Below, in pieces: positions 1 to 64,000 of a stretch of 64,000 nt of DNA (within the stretch, counting starts at the first letter, position 1; each line of letters begins with the position of its first letter). The position numbers and the translations under genes were made by a program. The notes under the pieces were generated by a model that ran no database searches, was not told the origin of the DNA, and saw only the letters and a list, made by a program, of their open reading frames with translations. Source of the stretch: an uncultured Candidatus Moduliflexus sp. (lineage in GTDB: Bacteria > Moduliflexota > Moduliflexia > Moduliflexales > Moduliflexaceae); NCBI GenBank assembly GCA_964602655.1, contig CAZRSF010000027.1, positions 3,830-67,829 of the forward strand, given 5' to 3'.

Positions 1-624
1 AAAAAATTGCCCATTCTTATCAGCAGGGGAAATCGCATACTGAAAAGCCTGTTGCGCATCGCCAATGTCCTGATATGTAGTGGCTTCTTGAACGGCAATA
101 AGGCACCATTCCTTTTCAATTTTTTGGAAAAGATAAAAGGCGGTATCCCCACCGCACATCACCCATAGCGAAACCGTTGCAACCAGCATATCAGGATGCT
201 CTGCTGGTTGTTCGATTTGGATGTCAGTAATCTTATCGTAAGTGAAATATGCTGGTTCTACGTCATAGACATGATCATCAACAGGAATTCCTGCCTGCTG
301 TAAGGTGACAAGAACCTGCTGCCGAATATCTTGAGGCGTATTCCATTGGGCATTCATGGTTTCGAGTATGAGATCACATAACTGGTGTTTGAATTGAATT
401 AGTAGCGGTTTAACCTGTAAGGGAATTTCGCTGTCATACGCCTCAACTTTCACCTCGCGTAATTGAGATACTGTTCGAATAATCGCTTCTAAAGACCTAC
501 TTTCTCCTCTAACGGATTGGTTTCCTATAAGGAGAAATAATCCTATTGTTATTACTACTATACGACTTTTCATACGTTAGCTTTCAGCAAGCAATGGCTT
601 TCAACAATACATTGATAAAATGGG

Positions 625-2304
625 TTAACAAGATATTAAACTCTCATAAATAGCCTCTACTTTTTCCAGACGTTTCGTGAAGGAGAATTTTTCACATGCG
701 CTGCGGCGGCCATTTTCGCACAATTGTCGGGCAAAATCTTCGTCATTCAAGACCTTCAGCGTTGCCGCCGTGATGCCTGCGACATCGCCGACCTGAAACA
801 GCAGACCGTCATGCCCATCCTGAATGATTTCGCCGACGCCGCCGACTTCAGTGTAAATGATCGGCGCTTCCATCGCCATTGCCTCAAGCGCGGTGTTCGG
901 CGTCCCTTCGATGCGGGCGGTTGACAGGAACAGGTCAAGCACGGCATAAATGTTCATTGTGTCTTTGCGAAAACCGAGAAACAGAATTTTGTCCGCCAAA
1001 CCCATTTCTTGAACCTGCCGCTCCAAATCGGCGCGATCCGGGCCGTCGCCGATAATCAGAAAACAGGTGTCCGGGCGTTCGCGAATCACGTTGTTTGCGA
1101 CCGCAAGCGTCGTCGGCAAATCTTTTTCATAGCGCAAGCGCCCGACCACGCCGACGATTTTGCGGCTGGCCGGAATCTGAAATTCCTCGCGAATCGTCGA
1201 GCGCACTTTGGCGCGATTCCAGGCGTCCACGTCAATCGCGTTATGCACGACCGTGATTTTTTCCGGGCGGATGCCGCGCTTGACCATGAAATCTTTCAGC
1301 GCATACGAGACGGCGATAATTTTGTCGTAGCGTTTCAAAAAGAGCAGATTCAGCCACGTATAAAATTTCATTTTCAGGCTGTCGTGATCTTGCCACAAAT
1401 GAGCGGTAAAGAGCAGCTTGACGTTCGGGTGCGGCAGCGCGGCGAGATAGCAGACGACGCAGGTTTTATGGTCGCGGACGTGCAGGATGTCAATGTCGTA
1501 TTGCTTGATCAGGCGGTGAATTTCAACCAGATTACTCCAATCGATTTTTTTATGTTCCAGCACTTCATGAATCGTCAGGCCGCGTTCCCGCGCCCAGTCA
1601 CCGATTTGGAAGTCGTGATCGTTCGCGCCGCGCATATACATCAGCACATGCCGGAATTTTTCTTTGTTCGACCGCTCCGCAAGCAGCAGCACAGTCTTGT
1701 CCGGGCCGCCGCCAGTGGTGTAGGTGCTGCGGCATTGCATGACGTTAATCGTCGTTTTCGGTGGTTTCATTGTCCAAGTATCCTTCGTATTTTCGCCGAT
1801 GATTTTCGCCGGAACGCCGCCGACGATTTTATTATCCGGCACGGATGACACAACGACGGCGTTTGCGCCGATTTTGACGTTGTCGCCGATGGCGATGTCC
1901 CCCAACACTTTCGCGCCTGCGCCGACTAACACGTTATTTCCGACGGTCGGCGGTTCGCCCGTGCCGCCTTTATCGCCGAACGTGACGCCGTGATAGATCG
2001 TGCAATGTTCCCCCATTTTCGTGTGGGAATGAAAAATAATCCCGCCGAAATGGTGAATCCGCAGCCCTTTGCCGATGTCGGTTTCCGCCGGAATCGAGAT
2101 GCCAGTCATGATTTCGGTCAGGCGTTCGATGATAAACCGCACCGGCTGCGTCGGAATGCCGCGCACGAAAAACCAACGAAAAAAGCGATAGACCAGAATC
2201 GCCTGAAAGCCCTGCGACACGAGGCCGCGTACTAAAATCCGCAGCGGGCTGCCGCCGCCTTCTTCTTCGAATCGAGCCAAATCGGCTGCGATATATTCGA
2301 GCAT
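625..2304 (-). CDS. Fused O-acetyltransferase (serine acetyltransferase/WcaB-like hexapeptide repeat, N-terminal) and GT4 family glycosyltransferase (C-terminal)
   Basis: The ORF 625..2370 is trimmed to the ATG at 2304, which has AAAGGAG 7 nt upstream. The N-terminal ~190 aa carry the LVYRFFRWF motif and hexapeptide repeats (VGNNVLVGAGAKVLGDIAIGDNVKIGANAVV). The C-terminal part is GT1/GT4-like (RIEGTPNTALEAMAMEAPII, EVGGVGEI). Confidence 0.75.
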   Translation of the reverse strand: MLEYIAADLARFEEEGGGSPLRILVRGLVSQGFQAILVYRFFRWFFVRGIPTQPVRFIIERLTEIMTGISIPAETDIGKGLRIHHFGGIIFHSHTKMGEHCTIYHGVTFGDKGGTGEPPTVGNNVLVGAGAKVLGDIAIGDNVKIGANAVVVSSVPDNKIVGGVPAKIIGENTKDTWTMKPPKTTINVMQCRSTYTTGGGPDKTVLLLAERSNKEKFRHVLMYMRGANDHDFQIGDWARERGLTIHEVLEHKKIDWSNLVEIHRLIKQYDIDILHVRDHKTCVVCYLAALPHPNVKLLFTAHLWQDHDSLKMKFYTWLNLLFLKRYDKIIAVSYALKDFMVKRGIRPEKITVVHNAIDVDAWNRAKVRSTIREEFQIPASRKIVGVVGRLRYEKDLPTTLAVANNVIRERPDTCFLIIGDGPDRADLERQVQEMGLADKILFLGFRKDTMNIYAVLDLFLSTARIEGTPNTALEAMAMEAPIIYTEVGGVGEIIQDGHDGLLFQVGDVAGITAATLKVLNDEDFARQLCENGRRSACEKFSFTKRLEKVEAIYESLISC

Positions 2305-2406
2305 GGCCGTTCTCCTTTCGCGTTTCGACTCATTCTTTGATTCGGGATAGAGATGTTGAGTTCTTCGCACAATTGGTATTATTGTGTTTTTATACAGTGA
2401 ACGTGC

Positions 2407-2973
2407 TCATTTTTTTCGGCTATTCCGTTCTTGTAGCCAATCAAAAAACGATTCGGATTCCGAGTTACACGGGCCGATTGTTTCAAGTAAATATTTTGTA
2501 CCGGAATTCGTGGTTTTATACACGCCCTTTCCAGAGCATTGGCCGAATACTCCATGAAGCCCTTCCTGCATGCCAGCAGCAGGTTTTACATATCCCAAAT
2601 AAATATTGTTGTCAACAGATTGACAAACCATTTCAATCGTGTAGGCTTGGGGCGTCGCATTGATGCCATACCGACATGAGACGGGTAATCCCCAGGGTTT
2701 CCATCCAAGCGTTGTAAACCCTTCCGTTTCCTTCGAGCGCCACCATGCCATTTCTCCGACAGGGTCTTGGGGATACGGCTCAACCGCAATATACGTCTGA
2801 TGTTTCGCATAATACGCATCCTGTAAAACAACTATTTTTTGAATATTTGATTGAACTCTCAAATACTCTGCATTTTTTATAGAGTCAATGAAAGACTTGC
2901 CGTATGTCATGATGATGAATGCCATAAAGCAAAATATACACAGCAAAATGAATTTCATTATTTTTCGTATCAT
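2407..2973 (-). CDS. Hypothetical secreted/membrane-anchored protein in a lower-GC segment
   Basis: 188-aa ORF with an N-terminal hydrophobic signal/anchor (MKFILLCIFCFMAFIIMTYG). The surrounding ~700 bp is AT-rich relative to its neighbours. No recognisable catalytic motif. Confidence 0.45.
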   Translation of the reverse strand: MIRKIMKFILLCIFCFMAFIIMTYGKSFIDSIKNAEYLRVQSNIQKIVVLQDAYYAKHQTYIAVEPYPQDPVGEMAWWRSKETEGFTTLGWKPWGLPVSCRYGINATPQAYTIEMVCQSVDNNIYLGYVKPAAGMQEGLHGVFGQCSGKGVYKTTNSGTKYLLETIGPCNSESESFFDWLQERNSRKK

Positions 2974-3149
2974 TTTCTTTCATCTTTCATTTGATGGTGT
3001 CAAGATCATAATAGGCTTCGGTGAGAAATAACGTCGAAACGATGTTTTTTCAGCAAAGAACGTCCGTTCGAGAGACTTCTATTTTCTAATATATCTGAAA
3101 AATGCACGAGAGAAATGCCTCTTGATTCATATCAATCTCGCGTTGAAGG

Positions 3150-3560
3150 TTACATAACAAGACCAACAGCCAACAATAACGTTCGTTCCTCAATTCTCTC
3201 TGTCGTATTGAATTGCAAGAGTCGAACCGTGACGCGACCTTTGGCGGTCAATGGCACAATAAAGGCGTCGCGCAATGCAAAATGTTCTGACCATTGATCT
3301 TGGCGAGGGTTATAAAGCGGCGTAATTTCTCCTGTTTCCGGGTCTATCGAAGTCAAATCGCTTCCTTTATGTTTATTGCAGATCGCGCAGCACACAGCTA
3401 AATTCTCGAATTCGGTCGCGCCGCCGTGTTTTTGCGCAATCACATGATCGATTTCATGCGGAACAAATGCGATGCTTTCAGGAATCAGGCAATATTCGCA
3501 CACTCCATTAGTGCGGTTATAGACGCGTCGTCGCAATTCGGCTGAAATATACGTTCTCAT
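3150..3560 (-). CDS. HNH endonuclease
   Basis: CxxC...CxxC zinc ligands with an HEIDHVIAQKHGG...N HNH core (CEYC, HEIDH, CCAICNKH). 136 aa. Confidence 0.8.
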   Translation of the reverse strand: MRTYISAELRRRVYNRTNGVCEYCLIPESIAFVPHEIDHVIAQKHGGATEFENLAVCCAICNKHKGSDLTSIDPETGEITPLYNPRQDQWSEHFALRDAFIVPLTAKGRVTVRLLQFNTTERIEERTLLLAVGLVM

Positions 3561-3563
3561 ACA

Positions 3564-3923
3564 TTATGCCTGATGCAGCTTCGCATACGCTCTGGCTTTG
3601 GCAACTCGAACTAAATGTTCAAGATATTGATATTGTTCCCATTCGCGTTCTTCATCGGCATTCAGCCCAATTGTGCGGTTTTTTTCCAGCAATGCGCCGA
3701 CTCTGTTTTGCAGCGGTTTCGACGGTCGAAGCGCAAGGATTTCTTCCGGCGTTGGCAACGTTGCCAGCAGTTCCAAGACATCTGCCGCCCCTTCGAAGCC
3801 GGTTTGTTCGACGGCGTCGAATTCACGCAAGCCTAATTCCAAAATTCGCGACACCTGAGCCTCGAATGGTCGCAGACGATTTGCCAATTCTGATGAAATT
3901 TCGAATGTTATCGGAGCTAACAT
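3564..3923 (-). CDS. Small helical hypothetical protein, tightly coupled upstream of the HNH nuclease gene
   Basis: 119-aa ORF ending 3 nt before the HNH start codon. Acidic and helical, with no motif recognised. Confidence 0.5.
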   Translation of the reverse strand: MLAPITFEISSELANRLRPFEAQVSRILELGLREFDAVEQTGFEGAADVLELLATLPTPEEILALRPSKPLQNRVGALLEKNRTIGLNADEEREWEQYQYLEHLVRVAKARAYAKLHQA

Positions 3924-4009
3924 CTCTCTCCTTTATCGTGCTGTGATGAAACGGATACAGCAACGCGGTTTTAATGCCGTCAAGATCAAATCTCGATTCG
4001 TTATCATTT

Positions 4010-5905
4010 TCAGCGTTCCATGAATTGCCGAAACCAGAGTTCGAACATGAGCAGCGTCCAGAAGTTCATGCCGAAATTGCGTTCGCCGGATTGATGCTGC
4101 CGCCACATGGTTTTGACCGTTTCCGGGTTAAAAAAGCCGCGCTGCAAAGCGCGTTCCGACAGAACCGTCTCTTGCGCCAATACTTTCAAATCGTTGCGAA
4201 ACCAGGCGTTCAGCGGCGCGTCGAAGCCGCGTTTTTTGCGATAGAGAATTTCCGGCGGCAGATACGGCGTCAACGCCTTTTTCAGAATATATTTTTTCTC
4301 TTTGCCGTGCAATTTGAAGCGCGACGGAATCGAAGCGACAAACTCGACAAAGACCGGATCGAGCATCGGCGGGCGCACTTCCAGCGAATGCGCCATGCTC
4401 ATTCTGTCCACTTTGACCAGCATGTCGTCCGGCAGCAGCACTTTCAGGTCAACATATTGCACTTTCGAGAGCGGATCGTTCGTATCAGCGCGATTGTACG
4501 CGCTTTCCACGACGCTGTACGGATCGTAGCCGCCAATGGCTCGCAGCGTGTCTTGCGTCAACAATTGCCGCTCTACGTCGGGTGTCATGAACGTATTCGT
4601 CCGGTAAAAGGCGCGGGCGTGCGGCAGGGTCAGATTCGTCAAAAAGAATTTGGCGCGTAGATACCAGGGCAGCCAATCCCATTGCGGATAGATGCCCGCC
4701 AATGGCGCAATGCCCCATTGTTTCAGCGGTTGCGGAATGCGTCGCCGCAGCGATTCTTCCATCATGTCAATCGGATATTTGGAGTAGCCTGCGAAATTTT
4801 CGTCGCCTGCGTCGCCGGAAAGCGCGACGGTCACTTTTTCCCGCGACAATTTCGAGACGTAGTAGGTCGGAATCGCCGATGAATCGGCGAACGGTTCATC
4901 GAAATGCCAGACAACTTTATCAATAATGCTGACGGCATCGGCCTTGACCACGCGCTCGAAATGGTCGGTTTTATAGTAATTGCTGACGATGCGGGCGTAT
5001 TCGAGTTCGTCGAATTCCTTTTCCTCGAAGCCGATGGAGGTTGTCACGACCGGCGTCGTCATGGATTGCGCCATCATCGCGACGATGCCGCTGGAATCCA
5101 CACCGCCGCTCAGGAACGCGCCGAGCGGCACGTCGCTCATCAGGTGCATTTTGACGGTTTCTTGCAGTCGCTCGATCAGCATCTCGCTGTAATATGATTC
5201 GGGCTTCTGCTCGTTAACATGGGCGAACGAGACATCCCAGTATTCTTGAATGCGGAGGCCATTGCGGTTGCAGACCATATAATGCGCGGCGGGGAGCTTG
5301 TAGATGTTTTTATAAATCGTTTTCGGCGCGGGAATGTACGAATACATCAAATAGTCGTAAAACGCCTGATAATTGAGTTCTTTCGGCACGGTCGGGTCTT
5401 CCAGCAGGCATTTTAATTCCGAGCCGAACACGAGGCGTTTGCCGTCGGAATAATAATAGAGCGGCTTCTGGCCGATATGGTCGCGGGCGATGAAAAGCTG
5501 TTGTTTCGGCGCGTCCCAGATCGCAAACGCAAACATGCCGCGCAGATATTTGACGCATTGCTCACCGTATTCGCGATACAAATAAATGATGACTTCCGTA
5601 TCGGTGTGCGAATGAAAGCGATGCCCGCGCTGAATCAGCGGCTCGCGGTGTTCGAGATAGTTGTAAATTTCGCCATTGAAAACGATGGCGAGTTGGCGAT
5701 CCTCCGAAAACATTGGCTGACGACCTGCTTCGGACAGATCGATAATGCTCAAGCGCCGCTGTCCGAGGCCGATTGCGCCATCAATGTAAATGCCGTCGGC
5801 GTCCGGCCCGCGATGGCGAATCACATCTGTCATGCGCTGAAGCAGTTCCGGCGTGACTGGCTGCGTCTGATCTAAATAGTTAAAAACGCCCGCAATTCCG
5901 CACAC
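4010..5905 (-). CDS. asnB: Asparagine synthase (glutamine-hydrolysing)
   Basis: N-terminal MCGIAG Ntn-amidotransferase start. SGGVDSS PP-loop. 631 aa. Sits inside the polysaccharide cluster. Confidence 0.9.
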   Translation of the reverse strand: MCGIAGVFNYLDQTQPVTPELLQRMTDVIRHRGPDADGIYIDGAIGLGQRRLSIIDLSEAGRQPMFSEDRQLAIVFNGEIYNYLEHREPLIQRGHRFHSHTDTEVIIYLYREYGEQCVKYLRGMFAFAIWDAPKQQLFIARDHIGQKPLYYYSDGKRLVFGSELKCLLEDPTVPKELNYQAFYDYLMYSYIPAPKTIYKNIYKLPAAHYMVCNRNGLRIQEYWDVSFAHVNEQKPESYYSEMLIERLQETVKMHLMSDVPLGAFLSGGVDSSGIVAMMAQSMTTPVVTTSIGFEEKEFDELEYARIVSNYYKTDHFERVVKADAVSIIDKVVWHFDEPFADSSAIPTYYVSKLSREKVTVALSGDAGDENFAGYSKYPIDMMEESLRRRIPQPLKQWGIAPLAGIYPQWDWLPWYLRAKFFLTNLTLPHARAFYRTNTFMTPDVERQLLTQDTLRAIGGYDPYSVVESAYNRADTNDPLSKVQYVDLKVLLPDDMLVKVDRMSMAHSLEVRPPMLDPVFVEFVASIPSRFKLHGKEKKYILKKALTPYLPPEILYRKKRGFDAPLNAWFRNDLKVLAQETVLSERALQRGFFNPETVKTMWRQHQSGERNFGMNFWTLLMFELWFRQFMER

Positions 5906-5997
5906 AAAGAAATTCTCCTTCGTACCGGCGGACAGCCTTGTCCGCAGGGTAATTTATTCATGCATACTGGCGGACAAGGCTGTCCGCCGATACTCGC

Positions 5998-7161
5998 TTA
6001 TCGCTCCGACTTTCGTTTTGAGGCGTTGAGATAGAGGTCAACATACGCCTGCACCATTTTTTCTATTGAAAACAAGGCGTGAACCCTTTGTTTTCCGGCG
6101 TTGCCCATGCGCTGCCGCAAGGCGTTATCTTGTAATAATTGCAACAACTTGTTCGCCATGTCATCGGCGTTATCGCTTTCGACAAGAAAGCCGGTTTCGC
6201 CGTCGCTGACGACTTCCGGGTTGCCGCCGACGTTCGTCGCGACAATCGGGACGCCGACGCCCATCGCCTCAAGCAGCGTGACCGACGTCCCTTCGCTGAA
6301 GGACGAGAGCGCGAACACATCGAACGTTTGCAGCAATTCGGAAATATCCTGCCGCGCTCCGAGGAATTTGACATGCGCCGCGATGCCGAGCGAGGCCGTT
6401 AACTCTTCGAGTTTGGCGCGTTCCGGGCCGTCGCCGACAATCAGCAGATATGCGTTAGGTACTGTTTTCACAAGTTGCTGACAGGCGCGAAGCAGCATCG
6501 CATGATTTTTGATCGGGTCGAGCCGCGCCACGATGCCGAAGACCTTATCATCAGGTTGCAAGCCCAATTCGCGCCGTTTTGCAAGCCGATCTGCCGTTTT
6601 GGAAAAGCGTTCCAAATCAATGCCGTTATAGACGACGCGAATCCGCCGCGCTGGAAAATTTTCGTAATCAATCAGGCTTTGTTTCGTGCTGGCGGAAATC
6701 GTGACAATTTCCTTCGTGAACAGACTCAAAATGGGATTGCTGACGACGCGCTTGAATTTGCGGACATCCGGGTAAAAACGCCCGTGTTCCGTGAACACGA
6801 CTTCCGGGCGCGACGGCGTGAGCGTGATTTTCGAGTAGAGCGACCCCATCAGGCCGTAAAAATAGGGCGTGTATTGATGCGCGTGAATCACGTCAATCTG
6901 CTCTTTGACGATAATCTCGCGCAGTTTCGGCAAAAGCGACCAATCGAGGCCAGGAGCGCGATTCAGGACATACACCGGCACACCAGCGTCGCGCAGCTTT
7001 TCGCCGAATACGCCGATTTCATCGAGACAGCAGACGACGGGCGATACCTTGTCTCGATCTACGCGCTGCGTAATCTCATAGACTAACTTTTCCGTCCCGC
7101 CAATGACGAGGCTCAACACAAGCTGCATGACATTGATAGGCTGTTGTTTCATCATTTCCAT
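5998..7161 (-). CDS. Glycosyltransferase family 4
   Basis: GT1/GT4 C-terminal signature EGTSVTLLEAMGVGVPIVATNVGGNPEVV. 387 aa. Confidence 0.85.
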   Translation of the reverse strand: MEMMKQQPINVMQLVLSLVIGGTEKLVYEITQRVDRDKVSPVVCCLDEIGVFGEKLRDAGVPVYVLNRAPGLDWSLLPKLREIIVKEQIDVIHAHQYTPYFYGLMGSLYSKITLTPSRPEVVFTEHGRFYPDVRKFKRVVSNPILSLFTKEIVTISASTKQSLIDYENFPARRIRVVYNGIDLERFSKTADRLAKRRELGLQPDDKVFGIVARLDPIKNHAMLLRACQQLVKTVPNAYLLIVGDGPERAKLEELTASLGIAAHVKFLGARQDISELLQTFDVFALSSFSEGTSVTLLEAMGVGVPIVATNVGGNPEVVSDGETGFLVESDNADDMANKLLQLLQDNALRQRMGNAGKQRVHALFSIEKMVQAYVDLYLNASKRKSER

Positions 7162-7165
7162 TCCA

Positions 7166-7196
7166 GACTTCCGAGGTCTTCAAAAACTCGGAAGTC
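7166..7196. repeat. Palindromic element GACTTCCGAGGTCTT-loop-CTCGGAAGTC
   Basis: Perfect 10-bp inverted repeat between the Wzy stop and the GT4 start. The same stem sequence recurs at 30735-30765. Confidence 0.7.
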
Positions 7197-7202
7197 TTCC
7201 CA

Positions 7203-8645
7203 TTAAAATCGCGAAAATGCCGGGCGTCGCGTCGCCAGACGTGCTGCCGAATTTTCTTCTTCCTCATCCTCATCGGTGCCTGCAAGTTCTCGTTGCAACT
7301 GCGCTCTGCCGATATTGGTCACGACGCCGATCATGGTGGCGTGCCAATAAAAAAAGTCAACAAATTCAATGTTCAAGAAACTCATGCAGACTAACCAGCC
7401 GACGATCCCGATTTCGAGCGCGTTGGCATAATTATGCACGTTCACGCCTTGAATGATTTTCGGATACTTTTTAGGGAAACGATGCGCCTGCGACCAGCTA
7501 AAGAAGAAATACGCCGCCCAGAGTGTCGCCAACGGAATGCCGCCGCTCATCAGGAGATTGATTTGCGCATTATGAATCGCTTTGCCGCCTTTACCGTCTC
7601 CATAAATACTGGCGAAATCTTCCGGTGCCAGCACGGGCGCAATTTCGTCGAAATGCTGATAGTACATGAAGGGGTAACACCGCAAGCCAATACCTGTCCA
7701 CCAATATTGCTGATTATTGGTAAACACCGTCCATGCGCCCTGCGACATTGCAATACGTCCTGCTGAAGAGCCTTCGCGCTCCACTTGCCCGGTCTGGGTG
7801 TCCTCCTGTCCCATAATGGATTTCAGCCGGTCAGTGTATTCATCGAAGAATCCTTCGGGAGCGAGTTGAATCAGCACGATCCCCAACAATCCGCCCACAA
7901 ATACCATCGTTGCCGCCATCTTGAATTTCTGAATACCTTGCGCGCGTAAAAAGATGAGACCCATGCAGACGAACATCCCTAAAAATGCGCCGCGCGAGCC
8001 TCCGAATAAAATAAAAATTACGAAAATCAGAAAAGAGGGAATGCCGATCCAGGCACGGATCCACTTTTTTGTGCTGAAGAGGGAATAATACGCCATCGGC
8101 ACATACATCACATAGACGGACGACAGATCGTTAATATCAGAAAGCATATCGCCGCCTAATCCTTCCATGCGGCTGTTGCCGCCGAATTTCTGCTGGATGC
8201 CCCAGACGGCTAATAAGGACATCCAGATCAGCACGGCCACGTAAAATAGTTCCAATTTTTTCGGCGTACTGACTGATTTGGAGATGACAAAGCAAAACAG
8301 TGTGGTCTTCCAGAACATCGAAGACCACCTGTCGCTTTGCGGAAACTCTGAGAAATACGAGACCAGAAACATTTGCAGCAAAAAGAGGAGGAGAATAAAC
8401 ATTTGCGAGGGAACGGGATTGTCCTTCCCGTGCAAACGCTCCTTATCGCGATTGAACAGCCAGGAAAAAAAACAGACGATCTGCGTGAAGAGGTAAATAC
8501 GTCCGGCAGCCTGACGATCTCCCCACATCAGTTGCTCCGGGCGAATGACATTCATCAGCACATAGGCGACCACTCCGAAAAACGGATCGTACATCGTGAA
8601 TGGAATCGGCGACCAAAATATCAAAATGACAACCAGACGTCTCAT
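7203..8645 (-). CDS. O-antigen ligase/polymerase (Wzy-like) family membrane protein
   Basis: About 10 predicted TM helices. GGSRGAFLGMFV motif typical of the Wzy_C/O-antigen ligase domain. Acidic C-terminal tail. Confidence 0.75.
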   Translation of the reverse strand: MRRLVVILIFWSPIPFTMYDPFFGVVAYVLMNVIRPEQLMWGDRQAAGRIYLFTQIVCFFSWLFNRDKERLHGKDNPVPSQMFILLLFLLQMFLVSYFSEFPQSDRWSSMFWKTTLFCFVISKSVSTPKKLELFYVAVLIWMSLLAVWGIQQKFGGNSRMEGLGGDMLSDINDLSSVYVMYVPMAYYSLFSTKKWIRAWIGIPSFLIFVIFILFGGSRGAFLGMFVCMGLIFLRAQGIQKFKMAATMVFVGGLLGIVLIQLAPEGFFDEYTDRLKSIMGQEDTQTGQVEREGSSAGRIAMSQGAWTVFTNNQQYWWTGIGLRCYPFMYYQHFDEIAPVLAPEDFASIYGDGKGGKAIHNAQINLLMSGGIPLATLWAAYFFFSWSQAHRFPKKYPKIIQGVNVHNYANALEIGIVGWLVCMSFLNIEFVDFFYWHATMIGVVTNIGRAQLQRELAGTDEDEEEENSAARLATRRPAFSRF

Positions 8646-8871
8646 CGAACCTCTCCGACCGTGAACCTCTTCGAGTACATTCTCCTAATTCAACAACGAT
8701 GATTTTTTATGACGTTTTCGTGTCGCATTGTCAAGCTATTTTTAGAAGAAGATGATGGAAAGGCGCTGAAACGATGATTTTCAGCGAAGATGCGACCTGA
8801 GATGTTCGGGCGGCTTCTCTTGACGTAATTAGTTGTTGACAGTTTGCTTTTCATCTGACAGAAGGGTATGT

Positions 8872-11800
8872 ATGAAGATGTCCATCCGCACGAAATTTTT
8901 AATTGTGTGCCTGTTTTTAGTGCTCGTCACGATTGCCGGGATTTCGCTGACATACTATACCCTCACCAAACAGGATAAACAGCGGGAATCGCGCCAGCGC
9001 ATTCAGATTGGCTTTGATATTATTCTGAATGATTACACCAGGCGCATCACCATCTATACGCAGAGCGTCAAAAGATTTCTGGCTGAAAATGTCGCGCTGC
9101 TTTGGGCTACCTATACCTACAGTCGCGATCAGAGCGAAGAAGGCACGATCCGTTTTCTGTTCGATAATTTTGCCGACGCTTCGGAAGAACTGCGGCAATT
9201 CGGGCGTGTGGCATCTGCCGACCGCGTGATGCTGTATGGCGCGAATCGGCGCTTGCTGGTCGTGTATCGCCGTGTCGGAGAGCAAGAGTTGAAGGGGGGC
9301 TATTTTGTCTCAGCGGAAGAAGGTGCGCAATATCTCCCGATGAATGACCCGATGACCCTGGCTGAGATTACCTTTCGACGAATCAACAGCGCGTTGCATT
9401 TCAAAAACAAACCATTTCCTGACGTTCCTTTGCCGCCTGGGGTTGCTGCGATCTATGATCAGGATATCCCGGATGATATTTCGATTTATATTTTTAAAGA
9501 GGGCACACAATTAGGGATTCGAATCGTGGCGCCGATTTATCGCCGCGACGTGAAAATGGGGGTGCTGGTGGGGGATGTGTTTTACACCCAGAGCATGATC
9601 GAAGAATATGCCTCCCTGAGTAAAACGGAGATCAACTTTTTCGCGGAAAATCAATTCAGCGTCGGCACGCTCAAAAAACAAATGCTGCTGGATGAGCGCA
9701 TCCTCACCGGGACGATGAGTTGCCAGGATGTGCGTGATCAACTCCAGCATCTCGCGATTACATCGGTCACATTCGGCATTGACACGTATTATCAGGGAGC
9801 ATGTGTTCTGAAAAATGGCGAGAATGCGATTGGGACGATCACGGTGAGTTTATCGCAAGAGATCGAACAGCAAGAGATCGGTAATATTCTCGAAACGGTA
9901 TTCACAACTTCCGGGATTGGCATCCTGATTTGCCTTGCATTAGTCTCCTGGGTTGTTGTGCCGAAATTTACGAATCCGATTCTGCGCCTGGATCATGCCG
10001 CATTACGGATGGCGCAAGGAGATTTGCAGCAGCCGATTGATGTGCGCGGAAATGATGAACTCAGCACATTAGCGCAAAGTTTTGCGCACATGCGTGATGA
10101 GATTCAGCGCAAAATTCAGGAATTAGAGAACCTGAACGCTGAACTTGATCAGCGCGTCGAAAACCGCACTGCCGAACTTGTCCGTCAAAAATATATTCTG
10201 GACATCTTTATGGAAACTGTCCCGGATCGAATTTTCTTTAAAGATCGCGAAGGCAAGATTACTCGCGCGAACGCGGCCTATACTCTTCGCATCGGATTGC
10301 ATAATCCGACAGAAGCTATCGGAAAGACTGTATTTGACCTATTTCCGACTGAAGAGGCGCAAAAACGACACGAACAAGACCTGGAGATTCTTCGTACCGG
10401 CATCCCATTGATTGGCGAAGAAGAAGAACGAGAAGGGAACGACGGGCAGCGAGAATGGGCATTAATTACGAAAATGCCGCTCAGAAACGAGCATGGCGAC
10501 ATTATCGGTACGTTCGGCATCTCTCGTGACATTACATTACTCAAACATAGCGAAGAGGCGCTGCGCCAGGCCAAAGAGTCGGCGGAATCCGCCAGCCGCG
10601 CCAAAAGCGAATTTTTAGCCAACATGAGCCATGAACTGCGTACCCCGTTAAACGTGATGTTAGGGTTCGCGCAAATTATGGCGCGTCACTCCGATATTTC
10701 CGGCGAAAATAGGGAATATCTCGATATTATCCGCCATAGCGGGGAACATTTGCTGAGTCTGATCAATAACGTGTTAGACCTCTCGAAAATCGAAGCCGGA
10801 CGCATGAGCGTCAACGAAAGCACGATTGATCTCTTTCGTCTTTTAAGCGAATTAGAAGAAATGTTCACGCATAAAGCGGCGCAAAAACATCTGAGCGTCA
10901 TCTTCGAACAGGCTGAACATACGCCGCAATACGTCTATCTTGACGCGCCAAAGTTGCGGCAGGTATTAATCAATCTCTTGAATAACGCCATTAAATTTAC
11001 CGAAGAAGGCGGAATCGCCGTGCGTGTCAAGCCTGTGGAAGCGCCTGCGGCGATGCCTGAGCAGCAGAATCGCTGCTGGCTGCGTTTTGAGGTGGAAGAC
11101 ACCGGACCGGGCATTGCCCCGGAAGAAGCCGGTATGCTGTTCGAAGCTTTCGGACAGACGAAGACCGGGCGTCAAGCCCAGGAAGGCACGGGATTAGGCT
11201 TGACAATCAGCCAGCGGTTTGTGCAGTTGTTAGGCGGCGAGATTCATGTCAACAGCATTGTGGCGCAAGGCACGACATTTTCATTTACCATTCCTGTTGA
11301 GGTCGCGCAGGGACAGGAGACCGCCAATCTGCTCCCGTCGCGCCGAATTATCGCCTTAGAACCGGGGCAGCCGCGTTATCGTATTCTTGTCGTTGATGAC
11401 AAGCCGGGTAATCGTCATGTGTTGACAAGGTTATTGACTCCCTTTGGTTTCGACGTTGCGGAAGCCGTGAATGGGCAGGAAGCGCTTGCCGTGTGGCGCG
11501 AATTCAAGCCGCACTTGATTTGGATGGATATTCGTATGCCGGTCATGAATGGCTATGAGGCGACGCGGCAGATGAAAGCCAGCGCCGAAGGTCGGGCAAC
11601 TGTCGTGATTGCCTTGACAGCGAGCGGATTTGATGACGAACATGAAAAAGTGCTGGCTGCCGGATGTGATGGCTTTCTGCATAAACCTTTCCGGGAAACA
11701 GATATTTTCGAAATGATGCAGAAATACCTCGGCGTGCGTTATGTCTATGAAGAATCCCGCGACGCTGAACGTATCATCACGCCAGCAACATTTCGAGATG

Positions 11801-12009
11801 TGTTGTCGCCCGAAGCGATCTTGGCGATCCCGTCTGAGATGCTGGCTGAGATGCGCCAGGCGGTTATCGAGGTCGATCCGTCGAAGATGCATCAGATGAT
11901 CGTCATGATCCGGCATGAACATCAGGCGCTTGCCGAAGCCTTAGAAGCGTTAATCAAAGAATTCCGGTTCGACATTTTGCAATCCATCTTTGAGGAACTC
12001 GACGCATGA
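8872..12009 (+). CDS. Hybrid sensor histidine kinase (TM-extracytoplasmic sensor-TM-HAMP-PAS-HisKA-HATPase-REC)
   Basis: ANMSHELRTPLN H-box. DTGPGI and GTGLGL ATP-lid motifs. Receiver domain with VVDDKPGNR...WMDIRMP. Start chosen at the ATG at 8872 (MKMSIRTKF) with AAGGG upstream. Confidence 0.9.
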   Translation: MKMSIRTKFLIVCLFLVLVTIAGISLTYYTLTKQDKQRESRQRIQIGFDIILNDYTRRITIYTQSVKRFLAENVALLWATYTYSRDQSEEGTIRFLFDNFADASEELRQFGRVASADRVMLYGANRRLLVVYRRVGEQELKGGYFVSAEEGAQYLPMNDPMTLAEITFRRINSALHFKNKPFPDVPLPPGVAAIYDQDIPDDISIYIFKEGTQLGIRIVAPIYRRDVKMGVLVGDVFYTQSMIEEYASLSKTEINFFAENQFSVGTLKKQMLLDERILTGTMSCQDVRDQLQHLAITSVTFGIDTYYQGACVLKNGENAIGTITVSLSQEIEQQEIGNILETVFTTSGIGILICLALVSWVVVPKFTNPILRLDHAALRMAQGDLQQPIDVRGNDELSTLAQSFAHMRDEIQRKIQELENLNAELDQRVENRTAELVRQKYILDIFMETVPDRIFFKDREGKITRANAAYTLRIGLHNPTEAIGKTVFDLFPTEEAQKRHEQDLEILRTGIPLIGEEEEREGNDGQREWALITKMPLRNEHGDIIGTFGISRDITLLKHSEEALRQAKESAESASRAKSEFLANMSHELRTPLNVMLGFAQIMARHSDISGENREYLDIIRHSGEHLLSLINNVLDLSKIEAGRMSVNESTIDLFRLLSELEEMFTHKAAQKHLSVIFEQAEHTPQYVYLDAPKLRQVLINLLNNAIKFTEEGGIAVRVKPVEAPAAMPEQQNRCWLRFEVEDTGPGIAPEEAGMLFEAFGQTKTGRQAQEGTGLGLTISQRFVQLLGGEIHVNSIVAQGTTFSFTIPVEVAQGQETANLLPSRRIIALEPGQPRYRILVVDDKPGNRHVLTRLLTPFGFDVAEAVNGQEALAVWREFKPHLIWMDIRMPVMNGYEATRQMKASAEGRATVVIALTASGFDDEHEKVLAAGCDGFLHKPFRETDIFEMMQKYLGVRYVYEESRDAERIITPATFRDVLSPEAILAIPSEMLAEMRQAVIEVDPSKMHQMIVMIRHEHQALAEALEALIKEFRFDILQSIFEELDA

Positions 12010-13952
12010 ACACCAATGTATTGATGGCGAATATTTTACTGATTGATGACAACCCTCAAAATCTCGCGGCCTTGTCTCGCATTCTTTCAGAATACCACTA
12101 TCAGGTGCGAACGGCCATTAATGGGCAAATTGCCTTAAAATCCATTCAACATCGCCCGCCGGATTTGATTCTGCTCGATATTATGATGCCGAATATGGAT
12201 GGCTATGAAGTGTGCAGCATTTTGAAAGCTCAGGAAGAGACGCGCGATATTCCGATTATCTTTTTGAGCGCGTTGGATGCGCCGTTAGACAAAGTCAAAG
12301 CCTTTCAGGTCGGCGGCGTGGATTATATCACCAAGCCGTTTCAGATGGATGAAGTCGTGGCGCGAGTGCAGACACATCTCGCGCTGAAACTGATGCGCGA
12401 ACAGCTTCAAGCCCAGAATCGCGAGTTAGACGCCTATCGCCACCATCTTGAAGAATTGGTGGAGCAGCGTACCGAAGAACTGCGCCGCGCCAACGCGCAA
12501 CTGCACGGCGAAATCATGGAGCGCACTCGCGCCGAAGAGGCGTTACGCGCCAGTGAACAGCAGTATCGCGTGATGGCGGAACAGGCGCTGGACGGCATCC
12601 TCATTCTTCGAGAACAGCGTATTATCTTTTGTAACGCCGCCTTCATCTCCATTGCGGCGCGTCCTGCAAAACAGATCATGGAACAGAACGTGCTCGATTT
12701 TTTTCCTGAAGCGGCGCGGCGGCATATCTGGGAGCAATTGCAATCGCAGGAAACTCCGCCGTCGGAATGGCAGGAGCAATTGCTGCGGAACGGCGGCGCA
12801 TTATGGGTAGAATTGGAATATGCCTCGATTGTGTGGAATAGCCAGCCTGCAACCCTGTTAACCATCCGTGATGTGCATGACTGCAAGCTTCGGGAGCTAC
12901 ATCTGGAAGAAGAGCGCGAACGCCTTCAGAAAGAGAATTCGACCTTCAAATCTACCTTGACCGAACGGTATCGCTTCGGCGAACTCATCGGAAAAAGCCA
13001 GCCCATGCAGCGCGTGTACGAATTAGCCATGAGCGCGGCGACCTCCGACGTGAATACGCTGATTGTCGGGGAATCCGGCACAGGCAAAGAATTGATTGCG
13101 CGAACGATTTACCAGATCAGCGCGCGGAAACAGCAGGCGTTTGTGGCGGTGAATTGCGCCTCCATTCCGGAAACGTTGTTCGAACGGGAATTTTTCGGCC
13201 ACCGCAAAGGGGCGTTTACTGGCGCGGATCGCGATAAGGCCGGGTTTTTTGATCAAGCGCATCGCGGAGTCTTATTTTTGGATGAAGTGACGGAATTGAC
13301 GCCGGGCATGCAGGCGAAATTGCTGCGCGCACTGCAAAACGGCGAATATGTTCCTCTCGGCAGCACGACACCGAAGCAGGCCAATGTGCTGCTGATTGCG
13401 GCGACCAATAAAGAGTGGAAAACCTTGCTTCAGCAGGGCAAATTGCGCGAAGACTTTTTTTATCGCATCTGCGTGATTGAAATCCCTGTTCCCCCGCTTC
13501 GCGAGCGAAAAGACGACTTATTGCTATTGATTGAGCATTTTTTAGAGTTAGCGCGCCGCAAACGGGAATCGCTCCCGGCAAATGCGCCGCGCATCCCGGC
13601 GACGCTGCCGGGGCATGTGTCCGATTCCTTCTATCGCTATGATTGGCCAGGAAACGTGCGCGAACTGCAAAACACGTTGCAACGCTATCTTGCGACGCAG
13701 CATTTGAACGGCAATTTGCCGCTGATTCAGCAGCATCAGAATGCGTCAGCCCGCGTGTTGTCATCATCAACGCCGAATATCGAGGGGTTGTCGCTGCCGG
13801 ACGCGATCAATGCATTCGAAAAACAGGTGATTATCGAGGCGTTGGACAAGAATCAGCAGCATAAAATCCAGACCGCCAAAATGTTGGGCATTCCCCGCAG
13901 CACCCTGCATCGGAAGATCAAGGAGCATGGCATTGCGGATTTGGAGCGGTAA
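12006..13952 (+). CDS. Sigma-54-dependent Fis-family response regulator (REC-PAS-AAA+-HTH)
   Basis: REC domain (LLIDDNPQN...DIMMPNMDGYEV). Walker A GESGTGKE. GAFTGA sigma-54 contact motif. C-terminal Fis-type HTH. ATGA overlap with the kinase stop. Confidence 0.9.
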   Translation: MNTNVLMANILLIDDNPQNLAALSRILSEYHYQVRTAINGQIALKSIQHRPPDLILLDIMMPNMDGYEVCSILKAQEETRDIPIIFLSALDAPLDKVKAFQVGGVDYITKPFQMDEVVARVQTHLALKLMREQLQAQNRELDAYRHHLEELVEQRTEELRRANAQLHGEIMERTRAEEALRASEQQYRVMAEQALDGILILREQRIIFCNAAFISIAARPAKQIMEQNVLDFFPEAARRHIWEQLQSQETPPSEWQEQLLRNGGALWVELEYASIVWNSQPATLLTIRDVHDCKLRELHLEEERERLQKENSTFKSTLTERYRFGELIGKSQPMQRVYELAMSAATSDVNTLIVGESGTGKELIARTIYQISARKQQAFVAVNCASIPETLFEREFFGHRKGAFTGADRDKAGFFDQAHRGVLFLDEVTELTPGMQAKLLRALQNGEYVPLGSTTPKQANVLLIAATNKEWKTLLQQGKLREDFFYRICVIEIPVPPLRERKDDLLLLIEHFLELARRKRESLPANAPRIPATLPGHVSDSFYRYDWPGNVRELQNTLQRYLATQHLNGNLPLIQQHQNASARVLSSSTPNIEGLSLPDAINAFEKQVIIEALDKNQQHKIQTAKMLGIPRSTLHRKIKEHGIADLER

Positions 13953-13975
13953 ATGTGGCATGTCCTAAAAATGAA

Positions 13976-14008
13976 GCGCTGTCCATTTTTGGGACAGCGC
14001 CATTTTTA
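13976..14008 (+). terminator. Rho-independent terminator after the response regulator gene
   Basis: Perfect 9-bp stem GCGCTGTCC / GGACAGCGC with a 6-nt loop, followed by CATTTTTA. Confidence 0.6.
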
Positions 14009-14128
14009 CGGTATTGCTAAGTACATGTCCTCGTTTTTCTGTTGATTGTCTTGTTTTTGAGACACCTTCCGATGAATTTGCCAATAGATACGCACCGCTT
14101 CCCCCTGTTAAAAGGGGTTTCGTCGAGT

Positions 14129-14144
14129 TGGCATCACACTTGCT
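14129..14144 (+). promoter_or_regulatory. Candidate sigma-54 (-24/-12) promoter upstream of the rhamnose transporter operon
   Basis: TGGCAT-N5-TTGCT matches the TGGCAC-N5-TTGCW consensus. It lies ~140 nt upstream of the substrate-binding protein start and immediately downstream of a sigma-54 activator gene. Confidence 0.45.
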
Positions 14145-14281
14145 ATATTATGATAAACGTCAAACATCATTTGACACACAAGCGACACAACAACTTCATA
14201 AACCTAATCAAGGAGGCAGTATTCGATAAATGGCTGACCGAAAACGGGAAGGCATTTTTTGAGGTACTGGTATCTCGCCGT

Positions 14282-15289
14282 ATGAAACAATTTTTTCAAG
14301 CAATGTCTGTGGCAGTTGCTATTTTGATGGGAGTTGCGTTGGTTGGTCAAACCGCTGATGCGCAGTGCAAAGATAAACATGACAAGAAGATCGTTGTCGG
14401 TTTTTCTCAGATCGGCGCAGAAAGCGCATGGCGCGCAGCCAACACCGAATCTATTCAGAAAGAAGCTGAAAAACGCAGCGAATGTATCGAATTGAAGTTC
14501 TCGGATGCCCAGCAGAAACAGGAAAACCAGATTAAAGCGATTCGTTCGTTCATTGCGCAGGGCGTGGATGTCATCGCCTTCTCTCCTGTCGTGGAAAGCG
14601 GTTGGGAACCTGTCTTGAAAGAAGCCAAAGATGCTGGCATTCCAGTGATTTTGAGCGACCGCGCTGTTGATGTGAGCGACGATACGTTGTGGGTGTCGTT
14701 TATGGGGTCTGACTTCGTCGAAGAAGGCCGCCGTACAGCAAAATGGCTGGTGGAAAACTATGAAAAAGTGAAACGCGCTGACAAAACGATGGATAAAGTG
14801 CGGATTGTCGAATTACAGGGCACAGTTGGTTCTGCTCCTGCGAATGATCGTTTCGCCGGATTCCGCGAAGTGCTGAAAGATCATCCGAATTTCGAAATCG
14901 TGAAAACCCAGAGCGCAGACTTCACCCGCGCTGGTGGCAAACAAGTCATGGAAGCCTTCCTGAAAGCCGAAGGCGACAAGATTGATGTGGTGTACGGCCA
15001 TAATGATGACAGCGCGCTCGGCGCAATTCAGGCGATTGAAGAAGCTGGCATGAAACCTGGCAAAGACATTATCATCGTGTCTATTGATGCCGTTCGCGGC
15101 GCATTCGAAGCGATGGTCGAAGGCAAGTTGAATGCGACCATCGAATGCAGCCCGTTACTTGGACCGCAGTTGTTTGACGCTGTCGAAGATTTAGCGTTAG
15201 GCAAAGAATTGCCGAAACGGATCGTGACGGAAGAAGGCGTGTTCCCTGCTGAAGTCGCAAAAGAAACCCTCCCGCTGAGAACATATTAA
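14282..15289 (+). CDS. Rhamnose/monosaccharide ABC transporter periplasmic substrate-binding protein (RhaS-type SBP)
   Basis: The ORF 14042..15289 is trimmed to MKQFFQAMS. It has a signal peptide then a periplasmic-binding-protein fold (VVGFSQIGAESAWR). First gene of a SBP-ATPase-permease-permease set adjacent to rhaA. Confidence 0.8.
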   Translation: MKQFFQAMSVAVAILMGVALVGQTADAQCKDKHDKKIVVGFSQIGAESAWRAANTESIQKEAEKRSECIELKFSDAQQKQENQIKAIRSFIAQGVDVIAFSPVVESGWEPVLKEAKDAGIPVILSDRAVDVSDDTLWVSFMGSDFVEEGRRTAKWLVENYEKVKRADKTMDKVRIVELQGTVGSAPANDRFAGFREVLKDHPNFEIVKTQSADFTRAGGKQVMEAFLKAEGDKIDVVYGHNDDSALGAIQAIEEAGMKPGKDIIIVSIDAVRGAFEAMVEGKLNATIECSPLLGPQLFDAVEDLALGKELPKRIVTEEGVFPAEVAKETLPLRTY

Positions 15290-15302
15290 TCCCACACCAT
15301 TC

Positions 15303-15345
15303 GCGCGAAGGCAGCCTGCCTTCGCGCGAGCCTGCTCGCCTTTTT
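15303..15345 (+). terminator. Intra-operon hairpin/partial terminator after the SBP gene
   Basis: 13-bp perfect stem CGCGCGAAGGCAG/CTGCCTTCGCGCG followed by GCCTTTTTTCC. Confidence 0.5.
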
Positions 15346-15575
15346 TCCTCACGCGATTTCGGGAGTCATGGAATGATATACCACCAACAGATATTTGCCC
15401 ATCATCTTGAAACGGCATCTTTGAGCGCATCATGCGCAACGATAGAATCGAAAGAACAAGACATGTATCAACGTTATCTCGCATTTATAAAACAGAAGGG
15501 GCAAAAAAGGCGGTATCGTTCGATTGCAGCAGAATTAGCCCACAAGACGTTCGACAACCATGAGGAGGAGTCGTA

Positions 15576-17099
15576 ATGGAACCGAACCATAAAATTCTTC
15601 TTGAAATTCGCGGATTAAGTAAGACGTTTCCTGGCGTAAAAGCCCTGTCAGGCGTGGATTTTTTTCTGAGAGCCGGAGAAGTGCATTGTTTGATGGGAGA
15701 AAACGGCGCGGGAAAATCTACCTTAATTAAAGTGTTTACCGGGTTATACAAAAAAGACGGCGGGAAAGTATTGTACGAAGGGCGGCCATTCGAAATTTCA
15801 TCGCCAGTGGAAGCCCCTCAGCACGGCATCAGCACGGTGTATCAGGAGATCAACCTGATTCCGGCGTTGTCTGTTGCGGAAAATATCTATCTTGGCCGCC
15901 AACCGATGAAACAGGGTCGCATTGATTGGAAAGCCATTAACCAGGGCGCGCGCGCGGCGCTGAAAAAATTAGATGTGGATATTGATGTCACGCAGCCTGT
16001 TATTTCATACTCTGTCGCGATTCAGCAATTAGTCGCAATTGCCCGCGCACTCGATATTTCGGCAAAAATTTTAATTTTGGATGAGCCGACCTCCAGCCTT
16101 GATGCGCAGGAAGTCGAACAATTATTCAGTTTGATCCGCAAATTAAAAGGTGAAGGCATTGCGATTATCTTCGTCACCCACTTTCTTGATCAGGTGTATC
16201 AAATTTCCGACCGGATTACAGTGTTGCGAAACGGCGAATTAGTCGGGGAATACAAAACCGCCGAATTGCCTCGTCTTGAGTTGATTGCGCGGATGTTAGG
16301 CAAACGGTTGGAAGAATTCGTCAGCGAAAGCGGGGCCAATCTTGTCACAAAAGAAGAGCAGGGCAAAAAACCGTTTATTCAGGTTCGCGGATTGGAACGT
16401 AAAGGCGCGATAGCCCCATTCGATTTGGATATTCGCGAAGGAGAAGTGCTGGGATTGGCCGGATTGTTAGGCTCTGGCCGCACAGAAATCGCGCGGCTGC
16501 TGTTTGGCATTGATAAAGCGCATTCTGGCAAAGTGTTGTTAGATGGCAACGAGACGGATATTTCTTCGCCGCATAAAGCGATTGACGCGAAATTCGCGTT
16601 CTGCCCGGAAGACCGCAAAACCGAGGGGATTATTCCTGATTTGACCGTGCGGGAAAACATTATTTTAGCGTTGCAAGGCACCAAAGGCATTTTTAAGACG
16701 CTCTCAAAACGCGAGCAGATGGAAATTGTTGATAAATACATCAAAGCCCTGGCAATCAAAACGCCGAATGCCGAACAATTGGTCAAAAACCTGAGCGGCG
16801 GCAATCAGCAAAAAGTGATTGTGTCCCGCTGGCTCGCCTCGAACCCGCGCTTTTTGATTCTCGATGAACCAACTCGCGGTATTGATGTCGGCGCAAAAGC
16901 GGAAATTCAAAAATTAGTAATCGCGTTGAGCCGTGAAGAACAAATGGCGATTTTGTTTATCTCGTCCGAATTGGAAGAAGTGATTCGATGCAGCGATCGT
17001 GTGGCCGTGTTGCGAGATCGCCGGAAAATAGGCGAATTAGTCGGCGATCAAATCGAAGAAACGCATATTATGCACACGATTGCGAAGAAGGAGGATTAA
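15576..17099 (+). CDS. Sugar ABC transporter ATP-binding protein with duplicated ABC domains (RhaT/RbsA-like)
   Basis: Two Walker A motifs (GENGAGKST and GLLGSGRTE). Two LSGG signatures. 507 aa. GAGGAGGAG RBS. Confidence 0.9.
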   Translation: MEPNHKILLEIRGLSKTFPGVKALSGVDFFLRAGEVHCLMGENGAGKSTLIKVFTGLYKKDGGKVLYEGRPFEISSPVEAPQHGISTVYQEINLIPALSVAENIYLGRQPMKQGRIDWKAINQGARAALKKLDVDIDVTQPVISYSVAIQQLVAIARALDISAKILILDEPTSSLDAQEVEQLFSLIRKLKGEGIAIIFVTHFLDQVYQISDRITVLRNGELVGEYKTAELPRLELIARMLGKRLEEFVSESGANLVTKEEQGKKPFIQVRGLERKGAIAPFDLDIREGEVLGLAGLLGSGRTEIARLLFGIDKAHSGKVLLDGNETDISSPHKAIDAKFAFCPEDRKTEGIIPDLTVRENIILALQGTKGIFKTLSKREQMEIVDKYIKALAIKTPNAEQLVKNLSGGNQQKVIVSRWLASNPRFLILDEPTRGIDVGAKAEIQKLVIALSREEQMAILFISSELEEVIRCSDRVAVLRDRRKIGELVGDQIEETHIMHTIAKKED

Positions 17100-17101
17100 A
17101 C

Positions 17102-18187
17102 ATGAAATCTTGGTTGATGCGGTTCAAATCCGATCAGGCGCAAAAAGTGTTATGGCCGGTCGTGGCCTTATGTCTGATCTTGTTATTTAACTTTTTCTTT
17201 ACGCCCGGATTCTTTCGGATTACGATCAAAGACGGCCATTTATTCGGCAGTTTGGTGGATATTCTGAATCGCGGCGCTCCGACGCTGCTGCTGACGCTCG
17301 GTATGACGCTGGTCTATGCGACTGGCGGCGTTGATCTGTCAGTCGGCTCTATTTTAGCGATTTCCGGCGCGTTAGCCGCCTATCTGATCCGTCCGGGATA
17401 TGCAAACGGCATTCTGGAATATCCTGATCCTCCAACGTCAATTATCATTGCAGTCGCGCTGCCGCTGCTGCTCGCGTTGGTGGCCGGAGCGTGGAACGGA
17501 TTCTTAGTCGCCTATCTCGATATTCAGCCCATCATCGCCACACTGATTTTGATGGTTGCCGGGCGCGGTATTGCCCAGTTAATTACCAAAGGTCAGATCG
17601 TGATTTTTATTCATGGACCATTCGAATTTGTGGGCGGCGGCTTTTTATTCGGGCTGCCATTCCCGGTTGTTTTGACAATCATGATGATTGCCATTACGTT
17701 TTTTCTGACGCGCAAAACAGCGTTAGGGATGTTTATCGAAGCGGTCGGCGCGAATCCGAAAGCCAGCCGATTCATGGGCTTGCAAGCGCAGAAAATTAAA
17801 TTGATGTTGTATGTCTTCTCCGGATTTTGCTCTGGCCTTGCCGGGTTAATGATCTGTTCGAATATTCGCGGCGCGGACGCCAATAATGCTGGCTTATTCT
17901 TAGAATTAGACGCCATCGCGTCGGTGATTATTGGCGGAACGCTGAATGGAGGCCGATTTACGCTGGCCGGTTCTGTCGTCGGGACGCTGATTATCCAGAG
18001 CCTGACCACGACGATTTTAACGCGCGGCATCGCCCCGGAAGTCACATTGGTCTATAAAGCGATTGTGATTATTCTTGTCGTCTTGATTCAATCGGAAAAC
18101 TTTCGCAAATTGTTGACCGGATATGTCGGCGCCATGAAAGCGAATGACGCGTCCATCCCCGCATCGTCAGCGAAAGAAGCGAAATAA
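17102..18187 (+). CDS. ABC transporter permease (RhaP/RbsC-like)
   Basis: Polytopic membrane protein of the BPD_transp_2 family. Start at MKSWLMRFKS. Confidence 0.85.
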   Translation: MKSWLMRFKSDQAQKVLWPVVALCLILLFNFFFTPGFFRITIKDGHLFGSLVDILNRGAPTLLLTLGMTLVYATGGVDLSVGSILAISGALAAYLIRPGYANGILEYPDPPTSIIIAVALPLLLALVAGAWNGFLVAYLDIQPIIATLILMVAGRGIAQLITKGQIVIFIHGPFEFVGGGFLFGLPFPVVLTIMMIAITFFLTRKTALGMFIEAVGANPKASRFMGLQAQKIKLMLYVFSGFCSGLAGLMICSNIRGADANNAGLFLELDAIASVIIGGTLNGGRFTLAGSVVGTLIIQSLTTTILTRGIAPEVTLVYKAIVIILVVLIQSENFRKLLTGYVGAMKANDASIPASSAKEAK

Positions 18188-18243
18188 TAATACTAAATTA
18201 GACCTCATCGGTTGTAGAGACCTGTGAGGTCTGAAGAGAGAGG

Positions 18244-19239
18244 ATGAATCTTATGAAAATACGGCTGAATCAACGCAATATTCCGATTCTCGCCACCTTT
18301 GCCGTGTTTGTGCTGATTTACATTATCGGCTCGTTGATGTATCGGAATTTCTTTTCCTTGCGCGTATTTGTCAATTTGCTGATTGATAATGCCTTTGTCG
18401 GCGTCATCGCGGTGGGCATGACCTTTGTGATTATTTCTGGCGGGATCGACCTGTCAGTCGGCTCGCTTGTTGCCTTCACCGGAGTGTTGACCGCCAAATT
18501 GGTGACCGTCTATCACGTCCATCCATTAATCGTGATTCTGTTAGCGTTATTGATTGGGGCGAGCATGGGCTTTACGATGGGAAGCCTGATTCATCACTTC
18601 GCGCTCCCGCCATTTTTGGTGACGCTGGTTGGGATGTTTTTAATGCGAGGATTATCGTTCCAATTAACACTCAGTTCGATTGCCATTCAGGATAATCCGT
18701 TTCTGTTCAAGCTGACCTCAATCGGCATTCCGCTCGCCAAGCGCGTCAAACTCCCGCTTGGCACGGCGATTGTCTTTTTAGCGATTGTGGCGATTGGCAT
18801 CTATATTTCCCATTACACCAAATTCGGGCGCAATGTCTATGCTATCGGCGGCAACGAGCAGTCGGCGATTTTGATGGGGTTGCCAGTCGGCAAAACAAAG
18901 GTGATGATTTACACATTCAATAGCACCTTATGCGCACTTGGCGGAGTGGTCTATACGCTCTATACATTGTCAGGCTATCCATTAGCGTGCATGGGCTTGG
19001 AAATGGATGCGATTGCGGCGGTCGTCATCGGCGGCACGCTGCTCTCCGGCGGCGCAGGCTATATCGAGGGTACGCTGCTCGGTGTGCTGATTTTGGGCTT
19101 GATTCAGACGTTTATCACCTTCCAGGGCACATTAAGTTCCTGGTGGACAAAAATCGTGATTGGGATTCTGCTGTTCATCTTCATCCTACTGCAAACCTAC
19201 ATCACCAAAACGTCGGCTCTCTCGGCGCGAAAAGCGTAA
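18244..19239 (+). CDS. ABC transporter permease (RhaQ/RbsC-like)
   Basis: Second polytopic permease, paralogous to the upstream one. Confidence 0.85.
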   Translation: MNLMKIRLNQRNIPILATFAVFVLIYIIGSLMYRNFFSLRVFVNLLIDNAFVGVIAVGMTFVIISGGIDLSVGSLVAFTGVLTAKLVTVYHVHPLIVILLALLIGASMGFTMGSLIHHFALPPFLVTLVGMFLMRGLSFQLTLSSIAIQDNPFLFKLTSIGIPLAKRVKLPLGTAIVFLAIVAIGIYISHYTKFGRNVYAIGGNEQSAILMGLPVGKTKVMIYTFNSTLCALGGVVYTLYTLSGYPLACMGLEMDAIAAVVIGGTLLSGGAGYIEGTLLGVLILGLIQTFITFQGTLSSWWTKIVIGILLFIFILLQTYITKTSALSARKA

Positions 19240-19251
19240 GCGCCAGCATCA

Positions 19252-19279
19252 CCCTGCCAGGATTCGAAACCCTGGCAGG
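19252..19279. repeat. Family A palindromic element (CCCTGCCAGG-ATTCGAAA-CCCTGGCAGG)
   Basis: Inverted repeat immediately after the second permease gene stop. Confidence 0.7.
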
Positions 19280-19414
19280 ATTCATCGGCAAATCACAAAG
19301 AGTTTCCTTTGATTTTACATCGTTGAAAGCCTCCTGTTTATAGGCAAATCACCGAAACCATTTCTCCTAAAAAAATCCTCGCAAGTGTTTATGTTATCGT
19401 TCACATAAAATTTC

Positions 19415-19443
19415 TTGACAGAAATAACCGACTTTCCGATATT
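19415..19443 (+). promoter_or_regulatory. Candidate sigma-70 promoter for rhaA
   Basis: TTGACA, a 17-nt spacer, then GATATT. About 65 nt upstream of the rhaA ATG, which has a GGAGGA RBS. Confidence 0.4.
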
Positions 19444-19508
19444 CCTTTTCAGAAAAGATTCCATGTTGTAAGAGTCGGCTATCATCATCTATTTTCTGGA
19501 GGACATTT

Positions 19509-20783
19509 ATGGGCGCAAATACCACACAACAGATTGACGCAAGATATGCGTCGGCGAAAGAACAGTATGCAGCGTTGGGAGTGGATACCGACGCCGCGCT
19601 CGCCGCATTAAAAACCATTCCGGTGTCGCTGCATTGCTGGCAGGGGGATGATGTCGGCGGATTCGAACGCCCGGCGGCCACGCTGAGCGGCGGCGGCATT
19701 CAGGCCACCGGCAATTATCCTGGTAAAGCCCGCAGCGCCGACGAATTACGCGCTGACCTCGATTTAGCGCTGCGCCTGATTCCCGGAACGCATCGTCTGA
19801 ATCTCCATGCGATTTATGGCGATTTCGGCGGAAAATTCGTTGATCGCAATGCCATTCTGCCAGAACATTTCGCGCAGTGGATTGACTGGGCGAAAGCCAA
19901 AAGAATAGGTATAGATTTTAACCCGACCTATTTTTCACATCCGAACGCCGAAGACGGCCTGACCTTAAGCCATTCAGACCCGGCGATCCGCCAATTCTGG
20001 ATCGAACATGGCATCGCCTGCCGCAAAATCGGCGAAGCATTCGGCAAAGCGCTCGGCACGCCCTGTGTGATGAATATCTGGATTCCCGACGGCTCGAAAG
20101 ACATTCCGGTTGACCGCAAAGCGCCGCGCGAACGGCTGCTTGCCGCGCTCGACGCGATTCTTGCCGAAAAAATAGACCGCCGCTATCTGCTTGACGCTGT
20201 CGAATGCAAATTATTTGGTATCGGTTCGGAATCGTATGTGGTCGGGTCGCACGAATTTTACATGGGCTACGCCGTCAGCCGCCAACTGCTGCTCTGCCTC
20301 GACGCCGGACATTTTCATCCGACCGAAGTTATTTCCGACAAGCTCTCGTCCGTGCTGGCCTTTGTGCCGGAAGTGCTGCTGCATGTCAGCCGCGGCGTTC
20401 GCTGGGATAGTGATCATGTCGTGACGCTGACCGACGAATTACAGGCCATCGCGCAGGAAATCATTCGTGGCGGGTATCAGCGCCGCGTCCATATCGGCCT
20501 CGATTTCTTCGACGCCAGCATCAACCGCGTCGCCGCCTGGGTGATCGGCACGCGCAACATGATCAAAGCCCTGCTCCTTGCGCTGCTTGAGCCGATTCAG
20601 ACGTTGAGAAACAGCGAGCAGAACGGCGATTTCACCGCCCGCCTCGCCTGGCTGGAAGAAACGAAAACCCTGCCAGTCGGCGCGGTGTGGGATTATTACT
20701 GCCAGCAGCAGAACACGCCGGTCGGCGCGGCCTGGCTCGATAGTGTCAAAACATACGAACGCGACGTGTTGTCGAAACGATAA
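19509..20783 (+). CDS. rhaA: L-rhamnose isomerase
   Basis: 424 aa. [17 protein letters not shown] matches the conserved RhaA N-terminal region. Length typical of RhaA. Confidence 0.85.
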
Positions 20784-20794
20784 ACCAAATTTGG

Positions 20795-20872
20795 TAGGGG
20801 CGTTCAATTGAACGCCCCTACGCGGCAACATACTACGAGAACCCTGCCAGGGTTTCAAACCCTGGCAGGGTT
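20795..20872. repeat. Two tandem hairpins: GTAGGGGCGTTCAATTGAACGCCCCTAC, then family A AACCCTGCCAGGGTTTCAAACCCTGGCAGGGTT
   Basis: Perfect palindromes directly downstream of the rhaA stop. Confidence 0.75.
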
Positions 20873-20946
20873 GAGTTCAACAACATTTCAATGCGAATCA
20901 TGCGAAATTCCCTATATTTCGTATGGCGCGTGGTTGATAAAATATT

Positions 20947-21705
20947 ATGCAAGACCACTTACGATCAGTTGTTTCGATGTCCAATCTTCTCGGCTCCGAC
21001 GCCTACGACTGCGCGATTCTCGGAGAAGGGAACACATCGGTCAAAGTTGACCATGACACGTTTTTCGTGAAAGCGTCAGGCACGCAGCTTGGCACGATTG
21101 ACGCGAACGGGTTCGTGAAAGTCCGCTTTTCAACGATTTTCGAGGCGTTATCGCGCAAAATGTTGTCGGATGCCGAAGTCAAAGACGTGCTGCTGAACGC
21201 GACCCTTGACAATCCGAATAAAAAAATGCCGTCGGTCGAAACGTTTCTCCATGCCATTCTGCTGTCATTAGACGGCATCAATTACGCCGGACACACCCAC
21301 CCCACCGCGATCAACAGCATTCTCTGCTCGAAAAAAGCGGAAGAGGCGTATAGCGGCAATCTGTTTCCGGATCAAATCGTCGTGCTCGGCACGGCGCCGC
21401 TGTTCATTCCGTACACCGATCCCGGCCTTGTGCTGGCCAAACTGCTGCAAGAGAAATTAACGGCCTACATCGCGCAATATGGCCGGACGCCGAAAGCGAT
21501 TTACATGCAGAATCACGGCTTCATCGCGATTGGCGCGAGCGATAAAGATGTGTTGAATATTACGCAGATGGCCGTCAAAACCGCCCGAATTCTGATCGGC
21601 GCGTACACGCTCGGCGGCCCGAACTTCTTCTCCTCCGACAACACGCAGCGCATCGAAACCCGCCCCGACGAACATTATCGCCGCCAACAACTTGCCGATA
21701 AATAA
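20947..21705 (+). CDS. Class II aldolase/adducin-family protein (rhamnulose-1-phosphate aldolase-like)
   Basis: Aldolase_II fold motifs (GEGNTSVKV, HTHPTAI). Follows rhaA. Alternative start at 20977 (MSNLLGS). Confidence 0.75.
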   Translation: MQDHLRSVVSMSNLLGSDAYDCAILGEGNTSVKVDHDTFFVKASGTQLGTIDANGFVKVRFSTIFEALSRKMLSDAEVKDVLLNATLDNPNKKMPSVETFLHAILLSLDGINYAGHTHPTAINSILCSKKAEEAYSGNLFPDQIVVLGTAPLFIPYTDPGLVLAKLLQEKLTAYIAQYGRTPKAIYMQNHGFIAIGASDKDVLNITQMAVKTARILIGAYTLGGPNFFSSDNTQRIETRPDEHYRRQQLADK

Positions 21706-21712
21706 GCCGTTG

Positions 21713-21756
21713 ACACCTCACAGGTTTTAAAAACCTGTGAGGTGTTTTAATTTTTG
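21713..21756 (+). terminator. Palindromic element (family A variant) acting as a terminator after the aldolase gene
   Basis: ACACCTCACAGGTTTTAAAAACCTGTGAGGTGT followed by TTTAATTTTTG. Confidence 0.55.
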
Positions 21757-21832
21757 ACAGCGCATGTCTAAAAAGTAGATCGTTCGCCTCTTTGTTGATA
21801 CCGCGTTCAATCAACCATAGCAGGAGGAAAAT

Positions 21833-22759
21833 ATGCGCGACGTTCGATTTCGTGGAATCATTTCATGGCTGTTCGAAGGCGTTTTTGTGTTGTTGTTGTT
21901 CATTCTTCTGATCGGCGGGCTGTTTGTGTTGAATGGGCGTGTGCTGGCGCATCGCGAGACGCCAGTCAGCGGATGCGCCGGGAAACCGGCGGCGGCGAAC
22001 GCTCCTGACAATGTGACTGAAATCAAATTGTTTGCGCTGAACATGGCGAAAGGCTTTGTGCAACGCGGCAATTTTTCGTTTCAGAAGCCGGAAGTCGTGC
22101 AAGAACGGATGCTGCAAATTGCCGAATTGATCCGGCAAGAACAGCCTGACATTGCGTTTCTGTCTGAAGCGATCTTCGAGTGCGCCCCCTGCCCGGTGAA
22201 TCAGGTGACGACCATCGCGGAACAGACGGACTTGTCCTACTGGCTCTTTGGCGAAAATTACAACGTTGGCCTGCCGTTTTATCGGTTAAGCGGCGGCAAT
22301 GCGATTCTCTCGCGCTGGCCGCTGACGCCGGTCGCCAATATTTCGCTGGCGGGGCGCAAGCCGTTTTATGTGACGAAAAACAATCGGCGAATGCTTTTCG
22401 GCCAGATACGGTTGAATCAGCAGGATATTTTGCTTGGCGCAGTGCATAACGATTCCTATTCGCTGCGTAACAATCTTGCGCAAACACAGCAGATTCTTGA
22501 ATTTCTTCACAAACGATCTGCATTTCTCGGCGGCGATTTTAATGCGCAGCCGCACGAACCGCCGATGCAATTCCTCGCCGCAAGCGGCCAGTTCAGTGGC
22601 GCGTTCGAAGGCGCGCTCACCTTTCCGGCAAAAAATCCGCAACAAAAAATTGACTTTCTTCTCGCGCCGTCAGATTGGGAATGTATCGAATATCGAACGA
22701 TTCCATCGTCCGTATCGGATCATTTGCCGATCATTTCCGTCTTTCGGAAAAAAACCTGA
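21833..22759 (+). CDS. Endonuclease/exonuclease/phosphatase (EEP) family protein with an N-terminal TM anchor
   Basis: DIAFLSEA, GGDFNAQPHEP and SDHLPIISVF motifs of the EEP fold. Hydrophobic N-terminus. Confidence 0.75.
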   Translation: MRDVRFRGIISWLFEGVFVLLLFILLIGGLFVLNGRVLAHRETPVSGCAGKPAAANAPDNVTEIKLFALNMAKGFVQRGNFSFQKPEVVQERMLQIAELIRQEQPDIAFLSEAIFECAPCPVNQVTTIAEQTDLSYWLFGENYNVGLPFYRLSGGNAILSRWPLTPVANISLAGRKPFYVTKNNRRMLFGQIRLNQQDILLGAVHNDSYSLRNNLAQTQQILEFLHKRSAFLGGDFNAQPHEPPMQFLAASGQFSGAFEGALTFPAKNPQQKIDFLLAPSDWECIEYRTIPSSVSDHLPIISVFRKKT

Positions 22760-22760
22760 A

Positions 22761-22820
22761 GGAGTGCCAAAGCTTGCTTTGGCGATTCGATTGGCAGGCC
22801 AAAGCAAGCTTTGGCACTCC
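22761..22820. repeat. Family B palindrome GGAGTGCCAAAGCTTGCTTTGGC-loop-GCCAAAGCAAGCTTTGGCACTCC
   Basis: 23-bp perfect inverted repeat starting 2 nt after the EEP gene stop and upstream of glgX. Confidence 0.75.
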
Positions 22821-22848
22821 TGAATGCGTATTCAAGGCGACGATTGTC

Positions 22849-25023
22849 ATGAAAACGACTCCTCGCTGGCCGGGCAAGCCGTTTCCGCTCGGCGCAACCT
22901 TCGATGGCGGCGGCGTGAATTTCGCGCTCTTTTCCGAACATGCGTCCGGCGTCGAACTCTGCCTGTTCGACGAGGATTCCGGCAGCGCCGAACTTGCCCG
23001 CATTCCGCTGACCGAGCGCACGAATCATGTCTGGCATGGCTACATTCCGCGCCTGCGGCCTGGACAGCGTTACGGCTACCGCGTTTATGGCGCATACAGC
23101 CCGGAGATGGGGCATCGCTTCAATCCGGCGAAACTGCTGCTTGATCCGTATGCCAAAGCGATTGCCGGTCACATCAAGTGGCATGACGCCGTCTTCGGCT
23201 ACACCATCGGCGCTCCCGACGGCGACCTGACGCAAGACGACCGCGACAGCGCGGCCTACATGCCGAAAGCGGTGGTGGTGGACGGCTGGTTCGACTGGGG
23301 CAGCGACTGCCCGCCGAAGGTTCCGTTTCACCATACGATTATTTATGAACTGCACGTCAAAGGTCAGACCATCCGCCATCCTTCCATTCCGGCGCATCTG
23401 CGCGGCACGTATGCCGGGCTGTGTCATCCGGCGATTGTCCGCTACCTCAAATCGTTAGGTATTACCGCCGTCGAATTGATGCCGGTGCAGAGCTTTGTGT
23501 CCGACCGCCTTCTTGAAGAACGCGGCCTGCGTAATTACTGGGGCTACAACTCTATCGGGTTTTTCGCGCCGGATTCCCGCTATGCCAGCGCAAAAGAGCC
23601 GGAAAAGCAGGTTGTGGAATTCAAGCGAATGGTCAAAACGCTGCACCGCGCCGGAATCGAAGTGATTCTCGATGTCGTCTATAATCACACCGCCGAAGGG
23701 AATCATTGCGGCCCCACGCTCAGCTTTCGCGGCATAGACAACGCCGCGTACTACCGCCTTGTCCACGACCAGCGCCGCTATTACATGGATTACACCGGCA
23801 CGGGCAACACGCTGAACATGATGTCCCCTGCCGTGCTGCGCCTGATTATGGACAGTCTGCGCTACTGGATTCAAGAGATGCATGTGGACGGCTTCCGGTT
23901 CGACCTCGCGTCGGCATTAGCGCGGGAACTTCATGCGGTTGACCGGCTTGGCGCGTTTTTCGACATTATTCATCAAGACCCGGTCATTTCGCAGGTGAAG
24001 CTGATCGCCGAACCCTGGGACATCGGCGATGGCGGCTATCAGGTCGGCAATTTCCCGCCGGGCTGGGCGGAATGGAACGGCAAATATCGCGATGCCGCGC
24101 GAGACTACTGGCGCGGCGCGGAACAGATGCTCTCCGATTTTGCATATCGGTTTACCGGCAGTTCGGACTTATATCAAAACGACGGACGCCACCCCACCGC
24201 CAGCATCAATTTTATTACCGCGCACGACGGCTTTACGCTCCGCGATCTTGTCTCGTATCATGATAAACGGAACGAAGCGAACGGCGAAGGCAATCGCGAC
24301 GGGGAAAGCCATAATCGCTCCTGGAATTGCGGCGCAGAAGGCGACACTGACGATCCGCGTGTGTGTGCGCTTCGCGCTAAACAGCAGCGGAATTTTTTCA
24401 CAACGTTATTGTTGTCGCAAGGCGTGCCGATGCTGCTGGCAGGCGATGAAATAGGACGGACGCAGCGCGGCAACAATAACGCTTATTGTCAAGATAGCGA
24501 ACTGTCGTGGATAGATTGGGGCGCAATGGATGAAGCATTGCTGGAATGGGTACGCTTTCTGATTCGTTTTCGCAAAGATCATTCGACGTTTCGACGCAAT
24601 GGCTGGTTTCAGGGGCAGCCGATTCATGGCGGCGATGTGAGCGACATTGGCTGGTTTACGCGCTACGGCAGCGAGATGCAGGAGGCCGACTGGCGGCGCG
24701 GGGTGGTCGGCTCGCTCGGCGTCTTTTTAAATGGGCGCGGCATTCGCCATTCCGACGAAAAAGGGCGAATGGTCAAGGATCAGAGCTTTTACCTCATTTT
24801 TAATTCACATGATGAATCTATGATTTTCATTCTGCCGGACGAACGCTGGGGACGGCGCTGGCAGGTCGTCTTCGATACGCATCAGGCTGCGCCGCGCTTA
24901 TCGCGGAAACGCCTGCACGCCGGACACGCGCTGATCGTCGAAGCGCGTTCCGTCACGCTGCTGCGGCAGATCGAGCCGAACAATTGGGGTGTCAAAGCCC
25001 TGCGTTGGCTGCGAAAGCAGTAG
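22849..25023 (+). CDS. glgX: Glycogen debranching enzyme GlgX (isoamylase-type GH13)
   Basis: The ORF 22675..25023 is trimmed to MKTTPRWPGKPFPLGATFDGGGVNF. GH13 catalytic regions VILDVVYNHT, GFRFDLAS and EPWD are present. Confidence 0.9.
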   Translation: MKTTPRWPGKPFPLGATFDGGGVNFALFSEHASGVELCLFDEDSGSAELARIPLTERTNHVWHGYIPRLRPGQRYGYRVYGAYSPEMGHRFNPAKLLLDPYAKAIAGHIKWHDAVFGYTIGAPDGDLTQDDRDSAAYMPKAVVVDGWFDWGSDCPPKVPFHHTIIYELHVKGQTIRHPSIPAHLRGTYAGLCHPAIVRYLKSLGITAVELMPVQSFVSDRLLEERGLRNYWGYNSIGFFAPDSRYASAKEPEKQVVEFKRMVKTLHRAGIEVILDVVYNHTAEGNHCGPTLSFRGIDNAAYYRLVHDQRRYYMDYTGTGNTLNMMSPAVLRLIMDSLRYWIQEMHVDGFRFDLASALARELHAVDRLGAFFDIIHQDPVISQVKLIAEPWDIGDGGYQVGNFPPGWAEWNGKYRDAARDYWRGAEQMLSDFAYRFTGSSDLYQNDGRHPTASINFITAHDGFTLRDLVSYHDKRNEANGEGNRDGESHNRSWNCGAEGDTDDPRVCALRAKQQRNFFTTLLLSQGVPMLLAGDEIGRTQRGNNNAYCQDSELSWIDWGAMDEALLEWVRFLIRFRKDHSTFRRNGWFQGQPIHGGDVSDIGWFTRYGSEMQEADWRRGVVGSLGVFLNGRGIRHSDEKGRMVKDQSFYLIFNSHDESMIFILPDERWGRRWQVVFDTHQAAPRLSRKRLHAGHALIVEARSVTLLRQIEPNNWGVKALRWLRKQ

Positions 25024-25109
25024 CGTTTTGTTACATAGAGTTGTCAGGCACATTGAAGACGTCTGACAACTACCTGTCAAATCAACACATTCAGGAAAGG
25101 AGACACACG

Positions 25110-25967
25110 ATGGACTCAAAAGTTCTAGAATTGCAAGGCCAGTATGCACAGGGGAAACTCAGCCGCCGCGAATTTTTAGAAAAATCCAGCCTGCTTCTCG
25201 GCAGCGTCGCGGCCTTATCGCTCGTTTCCGCCATAGACGCTGCGCCTGCGAGCGCTGAAGTCGTTCCGGCGGACGATGCGCGATTGCAGATTGAACGCAT
25301 CACGTATCCCGGCGAGACTGGCGAGATTCGCGCCACGTTAGCGCGTCCGAAAGGGGATGCGAAATTGCCCGGCCTGATTATCATTCATGAGAATCGCGGC
25401 CTGAACCCTCACATCGAAGATGTCGGCAGACGTTTCGCGGTAGAAGGGTTTTTGACGATTGCGCCGGATGCCCTCTCACCGCTTGGCGGCACGCCAAAAG
25501 ACCAGGATGAAGCGCGAGAGATGATCGGAAAACTTGACGCGCCCGCAACTGTCAAAAATTACGTGGCGGCGGTAGAGTATTTGAAGACGCATCCGCTTTC
25601 GACCGGCAAAGTCGGCTGCATGGGCTTCTGCTGGGGCGGCGGCATGACGAATCAGGTGGCGGTTAATGTCGCCGATCTTGACGCTGCCGTGCCGTTTTAC
25701 GGAATGCAGCCCGCCGTTGAAGATGTCCCGAAGATCAAAGCCCCGTTGCTGCTGCATTACGCTGGTAACGACGAGCGCATCAACGCCGGCATCGCGGCCT
25801 ATGAAGAGGCATTGAAAAAAGCGTCCATTCAGTACACGCTCTATATGTACGAAGGCGCGCAGCACGCATTTTTCAACGACACGAACGCCGAGCGGTATAA
25901 TAAGGAGGCCGCTCAATTAGCCTGGGAAAGGACGCTGGCATTTTTGAACGAAAAACTGAAAATGTGA
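25110..25967 (+). CDS. Dienelactone hydrolase family protein with a twin-arginine signal
   Basis: SRREFLEKSS Tat motif. DLH-fold motifs (IIIHENRGLN, CMGFCWGG nucleophile). AGGAAAGGAGA RBS. Confidence 0.8.
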   Translation: MDSKVLELQGQYAQGKLSRREFLEKSSLLLGSVAALSLVSAIDAAPASAEVVPADDARLQIERITYPGETGEIRATLARPKGDAKLPGLIIIHENRGLNPHIEDVGRRFAVEGFLTIAPDALSPLGGTPKDQDEAREMIGKLDAPATVKNYVAAVEYLKTHPLSTGKVGCMGFCWGGGMTNQVAVNVADLDAAVPFYGMQPAVEDVPKIKAPLLLHYAGNDERINAGIAAYEEALKKASIQYTLYMYEGAQHAFFNDTNAERYNKEAAQLAWERTLAFLNEKLKM

Positions 25968-25974
25968 GCGCCAA

Positions 25975-26012
25975 GCTGTCAGACACTTTCAAAGTGTCTG
26001 ACAGCTTATTTT
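25975..26012. terminator. Bidirectional hairpin terminator (family A variant) between convergent genes
   Basis: GCTGTCAGACACTTTCAAAGTGTCTGACAGC followed by TTATTTTTTG. It abuts the stop codons of both the DLH gene (+) and the radical SAM gene (-). Confidence 0.6.
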
Positions 26013-27265
26013 TTGCCTAAGCAGCACTTCTTATATTTCAAGCCGCTGCCGCACGGACACGGATCGTTTCTCCCTGCTTTAAGAGTGTTTCCCACAACCG
26101 ATTTTCGGGCGATTGACGGTTGTGGCTGCGTTTGCCGCCGCCATTCCGCCGCGACCGCCTGCACGAAGGGCTGGCAATGATTGAAAAATCGCCGATAGCC
26201 TGCGCACAAATAATTCAAGCCCGGTTCACCATCTGGCGTCCGAATGAAGCGATTCTTCGGACATTCGCCATGACACATCGCCTTGACCTCGCAGCGCTGG
26301 CAGTAACGCGGTAAAACCGATTTCGCCTTCCCGAAAGTGATTTGCGCCTGGCTCTCGAGCATGTCAATCAACGGTGTCGTTTTGATGTTGCCAAGCAGAT
26401 ATTCTTGATTCACGTAATGGTCGCAGGAATACAGGTCGCCATTGCGCTCGATAACGGGAATATCGCCGCATGTCGGGCGGAAAATGCAGAGCGAATGCTC
26501 CTGCCCGAACGCGGTGCGAGCGGCTTCCTCGAAAATCTGCACTTTGATCTTGCCAATATCGTTCGCCTGCCACTCATCGAAAATCCCGCAGAGAAACTCG
26601 CCGAATGCGTCTGCCGAAACACTGAGGGGACTGACGCCATCTTCTTCGTCTCGTTCTACAAGCGGCAAAAAGGTGAGATATGAGGCGTTGATTTCCTTGA
26701 AAAAACGATAGACTTCGATAGGATACTTGACATTCTGCGCATTCACCACGCAGAGAATATCGCAGGCGACGCCATGTTTTCGCAACAGGCGATAGCCCCG
26801 CAGCGCCTGGGCGTGTGTCGGCTGCTGCTGTTTCGTGACGCGGTGCGCGTCATGCAGTTCCGGCATTCCGTCAAGGCTCACCCCGACAACAAAACCTTCC
26901 GCCGCCAAAAAACGACACCATTCGTCATCCAACAATGTGCCGTTCGTCTGCATCCCGTTCAGAATGCGCCGGTTACGCGGCTGATGCTTACGCTGAATCG
27001 CCACGATTTCGCGGAAATAGTCTAACCCCGCTAATGTCGGTTCGCCGCCATGCCAGGAAAAGCGAATCTCCACGCCGGGAAACGCCTCGATATGTTGAAC
27101 GATATACGCTTCCAGAAGATCGGCGGGCATTCGCGCCGGATCGTCCTGCGCGTAGCGGCGTTCCGTCTTCAGGTAATAACAATAACGGCAATCTAAATTA
27201 CACGCCGCGCCAATCGGTTTGGCAAACACTTGGAATTCGCGAGAGGCTTTGACTATCATACTCAC
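26006..27265 (-). CDS. Radical SAM/SPASM-domain enzyme (anaerobic sulfatase-maturating enzyme-like) with a C-terminal SEC-C motif
   Basis: CNLDCRYCY CxxxCxxC cluster. Multiple C-terminal Cys of a SPASM domain (CGDIP...[15 protein letters not shown]). Terminal [18 protein letters not shown]-like zinc hook. Confidence 0.85.
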
Positions 27266-27981
27266 TCAGCATGGTGTGTCAAAATCATCAGCAATCGTGA
27301 CCATACCCTTTGCGCTCCGAACTGACGGCAAGGGCGCATACACTGTTGCTGCATTGGCTTGGTTTTGAGGAAACGGAGAAAATCCCACACATCCATCAGC
27401 GTATCGAATGAAACCTGCTGAAGGTCTTGCATAATCTGCTGCTGTAATTAGTTGCTCTGGAAGCTTGCCATTTTTTAATGTCTTGTTTTATCAATTTTCG
27501 AGTTTTTTCTCTTCCACCAAAATATTTCTTAAGAGTATATCCCTAAATAGTGATTGACAACAATCGCTGAATACACAAACGATCCATGCCATGAAACGAA
27601 CACAGATAACAGGGACGTTCATCGAGACCGATGAGGGGAGTGGAGATGTCGGTGTGCAATTGGTGACGTTCTGTTTCAGTCAGTGTGACACGATATTTTT
27701 TCATTGACATAGTGAGTTCTTCCTGATGGTTATGATGTTCGCCATCAGGATAACGCATGGGGATTTTTGTCTATTAAAAACTTACCGAGTAGGCTGCGGC
27801 AACAAAACTTTTATATCCCGAACTCTTGAAATAATGGAACACTGATTGGGCTGATGAGACTGATTTTCACTGATTTTGTAAGTTTTTTCAGAAGTATGCC
27901 CCGCGCAAAATGTTTTTCCATCAAAAAAATCAGTGCAGTTCAGTCTTATCAGCCCAACCAGTGTTCTATTAACTCATTGCA

Positions 27982-29247
27982 ATGAAACATATTCAAGGCT
28001 TGAAATGCGTCAAATGCGGGCGCGAATACGCCCTCGGCGACGTGATGTATGTCTGCCGTGATTGCGGACTTGAAGGCACGTTGGATGTCGTCTATGACAT
28101 GAATCTTGTGGCCGTGCGGCTGTTGCGTCATCTTCAGACCTCAACGGCTGTCCGCGAACCGCTGTCGATCCGGCGCTACGTCGATCTCCTGCCGATTCAG
28201 GATGAACGGTTGCTCCCGCCGTTGCGCATTGGCGGGACGCCGTTGTACGACTGCCATGATTTTGCCCGAAAAGGTTGTCATGAATTACGCGCCGCCTGCC
28301 CGCAGCGGCTCTTTATCAAAGATGATGGCCGTAATCCGACCGCTTCGCTGAAAGACCGCGCCAGCGCGTTAGCGATTGTGAAGGCCAGAGAACTCGGCAA
28401 AACGATCATCACCTGCGCGTCAACAGGTAACGCCGCCTCGTCATTAGCGGGATTAGCCGCGTCGGTCGGCATTTCGACCGTGATCTTCGTCCCGGAAACC
28501 GCGCCGAAAGCGAAAGTCGCGCAATTGCTGATGTATGGGGCGCGCGTGTTGATGGTGAAAGGCTCCTACGATCAGGCGTATGACCTCTGCCTGCAAGCAT
28601 CGGCAGAATGGGGCTGGTACAATCGTAACAGCGGGTATAATCCGTATCTCGGCGAAGGCAAGAAGACGGCGGCGTTGGAAATCTGCGAGCAGCTTGGCTG
28701 GAAAGCGCCGGACAAAGTCTTCGTGGCGGTCGGCGATGGCTGTATTTTCGGCGGCATGTGGAAAGGCTTCTGCGATCTATACGATTTGGGCTTGATTGAC
28801 AAACGCCCGCAGATGATCGGCATACAGGCCGAGGGCGCGAGTCCTTTGGCTGCCGCCTTTAAGAGCGGAATGCCGGTGCAGCCGCAGCGTCAGCTTCATA
28901 CGATTGCCGACAGTATTTCCGTCGGACAGCCGCGCGACGCCCTGAAAGCGCTTCGCGCCGCCCGCGATTCACAGGGCGCGTTGATGACGGTCACAGACGA
29001 CGAGATTTTGGACGCCATGCGTCTGTTGGCGCGAAATACCGGTGTCTTTGCCGAACCCGCAGGCGCAACCGCCTTTGCCGGATTGCAGCGCATGGTCAGC
29101 GACGGCGCAATTGGCGAGGACGAAACCATCGTTGTCATGGTGACGGGCAACGGCCTGAAAGATATTGACACCGCAATCCGCGCCGCTGGCAGCCCAACCA
29201 TCATCGAGCCAGATTTCCGCGACGTGAAACGCGCGTTACAGGAGTAA
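27982..29247 (+). CDS. thrC: Threonine synthase with an N-terminal zinc ribbon
   Basis: PLP-fold motifs (KDDGRNPTASLKDRAS lysine region). N-terminal CxxC...CxxC. 421 aa. Confidence 0.85.
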   Translation: MKHIQGLKCVKCGREYALGDVMYVCRDCGLEGTLDVVYDMNLVAVRLLRHLQTSTAVREPLSIRRYVDLLPIQDERLLPPLRIGGTPLYDCHDFARKGCHELRAACPQRLFIKDDGRNPTASLKDRASALAIVKARELGKTIITCASTGNAASSLAGLAASVGISTVIFVPETAPKAKVAQLLMYGARVLMVKGSYDQAYDLCLQASAEWGWYNRNSGYNPYLGEGKKTAALEICEQLGWKAPDKVFVAVGDGCIFGGMWKGFCDLYDLGLIDKRPQMIGIQAEGASPLAAAFKSGMPVQPQRQLHTIADSISVGQPRDALKALRAARDSQGALMTVTDDEILDAMRLLARNTGVFAEPAGATAFAGLQRMVSDGAIGEDETIVVMVTGNGLKDIDTAIRAAGSPTIIEPDFRDVKRALQE

Positions 29248-29252
29248 ACTCA

Positions 29253-29283
29253 AACCTCACAGGTTTTCGAAACCTGTGAGGTT
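29253..29283. repeat. Family A variant AACCTCACAGGTTTTCGAAACCTGTGAGGTT
   Basis: Perfect palindrome right after the thrC stop. Confidence 0.75.
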
Positions 29284-29303
29284 TCGCGCCGTCATTTCAA
29301 TCG

Positions 29304-30077
29304 TTACGCTCTTACGATAAACAGCAGCGGATGATAGGTCAGCGGCACGCGTTCGAATGCGCCGAAGCGTTCGCGGTAGGCGCGCTCGAAATGGGCGAGG
29401 TCGGATTTCGTCCATTGTTTTTGCGAAGAGACGCCATTCACGCCGGTCAGCCGCAAGTGGCGCAGCACATCCATCGGCGACGCAAAATGCAGCGGCGCGA
29501 ACTCTTCCGACGACATGATCACCTCAAAATGCGTCCGCACTGACGCGAGCACATCCCCATAGGAACGATACGGCAGCGAATTGCCCGTCAATTCGCGGAT
29601 TTCGCGGCAATTTTCCGGGCCGAACGTCGAAAACGCCAACAATCCGCCCGGTTTCAGACGCTCTTTCAGGCGCGCCACAAATCCGTCGAAATCGTGCAGC
29701 CATTGAAATGTCGCATTCGATAAGACCAAATCGAGATCGCCCGGCAAATCGGCGATGGCTTCGATGTCGCCGCGCAAAAACGTAAACGTTCCATGCGGAT
29801 ATTGCCGGAAAATATCGTCAATGACGATCTGGCATTCCCCCACCAAATCATTCGCGTACAACGTGGCGACCGGAAAACTTTTCAGCAGCCGTTCCGTCGA
29901 AAGACCGCTGCCGCATCCGATTTCCAGCGCGCGCGAGAAGCCGGCGGGATGAATGCGCCGCAGCGATTCCAGCAATTCTTCCGCCATGCGGGCTTGCACT
30001 TCCGCGTGTTGATTGTATGAGAACATGCTTTTGAAAAAACTGTGCTGCACCCGTGATTTGTCAGCATAGTGCGTCAT
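29304..30077 (-). CDS. bioC: Malonyl-ACP O-methyltransferase
   Basis: SAM-MTase motif LEIGCGSGLST. About 257 aa. Sits in a block with bioG, bioF and bioB. Confidence 0.8.
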   Translation of the reverse strand: MTHYADKSRVQHSFFKSMFSYNQHAEVQARMAEELLESLRRIHPAGFSRALEIGCGSGLSTERLLKSFPVATLYANDLVGECQIVIDDIFRQYPHGTFTFLRGDIEAIADLPGDLDLVLSNATFQWLHDFDGFVARLKERLKPGGLLAFSTFGPENCREIRELTGNSLPYRSYGDVLASVRTHFEVIMSSEEFAPLHFASPMDVLRHLRLTGVNGVSSQKQWTKSDLAHFERAYRERFGAFERVPLTYHPLLFIVRA

Positions 30078-30124
30078 GATACGTCAGGCATCGCGCCGTG
30101 ATAGGACTGATGTTCACGAAGTCA

Positions 30125-30913
30125 TCATCCATCAGCGCGCGATGCCGCAAGGTCCGTCCATCTATTCCACAGAAAAAAGGGATAATGCGGCGCGTCAATC
30201 ATGTTGCAATGCGCGCGCCCATCCCAATACCGCTGCTGATTCGCCGCAGGCATGATTCGGTCGCGTGTGCTGATCAATGCGACGAACTCCCCTCCTGGGA
30301 GGGGTTGGGGGTGGGTTGTGATGGATTTCTCAACACCCGACCCACCCCTACCCCTCCCAGGAGGGGAATCTTGCGGCTTCGCCGCGAACAATTCGGAGCT
30401 GGCGACCGCCGCCGCCTGAATCGCCGCTAACTCTTCCGCTTGCTCCGATAACTCGCGTTGCGGGCGTTGGTGCGCGAAACGTTCGAAAATTGCGCGCGAA
30501 CCGCACATCCGTTCGAAAAATTTTTCGCGCCCTTTTGCGTCAAACCGGTCGAGCGTGGCCTGAAACACGTCCGGCGCGATGCCGAATTCGGCATGAATCG
30601 GCTGCGGTGTGCCATTAATCGCGATAACGCGATTCGCATGAAAATTCAATCTGCCGCTGATGCGGGCATAGGCCCAAACGCCCATTGACCAGCAGATCGC
30701 CACGATCTGTTCGTAGTGTCGGTTCACGCGGTCGCAGACTTCCGAGGTCTTGGAGACCTCGGAAGTCTTATTGAGGTCGCGGTAATCGCACACGGTCAAG
30801 ACATCCCAGTCGTCGCATTCGAGATGCGCGACGACATGCTCGTCCATGCCCCATCCGTTGAAAAACAATACGAGACGCGGGTTATGCTGCTGACGAATCC
30901 AATGCCATTTCAT
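30125..30913 (-). CDS. bioG: Pimeloyl-ACP methyl ester esterase BioG (DUF452) carrying two in-frame palindromic insertions
   Basis: LVLFFNGWGMD N-terminus. CWSMGVW nucleophile elbow. C-terminal MIDAPHYPF. Start taken at MKWHW (30913). Insertion 1 (KTSEVSKTSEV) spans 30735-30765. Insertion 2 (78 nt) spans 30289-30366. Confidence 0.75.
   Translation of the reverse strand: MKWHWIRQQHNPRLVLFFNGWGMDEHVVAHLECDDWDVLTVCDYRDLNKTSEVSKTSEVCDRVNRHYEQIVAICWSMGVWAYARISGRLNFHANRVIAINGTPQPIHAEFGIAPDVFQATLDRFDAKGREKFFERMCGSRAIFERFAHQRPQRELSEQAEELAAIQAAAVASSELFAAKPQDSPPGRGRGGSGVEKSITTHPQPLPGGEFVALISTRDRIMPAANQQRYWDGRAHCNMIDAPHYPFFLWNRWTDLAASRADG
30289..30366. repeat. Family C GC-rich 78-nt composite palindrome (CCCCTCCTGGGAGGGG...CCCCTCCCAGGAGGGG) inserted in-frame in bioG
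   Basis: The inverted-repeat arms are visible directly. The length is a multiple of three and the reading frame continues through it (PPGRGRGGSGVEKSITTHPQPLPGGE). Confidence 0.7.
30735..30765. repeat. Palindromic element GACTTCCGAGGTCTTGGAGACCTCGGAAGTC inside bioG
   Basis: Same stem as the 7166-7196 element. Translated in-frame as KTSEVSKTSEV. Confidence 0.7.
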
Positions 30914-32093
30914 GCAACGCGGCGGCAATCGCATCGGGCAGCGGCGCAAGCTGCTCCCAACGCATCGCCGCATTTAAAGACAATCGCAGCCGCGCAGTAT
31001 TCGGCGGAACGGTCGGCGGACGAATCGCAAAAATCAGCCAGCCTTGTTCCCTCAGTCGTTCCGCGACACGCACCGTCGCGTCGTTTTCGCCGATCATGAT
31101 CGGCATGATTTGCGAACTGCCGTCTGTTTCAAGCTTCCTGGCGATCAACGCTTGCCGAAGGCGCTGCGATAATTCCAGCACAGCCCGCCGTTCGTTCTGC
31201 ATGGCGGCGACTTTTTTGAGGATAAACAGATTCCAATTCAGCGTCATCGGCGGCAGCGCGGTGGTAAAAATCAGCGGGCGCATCGTGTTGACGAGAAATT
31301 CCTTCAAAATGCGGTTGGTGATGGCATACGCGCCGACAGAAGCGAACGCTTTGCCGAATGTGCCGACAATGACGTCAATGTCCCGCATGACGTCTTGCGC
31401 TTCGCAGACGCCGCAGCCGCGTTCGCCGAAGACGCCGACCGCATGGGCTTCGTCCACGATCAGCAGCGCATGATAACGATTTTTCAATTCGACGATGCGC
31501 CGCAAGTCCGCAATGTCGCCGTCCATGCTGAACACCGATTCGGTGATGATGAACACGCGCTGAAATTCGGCGCGATGCTGTTCCAGCAGTTGTTCGAGGT
31601 GGGCGTAATCGCAATGACGATAGCGGATATATTTGGCCTGCGAAAGCTGCAAGCCGTCCATCATGCTGGCGTGATTCAGCTTATCCGACAGAATCAGATC
31701 GCGCCGGTCGGCTAAGGCGGAAATAATGCCGATATTGGCGTGATAGCCGCTGTTGAAGATGCAGGCCGCTTCTGCCTGATACATCTCCGCCAAATACGTT
31801 TCCAGGCGATCATACGCCTCGGCGTTGCCGGTCAGCAGGCGCGACGACGACCCCGCCAGACCGAAACGGTCAATCAGATTGCCAGCGCCGTCCTGATGCA
31901 GAAACTCCTCCAAAAGCCGCTGATTCGCGCCGAGGCCGAGATAGTCGTTGGACGAAAGGTTGAGATAGTGTTTCCCGTTGAAATCAGCATGAGTTTCGTC
32001 GCGCCGGGCAATGCTTCCTAATTGCCGCAACTGCTGTTTCGCGCGTAAATCGTCAAGCTGTTGCCTGAATGAGTCGTAAATATCGGCGTTCAT
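30882..32093 (-). CDS. bioF: 8-amino-7-oxononanoate synthase
   Basis: Class I/II aminotransferase fold with a PLP-lysine region (FSMDGDIADL...). 403 aa. Adjacent to bioB. Confidence 0.9.
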   Translation of the reverse strand: MNADIYDSFRQQLDDLRAKQQLRQLGSIARRDETHADFNGKHYLNLSSNDYLGLGANQRLLEEFLHQDGAGNLIDRFGLAGSSSRLLTGNAEAYDRLETYLAEMYQAEAACIFNSGYHANIGIISALADRRDLILSDKLNHASMMDGLQLSQAKYIRYRHCDYAHLEQLLEQHRAEFQRVFIITESVFSMDGDIADLRRIVELKNRYHALLIVDEAHAVGVFGERGCGVCEAQDVMRDIDVIVGTFGKAFASVGAYAITNRILKEFLVNTMRPLIFTTALPPMTLNWNLFILKKVAAMQNERRAVLELSQRLRQALIARKLETDGSSQIMPIMIGENDATVRVAERLREQGWLIFAIRPPTVPPNTARLRLSLNAAMRWEQLAPLPDAIAAALHEMALDSSAA

Positions 32094-32110
32094 TTTTCGA
32101 TGTTTTTCCC

Positions 32111-32136
32111 GTTTTCCCCTCCCAGGAGGAGAAAAC
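32111..32136. repeat. Family C palindrome GTTTTCCCCTCCCAGGAGGAGAAAAC between bioF and bioB
   Basis: Near-perfect inverted repeat in the 48-nt bioB-bioF spacer. Confidence 0.65.
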
Positions 32137-32141
32137 GTTGT

Positions 32142-33125
32142 TCAAGCGAAGGCGGCGAGCCGCGCCAACAAGGCGTCGTCTTCGGCCACGTCGCGCCCGC
32201 GCGTGGTCAGGTATCCGCCGGTTAACAAGCCGTTCGCGCCAGACAGCATGAGCAAGCCCTGAAAATCTTTCATCACGGTTTCGCGTCCGGCGGCAAATTT
32301 GATGATTTTGGTCGGATTCACGAGCCGGAAAATGGCGAACGCTTTAGCGATCTCGGCGACCGACAGCGGCGGCTGCTTTTCGAGCGGCGTTCCGGCAATC
32401 GGCACGAGCACGTTCAACGGAATCACGTCCACATCGAGTTCCTGCGCGGCAAACGCCAATGCCACGCGATCCGCCGCCGTTTCACCGACACCGAAAATGC
32501 CGCCGCAGCAGACGCCGATGCCGTAGGCTTTCAGCAGGCGGATCGTCTCGATTTTTTCCTGAATATCGTGCGTATCGGCAATCAAATCGGCGAATTTGGC
32601 GGGGTTGACCTGGAGATTGATGTTATAATGACCGATCTTGCGTTCGGCGAGTTTTTTGACCGTCTCCTGGCTCAAAATGCCGAGAGACAAACAAACGTTC
32701 ATATTAGGAAGTTCCTGATGAATCGAATCAATGGCGGTCAGAATCGCGCCGAATTCCTCATCACATTCCGTATAGCCGAAGCCGCTGGTGACAATGCCGA
32801 AATAGTTGACCCCGGATTCCGCCGTTTTGCGGGCATGTTGCAGGATCGTGTCGGGCGACATCAGGCCATACACTTCGACGTGCGCGTGATGATGCGTGGA
32901 TTGGGCGCAGAAGCGGCAATTTTCCTGACAGACTCCTGATTTGGCGTTCAAAATCGAGCAGGCGTGCATTCCGCGCGTAAATTTGTTTTTGACTTTATTG
33001 GCGAGCGAGACGAGATCGAGCGTCTCTTCGCCTGATAATTCGGCCAATCTACCGGCTAATTCCCGGCTGACCGGTTGGCCGCTTTCTAAGATATGATACG
33101 CTTGTTGAATGGCTGGATGTAACAT
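32142..33125 (-). CDS. bioB: Biotin synthase
   Basis: [10 protein letters not shown] radical SAM cluster and the typical BioB length. Start trimmed to MLHPAIQQ because the upstream extension is translated palindrome. Confidence 0.9.
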
Positions 33126-33160
33126 GTTCTGTATTTCCTCGTCGCCAAAGGCGAACGATT

Positions 33161-33228
33161 CCCCTCCAGGGAGGGGCGAGGAGTGCAAAAGCGCAGCTTT
33201 TGCCGTCAAAGCTTCGCTTTGAGACTCC
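33161..33228. repeat. Family C palindrome CCCCTCCAGGGAGGGG followed by a family B compound hairpin (GGAGTGCAAAAGCGCAGCTTTTGC...GCTTTGAGACTCC)
   Basis: Lies in the bioB 5' leader. Translated spuriously as an N-terminal extension of the bioB ORF. Confidence 0.65.
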
Positions 33229-33319
33229 TTCGTGATGTTCAATGGAAATGAATAGCGCTGTGCGTCATCGAGTTACGTAAAAAACAACATGTGATCTTTT
33301 TGAGAGTTAGCTGAACTTG

Positions 33320-33349
33320 TTGACCAAATTTTTATGAGTGGTTGATAAT
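33320..33349 (+). promoter_or_regulatory. Candidate sigma-70 promoter in the bioB-gpsA divergent intergenic region
   Basis: TTGACC, an 18-nt spacer, then TGnnGATAAT. It sits ~490 nt upstream of the gpsA start, so the transcript identity is unclear. Confidence 0.3.
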
Positions 33350-33715
33350 AGTCAAGCAAGAATTTGATTAATTTACAGAAGTTAGTAACTTTGCAGATTT
33401 AGCGGGGATTTTGCCGAAAAGAAAATAGGCGCGTTTTTGAAAAGGATTTTAAACCCTGACAGGGGTTATTAAAAATCAATCCTCGTACCTATAAATTTTT
33501 AGTTCTCCCGATAGGACACGGGGAAAGGGTTGTTAAGTTCTCAATATCGCCCGGCTCCCATGTTTGCCGCTCCTACCTGTATTCCTCTATCCTTTCGGGG
33601 CAACATCGGGAAAAGTCAAAGAAAAATCCGACCGGCGGCAAGAAATTCTCTTGACTCGATAACCGCGCAAACATACGGCATATACAGCATTATTTATTTC
33701 CATCGAACATCCGAA

Positions 33716-33764
33716 GGAGTCTCAACGCGGAGCGTTGACGGCAAAAGCTCCGCGTTCGCACTCC
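33716..33764. repeat. Family B hairpin GGAGTCTCAACGCGGAGC-loop-GCTCCGCGTTCGCACTCC
   Basis: Inverted repeat in the gpsA upstream region. Confidence 0.6.
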
Positions 33765-33837
33765 GATTGAATATGGTCAATGCAACTGAATAATGCGATA
33801 CTGAGCGCGTAACCACGAATACTCGAAAGGAGCGAAT

Positions 33838-34860
33838 ATGATGAATGACATCTTAACGCAACAGATCGCCGTTGTCGGAGCGGGAAGTTGGGGGACGGCG
33901 TTAGCCAATTTATTAGCGTGTAAGGGATATGAGGTTGACCTCTGGGCGTATGAACCGGACGTCAAGGCCGCTATCGAGCAGCAGCGCGAAAACACGGTCT
34001 TTCTGCCGGGAATTCCGCTGTCGGAACGGATTCGTCCGACGAACGATCTTGCCGCAGCCGTCGCGGGCAAGTCGTTTGTCGTGATGGTCGTGCCGTCGCA
34101 TGTGATGCGCGTTACTGCCGGAAAAATGGCCGCCGCGCTCGCGCCGGATGCCATCGTCGTCTCTGCGACCAAAGGGATTGAAAACGAGACCTTCTGCCTG
34201 ATGTCCGACGTGCTGGAGCAGACGTTGCCTGCCGGGTCGCAGCAACGGATTGCGGCGTTGTCCGGCCCAAGCTTTGCGGCGGAAGTCGCGCGGCTGATGC
34301 CGACGCTGATTACCGTCGCCTCGCGCAGCGCGGAAGCCGCTGCAATCGCGCAGCAGGTCTTCGCCGCGCCGCATTTTCGCGTGTACACGAATGACGACCT
34401 GATCGGTGTGCAGTCGGGCGGCTCGATGAAAAATTATATCGCGATTGCCGCCGGGATGATTGACGGCGCGCAAATCGGCCTGAATATCCGCGCCGCGTTG
34501 ATTACCAGAGGGCTGGCGGAAATGCGGCGGCTCGGCGTGAAGATGGGCGCAAACCCGCATACGTTCAGCGGATTGAGCGGACTCGGCGATCTTGTGTTGA
34601 CCTGCACCGGCGATTTGAGCCGCAATCATACCGTTGGCGTCAAAATCGGGCAGGGGATGAAAATACGCGAAATTCTCGACGGCATGAAAACGGTGGCGGA
34701 AGGGATCAAAACCGCGCATTCGGTCTATCATCTGTCCCGCAAAATCGGCGTGGACATGCCGATTTGCGACAGCGTCTATCAAATGCTCTTCGAAGACGCC
34801 GACCCGCGCGAGGCGTTGAATCAACTCATGACGCGGCGACTGAAAGACGAATTGGAATAA
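33838..34860 (+). CDS. gpsA: NAD(P)H-dependent glycerol-3-phosphate dehydrogenase
   Basis: VVGAGSWGTALA Rossmann start. 340 aa. GAAAGGAG RBS. Confidence 0.9.
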   Translation: MMNDILTQQIAVVGAGSWGTALANLLACKGYEVDLWAYEPDVKAAIEQQRENTVFLPGIPLSERIRPTNDLAAAVAGKSFVVMVVPSHVMRVTAGKMAAALAPDAIVVSATKGIENETFCLMSDVLEQTLPAGSQQRIAALSGPSFAAEVARLMPTLITVASRSAEAAAIAQQVFAAPHFRVYTNDDLIGVQSGGSMKNYIAIAAGMIDGAQIGLNIRAALITRGLAEMRRLGVKMGANPHTFSGLSGLGDLVLTCTGDLSRNHTVGVKIGQGMKIREILDGMKTVAEGIKTAHSVYHLSRKIGVDMPICDSVYQMLFEDADPREALNQLMTRRLKDELE

Positions 34861-35040
34861 GTGCGCCCCGCCCCGGCGTGGCTGTTATGTTTTCGTGAAC
34901 ACCTGTCATTGCGAGCGCTTTTCAGCGAAGCAATCTCGCCGGAATCACGGGATGGCTTCGTCGTTGTCACTCCTCGCAATGACAGGCATATTTACGAGAA
35001 CGCAGCAGCCCTGCGCCGGGGCGTCTCTACGAGAAGGAGA

Positions 35041-35724
35041 TTATTTGAAAATTTTCTTCAATAATTCGGTGACGCGGGCTTCCGGGTCTTCGCGAATTTT
35101 TTTCTCTTCGGCGGCGACCATCGTAAACAGGCCGTCGAGCGCTTTTTCAGTGACATAATCGTTCAGATCGAATTCGAAGAGTTCCCCGACGCCGAGCGGA
35201 ATGGCGGCTGTCACCTGTTTCTGTAGATCCTGATACAGCCCGGTGACGCCGACGTCCGCCATTGCGGATTCGATGATCGGCTGAAACGCCGCCGTCAACG
35301 TCTCGCTGGTTTTTTCTTGAAAATAGAGTGTGGCCTCGTTTTCTTTCCCGTTCACGATTTTCAGGGCGTCTTCGAACGTCATTTCCGCGATGGCATCGCC
35401 GAATAACGACACCGCCGAGACAGCGGCTTTTTCCGCGGCGCGGTTCATGCTGACTTCGAATTCATCAACAATCGCTTCGAATCCCGCTTGCTTCAACAGG
35501 CTTTGCGCTTTTTGCAATTTGTCCGGCAGCAGGATTTTAATCAGGTCGTTTTTATAGAAACCATCCTCTTTCGATACGAGTTTGACCGCGTTTTCCGTGC
35601 CGATTTTTAAGGCGTCTTTCAGACCGCTCGCCAGTTCCTCATCTAATTGAGCAAAGGCCGAACACGCTGAAAATACAAGACCGACAACCACAGCAAGACT
35701 GCTCCAATATTCGAATCTCATCAT
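35041..35724 (-). CDS. DUF4197-like secreted hypothetical protein
   Basis: 227 aa. N-terminal signal peptide (SLAVVVGLVFSACSAFA). Helical, with no catalytic motif. Confidence 0.6.
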   Translation of the reverse strand: MMRFEYWSSLAVVVGLVFSACSAFAQLDEELASGLKDALKIGTENAVKLVSKEDGFYKNDLIKILLPDKLQKAQSLLKQAGFEAIVDEFEVSMNRAAEKAAVSAVSLFGDAIAEMTFEDALKIVNGKENEATLYFQEKTSETLTAAFQPIIESAMADVGVTGLYQDLQKQVTAAIPLGVGELFEFDLNDYVTEKALDGLFTMVAAEEKKIREDPEARVTELLKKIFK

Positions 35725-35741
35725 CTATTCCTTGAAAAAGA

Positions 35742-35879
35742 GGAGTGTCAGAGCGTCGCTCCGATAGGTCAAAGCTGCGCGTTGACACTCCTGAGAATTT
35801 CTGAAACGGTGTACTTGTAACTTCTACCGCCGGCGTCCTCGTCGGCGTTGTGAACACGTGCCGACGAGGACGTCGGCGG
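35742..35879. repeat. Family B hairpin (GGAGTGTCA...TGACACTCC) plus a 20-bp GC-rich hairpin (CCGCCGGCGTCCTCGTCGGC / GCCGACGAGGACGTCGGCGG)
   Basis: Two strong stem-loops in the spacer between the DUF4197 and AKR genes. Confidence 0.65.
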
Positions 35880-35914
35880 TACGGCACACCACTAAAGATT
35901 AATGGCTCAATGTA

Positions 35915-36898
35915 CTACCACAGATACTGCACGGGGTTCTTGATATACGTTTCATAAATCACCGTGACGCCTGCCATGATCTCAGCGCTCAACGCGGGCA
36001 AATCAGCGGCGGAGAAATTGGCTTCCGCCTGATCCGGGCGTTTTGCGCCGGGAATCGCGCACGTCACGGCATCGAACATCTGAATCCAACGCAACGCCAT
36101 CTGCGTCAGCGTCATATTGGCAGGGCAGAGCTTTTTTAACTCGTCCACCGCCTGTAACGCGACATCATAATCCACGCCGGAAAAGGTTTCGCCCTTATCG
36201 AATGCTTCGCCATGCCGGTTGAAGGCGCGATGATCGTCACGCTCGAATGCGGTCTGCTTCGTCATCTTGCCGGTCAACATTCCGCTGGCAAGCGGCACGC
36301 GGGCAAGAATGCCGATGTTGCGCCGTTTCGCCTGCTCGAAAAAGAGGTCTGCCGGACGCAGACGGAACATATTGAAAATCATTTGTACCGTCTTGACGTT
36401 CGGAAATTCGATGGCTTTCAACGCTTCTTCGACCTTTTCGACGCTGACGCCGTAATGTTTGATTTTGCCTTGCCGCTGCAAATCATCCAGAATGTCGAAC
36501 ACCTCCGGACGATAATAGACCTCCGTCGGCGGACAATGAAGCTGCACCAAATCCAGGGCATCCACGTCAAGATTTTTTAAGCTGCGTTCGATAAACGCCG
36601 TCAAATTTTCGCGATCATACCCATCGGCGACATGCGGATTCAGCCGCCGTCCGGCTTTGGTGGCGACATAAATCGTTTCGGAACGCTCTTTCAACACCTG
36701 AGCGATCAGCCGCTCGCTGCGTCCGTCGCCATACACGTCGGCGGTATCAATAAAATTGACGCCCATGTCAATCGCCTTATGCAGCGCGGCGATGGATTCG
36801 TCGTCGTTGACCGCTCCCCACGTGCCGCCGATTGCCCATGCCCCGAAACTGATGGTTGACACGTTCCAACCCGTGCGCCCTAATGCGCGATATTGCAT
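35915..36898 (-). CDS. Aldo/keto reductase
   Basis: AKR TIM-barrel motifs (GVNFIDTADVYG, LDLVQLHCP). 327 aa. Confidence 0.85.
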   Translation of the reverse strand: MQYRALGRTGWNVSTISFGAWAIGGTWGAVNDDESIAALHKAIDMGVNFIDTADVYGDGRSERLIAQVLKERSETIYVATKAGRRLNPHVADGYDRENLTAFIERSLKNLDVDALDLVQLHCPPTEVYYRPEVFDILDDLQRQGKIKHYGVSVEKVEEALKAIEFPNVKTVQMIFNMFRLRPADLFFEQAKRRNIGILARVPLASGMLTGKMTKQTAFERDDHRAFNRHGEAFDKGETFSGVDYDVALQAVDELKKLCPANMTLTQMALRWIQMFDAVTCAIPGAKRPDQAEANFSAADLPALSAEIMAGVTVIYETYIKNPVQYLW

Positions 36899-37000
36899 GA
36901 TATATCCTCCTGAGATGTTATGACGAAGAACTTATGTTCGCAAGCCCTCGCGATAACGGTTAGAAACGGTAACAAATTCAACGTTCAGGTCGGTCGCAGA

Positions 37001-37789
37001 TCACTCTGTCGGGCGAACGTCTGTCGCGCCTTTGGTTTTCAGAAAGTCAATCGTCTTTTGCGTGGCGGCTTTTTCTTGATCGTTTGCCCAGGTTTCTTCG
37101 GTGCGCGCGATAGCCGAACCTAACGCATTGTAGCCAGCGTGATCTTTCAACGTCATGTCCGCGCCTTTCGCCACAAGCAGTTCCGTCATTTTCAGATTCC
37201 CCAAAAACGCGGCGTTATGCAACGGCGTCGATCCGCGTTTATCGGCAGCGTTAATCTCCGCTTTTGCGTTGAGCAGCAGGTCAATCGCCTGGACATATTG
37301 CTCGACGTTCTTCGGCTCGGCGTCCGATTCATGCAATAACGCGACCCAATGCAGCGCCGTCCGCTCATCCGCCGCGTCTTTTGCGTTCACATCCGCCCCG
37401 CTTTTCAGCAAAAACGTCATCGGCGCGATTCTCGCAAACATCGCATATTTGATAAGCAGCGGCGACCCGTCCTTGTCTTTCATATTGACATCCGCGCCTT
37501 TTTCTACCAGCATGTGCGCGAGCGTTTCAGATTTTTTTCCCAAATCGCCTTCGACGCCGATATTATCCACCGCCCATTCCAGCATCGGACGTCCGTCAAT
37601 GCTCGACTTGGCAAGCGTCGGATTTTTTTCGAACGCCTCTTTGACCGCAGCTTCTTTGGCCGCGTCATCGGTCGTGCCGTAAATATAGGCCTGAATCGCC
37701 TTGATGGCGGGGTCTTCCGCCTGCGCAAACACCAACGCCGGAACAACCAACATCATCAGACATGCGCCGCTTAAAAATCGTTTCATAGT
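37001..37789 (-). CDS. Ankyrin-repeat protein with a signal peptide
   Basis: Repeated TPLHxAAxxGHxxxVxxLLxxGAD units. Start trimmed to MKRFLSGACLMMLVVPALVFA because the longer ORF translates a palindromic element. Confidence 0.8.
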   Translation of the reverse strand, partial: TMKRFLSGACLMMLVVPALVFAQAEDPAIKAIQAYIYGTTDDAAKEAAVKEAFEKNPTLAKSSIDGRPMLEWAVDNIGVEGDLGKKSETLAHMLVEKGADVNMKDKDGSPLLIKYAMFARIAPMTFLLKSGADVNAKDAADERTALHWVALLHESDAEPKNVEQYVQAIDLLLNAKAEINAADKRGSTPLHNAAFLGNLKMTELLVAKGADMTLKDHAGYNALGSAIARTEETWANDQEKAATQKTIDFLKTKGATDVRPTE

Positions 37790-37820
37790 ATGCTCCTTTC
37801 GAAATAATTGTTCGGGACCC

Positions 37821-37853
37821 AACCCTGCCAGGGTTTTAAACCCTGGCAGGGTT
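37821..37853. repeat. Family A AACCCTGCCAGGGTTTTAAACCCTGGCAGGGTT
   Basis: Perfect palindrome between the purA stop and the ankyrin gene start. Confidence 0.75.
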
Positions 37854-37902
37854 AATTGTGATTCATATACGAGTCGAATGATTCTTAGGACAATACAACA
37901 TT

Positions 37903-39210
37903 TTAACACGCGCCGAATTTGAGAAGGCTGTCGCACTTCGAGGTCACAATCGTCTGCTCGCGTTTCGGCCCGGTCGAAATCAGCGCGATCTCCGTGTCCA
38001 ACAACTCAGAAAGATGACTCAAATAGGTTTTGGCGTTTTCAGGCAGGCGATCATATTCGGTAATGCCGATAGTGGATTGCTGCCATCCCTCGAATTCTTC
38101 ATACACCGGCTCGCACGCTTCCAACGCTTGCGGCTCCATCGGCAACTCGGTCACGACGCTGCCGCGATAACGATAGCCGGTGCAAATCGAAATTTTCGGA
38201 AACGTGTCTAAAATATCCATTTTCATGATGGCTAACGCGCTCGCGCCATTCACGCGCACGGCATAGCGGCCTACGACGGCATCGAACCAGCCGCAGCGGC
38301 GCGGTCTGCCGGTCGTCGCGCCATATTCGCGTCCGATATCCCGCAATAATTGACCGGTCGCGTCCGATAATTCGGTCGGAAACGGCCCTTCGCCGACGCG
38401 CGTGGTGTAGGCTTTGATCACGCCGAGCACGCCGTCTATTTTGGTCGGGCCGACGCCAAGCCCGGTGCAAACGCCGCCCGCGCATGCGTTGGACGAGGTG
38501 ACATACGGATAGGTGCCATGATCGATGTCTAACATCGTGCCTTGCGCGCCTTCGTACAGCACATGCTTTCCGGCTTTCATCGCCTGATGCAGCATCAGCG
38601 AGCAATCCGCCACTAATGGGCGAATCTGTTCGCCGTAACGCAGATAGGTCTCGTAAATCTCGTCGAACGCAAGCTCCGGCGCATCATCCTTGACGACGCT
38701 TTTCGCATACGCGAGATTGGCCAGAAGTTTCTCCTTGAATAGCTCCGGGTCGAGCAGATCGGAGATCACCATGCCGGAGCGGGCGATTTTATTTTCGTAT
38801 GTCGGGCCGATGCCGCGTCCGGTCGTGCCGATCTTTTTTGCGCCGAGTTCGGTTTCGTGCGCCCGATCGAGCAGGCGGTGATACGGCAGAATGACATGCG
38901 CGCGCGCGCTGACGAATAACCGTTCATCAAAATCAGTGATGCCTTCCCGGTGTAACTCCTCCATTTCCTGAAGCAAGGCTTTGGGGTCAACGACGACGCC
39001 ATTGCCGATAATACATTGCGTGCCTTGATGCAGCACACCCGCCGGGAGCAAATGCAGCACGAATTGCCTGTCGCCGATTTTGACCGTGTGACCGGCGTTA
39101 TGCCCGCCCTGAGACCGGGCGACCACATCGAATTTGTCTGTCAGCATGTCCACGATCTTGCCTTTGCCTTCGTCGCCCCACTGCATTCCAAGCACCACTA
39201 AATTTGCCAT
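37903..39210 (-). CDS. purA: Adenylosuccinate synthase
   Basis: GMQWGDEGKGK P-loop. GIGPTY and TTGRPRRCGW motifs. Start at MANLVVLG with an AAAGAGG RBS. Confidence 0.9.
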   Translation of the reverse strand: MANLVVLGMQWGDEGKGKIVDMLTDKFDVVARSQGGHNAGHTVKIGDRQFVLHLLPAGVLHQGTQCIIGNGVVVDPKALLQEMEELHREGITDFDERLFVSARAHVILPYHRLLDRAHETELGAKKIGTTGRGIGPTYENKIARSGMVISDLLDPELFKEKLLANLAYAKSVVKDDAPELAFDEIYETYLRYGEQIRPLVADCSLMLHQAMKAGKHVLYEGAQGTMLDIDHGTYPYVTSSNACAGGVCTGLGVGPTKIDGVLGVIKAYTTRVGEGPFPTELSDATGQLLRDIGREYGATTGRPRRCGWFDAVVGRYAVRVNGASALAIMKMDILDTFPKISICTGYRYRGSVVTELPMEPQALEACEPVYEEFEGWQQSTIGITEYDRLPENAKTYLSHLSELLDTEIALISTGPKREQTIVTSKCDSLLKFGAC

Positions 39211-39320
39211 GTCATTCTGCCTCTTTGCGGAGAACACAGAGAAGCGCAGAGGGAGAATGAATTCTCTGAAACCCCTGCGCTCTCAACGGTTGCCGCGATA
39301 ATGTATGGTTAATGATATTC

Positions 39321-39353
39321 AACCCTGCCAGGGTTTCGAACCCTGGCAGGGTT
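39321..39353. repeat. Family A AACCCTGCCAGGGTTTCGAACCCTGGCAGGGTT
   Basis: Perfect palindrome between the giant gene's stop and the purA start. Confidence 0.75.
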
Positions 39354-39363
39354 CGGATCGTAT

Positions 39364-42300
39364 TTACCGTTTCAGGCGCTTGAACTGTTTCGCCTGATGC
39401 ATGAACGCTTCCAATTTGGTGTCCGTTCCGGCGTGTTGCGTGCCGTCATAGGCAATCGAAATCATCGGAAGATTATCATGATCTTCCCGCAGTTTTTTCA
39501 GAATCGCCGTGACGATTGTGCCGGGCATACAGCCGAACGGCATGGCGTTGACAATGCCGCTGACGCGGTGATGATAATAATCAATCACTTTGCCGACGCT
39601 CAGCACGGTTTCGCCTTCGAACGACCGGTCAACGTAGGGATCGGAATAATCGAGAATCCCATTCGTCGGAGTTTCATCCAAATACTCGATCACGCCGTGA
39701 AACGGCTTGGCGAGCTTATGCTCCATCATCACCTGGACTTTGTGCTGAATCAAGCCTTTCGCCCAGTTGAAATATTGTTTGTCAACCTTCAAGTGCTGCG
39801 AGCGCGTGTGATTGGTGTAATAAATCCACTCCATCAACGGCGCTAACCAGACTCTGCCGCCGAGCGCCTCCACTTTTTCCACGAGAAAATCGTTGCAGAA
39901 CGAATGGGTGCGGACGTAAATCTCGCCGACGATGCCGATGGTCGGTTTGGGTTGCGATTTATCGGTTTTCACGGCGCGGAATTCGTCGGCGCATTCGGCG
40001 AGAGTTTTATACGGACTGTTGCCGAATTCCAAGGCATCCGACAACCGTTGTAGCGAGCGCTGATAGACCGCGTTCGTGTCGCCGCGATTGAGTTCGAACG
40101 GACGCGTATCGTACAACGCTTTATAGAGCAGATCAACACCCACCATCGCGGTCCAGGCGGACTTTGCGAAACCGCTCCCCACGGCGCCCATTTCTTTGTA
40201 AAAATTCACATCCTGATTCGGCGCAAAGACGGGAATATCAAGCCCTAATTCCTGCATCACGAGCCGATGGAACAGGTTATATTGTCCGAACCGGCACGGC
40301 CCTGTGCCCGACGGCATGAAAAACGCCGCTTTTTCCGGGTTGAAGCCCGGCTCGCGGGTTTTCTTGACCATGTCGCCGGTCGTCACGATCAACGGATAAC
40401 ACTCTTTGCCGGTGGTGAACTGCCGCCCGATTTCGACGCTGTCTTTGTCGGAAAAGCCGAACACTTCCGCCGGAATGCCCAATCCGCGCAAGCCCGCCGC
40501 AAACGCATACGAATGGTCGCCCATGTACGGAATGTACAACGTGCGCCCTTTGAGCGATGGCATTTTGTCTTCGAACGTGCGTTGATACGGCGAATACGTT
40601 CGGCCTTTGATATTTTCCAGACTGTCCAAAAACGCCTCGCAGCGGGTAATCGCTCCGGCGGGCGCACTGTGTTCGTCAATTTCGATAATCAGCGACGGTT
40701 TGTCCCCCATCACTTTCTTGAAATAGGTGGTCAGGAACGAATCCGGGCCGCAACTGAAATTCGTGATGTACAGCGCGTTCAGTTTCGGGTGATTGCGGAT
40801 CATTTTGCCCGCTTTCAGGATGCGCTGACCGTATTTCCAGTACATATTCGTCCAATCGTCGCCGATTTTTTCGGCGTGCACCGGCAGAAAATCCATCGGA
40901 ATCGCGAGGACGCCGAGGTCGCGCAGAATCGTCGGCAGGCCGAGATTGATGCCCGGATCGCAGCCGTTATAAACGCGGCTGACGATGACGACGGCGCGCT
41001 GCTGGTCGCTCAGGCTTTCCAGAATTTCCTCGCCCCGTTTCATCATGGCACTGCGGAACGCTTTCTGCGTCAGGTCAGCCACTTCTAACGCCTTTTTCAC
41101 CTGATCTGGCGTTTTCCCGAATGGTTTCGCGAATTCGATCAACGAATCCAACAACGCTTTTTGACCGCGCGTAAACGTAATGACCGGGCGCAAGAATTTG
41201 TCTTTCGGCATGTCGAGCGCGGCGCTGACCAAATACGGCGTGGTTTGCACATACGGGCAGAGGTGATAATTTTTATAATCCGGATCATCCTCCTCCATGC
41301 CGATGATGCTGGGGAAAAAGATGTGATCCACGTCGTCGCGTTCCAGTAGCGAAATCACCTGACCATGCGCGACTTTGAGCGGAAAACAGGATTCCGCGAT
41401 GGTGCCTTCGACGCCTTTGTGGATGATTTGCTTATTCGTGCGCGGCGACAAAATCACTTTGAAGCCCAATTCCGACAGCAACGCATTGAAAAACGGATAC
41501 AGCTCGTGATAATACAAAGCGCGGGGAATGCCGAAACTCGTGCCGCGTTCGACCGTCTTTTCAGGCTTGTAGAAGCCGACAAGCATCTTTTCGCGTTCGG
41601 CGAACAGATCGGGAATCATCTCGCGATTTTTGGTTTTTTCTTCGCCGTTCACGTCCCAGCGCGGGCAGCGTCCGCCGTAGTGCATCGGGTCGGAGCCTTC
41701 CACAAGCACTTCGTGAATTTCGCAGAGATTCGAGCAATGTTTGCATTCGAACGTGCGGATTTCGTATTTGCGTTTGCTCAGGTCGAAGCCCCGGAATTTG
41801 CTCGGCGGATTGCCATGCTGACGCTGATAATCCCGCGCCAGCAGCGCCACGCCGATGGCGCCGGTCACATCGTGATGTTTCGGCACGATCACCGGTTTGC
41901 CGACGACTTGCTCGAATGCGGCGACCACGCCTTTGTTCGCGGCCACGCCGCCTTGAAAGAAAATTTTGTTGCCGACGCGCCGATCTCCGACCACGCGGTT
42001 CAGATAATTTCTGACAATCGAGTAGCTCAGTCCGGCGACGAGTTCCTGCACGTTTGCGCCTTGTTGCTGATGGAACACAAGATCGGATTCCATGAACACG
42101 GTACAGCGTTCGCCGAGGCCGACCGGCAGTTCTGCGCCGAGCGCCAGATTGCCGAACTCTTCTTTGATATTGATGCCGAGCTTTTCCGCCTGTTCTTCAA
42201 GGAACGAACCGGTTCCGGCGGCGCAGGCGTGGTTCATTTCGAAATCCACGACCACGCCCTTATCAATGCCGATGTATTTGGAATCCTGCCCGCCGATTTC

Positions 42301-43590
42301 GAAAATCGTGTCCACTTCCGGGTCAATATGCACGGCAGCCCGCGCCTGCGCCGTGATTTCGTTGCGCACCACATCCGCGCCGACGAAATCGCCGGTCAGA
42401 TAGCGGCCTGAGCCGGTCGTCGCGACGCCGAGAATATCCACGATGTCCGCGACTTCTTCGCCGACTTCTTCGATGCCATGCCGCACCGCTTCAATCGGGC
42501 GTCCGGCGGTCATCAGATAACGGCGCGAGAGGACATTGCCTTCGGCGTCAATCACCACGACATTCGTGCTGATCGAGCCGACATCCACGCCCATGTAGGC
42601 CGGAATGCGCGTCATTCCGTCTTTTTTCGGCGTCACCGTTCCCGCACCGATATAATGGCGTTTCGTCGGGTCGCCTTCGAATTTCAACGGCGCGAGCCGC
42701 GTCGCTTCGATAGAACGACCGTTGACATACGCTTCGAAGCGTTCGATGCCGGTAAAGCGGCTCGGCGTCTGTTTGTCCAAGACCTCCAAAATCGCGCCAA
42801 GCGCACCCATGCAGGCGGAATATTGCGGAATAATCAATTCCCCTTCCTGCAATTCGAGAATATCTTCGAACGCCCTGACGACGCCTTTGTTCCAGGCCAC
42901 GCCGCCGTGAAAGGCAATCGGTTTGGCGAATTCTTTGCCTTTGCCGAGATTGCTTTTGTAATTGCGCGCCATGGCGTAGCAGAGTCCGGCCACGATGTCG
43001 AAATCCGGCGTGGCGATCTGCTGCAAATGAATCATGTCCGATTTCGCGAACACAGAACAGCGTCCGGCGACGCGCGGCGGGTGGACGGATTTCAACGCCA
43101 TCTCGCCGAATTCGCCGTCAATCGCGATGCCTAAACGGCTGGCCTGCTGGTCGAGGAACGAACCGGTTCCGGCGGCGCAGACGGAGTTCATGGCGAAATC
43201 TTCCAGCGCCAATTCCTTGCTGTTCGGGTCTTCCATCAGCCGGATCAGTTTGGAATCCGCGCCGCCGATTTCGATGACGGTGCGGACTTCGGGATGCAAA
43301 AACGTGGTCGCTTTGGTTTGCGACACGATTTCGTTGATACAGACGGCGTCAATCGCTTTGGCGATTTCTTTGCCGCCTGCGCCGGTAAAGGCGATCTGCG
43401 CAATGCGCTCCGCGCCGAATTCCAGCACAATGCTTTTCAGCGCGTCCAGCGTGGTTTCGACCGGTCTGCCTTTATGCCGGATGTACGCGTGATGCAAAAT
43501 TTCATAATCGTCGTTGACCGAGACCACGTCAACGCTGACCGAACCAATATCAATTCCGAGATGAATCGGAGAAAGTTTTCGAGTTTCCAT
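39364..43590 (-). CDS. Giant fusion protein: two BadF/BadG/BcrA/BcrD-type activase ATPase domains plus 2-hydroxyacyl-CoA dehydratase (HgdB-like) domains
   Basis: Two acetate/sugar-kinase-fold ATPase modules (LGIDIGSVSVD... and MGVDVGSISTN...). C-terminal dehydratase-like region. About 1409 aa from METRKLSP with an AAGGAG RBS. Confidence 0.85.
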   Translation of the reverse strand: METRKLSPIHLGIDIGSVSVDVVSVNDDYEILHHAYIRHKGRPVETTLDALKSIVLEFGAERIAQIAFTGAGGKEIAKAIDAVCINEIVSQTKATTFLHPEVRTVIEIGGADSKLIRLMEDPNSKELALEDFAMNSVCAAGTGSFLDQQASRLGIAIDGEFGEMALKSVHPPRVAGRCSVFAKSDMIHLQQIATPDFDIVAGLCYAMARNYKSNLGKGKEFAKPIAFHGGVAWNKGVVRAFEDILELQEGELIIPQYSACMGALGAILEVLDKQTPSRFTGIERFEAYVNGRSIEATRLAPLKFEGDPTKRHYIGAGTVTPKKDGMTRIPAYMGVDVGSISTNVVVIDAEGNVLSRRYLMTAGRPIEAVRHGIEEVGEEVADIVDILGVATTGSGRYLTGDFVGADVVRNEITAQARAAVHIDPEVDTIFEIGGQDSKYIGIDKGVVVDFEMNHACAAGTGSFLEEQAEKLGINIKEEFGNLALGAELPVGLGERCTVFMESDLVFHQQQGANVQELVAGLSYSIVRNYLNRVVGDRRVGNKIFFQGGVAANKGVVAAFEQVVGKPVIVPKHHDVTGAIGVALLARDYQRQHGNPPSKFRGFDLSKRKYEIRTFECKHCSNLCEIHEVLVEGSDPMHYGGRCPRWDVNGEEKTKNREMIPDLFAEREKMLVGFYKPEKTVERGTSFGIPRALYYHELYPFFNALLSELGFKVILSPRTNKQIIHKGVEGTIAESCFPLKVAHGQVISLLERDDVDHIFFPSIIGMEEDDPDYKNYHLCPYVQTTPYLVSAALDMPKDKFLRPVITFTRGQKALLDSLIEFAKPFGKTPDQVKKALEVADLTQKAFRSAMMKRGEEILESLSDQQRAVVIVSRVYNGCDPGINLGLPTILRDLGVLAIPMDFLPVHAEKIGDDWTNMYWKYGQRILKAGKMIRNHPKLNALYITNFSCGPDSFLTTYFKKVMGDKPSLIIEIDEHSAPAGAITRCEAFLDSLENIKGRTYSPYQRTFEDKMPSLKGRTLYIPYMGDHSYAFAAGLRGLGIPAEVFGFSDKDSVEIGRQFTTGKECYPLIVTTGDMVKKTREPGFNPEKAAFFMPSGTGPCRFGQYNLFHRLVMQELGLDIPVFAPNQDVNFYKEMGAVGSGFAKSAWTAMVGVDLLYKALYDTRPFELNRGDTNAVYQRSLQRLSDALEFGNSPYKTLAECADEFRAVKTDKSQPKPTIGIVGEIYVRTHSFCNDFLVEKVEALGGRVWLAPLMEWIYYTNHTRSQHLKVDKQYFNWAKGLIQHKVQVMMEHKLAKPFHGVIEYLDETPTNGILDYSDPYVDRSFEGETVLSVGKVIDYYHHRVSGIVNAMPFGCMPGTIVTAILKKLREDHDNLPMISIAYDGTQHAGTDTKLEAFMHQAKQFKRLKR

Positions 43591-43803
43591 AGATGATGCT
43601 CCTTGTTCGAGACGGCTCGCGGAAGACGCCATCTTCCGCGACGCGCTCGCGACAGTAAACGTTTCACAGGCGATCCTGTGACAGCGTTTCCCGAAAACGC
43701 GCTGTTTTCGGGCGGTTATAACTACCGGGAACATCTTCGAGAGGCGAGAGCTTTGTCAAGCAAAAAAGCGGATTGAGTATTGACGCAGAGGGTTGAGGAG
43801 ATC

Positions 43804-43959
43804 GCTGTCAAACACGTTCGAAGTGTCTGACAGCTTTTTTCGGAGCGCTAAGACGCGTGCGTGTTTTGCAGGATTTTTCTCTCGGCAAGTGAAGAGACTT
43901 CTGAGATGTCCATTCAAGCATGAAAAAGCTGTCAGACACTTTTGAAAGTGTCTGACAGC
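43804..43959. repeat. Two family A variants (GCTGTCAAACACGTTCGAAGTGTCTGACAGC and GCTGTCAGACACTTTTGAAAGTGTCTGACAGC)
   Basis: A pair of related palindromes bounding the low-GC five-gene operon on its downstream side. Confidence 0.7.
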
Positions 43960-44009
43960 TATGGTCTTAGTTCAACCGAATACGCGGGTCTAAGTAAGCG
44001 TACAGCGGG

Positions 44010-44135
44010 TCAACGCACAAATTCGCGATGAATCCCGGCCAGCGTGCCGAGCCAGATGCCGGTCAGAATAATCAGAGGCGACGAAAAGAGATTCAGTTCC
44101 AACGCCATCACGATCAACGCACTCCACAGTTTCAT
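44010..44135 (-). CDS. 41-aa single-TM peptide translationally coupled to the PIN toxin gene
   Basis: TAATG stop/start overlap with the PIN gene. AGGAGGGG 5 nt upstream of the ATG. Sequence MKLWSALIVMALELNLFSSPLIILTGIWLGTLAGIHREFVR. Confidence 0.4.
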   Translation of the reverse strand: MKLWSALIVMALELNLFSSPLIILTGIWLGTLAGIHREFVR

Positions 44136-44575
44136 TATTCCCCTCCTACAATGACTGTGATTTCTTTAAATTTTTGAAAATCGTCAACATTCTTCGTCAG
44201 CAGGCAAGAGATCGCATGTACCAGCATGGTCGCCGCGATATTGGCATCATGAATCCGTTTTCCCTTGAGTTGATATGCGCTTAACAATTCCTGAAGTTTG
44301 TCCGTTACCTCAGCCGTCTCATCCAAGACCGTAAAGAGGTTTTGCCATTTTTTAATGTCCTCAACAACCTCATCCGGCGTCAATGGTTCTGCGACGATAC
44401 CGGGACGGGTCATAATTACGGCATATTCGCGTAGCACTTGCCGCGAAATATACATATCATACTCCTCGGTTAACGTTGTGAATTGCGTTAACACCGGAGC
44501 ATGAAATGCTGACGACTCATTCGATAGATACACCAGGATATTCGTATCTATAAAAAGCTTATCGCGCGTCGTCAT
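44135..44575 (-). CDS. PIN-domain ribonuclease toxin (VapC-like)
   Basis: DKLFIDTNILVYL PIN N-terminal acidic motif. Start trimmed to MTTRDK. Confidence 0.75.
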   Translation of the reverse strand: MTTRDKLFIDTNILVYLSNESSAFHAPVLTQFTTLTEEYDMYISRQVLREYAVIMTRPGIVAEPLTPDEVVEDIKKWQNLFTVLDETAEVTDKLQELLSAYQLKGKRIHDANIAATMLVHAISCLLTKNVDDFQKFKEITVIVGGE

Positions 44576-44819
44576 AAATCTCCTCACGCCGCAACGATGA
44601 GTACACCTCGCCGCAACGATGTCTGGGCAGTTGCGCCGCAAGCGTGGCGGGTGTTGCCGTTGCTGGTGTGCGCTTTACCTCTGTCACCCCAGGATGTCGC
44701 CACGGCGCGTCCCGTTTGACATGCAAAAATTGAATGAAATCCAACACTTCCGCTAAGGTGTCTGTCGAACACTGCCGGATTTCCTGGACAATGCTGTGTT
44801 CAAGTTCTATTCTCGTCAT
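44559..44819 (-). CDS. DUF2281-like antitoxin partner of the PIN toxin
   Basis: 86 aa. LAEVLDFIQFL motif. Overlaps the PIN start by 17 nt. Confidence 0.6.
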   Translation of the reverse strand: MTRIELEHSIVQEIRQCSTDTLAEVLDFIQFLHVKRDAPWRHPGVTEVKRTPATATPATLAAQLPRHRCGEVYSSLRREEIYDDAR

Positions 44820-44860
44820 AAAACTACCCTGCCCTTTATACTCTCTTTATTGTTTCTATG

Positions 44861-45994
44861 TTAAGCCGAAGCGTTGACGATATCAATAAACCATTCAAAG
44901 ACCTCTATAAATTGCCTCATGATAACAGGTGATGTAAAGACAGAAAGTGCGATGCCAGGACGTTTTGTGATATTTTCTTCGGAAATATGGATTCCTTTAA
45001 TCGCGTTGAGTTTTGCTAAAAGCTGTAAGCGAGCCTCTTCACTTTCAAATGGCGGTTTGTATGCGTACCAATAAAAATAAATTTCAACAGTTCCAGATGT
45101 CCACACAGCAAATAATTGATGATCTCGTTGGTTATGGGTGATGATTGGGACAAATGATCCAAGACGTTTTCCTGTTCCCCAATAAATCCTTGTTGCAGAC
45201 TGCTTCGCCCATGCTAATATCTGTTGAACTGCTTGTATTTCAATCGAGCTATTCCGTTTTTGTAACTCTTCGAAATAGGTCATTTCATCCCATTGTCGCT
45301 TAGGACTTTTCCCTGATTTTTTCTGTTGGGCTTCAGCAACCTGACCCATTACACGAGGAACTAAGCATTTTAACCCTTGGCCGGTATATTGTGGGATTTC
45401 TATAGCAAGAACTTCAGCAGGATCCATTTGTCGATTTAAAAATTCGACAATCCTTCGAAGTTCATCAGGGATATGATCAGCTAAAAATATCAGCCGAATT
45501 CTCCCCGCCTGAAGGTTCGTTTTAACATTTTGCCAATACTCGTCAATATCAATTGCTGCCTCTAAAAAGGTTTCGAGGATAACATTCGGATCGCAGTTGT
45601 GTGTTTGGCATTGCAGTTCAAATTGTGTTTTAATGACGTCAACAGACCAATATACGGTTGCATTCGCTGCATAATCAAGCATTTGTCCGACAACCTGTCG
45701 TCTGATTCTTGAATCATCGCTTCGTTTCACCTCAACAAGTGTCGGAATGGCATCTTGATCCAGAAAAAGATGATCTAACGACCACCGATTCGCTCCCTCC
45801 TCTTCACCCGGTATTCCTACTTCTCTTGCAATGAACAGCCATCGTCTCGGTGAAGACTGGTTAATTTGATCTCCTGCTAATAAATCAGGGTATTTTGCTA
45901 ATATCTCTTGTAGAAGTTGTTCAGAATCATACGCTTCTTCTGTCATTTTTATCAGGTCTTCATTACTTTGAAGTAAGTAAATACCAGCACTCAT
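44861..45994 (-). CDS. Hypothetical protein with a PD-(D/E)xK nuclease-like core (NucS/DUF4263-like signature)
   Basis: SLDHLFLDQDAIPTLVEVKR...RRQVVGQMLDYAAN matches the D-x(n)-E-x-K plus QxxxY pattern of restriction-endonuclease-fold families. Low GC. AGGAGG RBS. 377 aa. Confidence 0.65.
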   Translation of the reverse strand: MSAGIYLLQSNEDLIKMTEEAYDSEQLLQEILAKYPDLLAGDQINQSSPRRWLFIAREVGIPGEEEGANRWSLDHLFLDQDAIPTLVEVKRSDDSRIRRQVVGQMLDYAANATVYWSVDVIKTQFELQCQTHNCDPNVILETFLEAAIDIDEYWQNVKTNLQAGRIRLIFLADHIPDELRRIVEFLNRQMDPAEVLAIEIPQYTGQGLKCLVPRVMGQVAEAQQKKSGKSPKRQWDEMTYFEELQKRNSSIEIQAVQQILAWAKQSATRIYWGTGKRLGSFVPIITHNQRDHQLFAVWTSGTVEIYFYWYAYKPPFESEEARLQLLAKLNAIKGIHISEENITKRPGIALSVFTSPVIMRQFIEVFEWFIDIVNASA

Positions 45995-46003
45995 CTTTCC
46001 CTC

Positions 46004-46429
46004 CTATGACTTGCGCGTTGCACTCAATTTCCGCAGCGCGGCCTGTTTCAATTTCGGGAGCAAATAGGGGGCTTTGTCTTTGATATCGCCGAACGTCCAT
46101 TCCAAAATCGAGGTTGATTCGATGGCGATGACGTCTGCCGTGCGTTTGTTGTAGATGCCGATGATGCCGATTTCACCGAGGATTTCGCTGCTTTTGACGA
46201 TGGCTAACTCTAACCCGTTCGCTCCGATGATTTTCATTTTCCCAAAGATAATAATGCAAAACGTATCGTTGGCTTCCGCTCCTTTGTGATAGAGAACATC
46301 ACCCTGGTTCAGCAGTTTTGTCTTGGCCTGGCCGATCAAATAATCCAATCGGAGATCATCGAGATCGCTGAATAACACATTCTGCCGCAAGACCTTTTTC
46401 ATCAGCCAGAGTTTCGCGTCAAGTTCCAT
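46004..46429 (-). CDS. Stand-alone cyclic-nucleotide-binding (CAP_ED) domain protein
   Basis: 141 aa. GEIGIIG and RTADVIAIE (phosphate-binding cassette) motifs. No HTH or effector domain. Its stop codon sits inside the RBS of the next gene. Confidence 0.8.
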   Translation of the reverse strand: MELDAKLWLMKKVLRQNVLFSDLDDLRLDYLIGQAKTKLLNQGDVLYHKGAEANDTFCIIIFGKMKIIGANGLELAIVKSSEILGEIGIIGIYNKRTADVIAIESTSILEWTFGDIKDKAPYLLPKLKQAALRKLSATRKS

Positions 46430-46675
46430 GAATTTTTATGAAAAACTCCCGTGACCGATCTGCATTCCATCACGGGAAATCGCATCTGTTCCAAAGTGTC
46501 ATTGTTTCGCTTCGATCATATCCATCCCCCATGTACATGTAGGACGAAATTTTTTTCGTCCACTCGTCCGCCTGTTCATGCGGCGCGTGTGTCGAAATGC
46601 AATTTCGACAGACAAGACTCCTTCCGAATAGACAAAATATTATGGCGAGATTCAGGAACTGTCAAGAATAAAGTT

Positions 46676-47938
46676 TTACCGGGATCGTTCTTCTCCCAGA
46701 ACATAGACAAACAGACCACTTCGGAGTTTCGGCTCGAACCAGGTAGATTTCGGCGGCATGATTTTGCCCGCGTCCGCGACCGCCATGACCTCGCGAATGC
46801 CGGTCGGAAACAGGGCGAATGCTACTGCCATATCGCGCGCCACGCGCCGTTCCAATTCACGCAACCCGCGAATGCCGCCGACAAAATCAATGCGCTGATC
46901 GGTTTTAGGGTCGCGAATCCCTAAAATCGGCGACAGGAGGTTGGTTTGCAGAATCGAGACATCCAGGCGTTCGATCACATTCGTGTCGTCGAACGTGCCC
47001 GGTTTCGCCGTCAGTTCATACCATCGCCCGTCCAGATACATGCCGAACGCATGAGATTCGGTTGGGGCATACGGTTCATTCGTCAGACATGCTTCAATCG
47101 TAAATTTTTCAGAGACAGCGTTCGAAAATTCTTCGGAAGAGAGGCCGTTCAGGTCGCGCACCACGCGGTTGTAATCCATCACGCAGAGGTGCGTATCCGG
47201 CACAAGCACGGCGAGAAAATAATTGAACGGCTCATCGCCGGTGTAGTCGGGGAACTGCGCCCGCCGCATCTGTCCGACTTTGACGGCGGACGCGGTGCGA
47301 TGATGCCCGTCGGCGACGTAGAGCGATTCGATGCCACCGAACAATTCTGTCAAATCGGAAATCGTCTGAATATCGTCAATGCTCCAGACGACATGCTGAA
47401 TATCGTCCTCGGTGAGAAAATCGTTGACCGGCTCATGCTCGCGCATCCAATCCTCTAAGATCGCATTGACGCGATCCTGCGCCCGATACGTCAGAAAGAC
47501 GAGACCGGTGTTGGCGTTGCAGACATCCACATAATTGATGCGGTCGAGTTCTTTATCCGCCCGCGTCAATTCATGCACTTTGATCGTTCCGGAGAGATAG
47601 TCGTCAATCGCGGCGCAGACGACGAGGCCGACCTGCGAGCGTCCGCGCATCACTTCTTTGTAAATATAGAAGTGCGGCGCGGCTTCGCGAACGAACGTCC
47701 CGTCGTCAATCATCTGATGCAGCCGATGTTTGGCCTGTTCATAGACACGCGGATCGTGCGGGTCAATGTCCGGCGGCAAATCCACTTCGGCGCGATTCAC
47801 GCGCAGAAACGAATACGGATTGGCAGTGGTAATGGCTCTGGCTTCCTCGGTATTGACGACATCATACGGAAGCGCGGCCACGCGTGGCGCCATGTCCGGC
47901 GTCGGGCGATACGGTCTGAACGGTCGAATTATTGCCAT
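46676..47938 (-). CDS. DUF1015 family protein
   Basis: MAIIRPFRPYRPTPDMAPRVAALPYDVVNTEEAR N-terminus, characteristic of DUF1015. 420 aa. Confidence 0.8.
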   Translation of the reverse strand: MAIIRPFRPYRPTPDMAPRVAALPYDVVNTEEARAITTANPYSFLRVNRAEVDLPPDIDPHDPRVYEQAKHRLHQMIDDGTFVREAAPHFYIYKEVMRGRSQVGLVVCAAIDDYLSGTIKVHELTRADKELDRINYVDVCNANTGLVFLTYRAQDRVNAILEDWMREHEPVNDFLTEDDIQHVVWSIDDIQTISDLTELFGGIESLYVADGHHRTASAVKVGQMRRAQFPDYTGDEPFNYFLAVLVPDTHLCVMDYNRVVRDLNGLSSEEFSNAVSEKFTIEACLTNEPYAPTESHAFGMYLDGRWYELTAKPGTFDDTNVIERLDVSILQTNLLSPILGIRDPKTDQRIDFVGGIRGLRELERRVARDMAVAFALFPTGIREVMAVADAGKIMPPKSTWFEPKLRSGLFVYVLGEERSR

Positions 47939-48006
47939 ATAAACACAATCGGCAGGAAGAGCGATACTCCCGGCTCCTCCTGCCGATCATTCCATAAAAA
48001 AATTGA

Positions 48007-49080
48007 TTAAAGTCCTAAAATCCGGTTGATATGGCCGAGCAGTTCATCCACTTCGGCCAGCGTGCAATCCGCCATGTGCGCGATGCGGAACGTTTTTTCT
48101 TTCAGCGAGCCGTAACCGTTCGCGAGCGTCAGGCCGACTTCGCCGAGTTGTTTGTTCAGATCGCCGACATTGATGCCGCGCGTATTTTTGATCACGGTCA
48201 ATGTATTCGAAAGATAACGTTCATCCGCAAAGAGGTCGAAATAGGTTTTCGCCCATTCCCGCACTCGCTTCGCCATCTGCAAATGCCGCGCAAAACGGTT
48301 TTCCAGCCCTTCCTCGTCAATGATGCGATGCAATTGATATTGCAGCGCGTACATGTGCGATAACGACGGCGTTGACGGATACTGATAGTCTTTCTTTTGA
48401 ATGTAATTGTAGAGTTCCAATAAATCAAGGTAATAGCCCCGGAACGGCACCTGTTTTGCGGCGTTTACCGCTTTTTCGGACATCGAGCAGAGCGCCATGC
48501 CTGGCGGCAGTCCGATACATTTTTGCGTTGAGGTGATGCAGATGTCCACGCCGAGCGCGTCCACGTCAATTTTCGTGCCGCCCATCGAACTGACCGTATC
48601 CATGCACCAGATCACGTCAGGATATTTTTTCATCACGTCGGCAATCGCTTCGACCGGGCACATTACGCCGGACGAGGTTTCGTTATGCGTAATCGTGATC
48701 AGGTCATATTTGCCGGTCGCCAGGGCGTTATCCACCATCTCAGGCGTCGTGGCCTGACCTTCTTCGGTTTTGACTTTATCGGCAGGCACGTTGTTGCCCT
48801 GCGCCATTTCATACCAGCGATCCCCGAATGCGCCGATAGCAAAGACCAATGCGCGTTTGCGCGTGCATGAGCGCACTGAACCTTCCATCAACCCGCTGCC
48901 GGATGTGGTGGAAAGAATAATTTGATTTTTCGTGTAAAACATTTTCTGCGCGAGTTCGCTGATGTCGCGCTGTAACGCCGAAGCATCTTTCGAACGGTGG
49001 CCGATCATCGGTGTTGCCATTTTTTGCAGCACATCTTCGCGCACTTCGACCGGGCCGGGAATGAATAATTTTTTCCGCAT
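48007..49080 (-). CDS. Class V aminotransferase (serine-glyoxylate/phosphoserine aminotransferase family)
   Basis: MRKKLFIPGPVEV start with an AGGAGG RBS. PLP-fold class V architecture. About 357 aa. Confidence 0.85.
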   Translation of the reverse strand: MRKKLFIPGPVEVREDVLQKMATPMIGHRSKDASALQRDISELAQKMFYTKNQIILSTTSGSGLMEGSVRSCTRKRALVFAIGAFGDRWYEMAQGNNVPADKVKTEEGQATTPEMVDNALATGKYDLITITHNETSSGVMCPVEAIADVMKKYPDVIWCMDTVSSMGGTKIDVDALGVDICITSTQKCIGLPPGMALCSMSEKAVNAAKQVPFRGYYLDLLELYNYIQKKDYQYPSTPSLSHMYALQYQLHRIIDEEGLENRFARHLQMAKRVREWAKTYFDLFADERYLSNTLTVIKNTRGINVGDLNKQLGEVGLTLANGYGSLKEKTFRIAHMADCTLAEVDELLGHINRILGL

Positions 49081-49324
49081 GGTGTGTCCTCCTATTAAAA
49101 ACCGAATGGATTGATTGAGCGCTGTTCTCTGATGTCGCAATTCGCTGCGAACGCAACCGTTTCTCTCACTCTATCGGAAAATGTCAACAAAGAACTCGCG
49201 GCGCTCTCAAAACGCTGTTTATCCGGGCGTAACCCGGCGCAATCATCCTATTTTTTACGAGGCGTTTTACCTATGGCGCATGTTGCGCGTCAATATGACA
49301 AACAGCATGATTATTTGTCAATTA

Positions 49325-49355
49325 CCCTGTCAGGGTTGTACACCCTGGCAGGGTT
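49325..49355. repeat. Family A variant CCCTGTCAGGGTTGTACACCCTGGCAGGG
   Basis: Imperfect palindrome just upstream of the YiiX-like gene. Confidence 0.6.
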
Positions 49356-49370
49356 CTCACTACATCATCT

Positions 49371-50036
49371 ATGAAATATTTATCGTATTCCGACGCAAGA
49401 TCGCGCATGAACATCGGCGATGTGATCGCCTTTGGCGGGGATTCGCATTTTTCAGAAATTATCAAAATGGCAATTCGCGCCGAAGTGCCGCATATCGGCA
49501 TCGTGCGTGAAACGCGCCAGACAGAGCGCGGAGTAACACAAACGTTCTTGATGGACGCAACCTCCCGCCGCAACGTCTGCATCACGGATTTGGCGGCTCG
49601 CGTTCAGGAGTATGCCGGGCATATGTGGTGGCTGCCGCTGCATGAAACGCTCAGGCGTAAAATCTTCGATGAAGAGGCATGTTCTCGCTTTTTACAGCAG
49701 CAAAACGGCAAAAAATACGACCGCTGGCAGGCCGCAGGGTCGGCGATTGACGCGCTCGACGAGTTGCCTTTCAATTTGGGGGGACTCAGTTATAACCGCG
49801 AAGACCTCTCGCAACTCTTTTGTTCCGAATTGGTCGCCGCCGCGCTCAAAGTCGGAGGCATCATTCCGCAGCATCTCAATGCTTCGGAAATCACGCCGAT
49901 TGATATTTGCCGCTGGAAGATTTACGCGCCGGAATATTATCTGCTGAAAGGGGAATTCAAGGAGATTTCAGGCTATAACAGCATAGACTTGAATCGGGGC
50001 GTTCCGACAGGAATGCTGTGTTGCGAACATCGTTAA
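49371..50036 (+). CDS. YiiX/YaeF-like permuted papain-fold hydrolase (hypothetical)
   Basis: 221 aa. DVIAFGGDSHFSEIIKMA ... LFCSELVAAAL arrangement typical of permuted NlpC/P60-like amidases. Flanked on both sides by family A palindromes. Confidence 0.55.
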   Translation: MKYLSYSDARSRMNIGDVIAFGGDSHFSEIIKMAIRAEVPHIGIVRETRQTERGVTQTFLMDATSRRNVCITDLAARVQEYAGHMWWLPLHETLRRKIFDEEACSRFLQQQNGKKYDRWQAAGSAIDALDELPFNLGGLSYNREDLSQLFCSELVAAALKVGGIIPQHLNASEITPIDICRWKIYAPEYYLLKGEFKEISGYNSIDLNRGVPTGMLCCEHR

Positions 50037-50046
50037 GCCCTGCCAG

Positions 50047-50077
50047 GGTTTGAAACCCTGGCAGGGCTGGGAACTCA
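50047..50077. repeat. Family A GCCCTGCCAGGGTTTGAAACCCTGGCAGGGC
   Basis: Perfect palindrome filling the 44-nt gap between the YiiX-like gene (+) and the SWIM gene (-) stops. Confidence 0.75.
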
Positions 50078-50080
50078 TAT

Positions 50081-51874
50081 TCACACATTCTCAAATTCTT
50101 CCATAAACGCCTTCAGACGCTTGTTTTCCGCTCTCAAACCGCCGATATACCGTTCCCATTCTTGCGGCATCTGGCGCAGATCAACATAAATATGCCGGAT
50201 GGTTCGGGCATATTTGGCGGCAGCTTTGTAGCTGTCGCGCCCGCGCGCCGCGACCAGCCGATTGACGACGTTCTGATAGAGTTCGAGATATTCCATCGTA
50301 AAATGCGGCAGCAGTTTGGCTTCATATTGGCGCAGTTGTTCGACTTGATGTTTGATGGTGTCGAAAAGCCGGTCATAATCGTCAAGATAATCGTAAATTT
50401 CCGCCAATGTCGTGACTTGATTCGGAAAATTGGGAACAAACCAGGCTGGCGGTGTTTTTTGTCTGGATTGGGCGCGTTCCTCCAAATCCGCGATAATGCG
50501 CGATTCGAAGGTCGGCCAATCGGTTTCATTCAAGCATCTTTTCGCGGTTTTGAAAAAATCGAGATCAATATCATGGTGTTCCAGCCGCAAATTCAACAAC
50601 TGCGTTTGCCCTTCATAGTCGTGCGCGGTGGTGTAGTATTCCCATAAACAGACGTATGTGCCGTCATGCAGAAAATGATGATGCGTATCGAATTCCTGTT
50701 TATCTACTTTCCGTTGCAGCAAACCGACTATCGCCTCGTAATCGCCCCGCCGCTGCAATTCTTCCTGCACAAACGCATACACTTCGACCTTGCGCCCCTC
50801 GCCGCGTTCGATCCCCTGCCAGGCGACTTCCAACGCCTTTGGCCGGTCATTCTGCGCGAGCCAGTATTGCGCCAATCGCCAGTAATCTATGCCGTCTTTC
50901 AGATGCGCTTCCAGGGTTTTGCGTTGCGCCTCAGTGTCGCCGGTCGCTTCATATAATTTTGCCAGCAAGCCTTGATAATAGGAAGAATTTGTCTTTTTCA
51001 TCGCCTGCTTCAGCATTTCGATAATGATCTGATAATCCTCTTTTTCGGCGCAAAGCTGCACGGCGCTGTCATAGAGCCAATCAGTCAGACCACAATTGCT
51101 GTTGCGATAATAATTCAACAGTTGCGTAATCACGTCGCGGCGGGCGTCGCGCAGGTCTGGGGCGGCCTGAAACGCCTCGCCGAGTTCGTCCATCGCTGAC
51201 ATTGCAACATCTTCCAGCGGTTCGTCATCCATGCCGTAATCATTCAATTCTTTCAGAATACGGTCAATCACTGCCCAGCAGACTTTCGCCCGCATCGCTG
51301 GCTCGGAAGGCTGCGCCGACGCGAGGATGGAGCGGAGTTGTTTGGCGATGGTTCGGGTGTCATAATAATCGGATTCGATAGAAGGAAAGGCGCGGGTGAT
51401 TTGCTTTTTGATGGTCGTAAATGTGGATTCTTTATTGGCTTCGAAACGCATCGTCAATTCACGTTTGAGGTCAGGATATTTTTTCGCGCATTCGAGTAAG
51501 ATGTTGACTAATTCGGCAGATGGCAATGCCGCGAGCTTTTTCGCCAATGTGGAATCGGATTTTTTCTGACGTGCTGCCTGTTTCGTCAATTCGCCTTTTT
51601 GTTCTAAAAAGGTCAGCATGACAGCGACAATATGCTTGCACGGCCAGCCGTCATAAGGGCAGGTGCAGGTGGCGGTCAGCGAGCCGGAACGCGCGGAGAC
51701 TTCCACGTCGTATTCGTCGCCGCTGCCGATCACGTTCGCCCGAATCGTATCGGTTTCGGCGTCGTACTCAAGTTGTTCCGCCATCTCTTGTCGGGCGTAG
51801 TCTTCTCCGCGCTGATAGATTTTGTTGCCAGCCCATTGTTTCACAGAGTCTTTGGTGTATTCGCTGAGTTTCAT
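50081..51874 (-). CDS. SWIM zinc-finger domain protein
   Basis: CTCPYDGWPCKHIVAVML SWIM CxC...CxH motif near the N-terminus. Long helical-repeat C-terminal region. 597 aa. Confidence 0.75.
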   Translation of the reverse strand: MKLSEYTKDSVKQWAGNKIYQRGEDYARQEMAEQLEYDAETDTIRANVIGSGDEYDVEVSARSGSLTATCTCPYDGWPCKHIVAVMLTFLEQKGELTKQAARQKKSDSTLAKKLAALPSAELVNILLECAKKYPDLKRELTMRFEANKESTFTTIKKQITRAFPSIESDYYDTRTIAKQLRSILASAQPSEPAMRAKVCWAVIDRILKELNDYGMDDEPLEDVAMSAMDELGEAFQAAPDLRDARRDVITQLLNYYRNSNCGLTDWLYDSAVQLCAEKEDYQIIIEMLKQAMKKTNSSYYQGLLAKLYEATGDTEAQRKTLEAHLKDGIDYWRLAQYWLAQNDRPKALEVAWQGIERGEGRKVEVYAFVQEELQRRGDYEAIVGLLQRKVDKQEFDTHHHFLHDGTYVCLWEYYTTAHDYEGQTQLLNLRLEHHDIDLDFFKTAKRCLNETDWPTFESRIIADLEERAQSRQKTPPAWFVPNFPNQVTTLAEIYDYLDDYDRLFDTIKHQVEQLRQYEAKLLPHFTMEYLELYQNVVNRLVAARGRDSYKAAAKYARTIRHIYVDLRQMPQEWERYIGGLRAENKRLKAFMEEFENV

Positions 51875-51890
51875 CGTTCTCTTGTAAAAT

Positions 51891-51923
51891 AACCCCGCCA
51901 GGGTTTGGAACCCTGGCGGGGTT
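51891..51923. repeat. Family A variant AACCCCGCCAGGGTTTGGAACCCTGGCGGGGTT
   Basis: Perfect palindrome between the SWIM gene start and the hutI-like stop. Confidence 0.75.
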
Positions 51924-51931
51924 AGGGGGTT

Positions 51932-53179
51932 TTAAGACGTTTGCCGTTCCAGGACGATTTTGCCGTTTTTAATGACGCGGCTGACGTGATTGACGCCGAA
52001 GTGGTACGTCAAATATTGATAATTCGGAATATCCAGAATGACAATATCCGCCTTTTTGCCGACTTCCAGACTGCCGATTTTATCGAACAGGCAGAGCGAC
52101 CGCGCCGCCTGCGCCGTGACGCCGACAATCGCTTCCGCCGGACTGATGTGCATCTGCGTACAGGCAATCGTCATAATCAACGGGAGCGATTCCGTCATGC
52201 ACGCGCCGGGATTGCACCCGGTGGCGAGTGCGACTTTCACGCCGGATTCAATCATTTTCCGCGCCGGAGCATAGCGCACGAACGCCGTAAAAAACGGGAC
52301 ACCCGGCAGCAAATCGGCAATCACCCCTTTTTCCGCCAGCATTTCAATCCCTTTATCGCTGACCATCAAGAGATGTTCGACGGCGACCACGCCGAGTTCC
52401 GCCGCAAATTCCGCCGCCTTGAACGGATCGAACGAATCGGCGTGCATACGCGGCAGCAGGCCGTATTGTTTGCCAGCCTCCAAAATTTGCCGAGTTTCCT
52501 GATGAGAAAAGACATCATGATCGCAAAACACGTCGCAGAATTTTGCGAGTTTCTCTTCAGTAATGCGCGGGATCATTTCATCGGTGATTATGCGGATAAA
52601 ATCCTGTTTTTTCTGTCGAAATTCCGGCGGAATGTCGAGCGCCATGAAGGTGGGCACAATATCAATCGGATGGTGTTCGTTCAGATCGCGCATGGTTTGG
52701 AGGAGTTTGATTTCATCTTCGATGGCGAGGCCGTATCCGGTTTTCGCCTCAACGGTCGTCGTGCCGCGCCGCAGCATCCGATCCAGGCGTTTATACGCGA
52801 AATTATAGAGTTCCTGACGGCTGGCCTGACGTGTCGCCAGGACGGTCTGCATGATGCCGCCTCCGGCAATCGCCGCGTCTTTATACGTCGTGCCGCGCAG
52901 CCGCGCTTCGAATTCCATTTCCCGCGATCCGGCGAACACGAGATGCGTGTGCGGATCGATAAAACCCGGCATCACCACTTTGTCAGAGGCGTCAATCACG
53001 ACATCCGATTTTGTCGTGTCGGGCAAATCGCTGGTTTTTCCGATCCAGGTAATCAGATTGCCCTCGATGATGAGCGCGCCGTCTTCGATAATGCCTAACG
53101 CCTCTACCGGCGCGGTATGAACGATATCGGGGCATGAGACTGTGACTAATTGGGCGGCGTGTTTGATGGTTTTTCGCAT
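51932..53179 (-). CDS. hutI: Imidazolonepropionase-like amidohydrolase
   Basis: VMPGFIDPHTHLVFAGSRE metal-binding motif typical of HutI. 415 aa. No other hut genes nearby. Confidence 0.7.
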   Translation of the reverse strand: MRKTIKHAAQLVTVSCPDIVHTAPVEALGIIEDGALIIEGNLITWIGKTSDLPDTTKSDVVIDASDKVVMPGFIDPHTHLVFAGSREMEFEARLRGTTYKDAAIAGGGIMQTVLATRQASRQELYNFAYKRLDRMLRRGTTTVEAKTGYGLAIEDEIKLLQTMRDLNEHHPIDIVPTFMALDIPPEFRQKKQDFIRIITDEMIPRITEEKLAKFCDVFCDHDVFSHQETRQILEAGKQYGLLPRMHADSFDPFKAAEFAAELGVVAVEHLLMVSDKGIEMLAEKGVIADLLPGVPFFTAFVRYAPARKMIESGVKVALATGCNPGACMTESLPLIMTIACTQMHISPAEAIVGVTAQAARSLCLFDKIGSLEVGKKADIVILDIPNYQYLTYHFGVNHVSRVIKNGKIVLERQTS

Positions 53180-53382
53180 ACATCCTCCTCGTAGAATGAA
53201 GGCTGTTGAAGGGAAGAATTATGATAAATTGCAAAAAATGATCATTGAAGAGACACTCTGCAATCTTGCAGAATTTGTCAAATAAAAAGACCGACAGGAG
53301 AGGAAAAATGATAGGATTGCGCCAATTGGGTTTTGGGCTCGTATTGAAACGCGTGGAACGAGAACGTCGCAGCGAATGTGGG

Positions 53383-54765
53383 TCATTCAGCGACCTGTCT
53401 GCCGATTTCCCCCTCTCTTTGCGCGAGAAAGATCGCTTTTTTGCCGGGCGGGAGTTTCAACACGAAATTCTTCGGCAGCGGCGCGCGCGATTGAATAATT
53501 GTTCGCTTCAAATCTCGATTCAACGCCAGCAATTCATCTTTGGGAATCTGCAATTCGCTGACAATCTCGTTAAGATAGGTGCTTTTCGCGAGGGTGACGG
53601 CTTCGTAACGCAGCGGCGTAAACGGCTCCACGTCTCCGAAATAGTCTTCATAATTCAGCATAATCTGCGCGGCGGCGAGAAATTGGGCGTAATAATTTCG
53701 TGAATAAAACCCGAAACGCTCGTTATGGTATTTGCGCGTAATTTCGCCCAAATCCGAGGTATCGAGCCGCTTCATTGCCGTTAGCAGCCCTGCCGGGCCA
53801 TGATTATACGCCGTAATCGCTAACGGCCATGATTCGAATATCTTATAATTCGCCTTGAGCAATCTGGCGGCAGATTCCGCCGATTTGAACGGATCGTAGC
53901 GTTCATCCACTTTGGCGTTGATCCGCAGGCCATACATTCTGGCGGTTGCTGGCATAAATTGCCAGATGCCCGCCGCGCCGGCATACGAATAGGCGTTATG
54001 CTTAAAATAGGATTCCACAAACGGAATGCGCGTCAGGTCGGTCGGCAGGCCGTGCTGACGAAAGATTTCATCGAAGTGTTCTTGATACACGCCGGACAAT
54101 CGAATCGCTTTCAGAAAGTTTTCGCGCTGCCCGGATTGAATCCGCAACCGGCGCGTCGCTTCTCCGAACTTATTCGGTTCGGAAATGGCGGAAAACAGCC
54201 TGTACACGCGGGCTTCATCCGGGGTGAGCGCATCCAATCGGCGCATCGCGGCTTTCCGGTCGAGACCGTAAAGAATGCGACGGTACTTCAGCAGGGTGTG
54301 ACTCAATCCTTTTGATTTCTTGACATCAATCACTTCATACACGATCTGCGGATACCAGCTATCATGCAGAAGAAGCTGGTGGCGGCTGTAGTGGCTGAAG
54401 ACCAGTTTCCAAAAGGCCACATGGTGCTGTAACTCTTTCGGCACGGGGAAGAACGTTTCGAATTGCCGAATCGCCTCGGCATCGGGGCTTGATGGGATAA
54501 ACTGGAGCGCTTGCGTCACAGGAAGCGTCGTTTCGAACTCATGAAGCGTTTCAGCCTGATCCGTTTTTCGCGGTAGAGAAACATAATGGATTGATGACTG
54601 AGAAAATGGGAGGAACAGGCCGAACGCGATGACGCTGACCACAAACGCGGCCAATAGCATCGGTTGCAGCACGTATTGAGACAGAAGGCGTCGGAGATAC
54701 CAGGGACAGGCGAATTTCAAGAGCCACGCAAGACATCCGATTCCCGCTTGTTTGATGAGCCTCAT
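53383..54765 (-). CDS. Membrane-bound lytic murein transglycosylase (MltD/Slt family)
   Basis: SLT-domain motif GAAGIWQFMPATARMYGL. N-terminal TM segment. 460 aa. Confidence 0.8.
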   Translation of the reverse strand: MRLIKQAGIGCLAWLLKFACPWYLRRLLSQYVLQPMLLAAFVVSVIAFGLFLPFSQSSIHYVSLPRKTDQAETLHEFETTLPVTQALQFIPSSPDAEAIRQFETFFPVPKELQHHVAFWKLVFSHYSRHQLLLHDSWYPQIVYEVIDVKKSKGLSHTLLKYRRILYGLDRKAAMRRLDALTPDEARVYRLFSAISEPNKFGEATRRLRIQSGQRENFLKAIRLSGVYQEHFDEIFRQHGLPTDLTRIPFVESYFKHNAYSYAGAAGIWQFMPATARMYGLRINAKVDERYDPFKSAESAARLLKANYKIFESWPLAITAYNHGPAGLLTAMKRLDTSDLGEITRKYHNERFGFYSRNYYAQFLAAAQIMLNYEDYFGDVEPFTPLRYEAVTLAKSTYLNEIVSELQIPKDELLALNRDLKRTIIQSRAPLPKNFVLKLPPGKKAIFLAQREGEIGRQVAE

Positions 54766-55126
54766 TTGCTGCCGCCTCTTTTGGGGAATGACAAGGATAT
54801 GTTTTCTGTAGGATTTCTGGGATGTCGGCGTTTACGACAGAAGTTCATCCTACGCAAAACACATCCTTGTCGTTGCTTAATCAATCACAACCAACAACGC
54901 TTTACATCTGACACCTATTCGGAGTGAAAGATGAATGGCTATCGTCAATTTTCCAGTGTTTGCGACTTTCTTTATCTCATCGCGCTGTTTTTCTTGACGA
55001 ACTTTTCTTGTTGACTCAATAGACTACACAGGAAAACGTGGAACGAGTGACGCTATTTGCTCGACACGAGACAAGAACGTATTTATACAGCGCATACCGC
55101 TGTATTTCAGGACATGGAGGCAGAAT

Positions 55127-57040
55127 ATGGCATCGTCCCAGGAAGATAAACCGGGAAATTTCAACATCAAAGAATGGGTGTGCAAACAGTTGAATATTCG
55201 CGAAGAACCGAACAAAAAGAAAAAAGGCAAGCTGCCGAAACGTACGCATTTTACGATCTGGTATGTGATTCTGGTGTTTCTTGTCTTGTCGGCGGTTCAA
55301 CAATTGTTTATGGCCGGGAGCATTCAGACGCTTTCGTATGGCGAATTCAAAAAGAAATTAGCGAACAGCGAGATCAAGGATGTGTATATCATGCCGCAGT
55401 TGATTCGCGGGCTGTTGAAAGACGAGAAGGAATTTCTTTCGATTCGCGTGGACGACCCTGAGTTGGTCAAGCAATTGGATGCGAAAGGCATTGATTACTC
55501 CGGCAAATATGAGAACCGGCTGGTCAGCGCAATTATCGCGTGGGGACTGCCGCTGTTGTTTTTCTTTTTCATCTGGCAATGGGTGTTCAAACGCATGGGC
55601 GGGCCGGGCGGCGCGATGATGTCATTCGGCAAAAGCAAAGCCAAAGTCTTTGCCGAAGACGAGACGCTCGTCACGTTCGAGGATGTGGCCGGAATTGATG
55701 AAGCCAAAGAGGAACTACAGGAAGTGGTCGAATTTTTGAAATCGTCGGAGAAATTTCAACGCCTCGGCGGCAAAATCCCGAAAGGCGTCCTGTTAGTCGG
55801 CCCTCCTGGCACTGGCAAGACCTTGCTGGCCAGAGCCGTTGCCGGAGAAGCCAAAGTTCCGTTTTTCAGCATGAGCGGCTCGGATTTCGTGGAAATGTTT
55901 GTCGGCGTCGGCGCATCGCGCGTGCGCGATTTGTTCAAACAGGCGAGCGACCATGCGCCGTGCATCGTCTTTATTGACGAACTCGACGCCCTCGGCAAAG
56001 CCCGCGGCATGAGCATCGGCGGGCATGACGAGCGCGAACAGACGCTGAACCAATTGCTCGTCGAAATGGACGGATTCGAGCCGAATACTGGCGTTATCAT
56101 TATGGCGGCGACCAACCGTCCCGAAATTTTGGATGCGGCGCTGCTGCGAGCTGGCCGGTTCGACCGGACGATTGCGGTGGATCGACCGGATGTCAAAGGG
56201 CGCGAGGCGATTTTACGCATCCATACGCGGCAGGTCAAACTGTCGGACGATGTGGCGTTGCACGTGCTGGCAGCCCGAACGCCCGGTTTTGTCGGCGCGG
56301 ATCTCGCCAATTTGGCGAATGAAGCAGCGCTGTTAGCTGCCAGACGCGACAAAGAGAGTGTGGGACGAAAGGAATTCGATGACGCGGTTGACCGCATTAT
56401 CGGTGGCCTGGAGAAAAAGAATCGCGTGATCAGCAAAAAAGAAAAAGAAATCGTCGCGTATCACGAAGCCGGACACGCGATTGTCGGGGAAACCGTGCCG
56501 ACCAGCGATCCGGTGCATAAAATCTCCATTATCCCGCGCGGGATCGCCGCGCTCGGCTATACGCAGCATCTCCCGACCGACGACCGCTACCTCATGACGA
56601 AATCGGAATTGGAAGATAAACTCTGCGTCCTGTTAGGCGGGCGCGTGGCGGAAGAGATTATCTTTCACGATATTTCCACCGGCGCGCAGAACGATTTGCA
56701 ACGCGCAACGGACATTGCGTTCGGCATGGTCACGGAGTACGGGATGAGCCAGAATCTTGGGCTGCGCACCTTCGAGAAAGAACGGCGTTCCGCATTTTTA
56801 GATGCGCCGATGGCCGCCTCGCCGCGGGATTACAGCGAAGAAAAAGCCCGGCAGATTGATGAAGAAGTCGAGCAGATTTTAGATCGAGCGCACAAGCGCG
56901 TTCAGCAAATCTTGAATGACAAGCGCGAGATTTTGGAGCAATTATATCGTCTGCTGTTAGAACAGGAAGTCGTGGAAGGCGAGCAGTTGCGGCAGATGAT
57001 GGGGAAAACTTCGCCCGCGAGCGAGGTCGAAACCGTGTAG
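55127..57040 (+). CDS. ftsH: ATP-dependent zinc metalloprotease FtsH
   Basis: GPPGTGKT Walker A. SRH motif. HEAGH zinc site. Two N-terminal TM segments. 637 aa. Confidence 0.95.
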
Positions 57041-57162
57041 CTCTGGTCTGGTAGAAATTGTACGGCGAAACACCATTTCGCCGTACAACGGTATTCCCGA
57101 TACGCTTTTGTTCATCTTCGGTTCGGATTTCCTCGCTGATTTTCATCATCAAGATTGTTTTC

Positions 57163-59181
57163 TTACGTTTCCCAGCGTAAATGCTGAATCTGGGGGATCG
57201 CTTCTTCAGTGGCCTGCTTTCCTTTCTGGATCAGGCTGCCGGCATTGAAAAATTCCGACCACGCAACATCGCCGACATCCGGGGCAATATGGACGCTGGC
57301 TTGCATGGTTTTGATCGTGGATAATTCATATTGTAAGCTCTGCAACGAGCGAATCGCAATATCGAACACCGGCAGCAGCGGCGACCGCGAGACGGCCAGC
57401 GTCCCCTCTTTCTTCGGACGGCGCAACGATTTTAAGCTGTCTTGCAGCGAGGGCGTGACGTTGACGGCAATGATAATATCGGCATGACGCTTGACCAGCG
57501 CATTGACCGGCACAGGATCGGCGATGGAGCCGTCAATCAGCAGGCGGCCATCGAACGCGACCGGCGTAAAGACGCCGGGAATCGAGAGACTGGCGCGCAC
57601 GGCCATTCGCACATTCCCTTGTTCGAAGGTGATTTCCTCGCCGCTGTTCATATCAAGGGCGGTAACGGACAGCGGAATTTTCATCTCGTTGAAATCGGGA
57701 TCGCCGACGACGTTGAGATACAGTCTATTGACTTCCACGCCGCTGAACATGCCGATGCCAGCGCGAAAGATGCGTGGTTCCCAGCTTGCGCGTTTCGGAT
57801 GGAGTTTGCGCCAGATCGCCTTGCTATAATATTTCATGTCGAACACATCTGGGATGGTCAGCCGCAGCAAACCGGCTTTCGATCCCCATTTCAGCACAGC
57901 CTGTTCGATTTTTTCAATGGACACGCCTGCGGCATACGCCGAACCAATCAGCGCTCCGGCGCTTGACCCGGCGATCAGATCAATCGGAATGTTGTGCTGT
58001 TCTAACGCCTGAAAAACGCCGATATGCGCCATACCTCGCGCCGAGCCGCCGCCAAGCGCTAATCCGATGGTTTTCTTGCCGATGTCCCGCGCTAACCGCC
58101 CGAACGCCAGGCTTAATTCGCTCTCTGGAGATTGCGTTACGCACGGAATGCCGGAAGAGAAAAAATGGCTAATCGCTTGATAGTCGCGCGGCAGCACATG
58201 ATAGCCCCGTTCCCGCAACGCGCCTTTATCGAGCGACGCGTCCGACAGGTTAATCACCATGCGCACTTCCTGGTGATCCAAAATAATCAGCGGATATTCT
58301 TGCGTGATGTTAGACGTGACGAACAGCATCATATTGGATAGATCAATCGCTTCGAACGTGCTGCGATTCAGGCGCGAACTGGTGTCAATAATGATGTAAT
58401 CGTACAGATTTTTCAGAATGCCCAAAATTTTCGCAATAGACTCCCGGCCTTTGGTTTCTTCTGCGAGCAACTCCGGCGAGATGGAGAGCACGTCTAACAG
58501 GGTCGAATGGGTAACGATCTGTTGCTCGATGTAGTTTTGCGTAATGGTCGTCGTGTCCACGTAGCGCGCCGGTTCGATTTTCAGCAGCGACGCCACGCCG
58601 TGTTGGTACGTCATGCCCATGTCAACGACGACGACGCGGCATTTGGTTTCTTGCAGCAGGCTGACGCCGAGGTTGACCGCCACAAGCGATTTTCCGATAT
58701 TTTCCTCCGTGCCATACACGCAGATGATCGGATATTTGACGCGCTTGGTCTTTTTCTCTCCGCCGCGTTGATCAACATGGAGTTTTTTACTCAATAATTC
58801 CCCTAAATTGTAAAGCACGGTGGTATGGGCTTTGATCGCCTGTTCGAAGCGGATTTTATCTGCCTGAAAGACTTCGGCGTCAATCAGCACTTCGATGGAG
58901 GTCAAGCGCGGTTCGCTCGGCAGCAGCGGGATTTCGCCGAAAAACATGCCTTGATCGAGCAAATCCAATTCGACTTCCTGCCCCTGTTCGTTCTTTCGCA
59001 ACACGCGCACCTGGCCGGACAGCAGGATGTAAAAAAAGGTGCTGGTCTCTCCTTCCTCACAAATCCGCGCTCCACGGGGATAATAGCGTTTTTCGAAAAT
59101 CGGCGCGATTTTTTGGAGGTCGTCTTCAGTGACCCCTTTGAAAATACGGTTACTTTTCAGTAATAATTGTGTATCAGACAT
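57163..59181 (-). CDS. Three-domain protein: cNMP-binding (CAP_ED), degenerate ParA/MinD-like P-loop, and patatin-like phospholipase
   Basis: N-terminal FFGEIPLL...RLTSIEV cNMP motifs. Middle domain ICVYGTEENIGKSLVAVNLGVSLL (deviant Walker A). C-terminal GGGSARGMAHIGV and GSSAGA (GxSxG) patatin motifs with a DGS aspartate. Start taken at MSDTQ. Confidence 0.8.
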   Translation of the reverse strand: MSDTQLLLKSNRIFKGVTEDDLQKIAPIFEKRYYPRGARICEEGETSTFFYILLSGQVRVLRKNEQGQEVELDLLDQGMFFGEIPLLPSEPRLTSIEVLIDAEVFQADKIRFEQAIKAHTTVLYNLGELLSKKLHVDQRGGEKKTKRVKYPIICVYGTEENIGKSLVAVNLGVSLLQETKCRVVVVDMGMTYQHGVASLLKIEPARYVDTTTITQNYIEQQIVTHSTLLDVLSISPELLAEETKGRESIAKILGILKNLYDYIIIDTSSRLNRSTFEAIDLSNMMLFVTSNITQEYPLIILDHQEVRMVINLSDASLDKGALRERGYHVLPRDYQAISHFFSSGIPCVTQSPESELSLAFGRLARDIGKKTIGLALGGGSARGMAHIGVFQALEQHNIPIDLIAGSSAGALIGSAYAAGVSIEKIEQAVLKWGSKAGLLRLTIPDVFDMKYYSKAIWRKLHPKRASWEPRIFRAGIGMFSGVEVNRLYLNVVGDPDFNEMKIPLSVTALDMNSGEEITFEQGNVRMAVRASLSIPGVFTPVAFDGRLLIDGSIADPVPVNALVKRHADIIIAVNVTPSLQDSLKSLRRPKKEGTLAVSRSPLLPVFDIAIRSLQSLQYELSTIKTMQASVHIAPDVGDVAWSEFFNAGSLIQKGKQATEEAIPQIQHLRWET

Positions 59182-59220
59182 ACGGCTCTCTTTATATTGC
59201 ACGTAATTATATCGTTGATA

Positions 59221-59261
59221 AGCCCTGACAGCCCTGACAGGGTTCGAAACCCTGTCAGGGC
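59221..59261. repeat. Family A variant GCCCTGACAGGGTTCGAAACCCTGTCAGGGC with a partial duplication of the left arm
   Basis: Lies between the two patatin-fusion genes. AGCCCTGACA is duplicated directly before it. Confidence 0.7.
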
Positions 59262-59274
59262 TAAAAACCCGTTT

Positions 59275-60795
59275 TCAACCCCATCGTAATTTTTCGATCT
59301 GCGGAATCGCCGCGTCAGCGGCCAGCACGCCGCGTTCAATCAACGCGGGTACGCGATGAAAATCCCGCCAGGAAATGCCCATCATGTCCGGCAGAATAAA
59401 CACATCCGGAGCGACGCGCTGCGCTAATTCGGGAGCGTCCGGCGAATCAATCAGCCGTTCCATCAAGCTGTCGAACGTCGCGGAGACTAAAGCGTAATTT
59501 TGATACATGGCCTTTTGTTCGGCTGTCTGGCGACTGTTGATGTTCTGCCGGACATACGCCTGGCTTTTCGCCGGAGTCGGCGTCACCATGACCGCAATCG
59601 TAATATTCGCGCCCATCTGTTTCAGCGGATAGACCGGCGTGGGATAAATGACCGAGCCGTCAATCAAATGATGCTCGCTGTGCTTAAACGGCACGAACAA
59701 TCCTGGAATCAACATACTGGCTTTCACGGCGTCAATGACGCGCCCTTCTTTGAACACCACACTCGTGCCTGTGCGGGCGTCTATCGCTACGACATGCAGC
59801 GGAATGCTCAAATCGTCGAAATAGGTATTGCCCAATAATACTGCGCACAACTCCTGCAAGCCGGCATCAACAAAAAATTCTTTGTGAAAAAGGCGGCGAA
59901 TACTGTACTTCGACAGCGGACGGCAGGATTGCGCCCAGTCCGTGATATGCTGCTTGATCCGCTCCAGTTCCATGCCTGCGGCATACGCTCCGCCAATCAA
60001 TGCGCCGAAACTCGCGCCCGTCATCATGTCGAATGCGATGCGATTCCGCTCTAATACTTCGAGGATGCCCACCTGCGACAGTCCCAAGGCCGCGCCGCCG
60101 GTTAACGCCATGCCGAAACGTTTCTCGCCGATGTCCCTGGCCAATCGGCTGATTGTCTGGCTGAGTTGCCGGTACGGCAATTGAATGATATATGGCACGC
60201 CGCTCTGGCGAAATGCCTCGATGGTCAGCGCATCATGGGGCAATGCGTATTCTTTGCCGTAGCCCGCCGCGTATTTTGGCTCTTTCGCGGCTTGTTCGCC
60301 ATTGCTGATAATGACGCGGTAATTCCGATGTCCGATAATGCTGATCGGCACGTCATAGTCGAACGATGAGGCGATGACTAAAAACATCTCGGTCGCGTCT
60401 ATGATTTCATCCGTGATAAACGGAAAATACGCCGAAATATCGAACAGAATATAGGCATACCGCTCACGCAGCAGCACCAGCAGAATATCAATCACATTTT
60501 GCGCTAATTCCGGATGGCGAAAAATTGCGGCATCAAGCGACAGCAGCGAGAGTTGCGAACTGTGATGCTGGATATGCTGCTCGAACATCTCTGCGGTGAA
60601 TGGTTCGATGCTTACGGCATTGGCCGAGGGAAATTTCAGCATTTCCCAGGCCGGAGTCCCCTCTTGCGCATCATTTACGTCAATCAGGATCACGGATTTT
60701 TGCGTTTCATTCAAGAGACTGACGCCGAGATTGATCCCGATCAGGGTTTTCCCAAGATGCCGTTCTGCGCTGTAAATTGTGAGGACTGAACTCAT
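59275..60795 (-). CDS. Degenerate ParA/MinD-like and patatin-like phospholipase fusion (paralogue of the downstream gene, lacking the cNMP domain)
   Basis: MSSVLTIYSAERHLGKTLIGINLGVSL deviant P-loop. GGAALGLSQVGIL and GASFGA patatin motifs. 506 aa. Confidence 0.8.
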   Translation of the reverse strand: MSSVLTIYSAERHLGKTLIGINLGVSLLNETQKSVILIDVNDAQEGTPAWEMLKFPSANAVSIEPFTAEMFEQHIQHHSSQLSLLSLDAAIFRHPELAQNVIDILLVLLRERYAYILFDISAYFPFITDEIIDATEMFLVIASSFDYDVPISIIGHRNYRVIISNGEQAAKEPKYAAGYGKEYALPHDALTIEAFRQSGVPYIIQLPYRQLSQTISRLARDIGEKRFGMALTGGAALGLSQVGILEVLERNRIAFDMMTGASFGALIGGAYAAGMELERIKQHITDWAQSCRPLSKYSIRRLFHKEFFVDAGLQELCAVLLGNTYFDDLSIPLHVVAIDARTGTSVVFKEGRVIDAVKASMLIPGLFVPFKHSEHHLIDGSVIYPTPVYPLKQMGANITIAVMVTPTPAKSQAYVRQNINSRQTAEQKAMYQNYALVSATFDSLMERLIDSPDAPELAQRVAPDVFILPDMMGISWRDFHRVPALIERGVLAADAAIPQIEKLRWG

Positions 60796-60875
60796 AGGCG
60801 TATCATCAAGGAACGCGATGTTTTTTCTTTGCGTCTTCGTGGAGGAAGAACATTATCTCACAATGTAGTACATAA

Positions 60876-60980
60876 GGAGTGCAAAAGCGACCTGAGCGAA
60901 GCGACGTTGAGCTTTTGCAACCACTCCTGCCCTCAATCCGCAAAAGCTCAACCCGCTTTGCGGAGTCGCTTTCGCACTCC
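60876..60980. repeat. Two adjacent family B hairpins (GGAGTGCAAAAGCGAC...GCTTTTGCAACCACTCC and GCAAAAGCTCAACCCGCTTTGCGGAGTCGCTTTCGCACTCC)
   Basis: Lie upstream of the patatin gene pair in the 60796-61263 intergenic region. Confidence 0.6.
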
Positions 60981-61263
60981 TATCATTCCTAATCATATAC
61001 ATTCTCCCGGATTCCCGTCAAGTAGAAATTCGGCGCGTTGGAAAAATCTCCTGAGAAAACAGCGCGTTTCAGCACGTCTCAGGCGAATGTCGCCTGAAAA
61101 ATTCAGGCGTGGACAGAAACAATTTTTCAGAAATCATTTTCTTGCTCAAAAAACTCTTGATCAGAAATAAAGATTGTGAGTACAATGACGCTTCAGCGAG
61201 AAAAAGGTTTTCTGCAACGGCGACAATTTTTTCAATAACGCGGAGATAGAGGGAAGAACGGCG

Positions 61264-64000
61264 ATGAGATTACGAAGATCAGGGATGATAACAGGTCTGT
61301 GTCTGCTGATGGCAATGGCCTCAACGGCATCAGCAAAGACAGAAGAAGAGTATCAAGAAGAAATCCGCACGCTGCAAAAGCGCAACATGCAGTTAGAAAA
61401 TACATTAGAAGAGGGAAGTCAGGAGTTGAAGCGCTTTGCAGAACAGGTCAACGTCCTTCGAGAGCAAGTGTCTCAAATGACAGCATCTGGAGGAAGTGAC
61501 TCAAAAGAAGTGAAAGAGATGCGCGAAGCGATAAAACAATTAAAGGCGCAGGTACAAACGCTTCTTGCGCAACAAGGCGGCGCGGATGCCGAAAAAAAAG
61601 TTCAGGCGCTTGAAAAACAATTGAATACGGCGTTACAGCAAACGCAAGAACTTCAGCAGAAATTAAAAACGGCGGAAAAAGACAAGGCCAAATTGCAGCA
61701 AGACGCGGCGAAGAGCAGCGTATCAAAAGAGGCCGACGCGCAGGCCAAAAAATTACAGCAGAATCTTGAACTTTTGCAAAGCCAGATGAAATCTCAGCAG
61801 CAAGAATTTTCGTCCCAGCAGCAACGGTTGCAGGAAGAATTACAAAAGGTACAGACGGAGTACGAACTTCAAAAGAATCAGTATAAAGCAAATTTGGCAA
61901 TATTGCAGGAAAAAGAGGACGAACTCCAGGCGCTTCGTCAGGAGAGCAACAAGCAAACGGCAGCCGACCCGCGCGTCGCGGAATTGGACGCGATGTTAGC
62001 GGAAATGAACAACAAGCTTGTCAAAATTTCTCAGGAAAAAACCGCGCTGGAAACGCAGTTGAAAGAGTCTATCGCTTCGCAAACGGCGACAACGGACATG
62101 ACGGCAAAAGAGCAACTGAAATCAGCAGAACTTGCCAAAGAAGTCGCCCGGCTGCAAGGGTTATTAGAGGTTGCGGAGCAGCAGACGAAACATCGCCAAA
62201 CGACGGCGCAGCAAGAAAATAGCAGAATCGCGGAGTTAGAGCAACAATTGGCCGAGATGACCAGCAATGCGAGTCAATTGACCGAAAAAAACGCCATGAT
62301 GCTGGCGCAGATGGAGGAACAAGCGTCTGCGCAAAAACTGTATATGGCGCAAATCGAAAAAGAACGGGGGCGGGCTGATGGCTACGCCCAGGAAGTCACC
62401 AGGCTGCAAAGTCTGGTAGATGCTGCCGAGCAGCAGGCGACACAGCAGAAAAATACCGCGTTGAAGGGGGACAGCCGTTCGAAAGAATTAGAGACCAGTC
62501 TTGCGCAAATGAATGACAAACTGCTCAAACTCTCCCAGGAAAAAGCCGCAATCGAAACGCAATTGACAGAACAAATCACGTCGGCGAAATTACAGGCAGA
62601 ATTGTTGGCGCAAGAACGGCAGAACGCGGAGGATTTTAAGCGAAAAGCGAGCCAGCTTGAAGCCACATTAGAAACGACGCAGTTGCAGATACGTCAGCAG
62701 AACGCCTCGACCAAAGAGGGAGATGCGCGAGTGACCGAATTGGAAGCCATGCTGTCCGAATTGAACAGCCGCTTGCTTAAAATGTCGCAGCAAAAAGCCG
62801 ATCTTGAAACTCGACTGGCAGACCAGAGCGCGGCGGAAAATCAAAAAACGCAACAGATATATGCGTTAGAACAACAAATCGCCAAGCTGCAAGGATCGTT
62901 GGATGCGTCGAAACAGCAGGCAACCCAGGAGCAGCAGACGACGCAGCAAATCAATCGGCAGATCAATGACCTGGAAACGCAATTAGCGGAAGCGAACGCA
63001 AAAGTATTGGAGCTTTCGAACAATAATATTCGACTTGAAGCGCAATTAGGAGAGAAACAAGGCTCGGAAAATTTGAAGGTTCAGGAATTGACCAAAGAGA
63101 TCGCTCGCCTGCAAGGATTGCTGGATTCTTCGCAGCAAAAAGCCGCGCAACAGGAGATGAGCACGCAGCAGATAGACGCCCGAATCAGCGAGTTGGAAAC
63201 ACAATTGGCGCAAGCCAACATTAGAGCGACGGAAGTTTCCGCTGAAAATGCGCGTTTGGAATCGCTGCTGACGGAGCGGAAATCGCTTCAGCAGGATGAT
63301 GTCACCAAAACGCAGACGGAAATATCCCGATTGAAGGGTGAACTTCGCAAAGCTGCCGAGTATGTCAATACCAGAAACGCGGAAATGCTCGCTATGAAAG
63401 AGGAAAACAGGCTGTTGACCGCAAAAATTACGCGCTACGAAGAGAATCAGACGTCGTTGCAAACGAAGTTGGCAAGCCATTCGACCGATCTTGAGGAACA
63501 ATCGCTGACCGTTCAACAGTTGCAAGCCAGATTCGCCGAGACTCAGGCGAAACTCGAACAGAACGAACAGGAGATGGCGTCGCTGATCAATGAGCGGAAC
63601 AGCTTGAAAAATGATGTCGAGACTATCAAACAGCAGAACGCCGCGCTTCAGGTGGAACTTGCCAATCAAGAACAGCAGATCACGCGTCAGACCTCTGTCC
63701 CGGAAGATGCCAAGAAACGGATACAGGAATTGGTCTTAGAACTTCAAGACGCCAAAGTCAAGCTCGATAAGCTGGGACGCCTGGAAACGGAGTATCCGGC
63801 AGCGCAAAAAGAATTAGCGGATTTGAAAATCGAACTCGCGTCTTTGCGCGATGCGCATGGCGAAGTGGCGACCTTGCGCCCTGAATTGCAGGATTTGAAA
63901 CAGAATCTCGAACAATCGCGCCGGGAAGCGGAGATGGCGACCGCGCAGAGTGAAAAATTGCAGCAGGAACTTGCCCGAAAAGCGGAGACGTATCAGATGC
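61264..64000 (+). CDS. Secreted giant coiled-coil protein with ~80-aa tandem repeats (5' partial; continues beyond the window)
   Basis: Uninterrupted reading frame from ATG 61264 to the window end, checked by hand. It is absent from the ORF track, which presumably requires a stop codon. N-terminal signal peptide MRLRRSGMITGLCLLMAMASTASA. Highly Q/E/K/L-rich heptad sequence. GAGGGAAG RBS. Confidence 0.7.
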   Translation, partial: MRLRRSGMITGLCLLMAMASTASAKTEEEYQEEIRTLQKRNMQLENTLEEGSQELKRFAEQVNVLREQVSQMTASGGSDSKEVKEMREAIKQLKAQVQTLLAQQGGADAEKKVQALEKQLNTALQQTQELQQKLKTAEKDKAKLQQDAAKSSVSKEADAQAKKLQQNLELLQSQMKSQQQEFSSQQQRLQEELQKVQTEYELQKNQYKANLAILQEKEDELQALRQESNKQTAADPRVAELDAMLAEMNNKLVKISQEKTALETQLKESIASQTATTDMTAKEQLKSAELAKEVARLQGLLEVAEQQTKHRQTTAQQENSRIAELEQQLAEMTSNASQLTEKNAMMLAQMEEQASAQKLYMAQIEKERGRADGYAQEVTRLQSLVDAAEQQATQQKNTALKGDSRSKELETSLAQMNDKLLKLSQEKAAIETQLTEQITSAKLQAELLAQERQNAEDFKRKASQLEATLETTQLQIRQQNASTKEGDARVTELEAMLSELNSRLLKMSQQKADLETRLADQSAAENQKTQQIYALEQQIAKLQGSLDASKQQATQEQQTTQQINRQINDLETQLAEANAKVLELSNNNIRLEAQLGEKQGSENLKVQELTKEIARLQGLLDSSQQKAAQQEMSTQQIDARISELETQLAQANIRATEVSAENARLESLLTERKSLQQDDVTKTQTEISRLKGELRKAAEYVNTRNAEMLAMKEENRLLTAKITRYEENQTSLQTKLASHSTDLEEQSLTVQQLQARFAETQAKLEQNEQEMASLINERNSLKNDVETIKQQNAALQVELANQEQQITRQTSVPEDAKKRIQELVLELQDAKVKLDKLGRLETEYPAAQKELADLKIELASLRDAHGEVATLRPELQDLKQNLEQSRREAEMATAQSEKLQQELARKAETYQM
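62146..63350 (+). repeat. Degenerate ~240-bp tandem repeats inside the coiled-coil protein gene
   Basis: Recurrent blocks xxARLQGLLxxAEQQ...ELExQLAxxN...LSQEKAAxETQL. Matching DNA (GTCGCCCGGCTGCAAGG, GTCACCAGGCTGCAAAG, ATCGCCAAGCTGCAAGG, ATCGCTCGCCTGCAAGG) occurs at 62146, 62395, 62878 and 63104. Confidence 0.6.

Follow-up and report, generated by a model that had tools for sequence, protein, structure and literature searches.

Two palindromes lie inside the coding sequence of bioG in a relative of Candidatus Moduliflexus, and both leave the reading frame intact, as the initial annotation of this DNA had proposed. This locus raises the question of where such elements came from and whether the gene that contains them still encodes a working enzyme. 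We analyzed the whole 64,000-nucleotide stretch of DNA that carries the gene, referred to here as the window, together with orthologue loci and copies of the elements in other genomes. The explanation that we favor, with a probability of about 0.8, is that two non-autonomous palindromic repeats are inserted in frame in a working bioG gene, where they are translated as extra peptide and tolerated.

The bioG coding sequence, delimited from its open reading frame and from Pfam and PDB profile matches, occupies positions 30125 to 30913 of the minus strand and encodes 262 amino acids from an ATG at 30913, with a 32-nt overlap with the end of bioF. Its product matched Pfam family PF04301 (BioG, DUF452) with 111.4 bits against a cutoff of 27 (E = 5.9e-32) and PDB entry 5GNG in a profile search (E = 2e-51), while no BioG model in NCBIfam matched the window protein. 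The AF2 model of the protein (pLDDT 86) had 5GNG_A as its top PDB match (E = 1.4e-19, target-normalized TM 0.89). Catalytic triad residues were assigned from two BioG alignments, A1 and A5, of 16 and 11 sequences. Ser76 (minus-strand codon 30686 to 30688), the predicted nucleophile in a W-S-M-G elbow of the G-x-S-x-G-like kind, is invariant in A1 and A5 and aligns with S65 of H. influenzae BioG, for which an S65A mutant has been tested (Shapiro et al. 2012, PMC3494674). The likely triad acid, Asp218 (minus-strand codon 30260 to 30262), which lies shortly after the second insert, and the likely triad base, His243 (minus-strand codon 30185 to 30187), which lies in APHYPF, are invariant in both alignments; the latter is in line with the earlier proposal of a catalytic His in the segment MIDAPHYPF. 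These three residues are among the 36 invariant columns of A1. The gene order bioB-bioF-bioG-bioC was found in the window and in 6/6 orthologue loci, with bioG adjoining bioC. The 32-nt overlapping start is as called in orthologue loci L002, L003 and L006, and extending the called bioG by 42 nt upstream in L001, L004 and L007 gave the same ATG and N-terminus. By Pfam family, fold, Ser/Asp/His residues and position beside bioC, the window gene is a BioG, with a predicted esterase role. It shares these features with BioG of H. influenzae (HI_1552, PDB 5GNG; PMC3494674), but in contrast to 5GNG and typical BioGs, it has 11 and 27 extra residues at two otherwise short sites.

The first of these sites contains a perfect 33-nt hairpin palindrome of a REP-type family, 'SP33', at positions 30736 to 30768, which encodes residues 49 to 59, KTSEVSKTSEV. 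Its 15-nt arms (30736 to 30750 and 30754 to 30768) are separated by a 3-nt loop, and it reaches from the second base of codon K49 to the first base of codon C60, contributing exactly 11 codons after DYRDLN. The initial annotation had identified the added peptide correctly, but had placed the element at 30735 to 30765 with a length of 31 nt. Because each arm is itself near-palindromic, the 33-nt element can also be read as an 18-nt tandem repeat. The predicted RNA fold has an energy of -27 kcal/mol (z = -7.9), and the 15-mer arm was found 4 times in the 64-kb window, against 0.05 expected by chance. In the AF2 model, insert 1 lies within a helix spanning residues 50 to 66 (pLDDT ~86).

The second site contains a GC-rich double palindrome of 80 nt (30288 to 30367), which encodes residues 183 to 209 (S183-E209; SPPGRGRGGSGVEKSITTHPQPLPGGE). 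The core that had been described, 78 nt at 30289 to 30366, was confirmed, but it falls short of the full extent. The outer arms are 23 nt long and 96% complementary, the inner pair is GGGGTGGGT/ACCCACCCC, and the predicted RNA fold reaches -69.5 kcal/mol (z = -9.3). As read from the sequence of the minus strand, the element consists of a 28-nt left module (30340 to 30367; TCCCCTCCTGGGAGGGGTAGGGGTGGGT), with a 27-nt core that is dispersed in other genomes, and a right module (30288 to 30316; ACCCACCCCCAACCCCTCCCAGGAGGGGA), which is an inverted copy of the left module and is 29/29 identical in L001. The inverted modules of 28 and 29 nt, with their 23-nt spacer, form one long hairpin, as a REPIN does. 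The 16-mer GC-rich arm was found 7 times in the 64-kb window, against 0.02 expected by chance. Insert 2 was modeled by AF2 without secondary structure and with a pLDDT of 42 to 60, suggesting a disordered loop, and the length of this site varies across BioGs, with long insertions there in unrelated BioGs too (A5). Thus, the earlier suggestion that BioG tolerates loop insertions is consistent with insert 2, but not with insert 1, which appears to extend a helix. The selection for multiples of three that had been suggested may plausibly act on the GC-rich doublets, whose length is variable, but a 33-nt unit of 11 codons needs none. Expression of bioG could also be lowered by so stable an mRNA hairpin (-69.5 kcal/mol).

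The bioG reading frame was unbroken in 7/7 genomes, and dN/dS of the core was 0.08 to 0.26 over 21/21 pairs of the seven bioG sequences and 0.15 to 0.19 between the window gene and every relative. The initial annotation had considered the possibility that bioG is decaying, in which case it would be on its way to becoming a pseudogene, with the palindromes as symptoms of relaxed selection. It is true that BioG is less conserved than BioF across the same genomes (57-73% versus 82-86% protein identity), and that two insertions lie in this one 789-bp gene, whereas internal palindromes are absent from all other genes of the window once start codons are corrected. However, the intact frame, the core dN/dS values indicative of purifying selection, the invariant triad and other invariant columns, the confidently predicted BioG fold and the conserved operon organization make decay very improbable, and we reject it on these sequence-based grounds.

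Both palindromes belong to dispersed families. The 33-nt architecture has 12 copies in the window, 10 of them clearly intergenic. One intergenic sibling of the bioG palindrome, at 7165 to 7197, belongs to the same subfamily and has 2 mismatches in one arm; another copy of the architecture, at 29252 to 29284, lies just downstream of bioC and of a convergent gene. The exact 33-mer was found at 57 places in metagenomes, with 26 different loop triplets and unrelated flanks. About 80% of these 57 copies lie outside long ORFs, and on metagenome contigs the 33-mer also occurs in frame within genes for ValRS, an Eco57I-type methylase, HsdS, an M20 peptidase and a PSCyt protein. Stop-free arms were considered as a trait of the family and discarded, since the KTSEV variant is stop-free in every frame, but the AAACCTCACAGGTTT variant has a TGA in one frame. 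For the GC-rich family, which had also been described as populating intergenic regions here, the only window copies besides the bioG insert are two solo half-modules, whereas the family is abundant elsewhere. One half-module (32116 to 32131) lies in the bioB-bioF spacer, where the Moduliflexus locus L002 has a full doublet (4723 to 4807), and the other (33161 to 33176) lies 36 nt upstream of the likely bioB start (ATG at 33125), which was chosen on the basis of relatives' bioB of 327 to 329 amino acids. More than 118 genome stretches, representing several phyla, carry the 27-nt module; most of 142 GC-rich modules elsewhere are intergenic, and most are solo. The 33-nt and GC-rich families are both dispersed, mainly extragenic short palindromic repeats, as REPs are.

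In-frame palindromes were also found at both bioG sites in 6/6 close orthologues, with at least three element families per site, and each member of the clade has a palindrome of some kind at the two sites and in its operon spacers. The initial annotation had pointed out that segments shared with orthologues as conserved protein would argue against insertion. The same two sites are indeed occupied in these orthologues (57-73% identical to the window BioG), but by varying DNA families whose loop peptides are not conserved, and BioGs outside the clade (P0008 onward in A1) are free of the elements. L001 and L007 differ in their site-1 element at a core dS of only 0.13, which indicates that elements turn over. 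In L001, L007 and L004, the end of an element supplies the bioG stop codon.

Because some library or assembly artefacts, such as hairpin chimeras, can create palindromes, and because the sole exact database copy of the protein (P0001, on one 69-kb NCBI contig) may share the assembly of the window, we considered sequencing or assembly error, a concern raised earlier for this region. The same elements occupy the same codons in independent ENA, JGI, NCBI and Logan assemblies, P0003 is present on ~10 contigs, the frame is intact in every case, and the families are dispersed across hundreds of unrelated contigs. An artefactual origin is thus extremely unlikely.

Within the clade, we found neither a target-site duplication nor an empty-site allele, and thus we infer both the insertion event and the exact inserted length. 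In L004 and L007, the site-1 segment also does not exceed the length of the native segment in BioGs that have no insert. These observations, together with the near-palindromic 15-nt arms and the 18-nt tandem repeat, would fit palindromes that formed in place, through local duplication or template switching that perfected quasi-palindromes, rather than by mobile insertion. However, identical 33-mers and 27-mers occur at dozens to hundreds of unrelated places and genes, which a local origin cannot explain, and we give it almost no credence.

The arms of the elements are well conserved. Between the window and L007, 30/30 arm bases are shared while ~50% of synonymous sites differ and overall nucleotide identity is 78%, and L006 has two compensatory arm changes. 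Perfect arms, compensatory changes, the retention of palindromes at both sites and in the operon spacers by each clade member, and the stable predicted hairpins might all reflect co-option of the inserts, which would then be maintained for a function at the protein, RNA or DNA level. The inserted peptide could serve as an extended helix near the nucleophile elbow or as a flexible lid tether. Stable hairpins in the polycistronic bio mRNA could set its stability, ribosome pausing or bioG/bioC stoichiometry, and the palindromes could be binding sites for a hairpin-recognizing protein. Several observations speak against co-option: orthologues have different element families at the same site and loop peptides that are poorly conserved, disorder is predicted for insert 2, and the same elements are found in many unrelated genes and spacers. 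Furthermore, re-insertion, gene conversion among copies or element-level selection would explain the arm conservation equally well. We therefore consider co-option unlikely, and return to tolerated insertion of mobile repeats.

A link to a transposase was found for the 33-nt family in metagenomic sequences from other organisms. RAYT-like genes are flanked by palindromes of the 33-nt architecture in three loci: in L165, the gene lies between palindromes at 5267 to 5299 and 5960 to 5990; in L183, palindromes at 1318 to 1350 and 1450 to 1482 are both upstream of it; and in L184, identical palindromes at 1454 to 1486 and 2125 to 2157 lie on its two sides. The L165 protein matched NCBIfam NF047646 with E = 9e-16 and 58 bits, below the curated cutoff of 80, and homologues of it carry the name RayT in their sources. 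A palindrome of the 33-nt family also lies in frame within the RAYT-like genes. Since this family both flanks and sits inside RAYT-like tyrosine transposase genes, it appears to be REP-type mobile DNA. A tblastn search revealed no homologue of the RAYT-like gene in the 64-kb window or the orthologue loci, and so for this genome we infer mobilization from other organisms; a RAYT gene of the source genome with AGACTTCCGAGGTCT-type hairpins on its flanks would support the model. Beside the GC-rich module, no recurrent protein was found among 911 clustered neighboring ORFs, and tblastn with the RAYT-like protein found nothing there.

Other element classes were considered for the two palindromes and rejected. 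A MITE is not indicated, as no direct duplication flanks either window element or the 57 metagenome copies of the 33-mer, and a consensus scan for intrinsic terminators from 28900 to 33600 called neither the in-gene palindromes nor the copy after bioC. The whole window had no Rfam match at the gathering threshold, and thus neither element is a curated RNA family. A literature search on the arm sequences found nothing relevant, and the Moduliflexus genome paper mentions only CRISPRs.

In the model that we propose, element 1 would be a 33-bp REP-type hairpin and element 2 a REPIN-like doublet of ~80 bp, built from inverted 27-28-nt GC-rich modules. RAYT-like HUH/Y1 tyrosine transposases would move the 33-nt family via single-stranded hairpins, and only in-frame insertions into permissive segments of the surface would survive. 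As judged from the structure model, the 33-nt element would add 11 codons just ahead of the strand leading into the nucleophile elbow, extending a surface helix, and the doublet would add a disordered loop of 27 residues between the last lid helix and the strand of the catalytic Asp. Both bioG sites and the bio operon spacers would act as long-lived docking sites in the Moduliflexus-related clade, where docked palindromes either keep their perfect form or give way to other families, with purifying selection maintained on the enzyme core.

This phenomenon is already known. Repetitive extragenic palindromes with GTAG or CGTC tags have been described inside ORFs (Di Nocera et al. 2013, PMC3733652), and the bioG elements resemble them in that the families are mostly extragenic, with some singles or dimers in frame that encode ~10-30 residues, and in that REP ends sometimes give a neighboring ORF its stop codon. 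In contrast to those REPs, the 33-nt arms have neither tag and begin with AGAC, AACC or AAAC; a GTAG does open the inner stem of the GC-rich module (GTAGGGGTGGGT), although its placement with respect to the module's hairpin is not the canonical one. The present host, from a Moduliflexus-like lineage (candidate phylum KSB3), is outside the coverage of the intragenic REP surveys, and here one small enzyme contains two families, whose elements turn over at the same pair of sites among orthologues. The GC-rich doublet is also similar to the REPINs of the REPIN-RAYT system (Bertels and Rainey 2011, PMC3116915), in having two inverted REP-like modules in one long hairpin, and the arrangement of the 33-nt family on the flanks of RAYT-like Y1 transposase genes recalls a REPtron. 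However, classical REPINs are described as lineage-specific, vertically inherited and tied to one RAYT, whereas in our data identical copies of the 27-nt module and of the 33-mer occur on contigs from different habitats and, as it appears, phyla, no RAYT was seen beside the GC-rich module, and the RAYT-like genes contain the palindrome in frame. Rickettsia palindromic elements, or RPEs (Ogata et al. 2000, as summarized in PMC10969869 and PMC3733652), are likewise in-frame palindromic repeats in genes that stay functional, with placement tolerated by the fold. The bioG inserts similarly leave the function-defining residues in place, but RPEs are ~100-150 bp long and found in Rickettsia, whereas the bioG elements are 33 and 80 nt, occur in a free-living lineage with a large genome and keep perfect arms instead of decaying. 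Since the host is a Candidatus Moduliflexus relative, we regard the likeness to RPEs as analogy, not membership, and bioG as a further well-documented case of intragenic REP/REPIN insertion, analogous to RPEs.

A stronger set of proposals is also possible, and we offer it tentatively as a whole. The bioG sites and operon spacers may be active docking sites, at which a RAYT-like mechanism that targets hairpins would exchange REP-type hairpins over and over. The 33-nt family may be a cross-phylum, 'translation-compatible' REP, with its 11 codons and stop-free KTSEV arms. The in-frame hairpin of the transposase gene, at a fixed position, might be a master copy or an autoregulatory site, and intragenic copies might be kept perfect by selection or gene conversion instead of decaying.

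The bioG locus provides a natural experiment on insertion tolerance in an alpha/beta-hydrolase, with two mapped sites, seven orthologues and at least three element families per site. With it, the range of in-frame palindromic repeats, until now Rickettsia and a few REP-rich species, grows to include a candidate phylum of filamentous wastewater bacteria. The RAYT-like genes that hold their own hairpin, and the identity of elements across phyla, offer leads on how REP families spread. The insert peptides (TSEV..TSEV and PPGRG..PLPGGE) will seed spurious similarity among unrelated proteins. Gene callers also mis-start or over-extend ORFs at the elements, as in the NCBI record of bioG and, here, in bioF, bioB, a glgX-like ORF and an ankyrin ORF. 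Several apparent intragenic palindromes were discarded: those at 22760 to 22821 (glgX-like ORF) and 37821 to 37853 (ankyrin ORF) precede the probable true starts, the solo module inside the long bioB ORF comes before the start that relatives use, and an apparent 25-amino-acid extension of bioF in L001 proved to be a palindrome of the spacer through which the gene caller had read. A separate palindrome with a true GTAG tag is present in the window at 20794 to 20821.

Open reading frames and Pfam matches place both palindromes within a biotin operon on the minus strand, comprising bioB (32142-33242 as an ORF, with a likely true start at the ATG at 33125), bioF (30882-32093), bioG (30125-30913) and bioC (29304-30077). 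The bioG product scored 111 bits against Pfam PF04301 (cutoff, 27). Its ATG at 30913 overlaps bioF by 32 nt and is the start called in three of the six orthologous loci (L002, L003 and L006); in the others (L001, L004 and L007), the same ATG and N-terminus appear once the gene call is lengthened upstream by 42 nt. The database copy of the window protein (P0001, 240 aa) begins MDEHV and thus lacks the conserved N-terminal strand (window 30845-30913). Among named relatives, Candidatus Moduliflexus flocculans is the nearest (57% identity). Among the compared genomes, BioF (window 30882-32093) is 82-86% identical, whereas the adjacent BioG is 57-73% identical, making BioG the fast-evolving member of the operon.

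Hairpin and arm analysis and ORF translation confirmed the proposal of the initial annotation that two palindromes lie in frame inside bioG. The first had been described as 31 nt at 30735-30765; it is present, but is 33 nt long and occupies 30736-30768, with perfect 15-nt arms (30736-30750 and 30754-30768) and a 3-nt loop. In the sense of the gene, it extends from the second base of codon K49 to the first base of codon C60 and adds exactly 11 codons, KTSEVSKTSEV. The second palindrome (30288-30367) is composed of a 28-nt module, TCCCCTCCTGGGAGGGGTAGGGGTGGGT, a 23-nt spacer and an inverted 29-nt module, and corresponds to codons S183-E209. Both are far above chance: the 15-mer arm of the first was found 4 times in the window against 0.05 expected, and the GC 16-mer 7 times against 0.02 expected. 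The predicted RNA folds have energies of -27 kcal/mol (z = -7.9) and -69.5 kcal/mol (z = -9.3), respectively. Rfam has no family matching the bioG palindromes, and none of the papers searched contained the arm sequences.

Comparison of orthologue DNA from six loci in independent assemblies bears on whether these segments are insertions or conserved parts of the protein. An in-frame palindrome occupies the same two sites in 6/6 orthologues, as a conserved segment would, but the element type varies, and BioGs from outside the clade (P0008 onward in a 16-sequence alignment) carry neither insert, in agreement with insertion. At site 1, the 33-nt KTSEV hairpin of the window is shared by L004, L007 and L006, while L001 has a 54-nt AGGAGTG-type palindrome, and L002 (Moduliflexus) and L003 have a GC-rich doublet two codons farther downstream, past the conserved Cys and Asp that come after the hairpin position. 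At site 2, the window shares its GC-rich doublet with L001, L004 and L007. L002 has CCCCTCTTAGGAGGGG as a solo unit, L003 has another GC-rich palindrome, and L006 has an incomplete version of the L003 element. Because L001 and L007 are near-identical outside site 1 (core dS 0.13, dN 0.011) and yet have unlike elements there, this exchange was recent. The operon spacers show the same exchange of elements: between bioB and bioF, L002 carries a GC-rich doublet, L001 and L004 each carry a 33-nt hairpin, and the window has a solo module. At the end of bioG, a 33-nt hairpin provides the final five codons (TLPGF) and the TAA stop codon in L001 (6732-6764) and L007 (926-958), and an AGGAGTG-type palindrome provides the TAG stop in L004 (5693-5750).

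The initial annotation had left open whether BioG tolerates the inserts or the gene is decaying. Over the core of 192 codons outside the two variable sites, dN/dS was 0.08-0.26 in all 21 pairs, with values of 0.15-0.19 when the window was compared with each relative. Across 16 BioGs, 36 columns are invariant, including S76, D218 and H243; S76 of the window aligns with S65 of Haemophilus influenzae BioG, which was found by mutation to be required (PMC3494674). The AlphaFold2 model of the window BioG (mean pLDDT 86) has a BioG fold, with BioG 5GNG as its best PDB match (E=1.4e-19, TM 0.89 normalised by target). In this model, insert 2 (183-209) is disordered, without secondary structure (pLDDT 42-60), and is flanked by the last lid helix (155-177) on one side and by the strand preceding D218 (209-215) on the other, while insert 1 (49-59) falls within helix 50-66 (pLDDT about 86), right before the strand to the nucleophile elbow. 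Site 2 is length-variable in unrelated BioGs too, with other insertions in P0068, P0113 and P0012; site 1 is not. The selection on the core, the invariant residues and the model therefore reject decay and, as far as sequence and predicted structure can indicate, support tolerance of both inserts by BioG.

The palindromes in bioG do not decay as neutral inserts would. The window and L007 share 78% overall nucleotide identity and differ at about 50% of synonymous sites, yet the arms of the 33-nt hairpin match at 30/30 bases; by our own calculation, the chance of this is about 6e-4 at the gene-wide rate and about 1e-9 at the synonymous rate. Of the five arm positions that differ in the L006 hairpin, four make up two compensatory pairs. 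In the GC-rich doublet, the window and L001 agree at 29/29 bases of the right module, whereas the spacer has diverged. Parsimony on dS would make the window an outgroup to the clusters L001/L004/L007 and L002/L003/L006, and on this tree both elements would have been present already in the common ancestor. Identity of the arms despite synonymous divergence thus implies that some force keeps them intact; re-insertion, selection acting on the hairpin or gene conversion from other copies may be responsible.

That the elements belong to dispersed families, as first proposed, was borne out for both. A hairpin census of the window found 12 palindromes with the architecture of palindrome 1 (arms of 15-16 nt, loop of 1-3 nt), nine of them 33 nt long, including one of the same subfamily as the bioG copy (7165-7197) and one directly after bioC (29252-29284). 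The bioG copy is the only one of the 12 that is not intergenic; copies in long glgX-like and ankyrin ORFs were rejected as intragenic, being upstream of the likely true starts. In metagenome contigs, the exact 33-mer, allowing any loop, was found at 57 places; the flanks of these copies are unrelated, and 26 loop triplets occur among them. It is in frame within a class I tRNA synthetase, read from its sequence as ValRS (PETSEVSETSEVY), an Eco57I-type methylase, a type I specificity subunit (HsdS), an M20 peptidase and a planctomycete-type PSCyt protein, where it reads TSEV..TSEV, and within a 1114-codon ORF of methylase-like appearance (L136), where it reads DFRGL.DLGSL (contigs L155, L144, L140, L177, L161 and L136). 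In-frame insertion is therefore recurrent, and the protein types suggest that it crosses taxa.

Outside bioG, the only members of the GC-rich family in the window are solo half-modules, one in the bioB-bioF spacer and one upstream of bioB. Its 27-nt core, TCCCCTCCTGGGAGGGGTNGGGGTGGG, occurs in more than 118 GTDB genome stretches (L008-L125; for example, L034 2625-2710, L010 1206-1310 and L081 3541-3567) and is identical across cyanobacteria (Nodosilinea, Oscillatoria and Phormidium), Bacteroidota (Rufibacter, Niastella, Pontibacter and Bacteroidales), a MAG labelled Akkermansia and the Moduliflexus genome UASB14. The module, which includes a G-quadruplex-type run (GGGAGGGGTAGGGGTGGG), is mostly solo and at times in tandem arrays or inverted doublets, and a few copies are inside long ORFs. 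No gene recurred around these modules, and no transposase was found near them.

For the 33-nt family, a candidate mobilising enzyme was found in metagenome contigs. A 210-aa protein (L165, 5320-5949) matched the NCBIfam model "REP-associated tyrosine transposase" (RAYT) over the full length of the model (E=9e-16, 58 bits, below the curated cutoff of 80) and has 2030 homologues, many named RayT by their sources. Its gene has palindromes of the 33-nt architecture on both sides and a KTSEV palindrome in frame inside. Identical AGACCTCACAGGTCT hairpins lie upstream of, inside and downstream of the RAYT-like gene of L184 (1501-2121); that of L183 (1501-2133) has two palindromes upstream and one inside, and that of L185 (1501-2115) an internal palindrome only. 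In an alignment of 12 RAYT-like members, the segment encoded by the palindrome falls at the same place throughout, with the HUH motif on one side and the catalytic Tyr region on the other, and with peptides such as QTSEVSETSEV, KTSQVSETCEV and KTCEVLASCEV. Since these genes and their flanking palindromes are arranged like the REPtrons known for REPs and RAYTs, we infer that the 33-nt family may be REP-type DNA mobilised by RAYT-like enzymes; for the source genome, this would be an extrapolation from other loci, and neither the window nor the orthologue loci contained a RAYT-like gene.

In-frame palindromic repeats are established as the RPEs of Rickettsia (PMC10969869, PMC3733652), and intragenic GTAG/CGTC REPs have been described in Rickettsia conorii, O. 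terrae and Thioalkalivibrio, including dimers that encode 20-30 residues and REP ends that provide stop codons (PMC3733652). The bioG insertions resemble both in placing a palindromic repeat in frame but do not appear to belong to either set of sequence families; unlike GTAG/CGTC REPs, the 33-nt arms lack a GTAG or CGTC tag. A classical MITE was rejected because there is no target-site duplication, and an intrinsic terminator because a terminator scan did not call the palindromes. By analogy, the evidence supports intragenic REP/REPIN-type insertions comparable to RPEs, a kind already known. What appears to be new is the host lineage, the presence of two families in one small enzyme with turnover documented at the same sites, the persistence of perfect arms, and the cross-phylum module identity together with RAYT-like genes carrying their own hairpin. 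Among examples of this kind, the bioG locus is unusually clean; the RAYT findings and those across phyla merit follow-up.

Other palindromes were also observed. GTAG-tagged 28-nt perfect palindromes (GTAGGGGCGTTCAATTGAACGCCCCTAC, GTAGAGACGCACGGCCGTGCGTCTCTAC) at window 20794-20821, L001 2111-2138 and L004 940-967 are of the classical GTAG-REP type, which coexists with the other families. A third family, with AGGAGTG...CACTCCT ends, is found at window 22760-22821, 35741-35792 and 33716-33764 and takes the place of the 33-nt hairpin at site 1 in L001; a long glgX-like ORF reads through the 22760 copy, which is upstream of the likely start of that ORF. A large inverted repeat (27827-27976; 51-nt arms, 84% complementary, 48-nt spacer), MITE-like in look, is directly upstream of a 421-aa ORF (27982-29247). 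Finally, an 85-nt palindrome (34902-34986) has arms CCTGTCATTGCGAG...CTCGCAATGACAGG, and its CATTGCGAGC motif resembles another widely dispersed bacterial repeat.

Follow-up and report, generated by a model that had tools for sequence, protein, structure and literature searches.

The locus examined here raises the question of what a P-loop-like domain does when fused to a lipase, and whether two neighbouring genes that share this fusion act together. Genes B and A are neighbouring minus-strand ORFs of a Moduliflexota (candidate phylum KSB3) bacterium. Both lie in the window, the whole stretch of 64,000 nucleotides that was analysed, to which all positions refer. A sequence-only reading had described two adjacent minus-strand genes with these domains; both ORFs were found where it placed them, and its domain calls are borne out by the Pfam scan, with AAA_31 in B scoring below the cut-off. 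The genes and their domains are:

59275..60795, minus strand: gene B, ParA/MinD-like and patatin domains without a sensor; ORF of 506 aa with ATG start (Pfam)
60130..60795, minus strand: ParA/MinD-like domain of B, aa 1-222; aligned with the middle domain of A and with MinD
59287..60120, minus strand: patatin domain of B, aa 226-503; alignment to PlpD 5fqu, E 2.4e-28
57163..59181, minus strand: gene A, cNMP-binding, ParA/MinD-like and patatin domains; 672 aa from the likely ATG (Pfam)
58825..59088, minus strand: cyclic-nucleotide-binding (CNB) domain of A, aa 32-119; PF00027, fold matches CRP/PKG CNB domains
58066..58746, minus strand: ParA/MinD-like domain of A, aa 146-372; domain model, Foldseek and profile against MinD 1hyq
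57178..58062, minus strand: patatin domain of A, aa 374-668; PF01734, PlpD profile and Foldseek

The mechanical ORF of gene A covers 57163-59202 (679 aa, GTG start at 59202); the ATG at 59181 is the likely start because homologues begin MSDT. Pfam residues of A are given below in the 679-aa numbering and motif residues in the 672-aa numbering. The whole-protein AlphaFold2 model of A has a pLDDT of 79 and a pTM of 0.74. For gene B the database contains an identical protein (P0121, 100%), and its orthologues, all from Moduliflexota, fall into about 35 clusters; for A about 45 clusters with 54-95% identity were found. With E-values of 1e-20 to 1e-32 and this number of orthologue clusters, the domain pattern is not a product of chance.

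The catalytic domains carry the following motifs:

58033-58053, minus strand: A GGGSARG
57955-57969, minus strand: A GSSAG
57526-57534, minus strand: A DGS
60082-60102, minus strand: B TGGAALG
60004-60018, minus strand: B GASFG
59653-59664, minus strand: B IDGS

Patatin (PF01734) is matched by residues 381-569 of A (112.1 bits) and 230-391 of B (78.3 bits; cut-off 27.7 for both). The domain of A agrees with PlpD 5fqu by profile (E 1.7e-59) and by Foldseek (TMt 0.82), and in B, GASFG and IDGS are aligned to GxSxG and DG of PlpD. The Ser-Asp dyads are intact (GSSAG/DGS in A, GASFG/IDGS in B), as had been claimed, and on these motifs A and B are predicted to be patatin Ser-Asp lipases. The oxyanion motif GGGx[RK]G takes the form GGGSARG in A and TGGAALG in B, the latter without the basic residue, like several apparently intact relatives. 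The closest catalytic domains are those of the RssA/YlbK/PlpD clade. RssA is the best NCBIfam model, with 116 and 102 bits for the two proteins, below the equivalog cut-off (NF007623; 272 bits). In this clade, RssA and YlbK consist of one domain only, PlpD is built as a type Vd autotransporter, and a ParA-like or cNMP module is missing from all three.

The sensor of A matches cNMP_binding (PF00027) at residues 39-126 with 71.7 bits (Pfam cut-off 27.5) and contains the element:

58897-58944, minus strand: A phosphate-binding cassette FFGEIPLLPSEPRLTS; Glu/Asp and Arg conserved across orthologues

Orthologues share the form FFG[E/D]..LL.SEPRLTS, so that both the profile and the Glu/Arg cassette of the family are present. 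The cassette Arg is followed by Leu, which gives no call on cAMP versus cGMP specificity. B has no cNMP-binding domain.

The middle domain is defined by these motifs:

58687-58713, minus strand: A GTEENIGKS, aa 157-165
58615-58635, minus strand: A VVVVDMG
58375-58404, minus strand: A YDYIIIDTSS
60745-60771, minus strand: B Walker A-like SAERHLGKT, aa 9-17

AAA_31 (PF13614) matches A at 159-295 with 35.4 bits (cut-off 27) and B at 14-142 with 17.4 bits, below that cut-off; the B orthologues P0049 and P0050 reach 33-38 bits. The proposal that this domain is a P-loop fold held up: in A it is a ParA/MinD fold, confidently modelled (pLDDT 91.9, pTM 0.91), with Foldseek matches to ParA 3ea0, MinD 1hyq, Soj, FlhG, FleN and BcsQ at TM 0.66-0.77 and a full-length profile match to MinD 1hyq (E 4e-10). 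Its closest sequence relatives are proteins of receiver domain plus ParA-like domain, CpaE/TadZ type, with a canonical KGGVGKT (hhalign probability 100%). CpaE/TadZ-type proteins and MinD, ParA, FlhG and BcsQ (SIMIBI class with deviant Walker A) have the fold in common with A and B, and a sensor followed by a ParA-like domain is a logic found also in A; these relatives have KGGxGK[ST] and no lipase, whereas A and B have xE[E]xxGK[ST] and a fused lipase and lack the signature Lys and the second switch I Asp.

The replacement of Walker A by EENIGKS in A and ERHLGKT in B was read correctly. GK[ST] is retained (TEENIGKS, AERHLGKT), and the signature Lys of KGGxxGK[ST] is a Glu in A, in B and in their orthologues. 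The second switch I Asp, equivalent to MinD D40 and needed for hydrolysis, is absent (VVVVDMGM in A and VILIDVN in B versus ivDaDit in archaeal MinD). In A, K164/S165, the first switch I Asp D187 and the Walker B Asp D266 are at least 95% conserved; in B the same holds for E11, G15 and K16 among 33 orthologues, and for K16/T17, with a Glu at the Walker B position in 4 of 35. Conservation of these pocket residues, E..GK[ST] included, is 95-97% or more. Conservation of the middle domain comes close to that of the lipase domain (72.6% versus 77.9% in A, 48% versus 57% in B). The earlier term "degenerate" overstates the change: the domain keeps E..GK[ST] together with the first switch I and Walker B Asp residues and appears, from its sequence, re-specified rather than decayed.

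The layout itself is not new. Pfam already catalogues an "NTE family P-loop like domain" (PF24179) in cNMP-...-patatin proteins, widespread in bacteria: clustering at 90% identity gives at least 431 groups of proteins with this layout, and 120 of 120 among the matches listed carry PF24179. Clearer ParA-like versions, built as cNMP+AAA_31+patatin, are known from Omnitrophota, Acidobacteriota, Elusimicrobia and Chloroflexota. The bacterial NTE-like proteins (one or two cNMP_binding domains, NTE_Ploop and Patatin, annotated "lysophospholipid hydrolase / NTE family protein") have the module order of A, B being without the sensor. They have an RssA/PlpD-type patatin in common with A and B, and an LAR..G junction precedes GGGxRG. 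The middle domains are in register (YDYIIID versus YHHILYVAD), although the PF24179 profile gave no match in A or B at E ≤1. In hhalign, the middle domain of A compared with a 25-sequence NTE_Ploop alignment scored 16.6% (E 1.5e-3, in register), the group from other phyla scored 86.6% against NTE_Ploop (E 4.5e-6), and A scored 100% against that group. NTE_Ploop is entirely devoid of GK[ST], whereas the window proteins are recognisable ParA/MinD (AAA_31) members with conserved pocket residues. B and A diverged anciently as paralogues within the bacterial NTE-like lipase family; their pair represents a lineage-specific, duplicated form of a widespread layout and no novel kind of system. Of the earlier claim of an unusual architecture there remains the Moduliflexota-wide B-A tandem with its xE[E]xxGK[ST] loop; the tandem comparison covers Moduliflexota loci.

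Eukaryotic NTE proteins are products of single genes and carry a membrane anchor at the N-terminus as well as three CNB domains. In PNPLA6, Swiss-cheese (SWS) and Nte1, compared here by description and not by sequence, CNB domains stand upstream of a patatin (lyso)phospholipase as in A, and the Pfam family name ties the P-loop-like linker to the NTE family. In SWS, the animal NTE orthologue, mutation of the CNB sites abolishes lipase function (PMC12710771).

The B-A tandem was found in every Moduliflexota locus read (the window, L001, L007, L008 and L090), with spacers of 10-93 nt, and at least 16 A and B clusters have matching longest-contig sizes, which suggests linkage. The features around the pair in the window are:

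59203..59274, minus strand: B-A spacer with a REP-like hairpin (sequence; spacer 93 nt)
59232-59260, spacer: perfect palindrome CCCTGACAGGGTTTCGAACCCTGTCAGGG (sequence)
60992..61021, minus strand: promoter match TTGACG-18-TATGAT, sigma-70-like, about 200 nt upstream of B (consensus scan 10/12, pattern only)
57060..57086, no strand assigned: hairpin between the convergent gene A and ftsH, read from the sequence; the terminator scan does not list it
61264..64000, plus strand: divergent neighbour gene, signal peptide and more than 900 aa of coiled coil, running past the window end

The palindrome reported between the paralogues is present, as a dispersed REP-like hairpin and not as a part of the system: four copies occur at intergenic spots of the window against none expected by chance. 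Its RNA fold (-33.1 kcal/mol, z -6.2) lacks a T-run. M. flocculans has a diverged palindrome at the same spot; none was found there in Vecturithrix. The hairpin next to ftsH is likely a bidirectional terminator. Translation confirmed the secreted coiled-coil neighbour, which keeps its divergent position in M. flocculans (1194 aa, C-terminal region propeller-like by eye, with no Pfam hit) and in Vecturithrix (weak or faint PD40, Tricorn and beta-propeller matches). It is absent from L008 and L090 and is possibly unrelated to A and B. The other flanking genes are of housekeeping type (ftsH, SLT transglycosylase, amidohydrolase, purA, asnB). A single-gene relative adjoins genes for a PGAP1-like lipase, an alpha/beta hydrolase and an Aas-like acyltransferase/acyl-activating enzyme, neighbours that point to lipid turnover.

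The reading we prefer, tentatively and with a probability of about 0.45, is that of a cyclic-nucleotide-gated lipase complex held together by its ParA-like domains, with the membrane lipids of the cell itself as substrate. The ParA-like domains would join A and B in one complex as a nucleotide-holding, non-hydrolysing dimerisation scaffold. Such a static role is proposed because ParA/MinD-class proteins dimerise and TadZ/CpaE- or BcsQ-type members are used as static scaffolds. Binding of cAMP or cGMP to the sensor of A would relieve inhibition of the lipase site or sites, and the complex would then hydrolyse the cell's (lyso)phospholipids in a signal-dependent membrane remodelling. B would be the sensor-less partner, purely structural in some lineages: the nucleophile Ser is replaced by Gly (GAGFG, GTGFG) in 8 of 35 B clusters, E..GK[ST] is present in all full-length B orthologues, the serine-less ones included, and at L090, the locus of a serine-less lineage, B still adjoins A. 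Since both lipase sites of the window look intact, B may be more than a scaffold there. We counted for the complex the fold, the conserved pocket, the tandem, this loss of Ser with loop and pair kept, the conserved cassette, the SWS CNB data, the housekeeping context and the lipid-turnover neighbours. Against it, tandem conservation could simply reflect co-regulation, and the spacer hairpin could uncouple expression of A and B. In a canonical ATP-sandwich dimer, the Glu that takes the place of the signature Lys would cause a clash; nucleotide binding is putative for a P-loop that has two acidic residues, and the window offers no linked cyclase.

The alternative that survives best, though we hold it to be somewhat unlikely, is that A and B are independent lipases without physical coupling, A regulated by cNMP and B constitutive or otherwise regulated, their ParA-like domain being an inert linker inherited from an NTE-like ancestor. 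It agrees with the two intact dyads of the window, with relatives of A that lack a B (a 634-aa clade in L002; P0155 in L009) and with the free decay of the P-loop in the wider family (NTE_Ploop, P0047, P0048, P0052). An inert linker is at odds with pocket residues that are among the best-conserved positions of A and B and with a middle domain conserved nearly to the level of the lipase; the loop and the pair that outlast the catalytic Ser are hard to explain by it.

That the ParA-like domain works as an NTPase switch, positioning the lipase at a membrane, a pole or a partner as MinD and ParA do and making of cNMP and ATP a two-input gate, we consider quite unlikely. GK[ST], the switch I and Walker B Asp residues and the whole MinD fold, C-terminal half included, are retained, and acidic SIMIBI P-loops can be active, as in dethiobiotin synthetase (GTDTEVGKT). 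This reading has to accommodate the Glu in place of the signature Lys, the replacement of both P-loop glycines and the absence of the second switch I Asp; in the model of A, moreover, the domain runs directly into the patatin, with no recognisable membrane-targeting helix between them.

The sequence-only reading had also drawn an analogy to CapV of CBASS. Patatin effectors are common in CBASS, and A and B would share with CBASS and Pycsar the general logic of a nucleotide signal that turns on a membrane-damaging effector; the CapV patatin fold superposes with TMt 0.54-0.60. The CapV lipase is its own cGAMP receptor and is without CNB or P-loop domains, while Pycsar effectors are CNB+TIR or CNB+TM proteins. 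PADLOC phospholipase-effector and PycTIR models match with E 1e-4 to 1e-11 (PycTIR weakly, over the CNB part only, at 1e-4), an anti-phage phospholipase model matches weakly, and a lactamase_B gene with a weak Anti-Pycsar_Apyc1 match lies near one distant relative locus. All matches involve single domains and fall far under the family cut-offs of 200-400 bits (CapV: 24 and 42 bits versus 200). No cyclase gene adjoins the pair in the window, L001, L007, L008 or L090, with neither a CD-NTase nor the PycC expected beside a Pycsar CNB effector in the window, L001, L008 or L090; in the 64-kb window, tblastn with a class III cyclase and Pfam scans of 20 neighbouring ORFs found no cyclase-like gene. 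With these sub-threshold matches, the housekeeping flanks, a position that is largely the same across the Moduliflexota genomes read and identities graded as is typical of vertical descent, an anti-phage abortive-infection pair, in which a Pycsar/CBASS-like cyclic-nucleotide-activated patatin phospholipase destroys the membrane upon infection, is very improbable.

The preferred complex has a bolder version, which we regard as unlikely: A and B would form, by way of their re-specified ParA-like domains, an obligate heterodimer whose lipase fires on two inputs, a nucleotide or other ligand in the xEExxGK[ST] pocket and cNMP on A, and the family would be a surviving intermediate showing that the NTE P-loop-like linker, that of human PNPLA6 included, descended from a ParA/MinD dimerisation ATPase. 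If true, this would provide a model for how the NTE regulatory region works.

The A/B family belongs to an uncultured phylum and is uncharacterised yet already catalogued, and it does not make up a system of a new class. We know of no settled account of CNB control in NTE-type lipases, even for the human disease gene PNPLA6, nor, to our knowledge, has a role been assigned to the linker between sensor and lipase. The Moduliflexota proteins retain that linker in a readable state, with a ParA/MinD fold and conserved pocket residues, and B is a natural sensor-less partner that is, as predicted from the loss of Ser, sometimes catalytically dead. A and B may thus serve as a soluble bacterial system for dissecting the coupling of sensor to lipase and the role of the P-loop-like domain.

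Genes A and B encode NTE-like, putative cyclic-nucleotide-sensing patatin lipases in which the linker can still be recognised as a ParA/MinD domain; the lipase has been duplicated into a sensor-bearing partner (gene A) and a sensor-less one (gene B). The two minus-strand genes with their motifs, the palindromic element between them and the adjoining giant secreted coiled-coil repeat protein, all described in the sequence-only reading, were recovered as follows.

Features of the A/B locus
59275-60795, minus strand: gene B, ORF of 506 aa
57163-59202, minus strand: gene A, ORF as called mechanically; likely ATG at 59181, giving 672 aa
59232-59260, B-A spacer: palindrome, hairpin of -33 kcal/mol without a T-run
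61264-64000 and past the window end, plus strand, divergent: gene for the secreted coiled-coil protein, signal peptide MRLRRSGMITGLCLLMAMASTASA

The gene A start is placed at 59181 because all homologues begin at MSDT (Pfam residues of gene A were counted in a 679-aa numbering, its motifs in the 672-aa one). Gene A matches cNMP_binding (71.7 bits), AAA_31 (35.4 bits) and Patatin (112 bits). Gene B matches Patatin (78 bits) and, below threshold, AAA_31 (17.4 bits), a domain that scores 33-38 bits in its orthologues. The Walker A sequence is altered as had been reported, to EENIGKS within GTEENIGKS in gene A and to ERHLGKT within SAERHLGKT in gene B. The further motifs are GGGSARG, GSSAG and DGS in gene A and TGGAALG, GASFG and IDGS in gene B, the latter matching the GxSxG and DG of the solved patatin PlpD by alignment. 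The phosphate-binding cassette of the gene A sensor retains its Arg and Glu/Asp, and the sensor is followed by a long helix (aa 120-138). Within the patatin domain of gene A, aa 438-469 (window 57775-57870) form a basic/aromatic insertion of ~32 aa, TIPDVFDMKYYSKAIWRKLHPKRASWEPRIFR, which is modelled with low confidence; the 634-aa sister clade (P0041) lacks it, and it may serve as a lid or as a loop that binds membranes.

The middle domain, modelled alone with AlphaFold2, gave a confident structure (pLDDT 91.9, pTM 0.91) whose best PDB matches are ParA (3ea0), MinD (1hyq), Soj, FlhG, FleN and BcsQ (TM-scores 0.66-0.77); on this ground its assignment to the ParA/MinD class of P-loop domains is right. 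Its profile aligns over the full length with archaeal MinD (E 4e-10), saEEeiGKt facing SGKGGTGKT. Calling the domain degenerate was an overstatement, since its pocket (E..GK[ST], the first switch I Asp and the Walker B Asp) is at least 95% conserved across 40 orthologues of A and 33 of B, save that the Walker B position of B is Glu in 4 of 35 orthologues, and mean pairwise identity is close to that of the lipase domain (72.6% versus 77.9% in A, 48% versus 57% in B). The residues lost are the signature Lys (replaced by Glu), both P-loop glycines and the second switch I Asp, which in MinD/Soj-type proteins serve trans-activated hydrolysis.

In a search of 1.84 billion representatives, six proteins alone reached E ≤1e-30. 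The next tier comprises proteins of ~400 aa with a receiver domain and AAA_31, of the CpaE/TadZ type with a canonical KGGVGKT, and proteins of ~680 aa with cNMP, AAA_31 and patatin domains, whose loops are all non-canonical. The middle domain aligns with the CpaE-like group at 100% probability (hhalign). The layout had already been catalogued in Pfam as PF24179 (NTE_Ploop, "Neuropathy Target Esterase family P-loop like domain"), which lies between cNMP and patatin domains, for example in a Psychrosphaera protein. With one such protein as query, a search gave at least 431 clusters at E ≤1e-10; among the matches listed, PF24179 was present in 120 of 120 clusters, those with an organism name being Chloroflexota, and some of these proteins are annotated "lysophospholipid hydrolase / NTE family protein". 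A Pfam search of the window proteins gave no match to PF24179. By hhalign the middle domain scored 59.6% against NTE_Ploop with four sequences, falling to 16.6%, in register, with a 25-sequence alignment; the three-domain proteins from other phyla align at 100% with the middle domain and at 86.6% (E 4.5e-6) with NTE_Ploop, a value reached by this bridge only. The shared position, the LAR..G junction that flanks both and the bridge make kinship likely; given the fall with the richer alignment, these comparisons are no more than suggestive that NTE_Ploop could be this ParA-like domain in a more decayed state.

The claim of an unusual architecture thus holds in part: the general NTE-like layout is known, whereas close one-to-one orthologues occur in one phylum only. 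When species-representative genomes were scanned, relatives with all three domains at full length turned up in Moduliflexus (80%), a KSB3 MAG (72%), Ardenticatenia (35%), Vecturithrix (33%) and, at 26-28%, Acidobacteriota, Omnitrophota and Elusimicrobia. Literature searches returned no paper on bacterial cNMP-ParA-patatin proteins. Three proteins (P0055, P0067, P0083) carry in the same position a P-loop domain of another class, a sigma-54-type AAA+ with its AAA lid, between cNMP_binding and patatin.

The source organism belongs to Candidatus Moduliflexota (candidate division KSB3). For gene B, an NCBI protein matches at 100% identity and the Ca. Moduliflexus flocculans protein at 86%; gene A is 73% identical to its Ca. 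Vecturithrix granuli counterpart. The B-A tandem is present in all Moduliflexota loci read, with spacers of 93 nt (window), 52 nt (M. flocculans, L007), 10 nt (V. granuli, L001), 71 nt (L008) and 17 nt (L090), and for 16 or more A and B clusters the longest contig is of equal length, a sign that the two genes share contigs there. In a rough neighbour-joining tree B is sister to A and groups with the cNMP-bearing single-gene relatives P0155 and P0168, a position from which we take B for an old paralogue whose sensor has been lost. Its evolution is faster than that of A. The lipase site of B is dispensable: the nucleophile Ser is replaced by Gly in 8 of 35 B clusters (GAGFG in two, GTGFG in six, the latter also with VDNS). 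These Ser-less clusters retain the E..GK[ST] loop, and in one such locus (L090) A still adjoins B. Moduliflexota also carry a paralogue C (L012 5983-7917; also P0047, P0048, P0169; L004, L006), with a cNMP sensor, a ParA-like domain without GK[ST] and a patatin domain that is a pseudo-lipase, because the Ser of GxSxG is replaced by Asn. A PATAN (PatA_N)-like gene of ~255 aa invariably precedes it, and in L012 and L006 a receiver-domain gene does so too. Neither the 151-aa upstream gene of L002 nor the PATAN-like genes of distant relatives have a counterpart in the window.

The spacer palindrome is one of four perfect 29-nt copies of CCCTG[A/C]CAGGGTTTCGAACCCTG[T/G]CAGGG in the window (20842-20870, 39323-39351, 50038-50066 and 59232-59260), all intergenic, where none is expected by chance. 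We regard it as a REP-like dispersed element because of this recurrence between genes. The B-A spacer has a diverged copy in M. flocculans (L007, about 11525-11555) and none in Vecturithrix; because of this absence and the three other copies, a regulatory site specific to the system was rejected. One copy flanks a minus-strand ORF of 1456 aa (39364-43734) with two BcrAD_BadFG ATPase stretches and DUF2229, of the CoA-enzyme activase type.

The neighbourhood of the pair is of housekeeping character (ftsH, an SLT transglycosylase, an amidohydrolase, purA, asnB, rhaA and a two-component system). The secreted protein is a repetitive coiled coil of >900 aa without a Pfam match. Its M. flocculans orthologue has 1194 aa; the C-terminal region of that protein has no Pfam match and was judged propeller-like by eye. 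The Vecturithrix counterpart gives weak or faint PD40, Tricorn and beta-propeller matches. The gene is divergently linked to the pair in these three genomes and not in L008 and L090, and is kept as context rather than as a functional partner. A gene for a CHASE2 and class III nucleotide cyclase protein lies 2.7 kb downstream of the pair in M. flocculans (L007 16274-18430); no counterpart was found in the window (best tblastn E 0.71), L001, L008 or L090, and a linked cyclase was rejected as part of the unit. A small STAS-domain gene of anti-sigma-antagonist type lies within a few kb of gene A in three otherwise different loci (L002 9996-10343, L008 10021-10365, L007 5678-6022), convergent and directly downstream in two. 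The single-gene relative P0155 (cNMP, ParA-like and patatin domains) lies in a lipid-turnover neighbourhood (L009 7818-15754), followed by genes for a PGAP1-like lipase and an alpha/beta hydrolase, with an Aas-like acyltransferase/AMP-binding (acyl-activating) gene nearby.

Domains of the ParA/MinD class form dimers, which makes it most plausible that the middle domains join A and B. We favour, with a probability of roughly 45%, a cNMP-gated lipase complex held together by the ParA-like domains and probably acting on the cell's own (lyso)phospholipids. The scaffold may hold bound, unhydrolysed nucleotide, as TadZ and BcsQ do. That A and B are independent enzymes with the ParA-like domain as an inert linker is a weaker, rather doubtful explanation: A-like genes without B exist, but the pocket is conserved and Ser-less B persists. 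It is less likely still that the domain is a working ATP switch localising the lipase, for although GK[ST] and the Walker B Asp are retained, the signature Lys and the switch I Asp are lost. The proposed analogy with patatin effectors of phage defence is very improbable and was set aside, its sole basis being sub-threshold PADLOC and NCBIfam domain matches, against which stand the housekeeping context, vertical inheritance and the lack of an adjacent cyclase.

In the cNMP-gated complex, the helix at aa 120-138 would relay cNMP binding from the sensor of A to the scaffold and then to the lipase sites. In the fly NTE orthologue, lipase function is abolished when all CNB sites are mutated (PMC12710771), and signal-transduction genes are unusually abundant in KSB3 genomes (PMC4312070). 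The main value of the pair would lie in its use as a tractable model for the workings of the regulatory region in NTE-family lipases.
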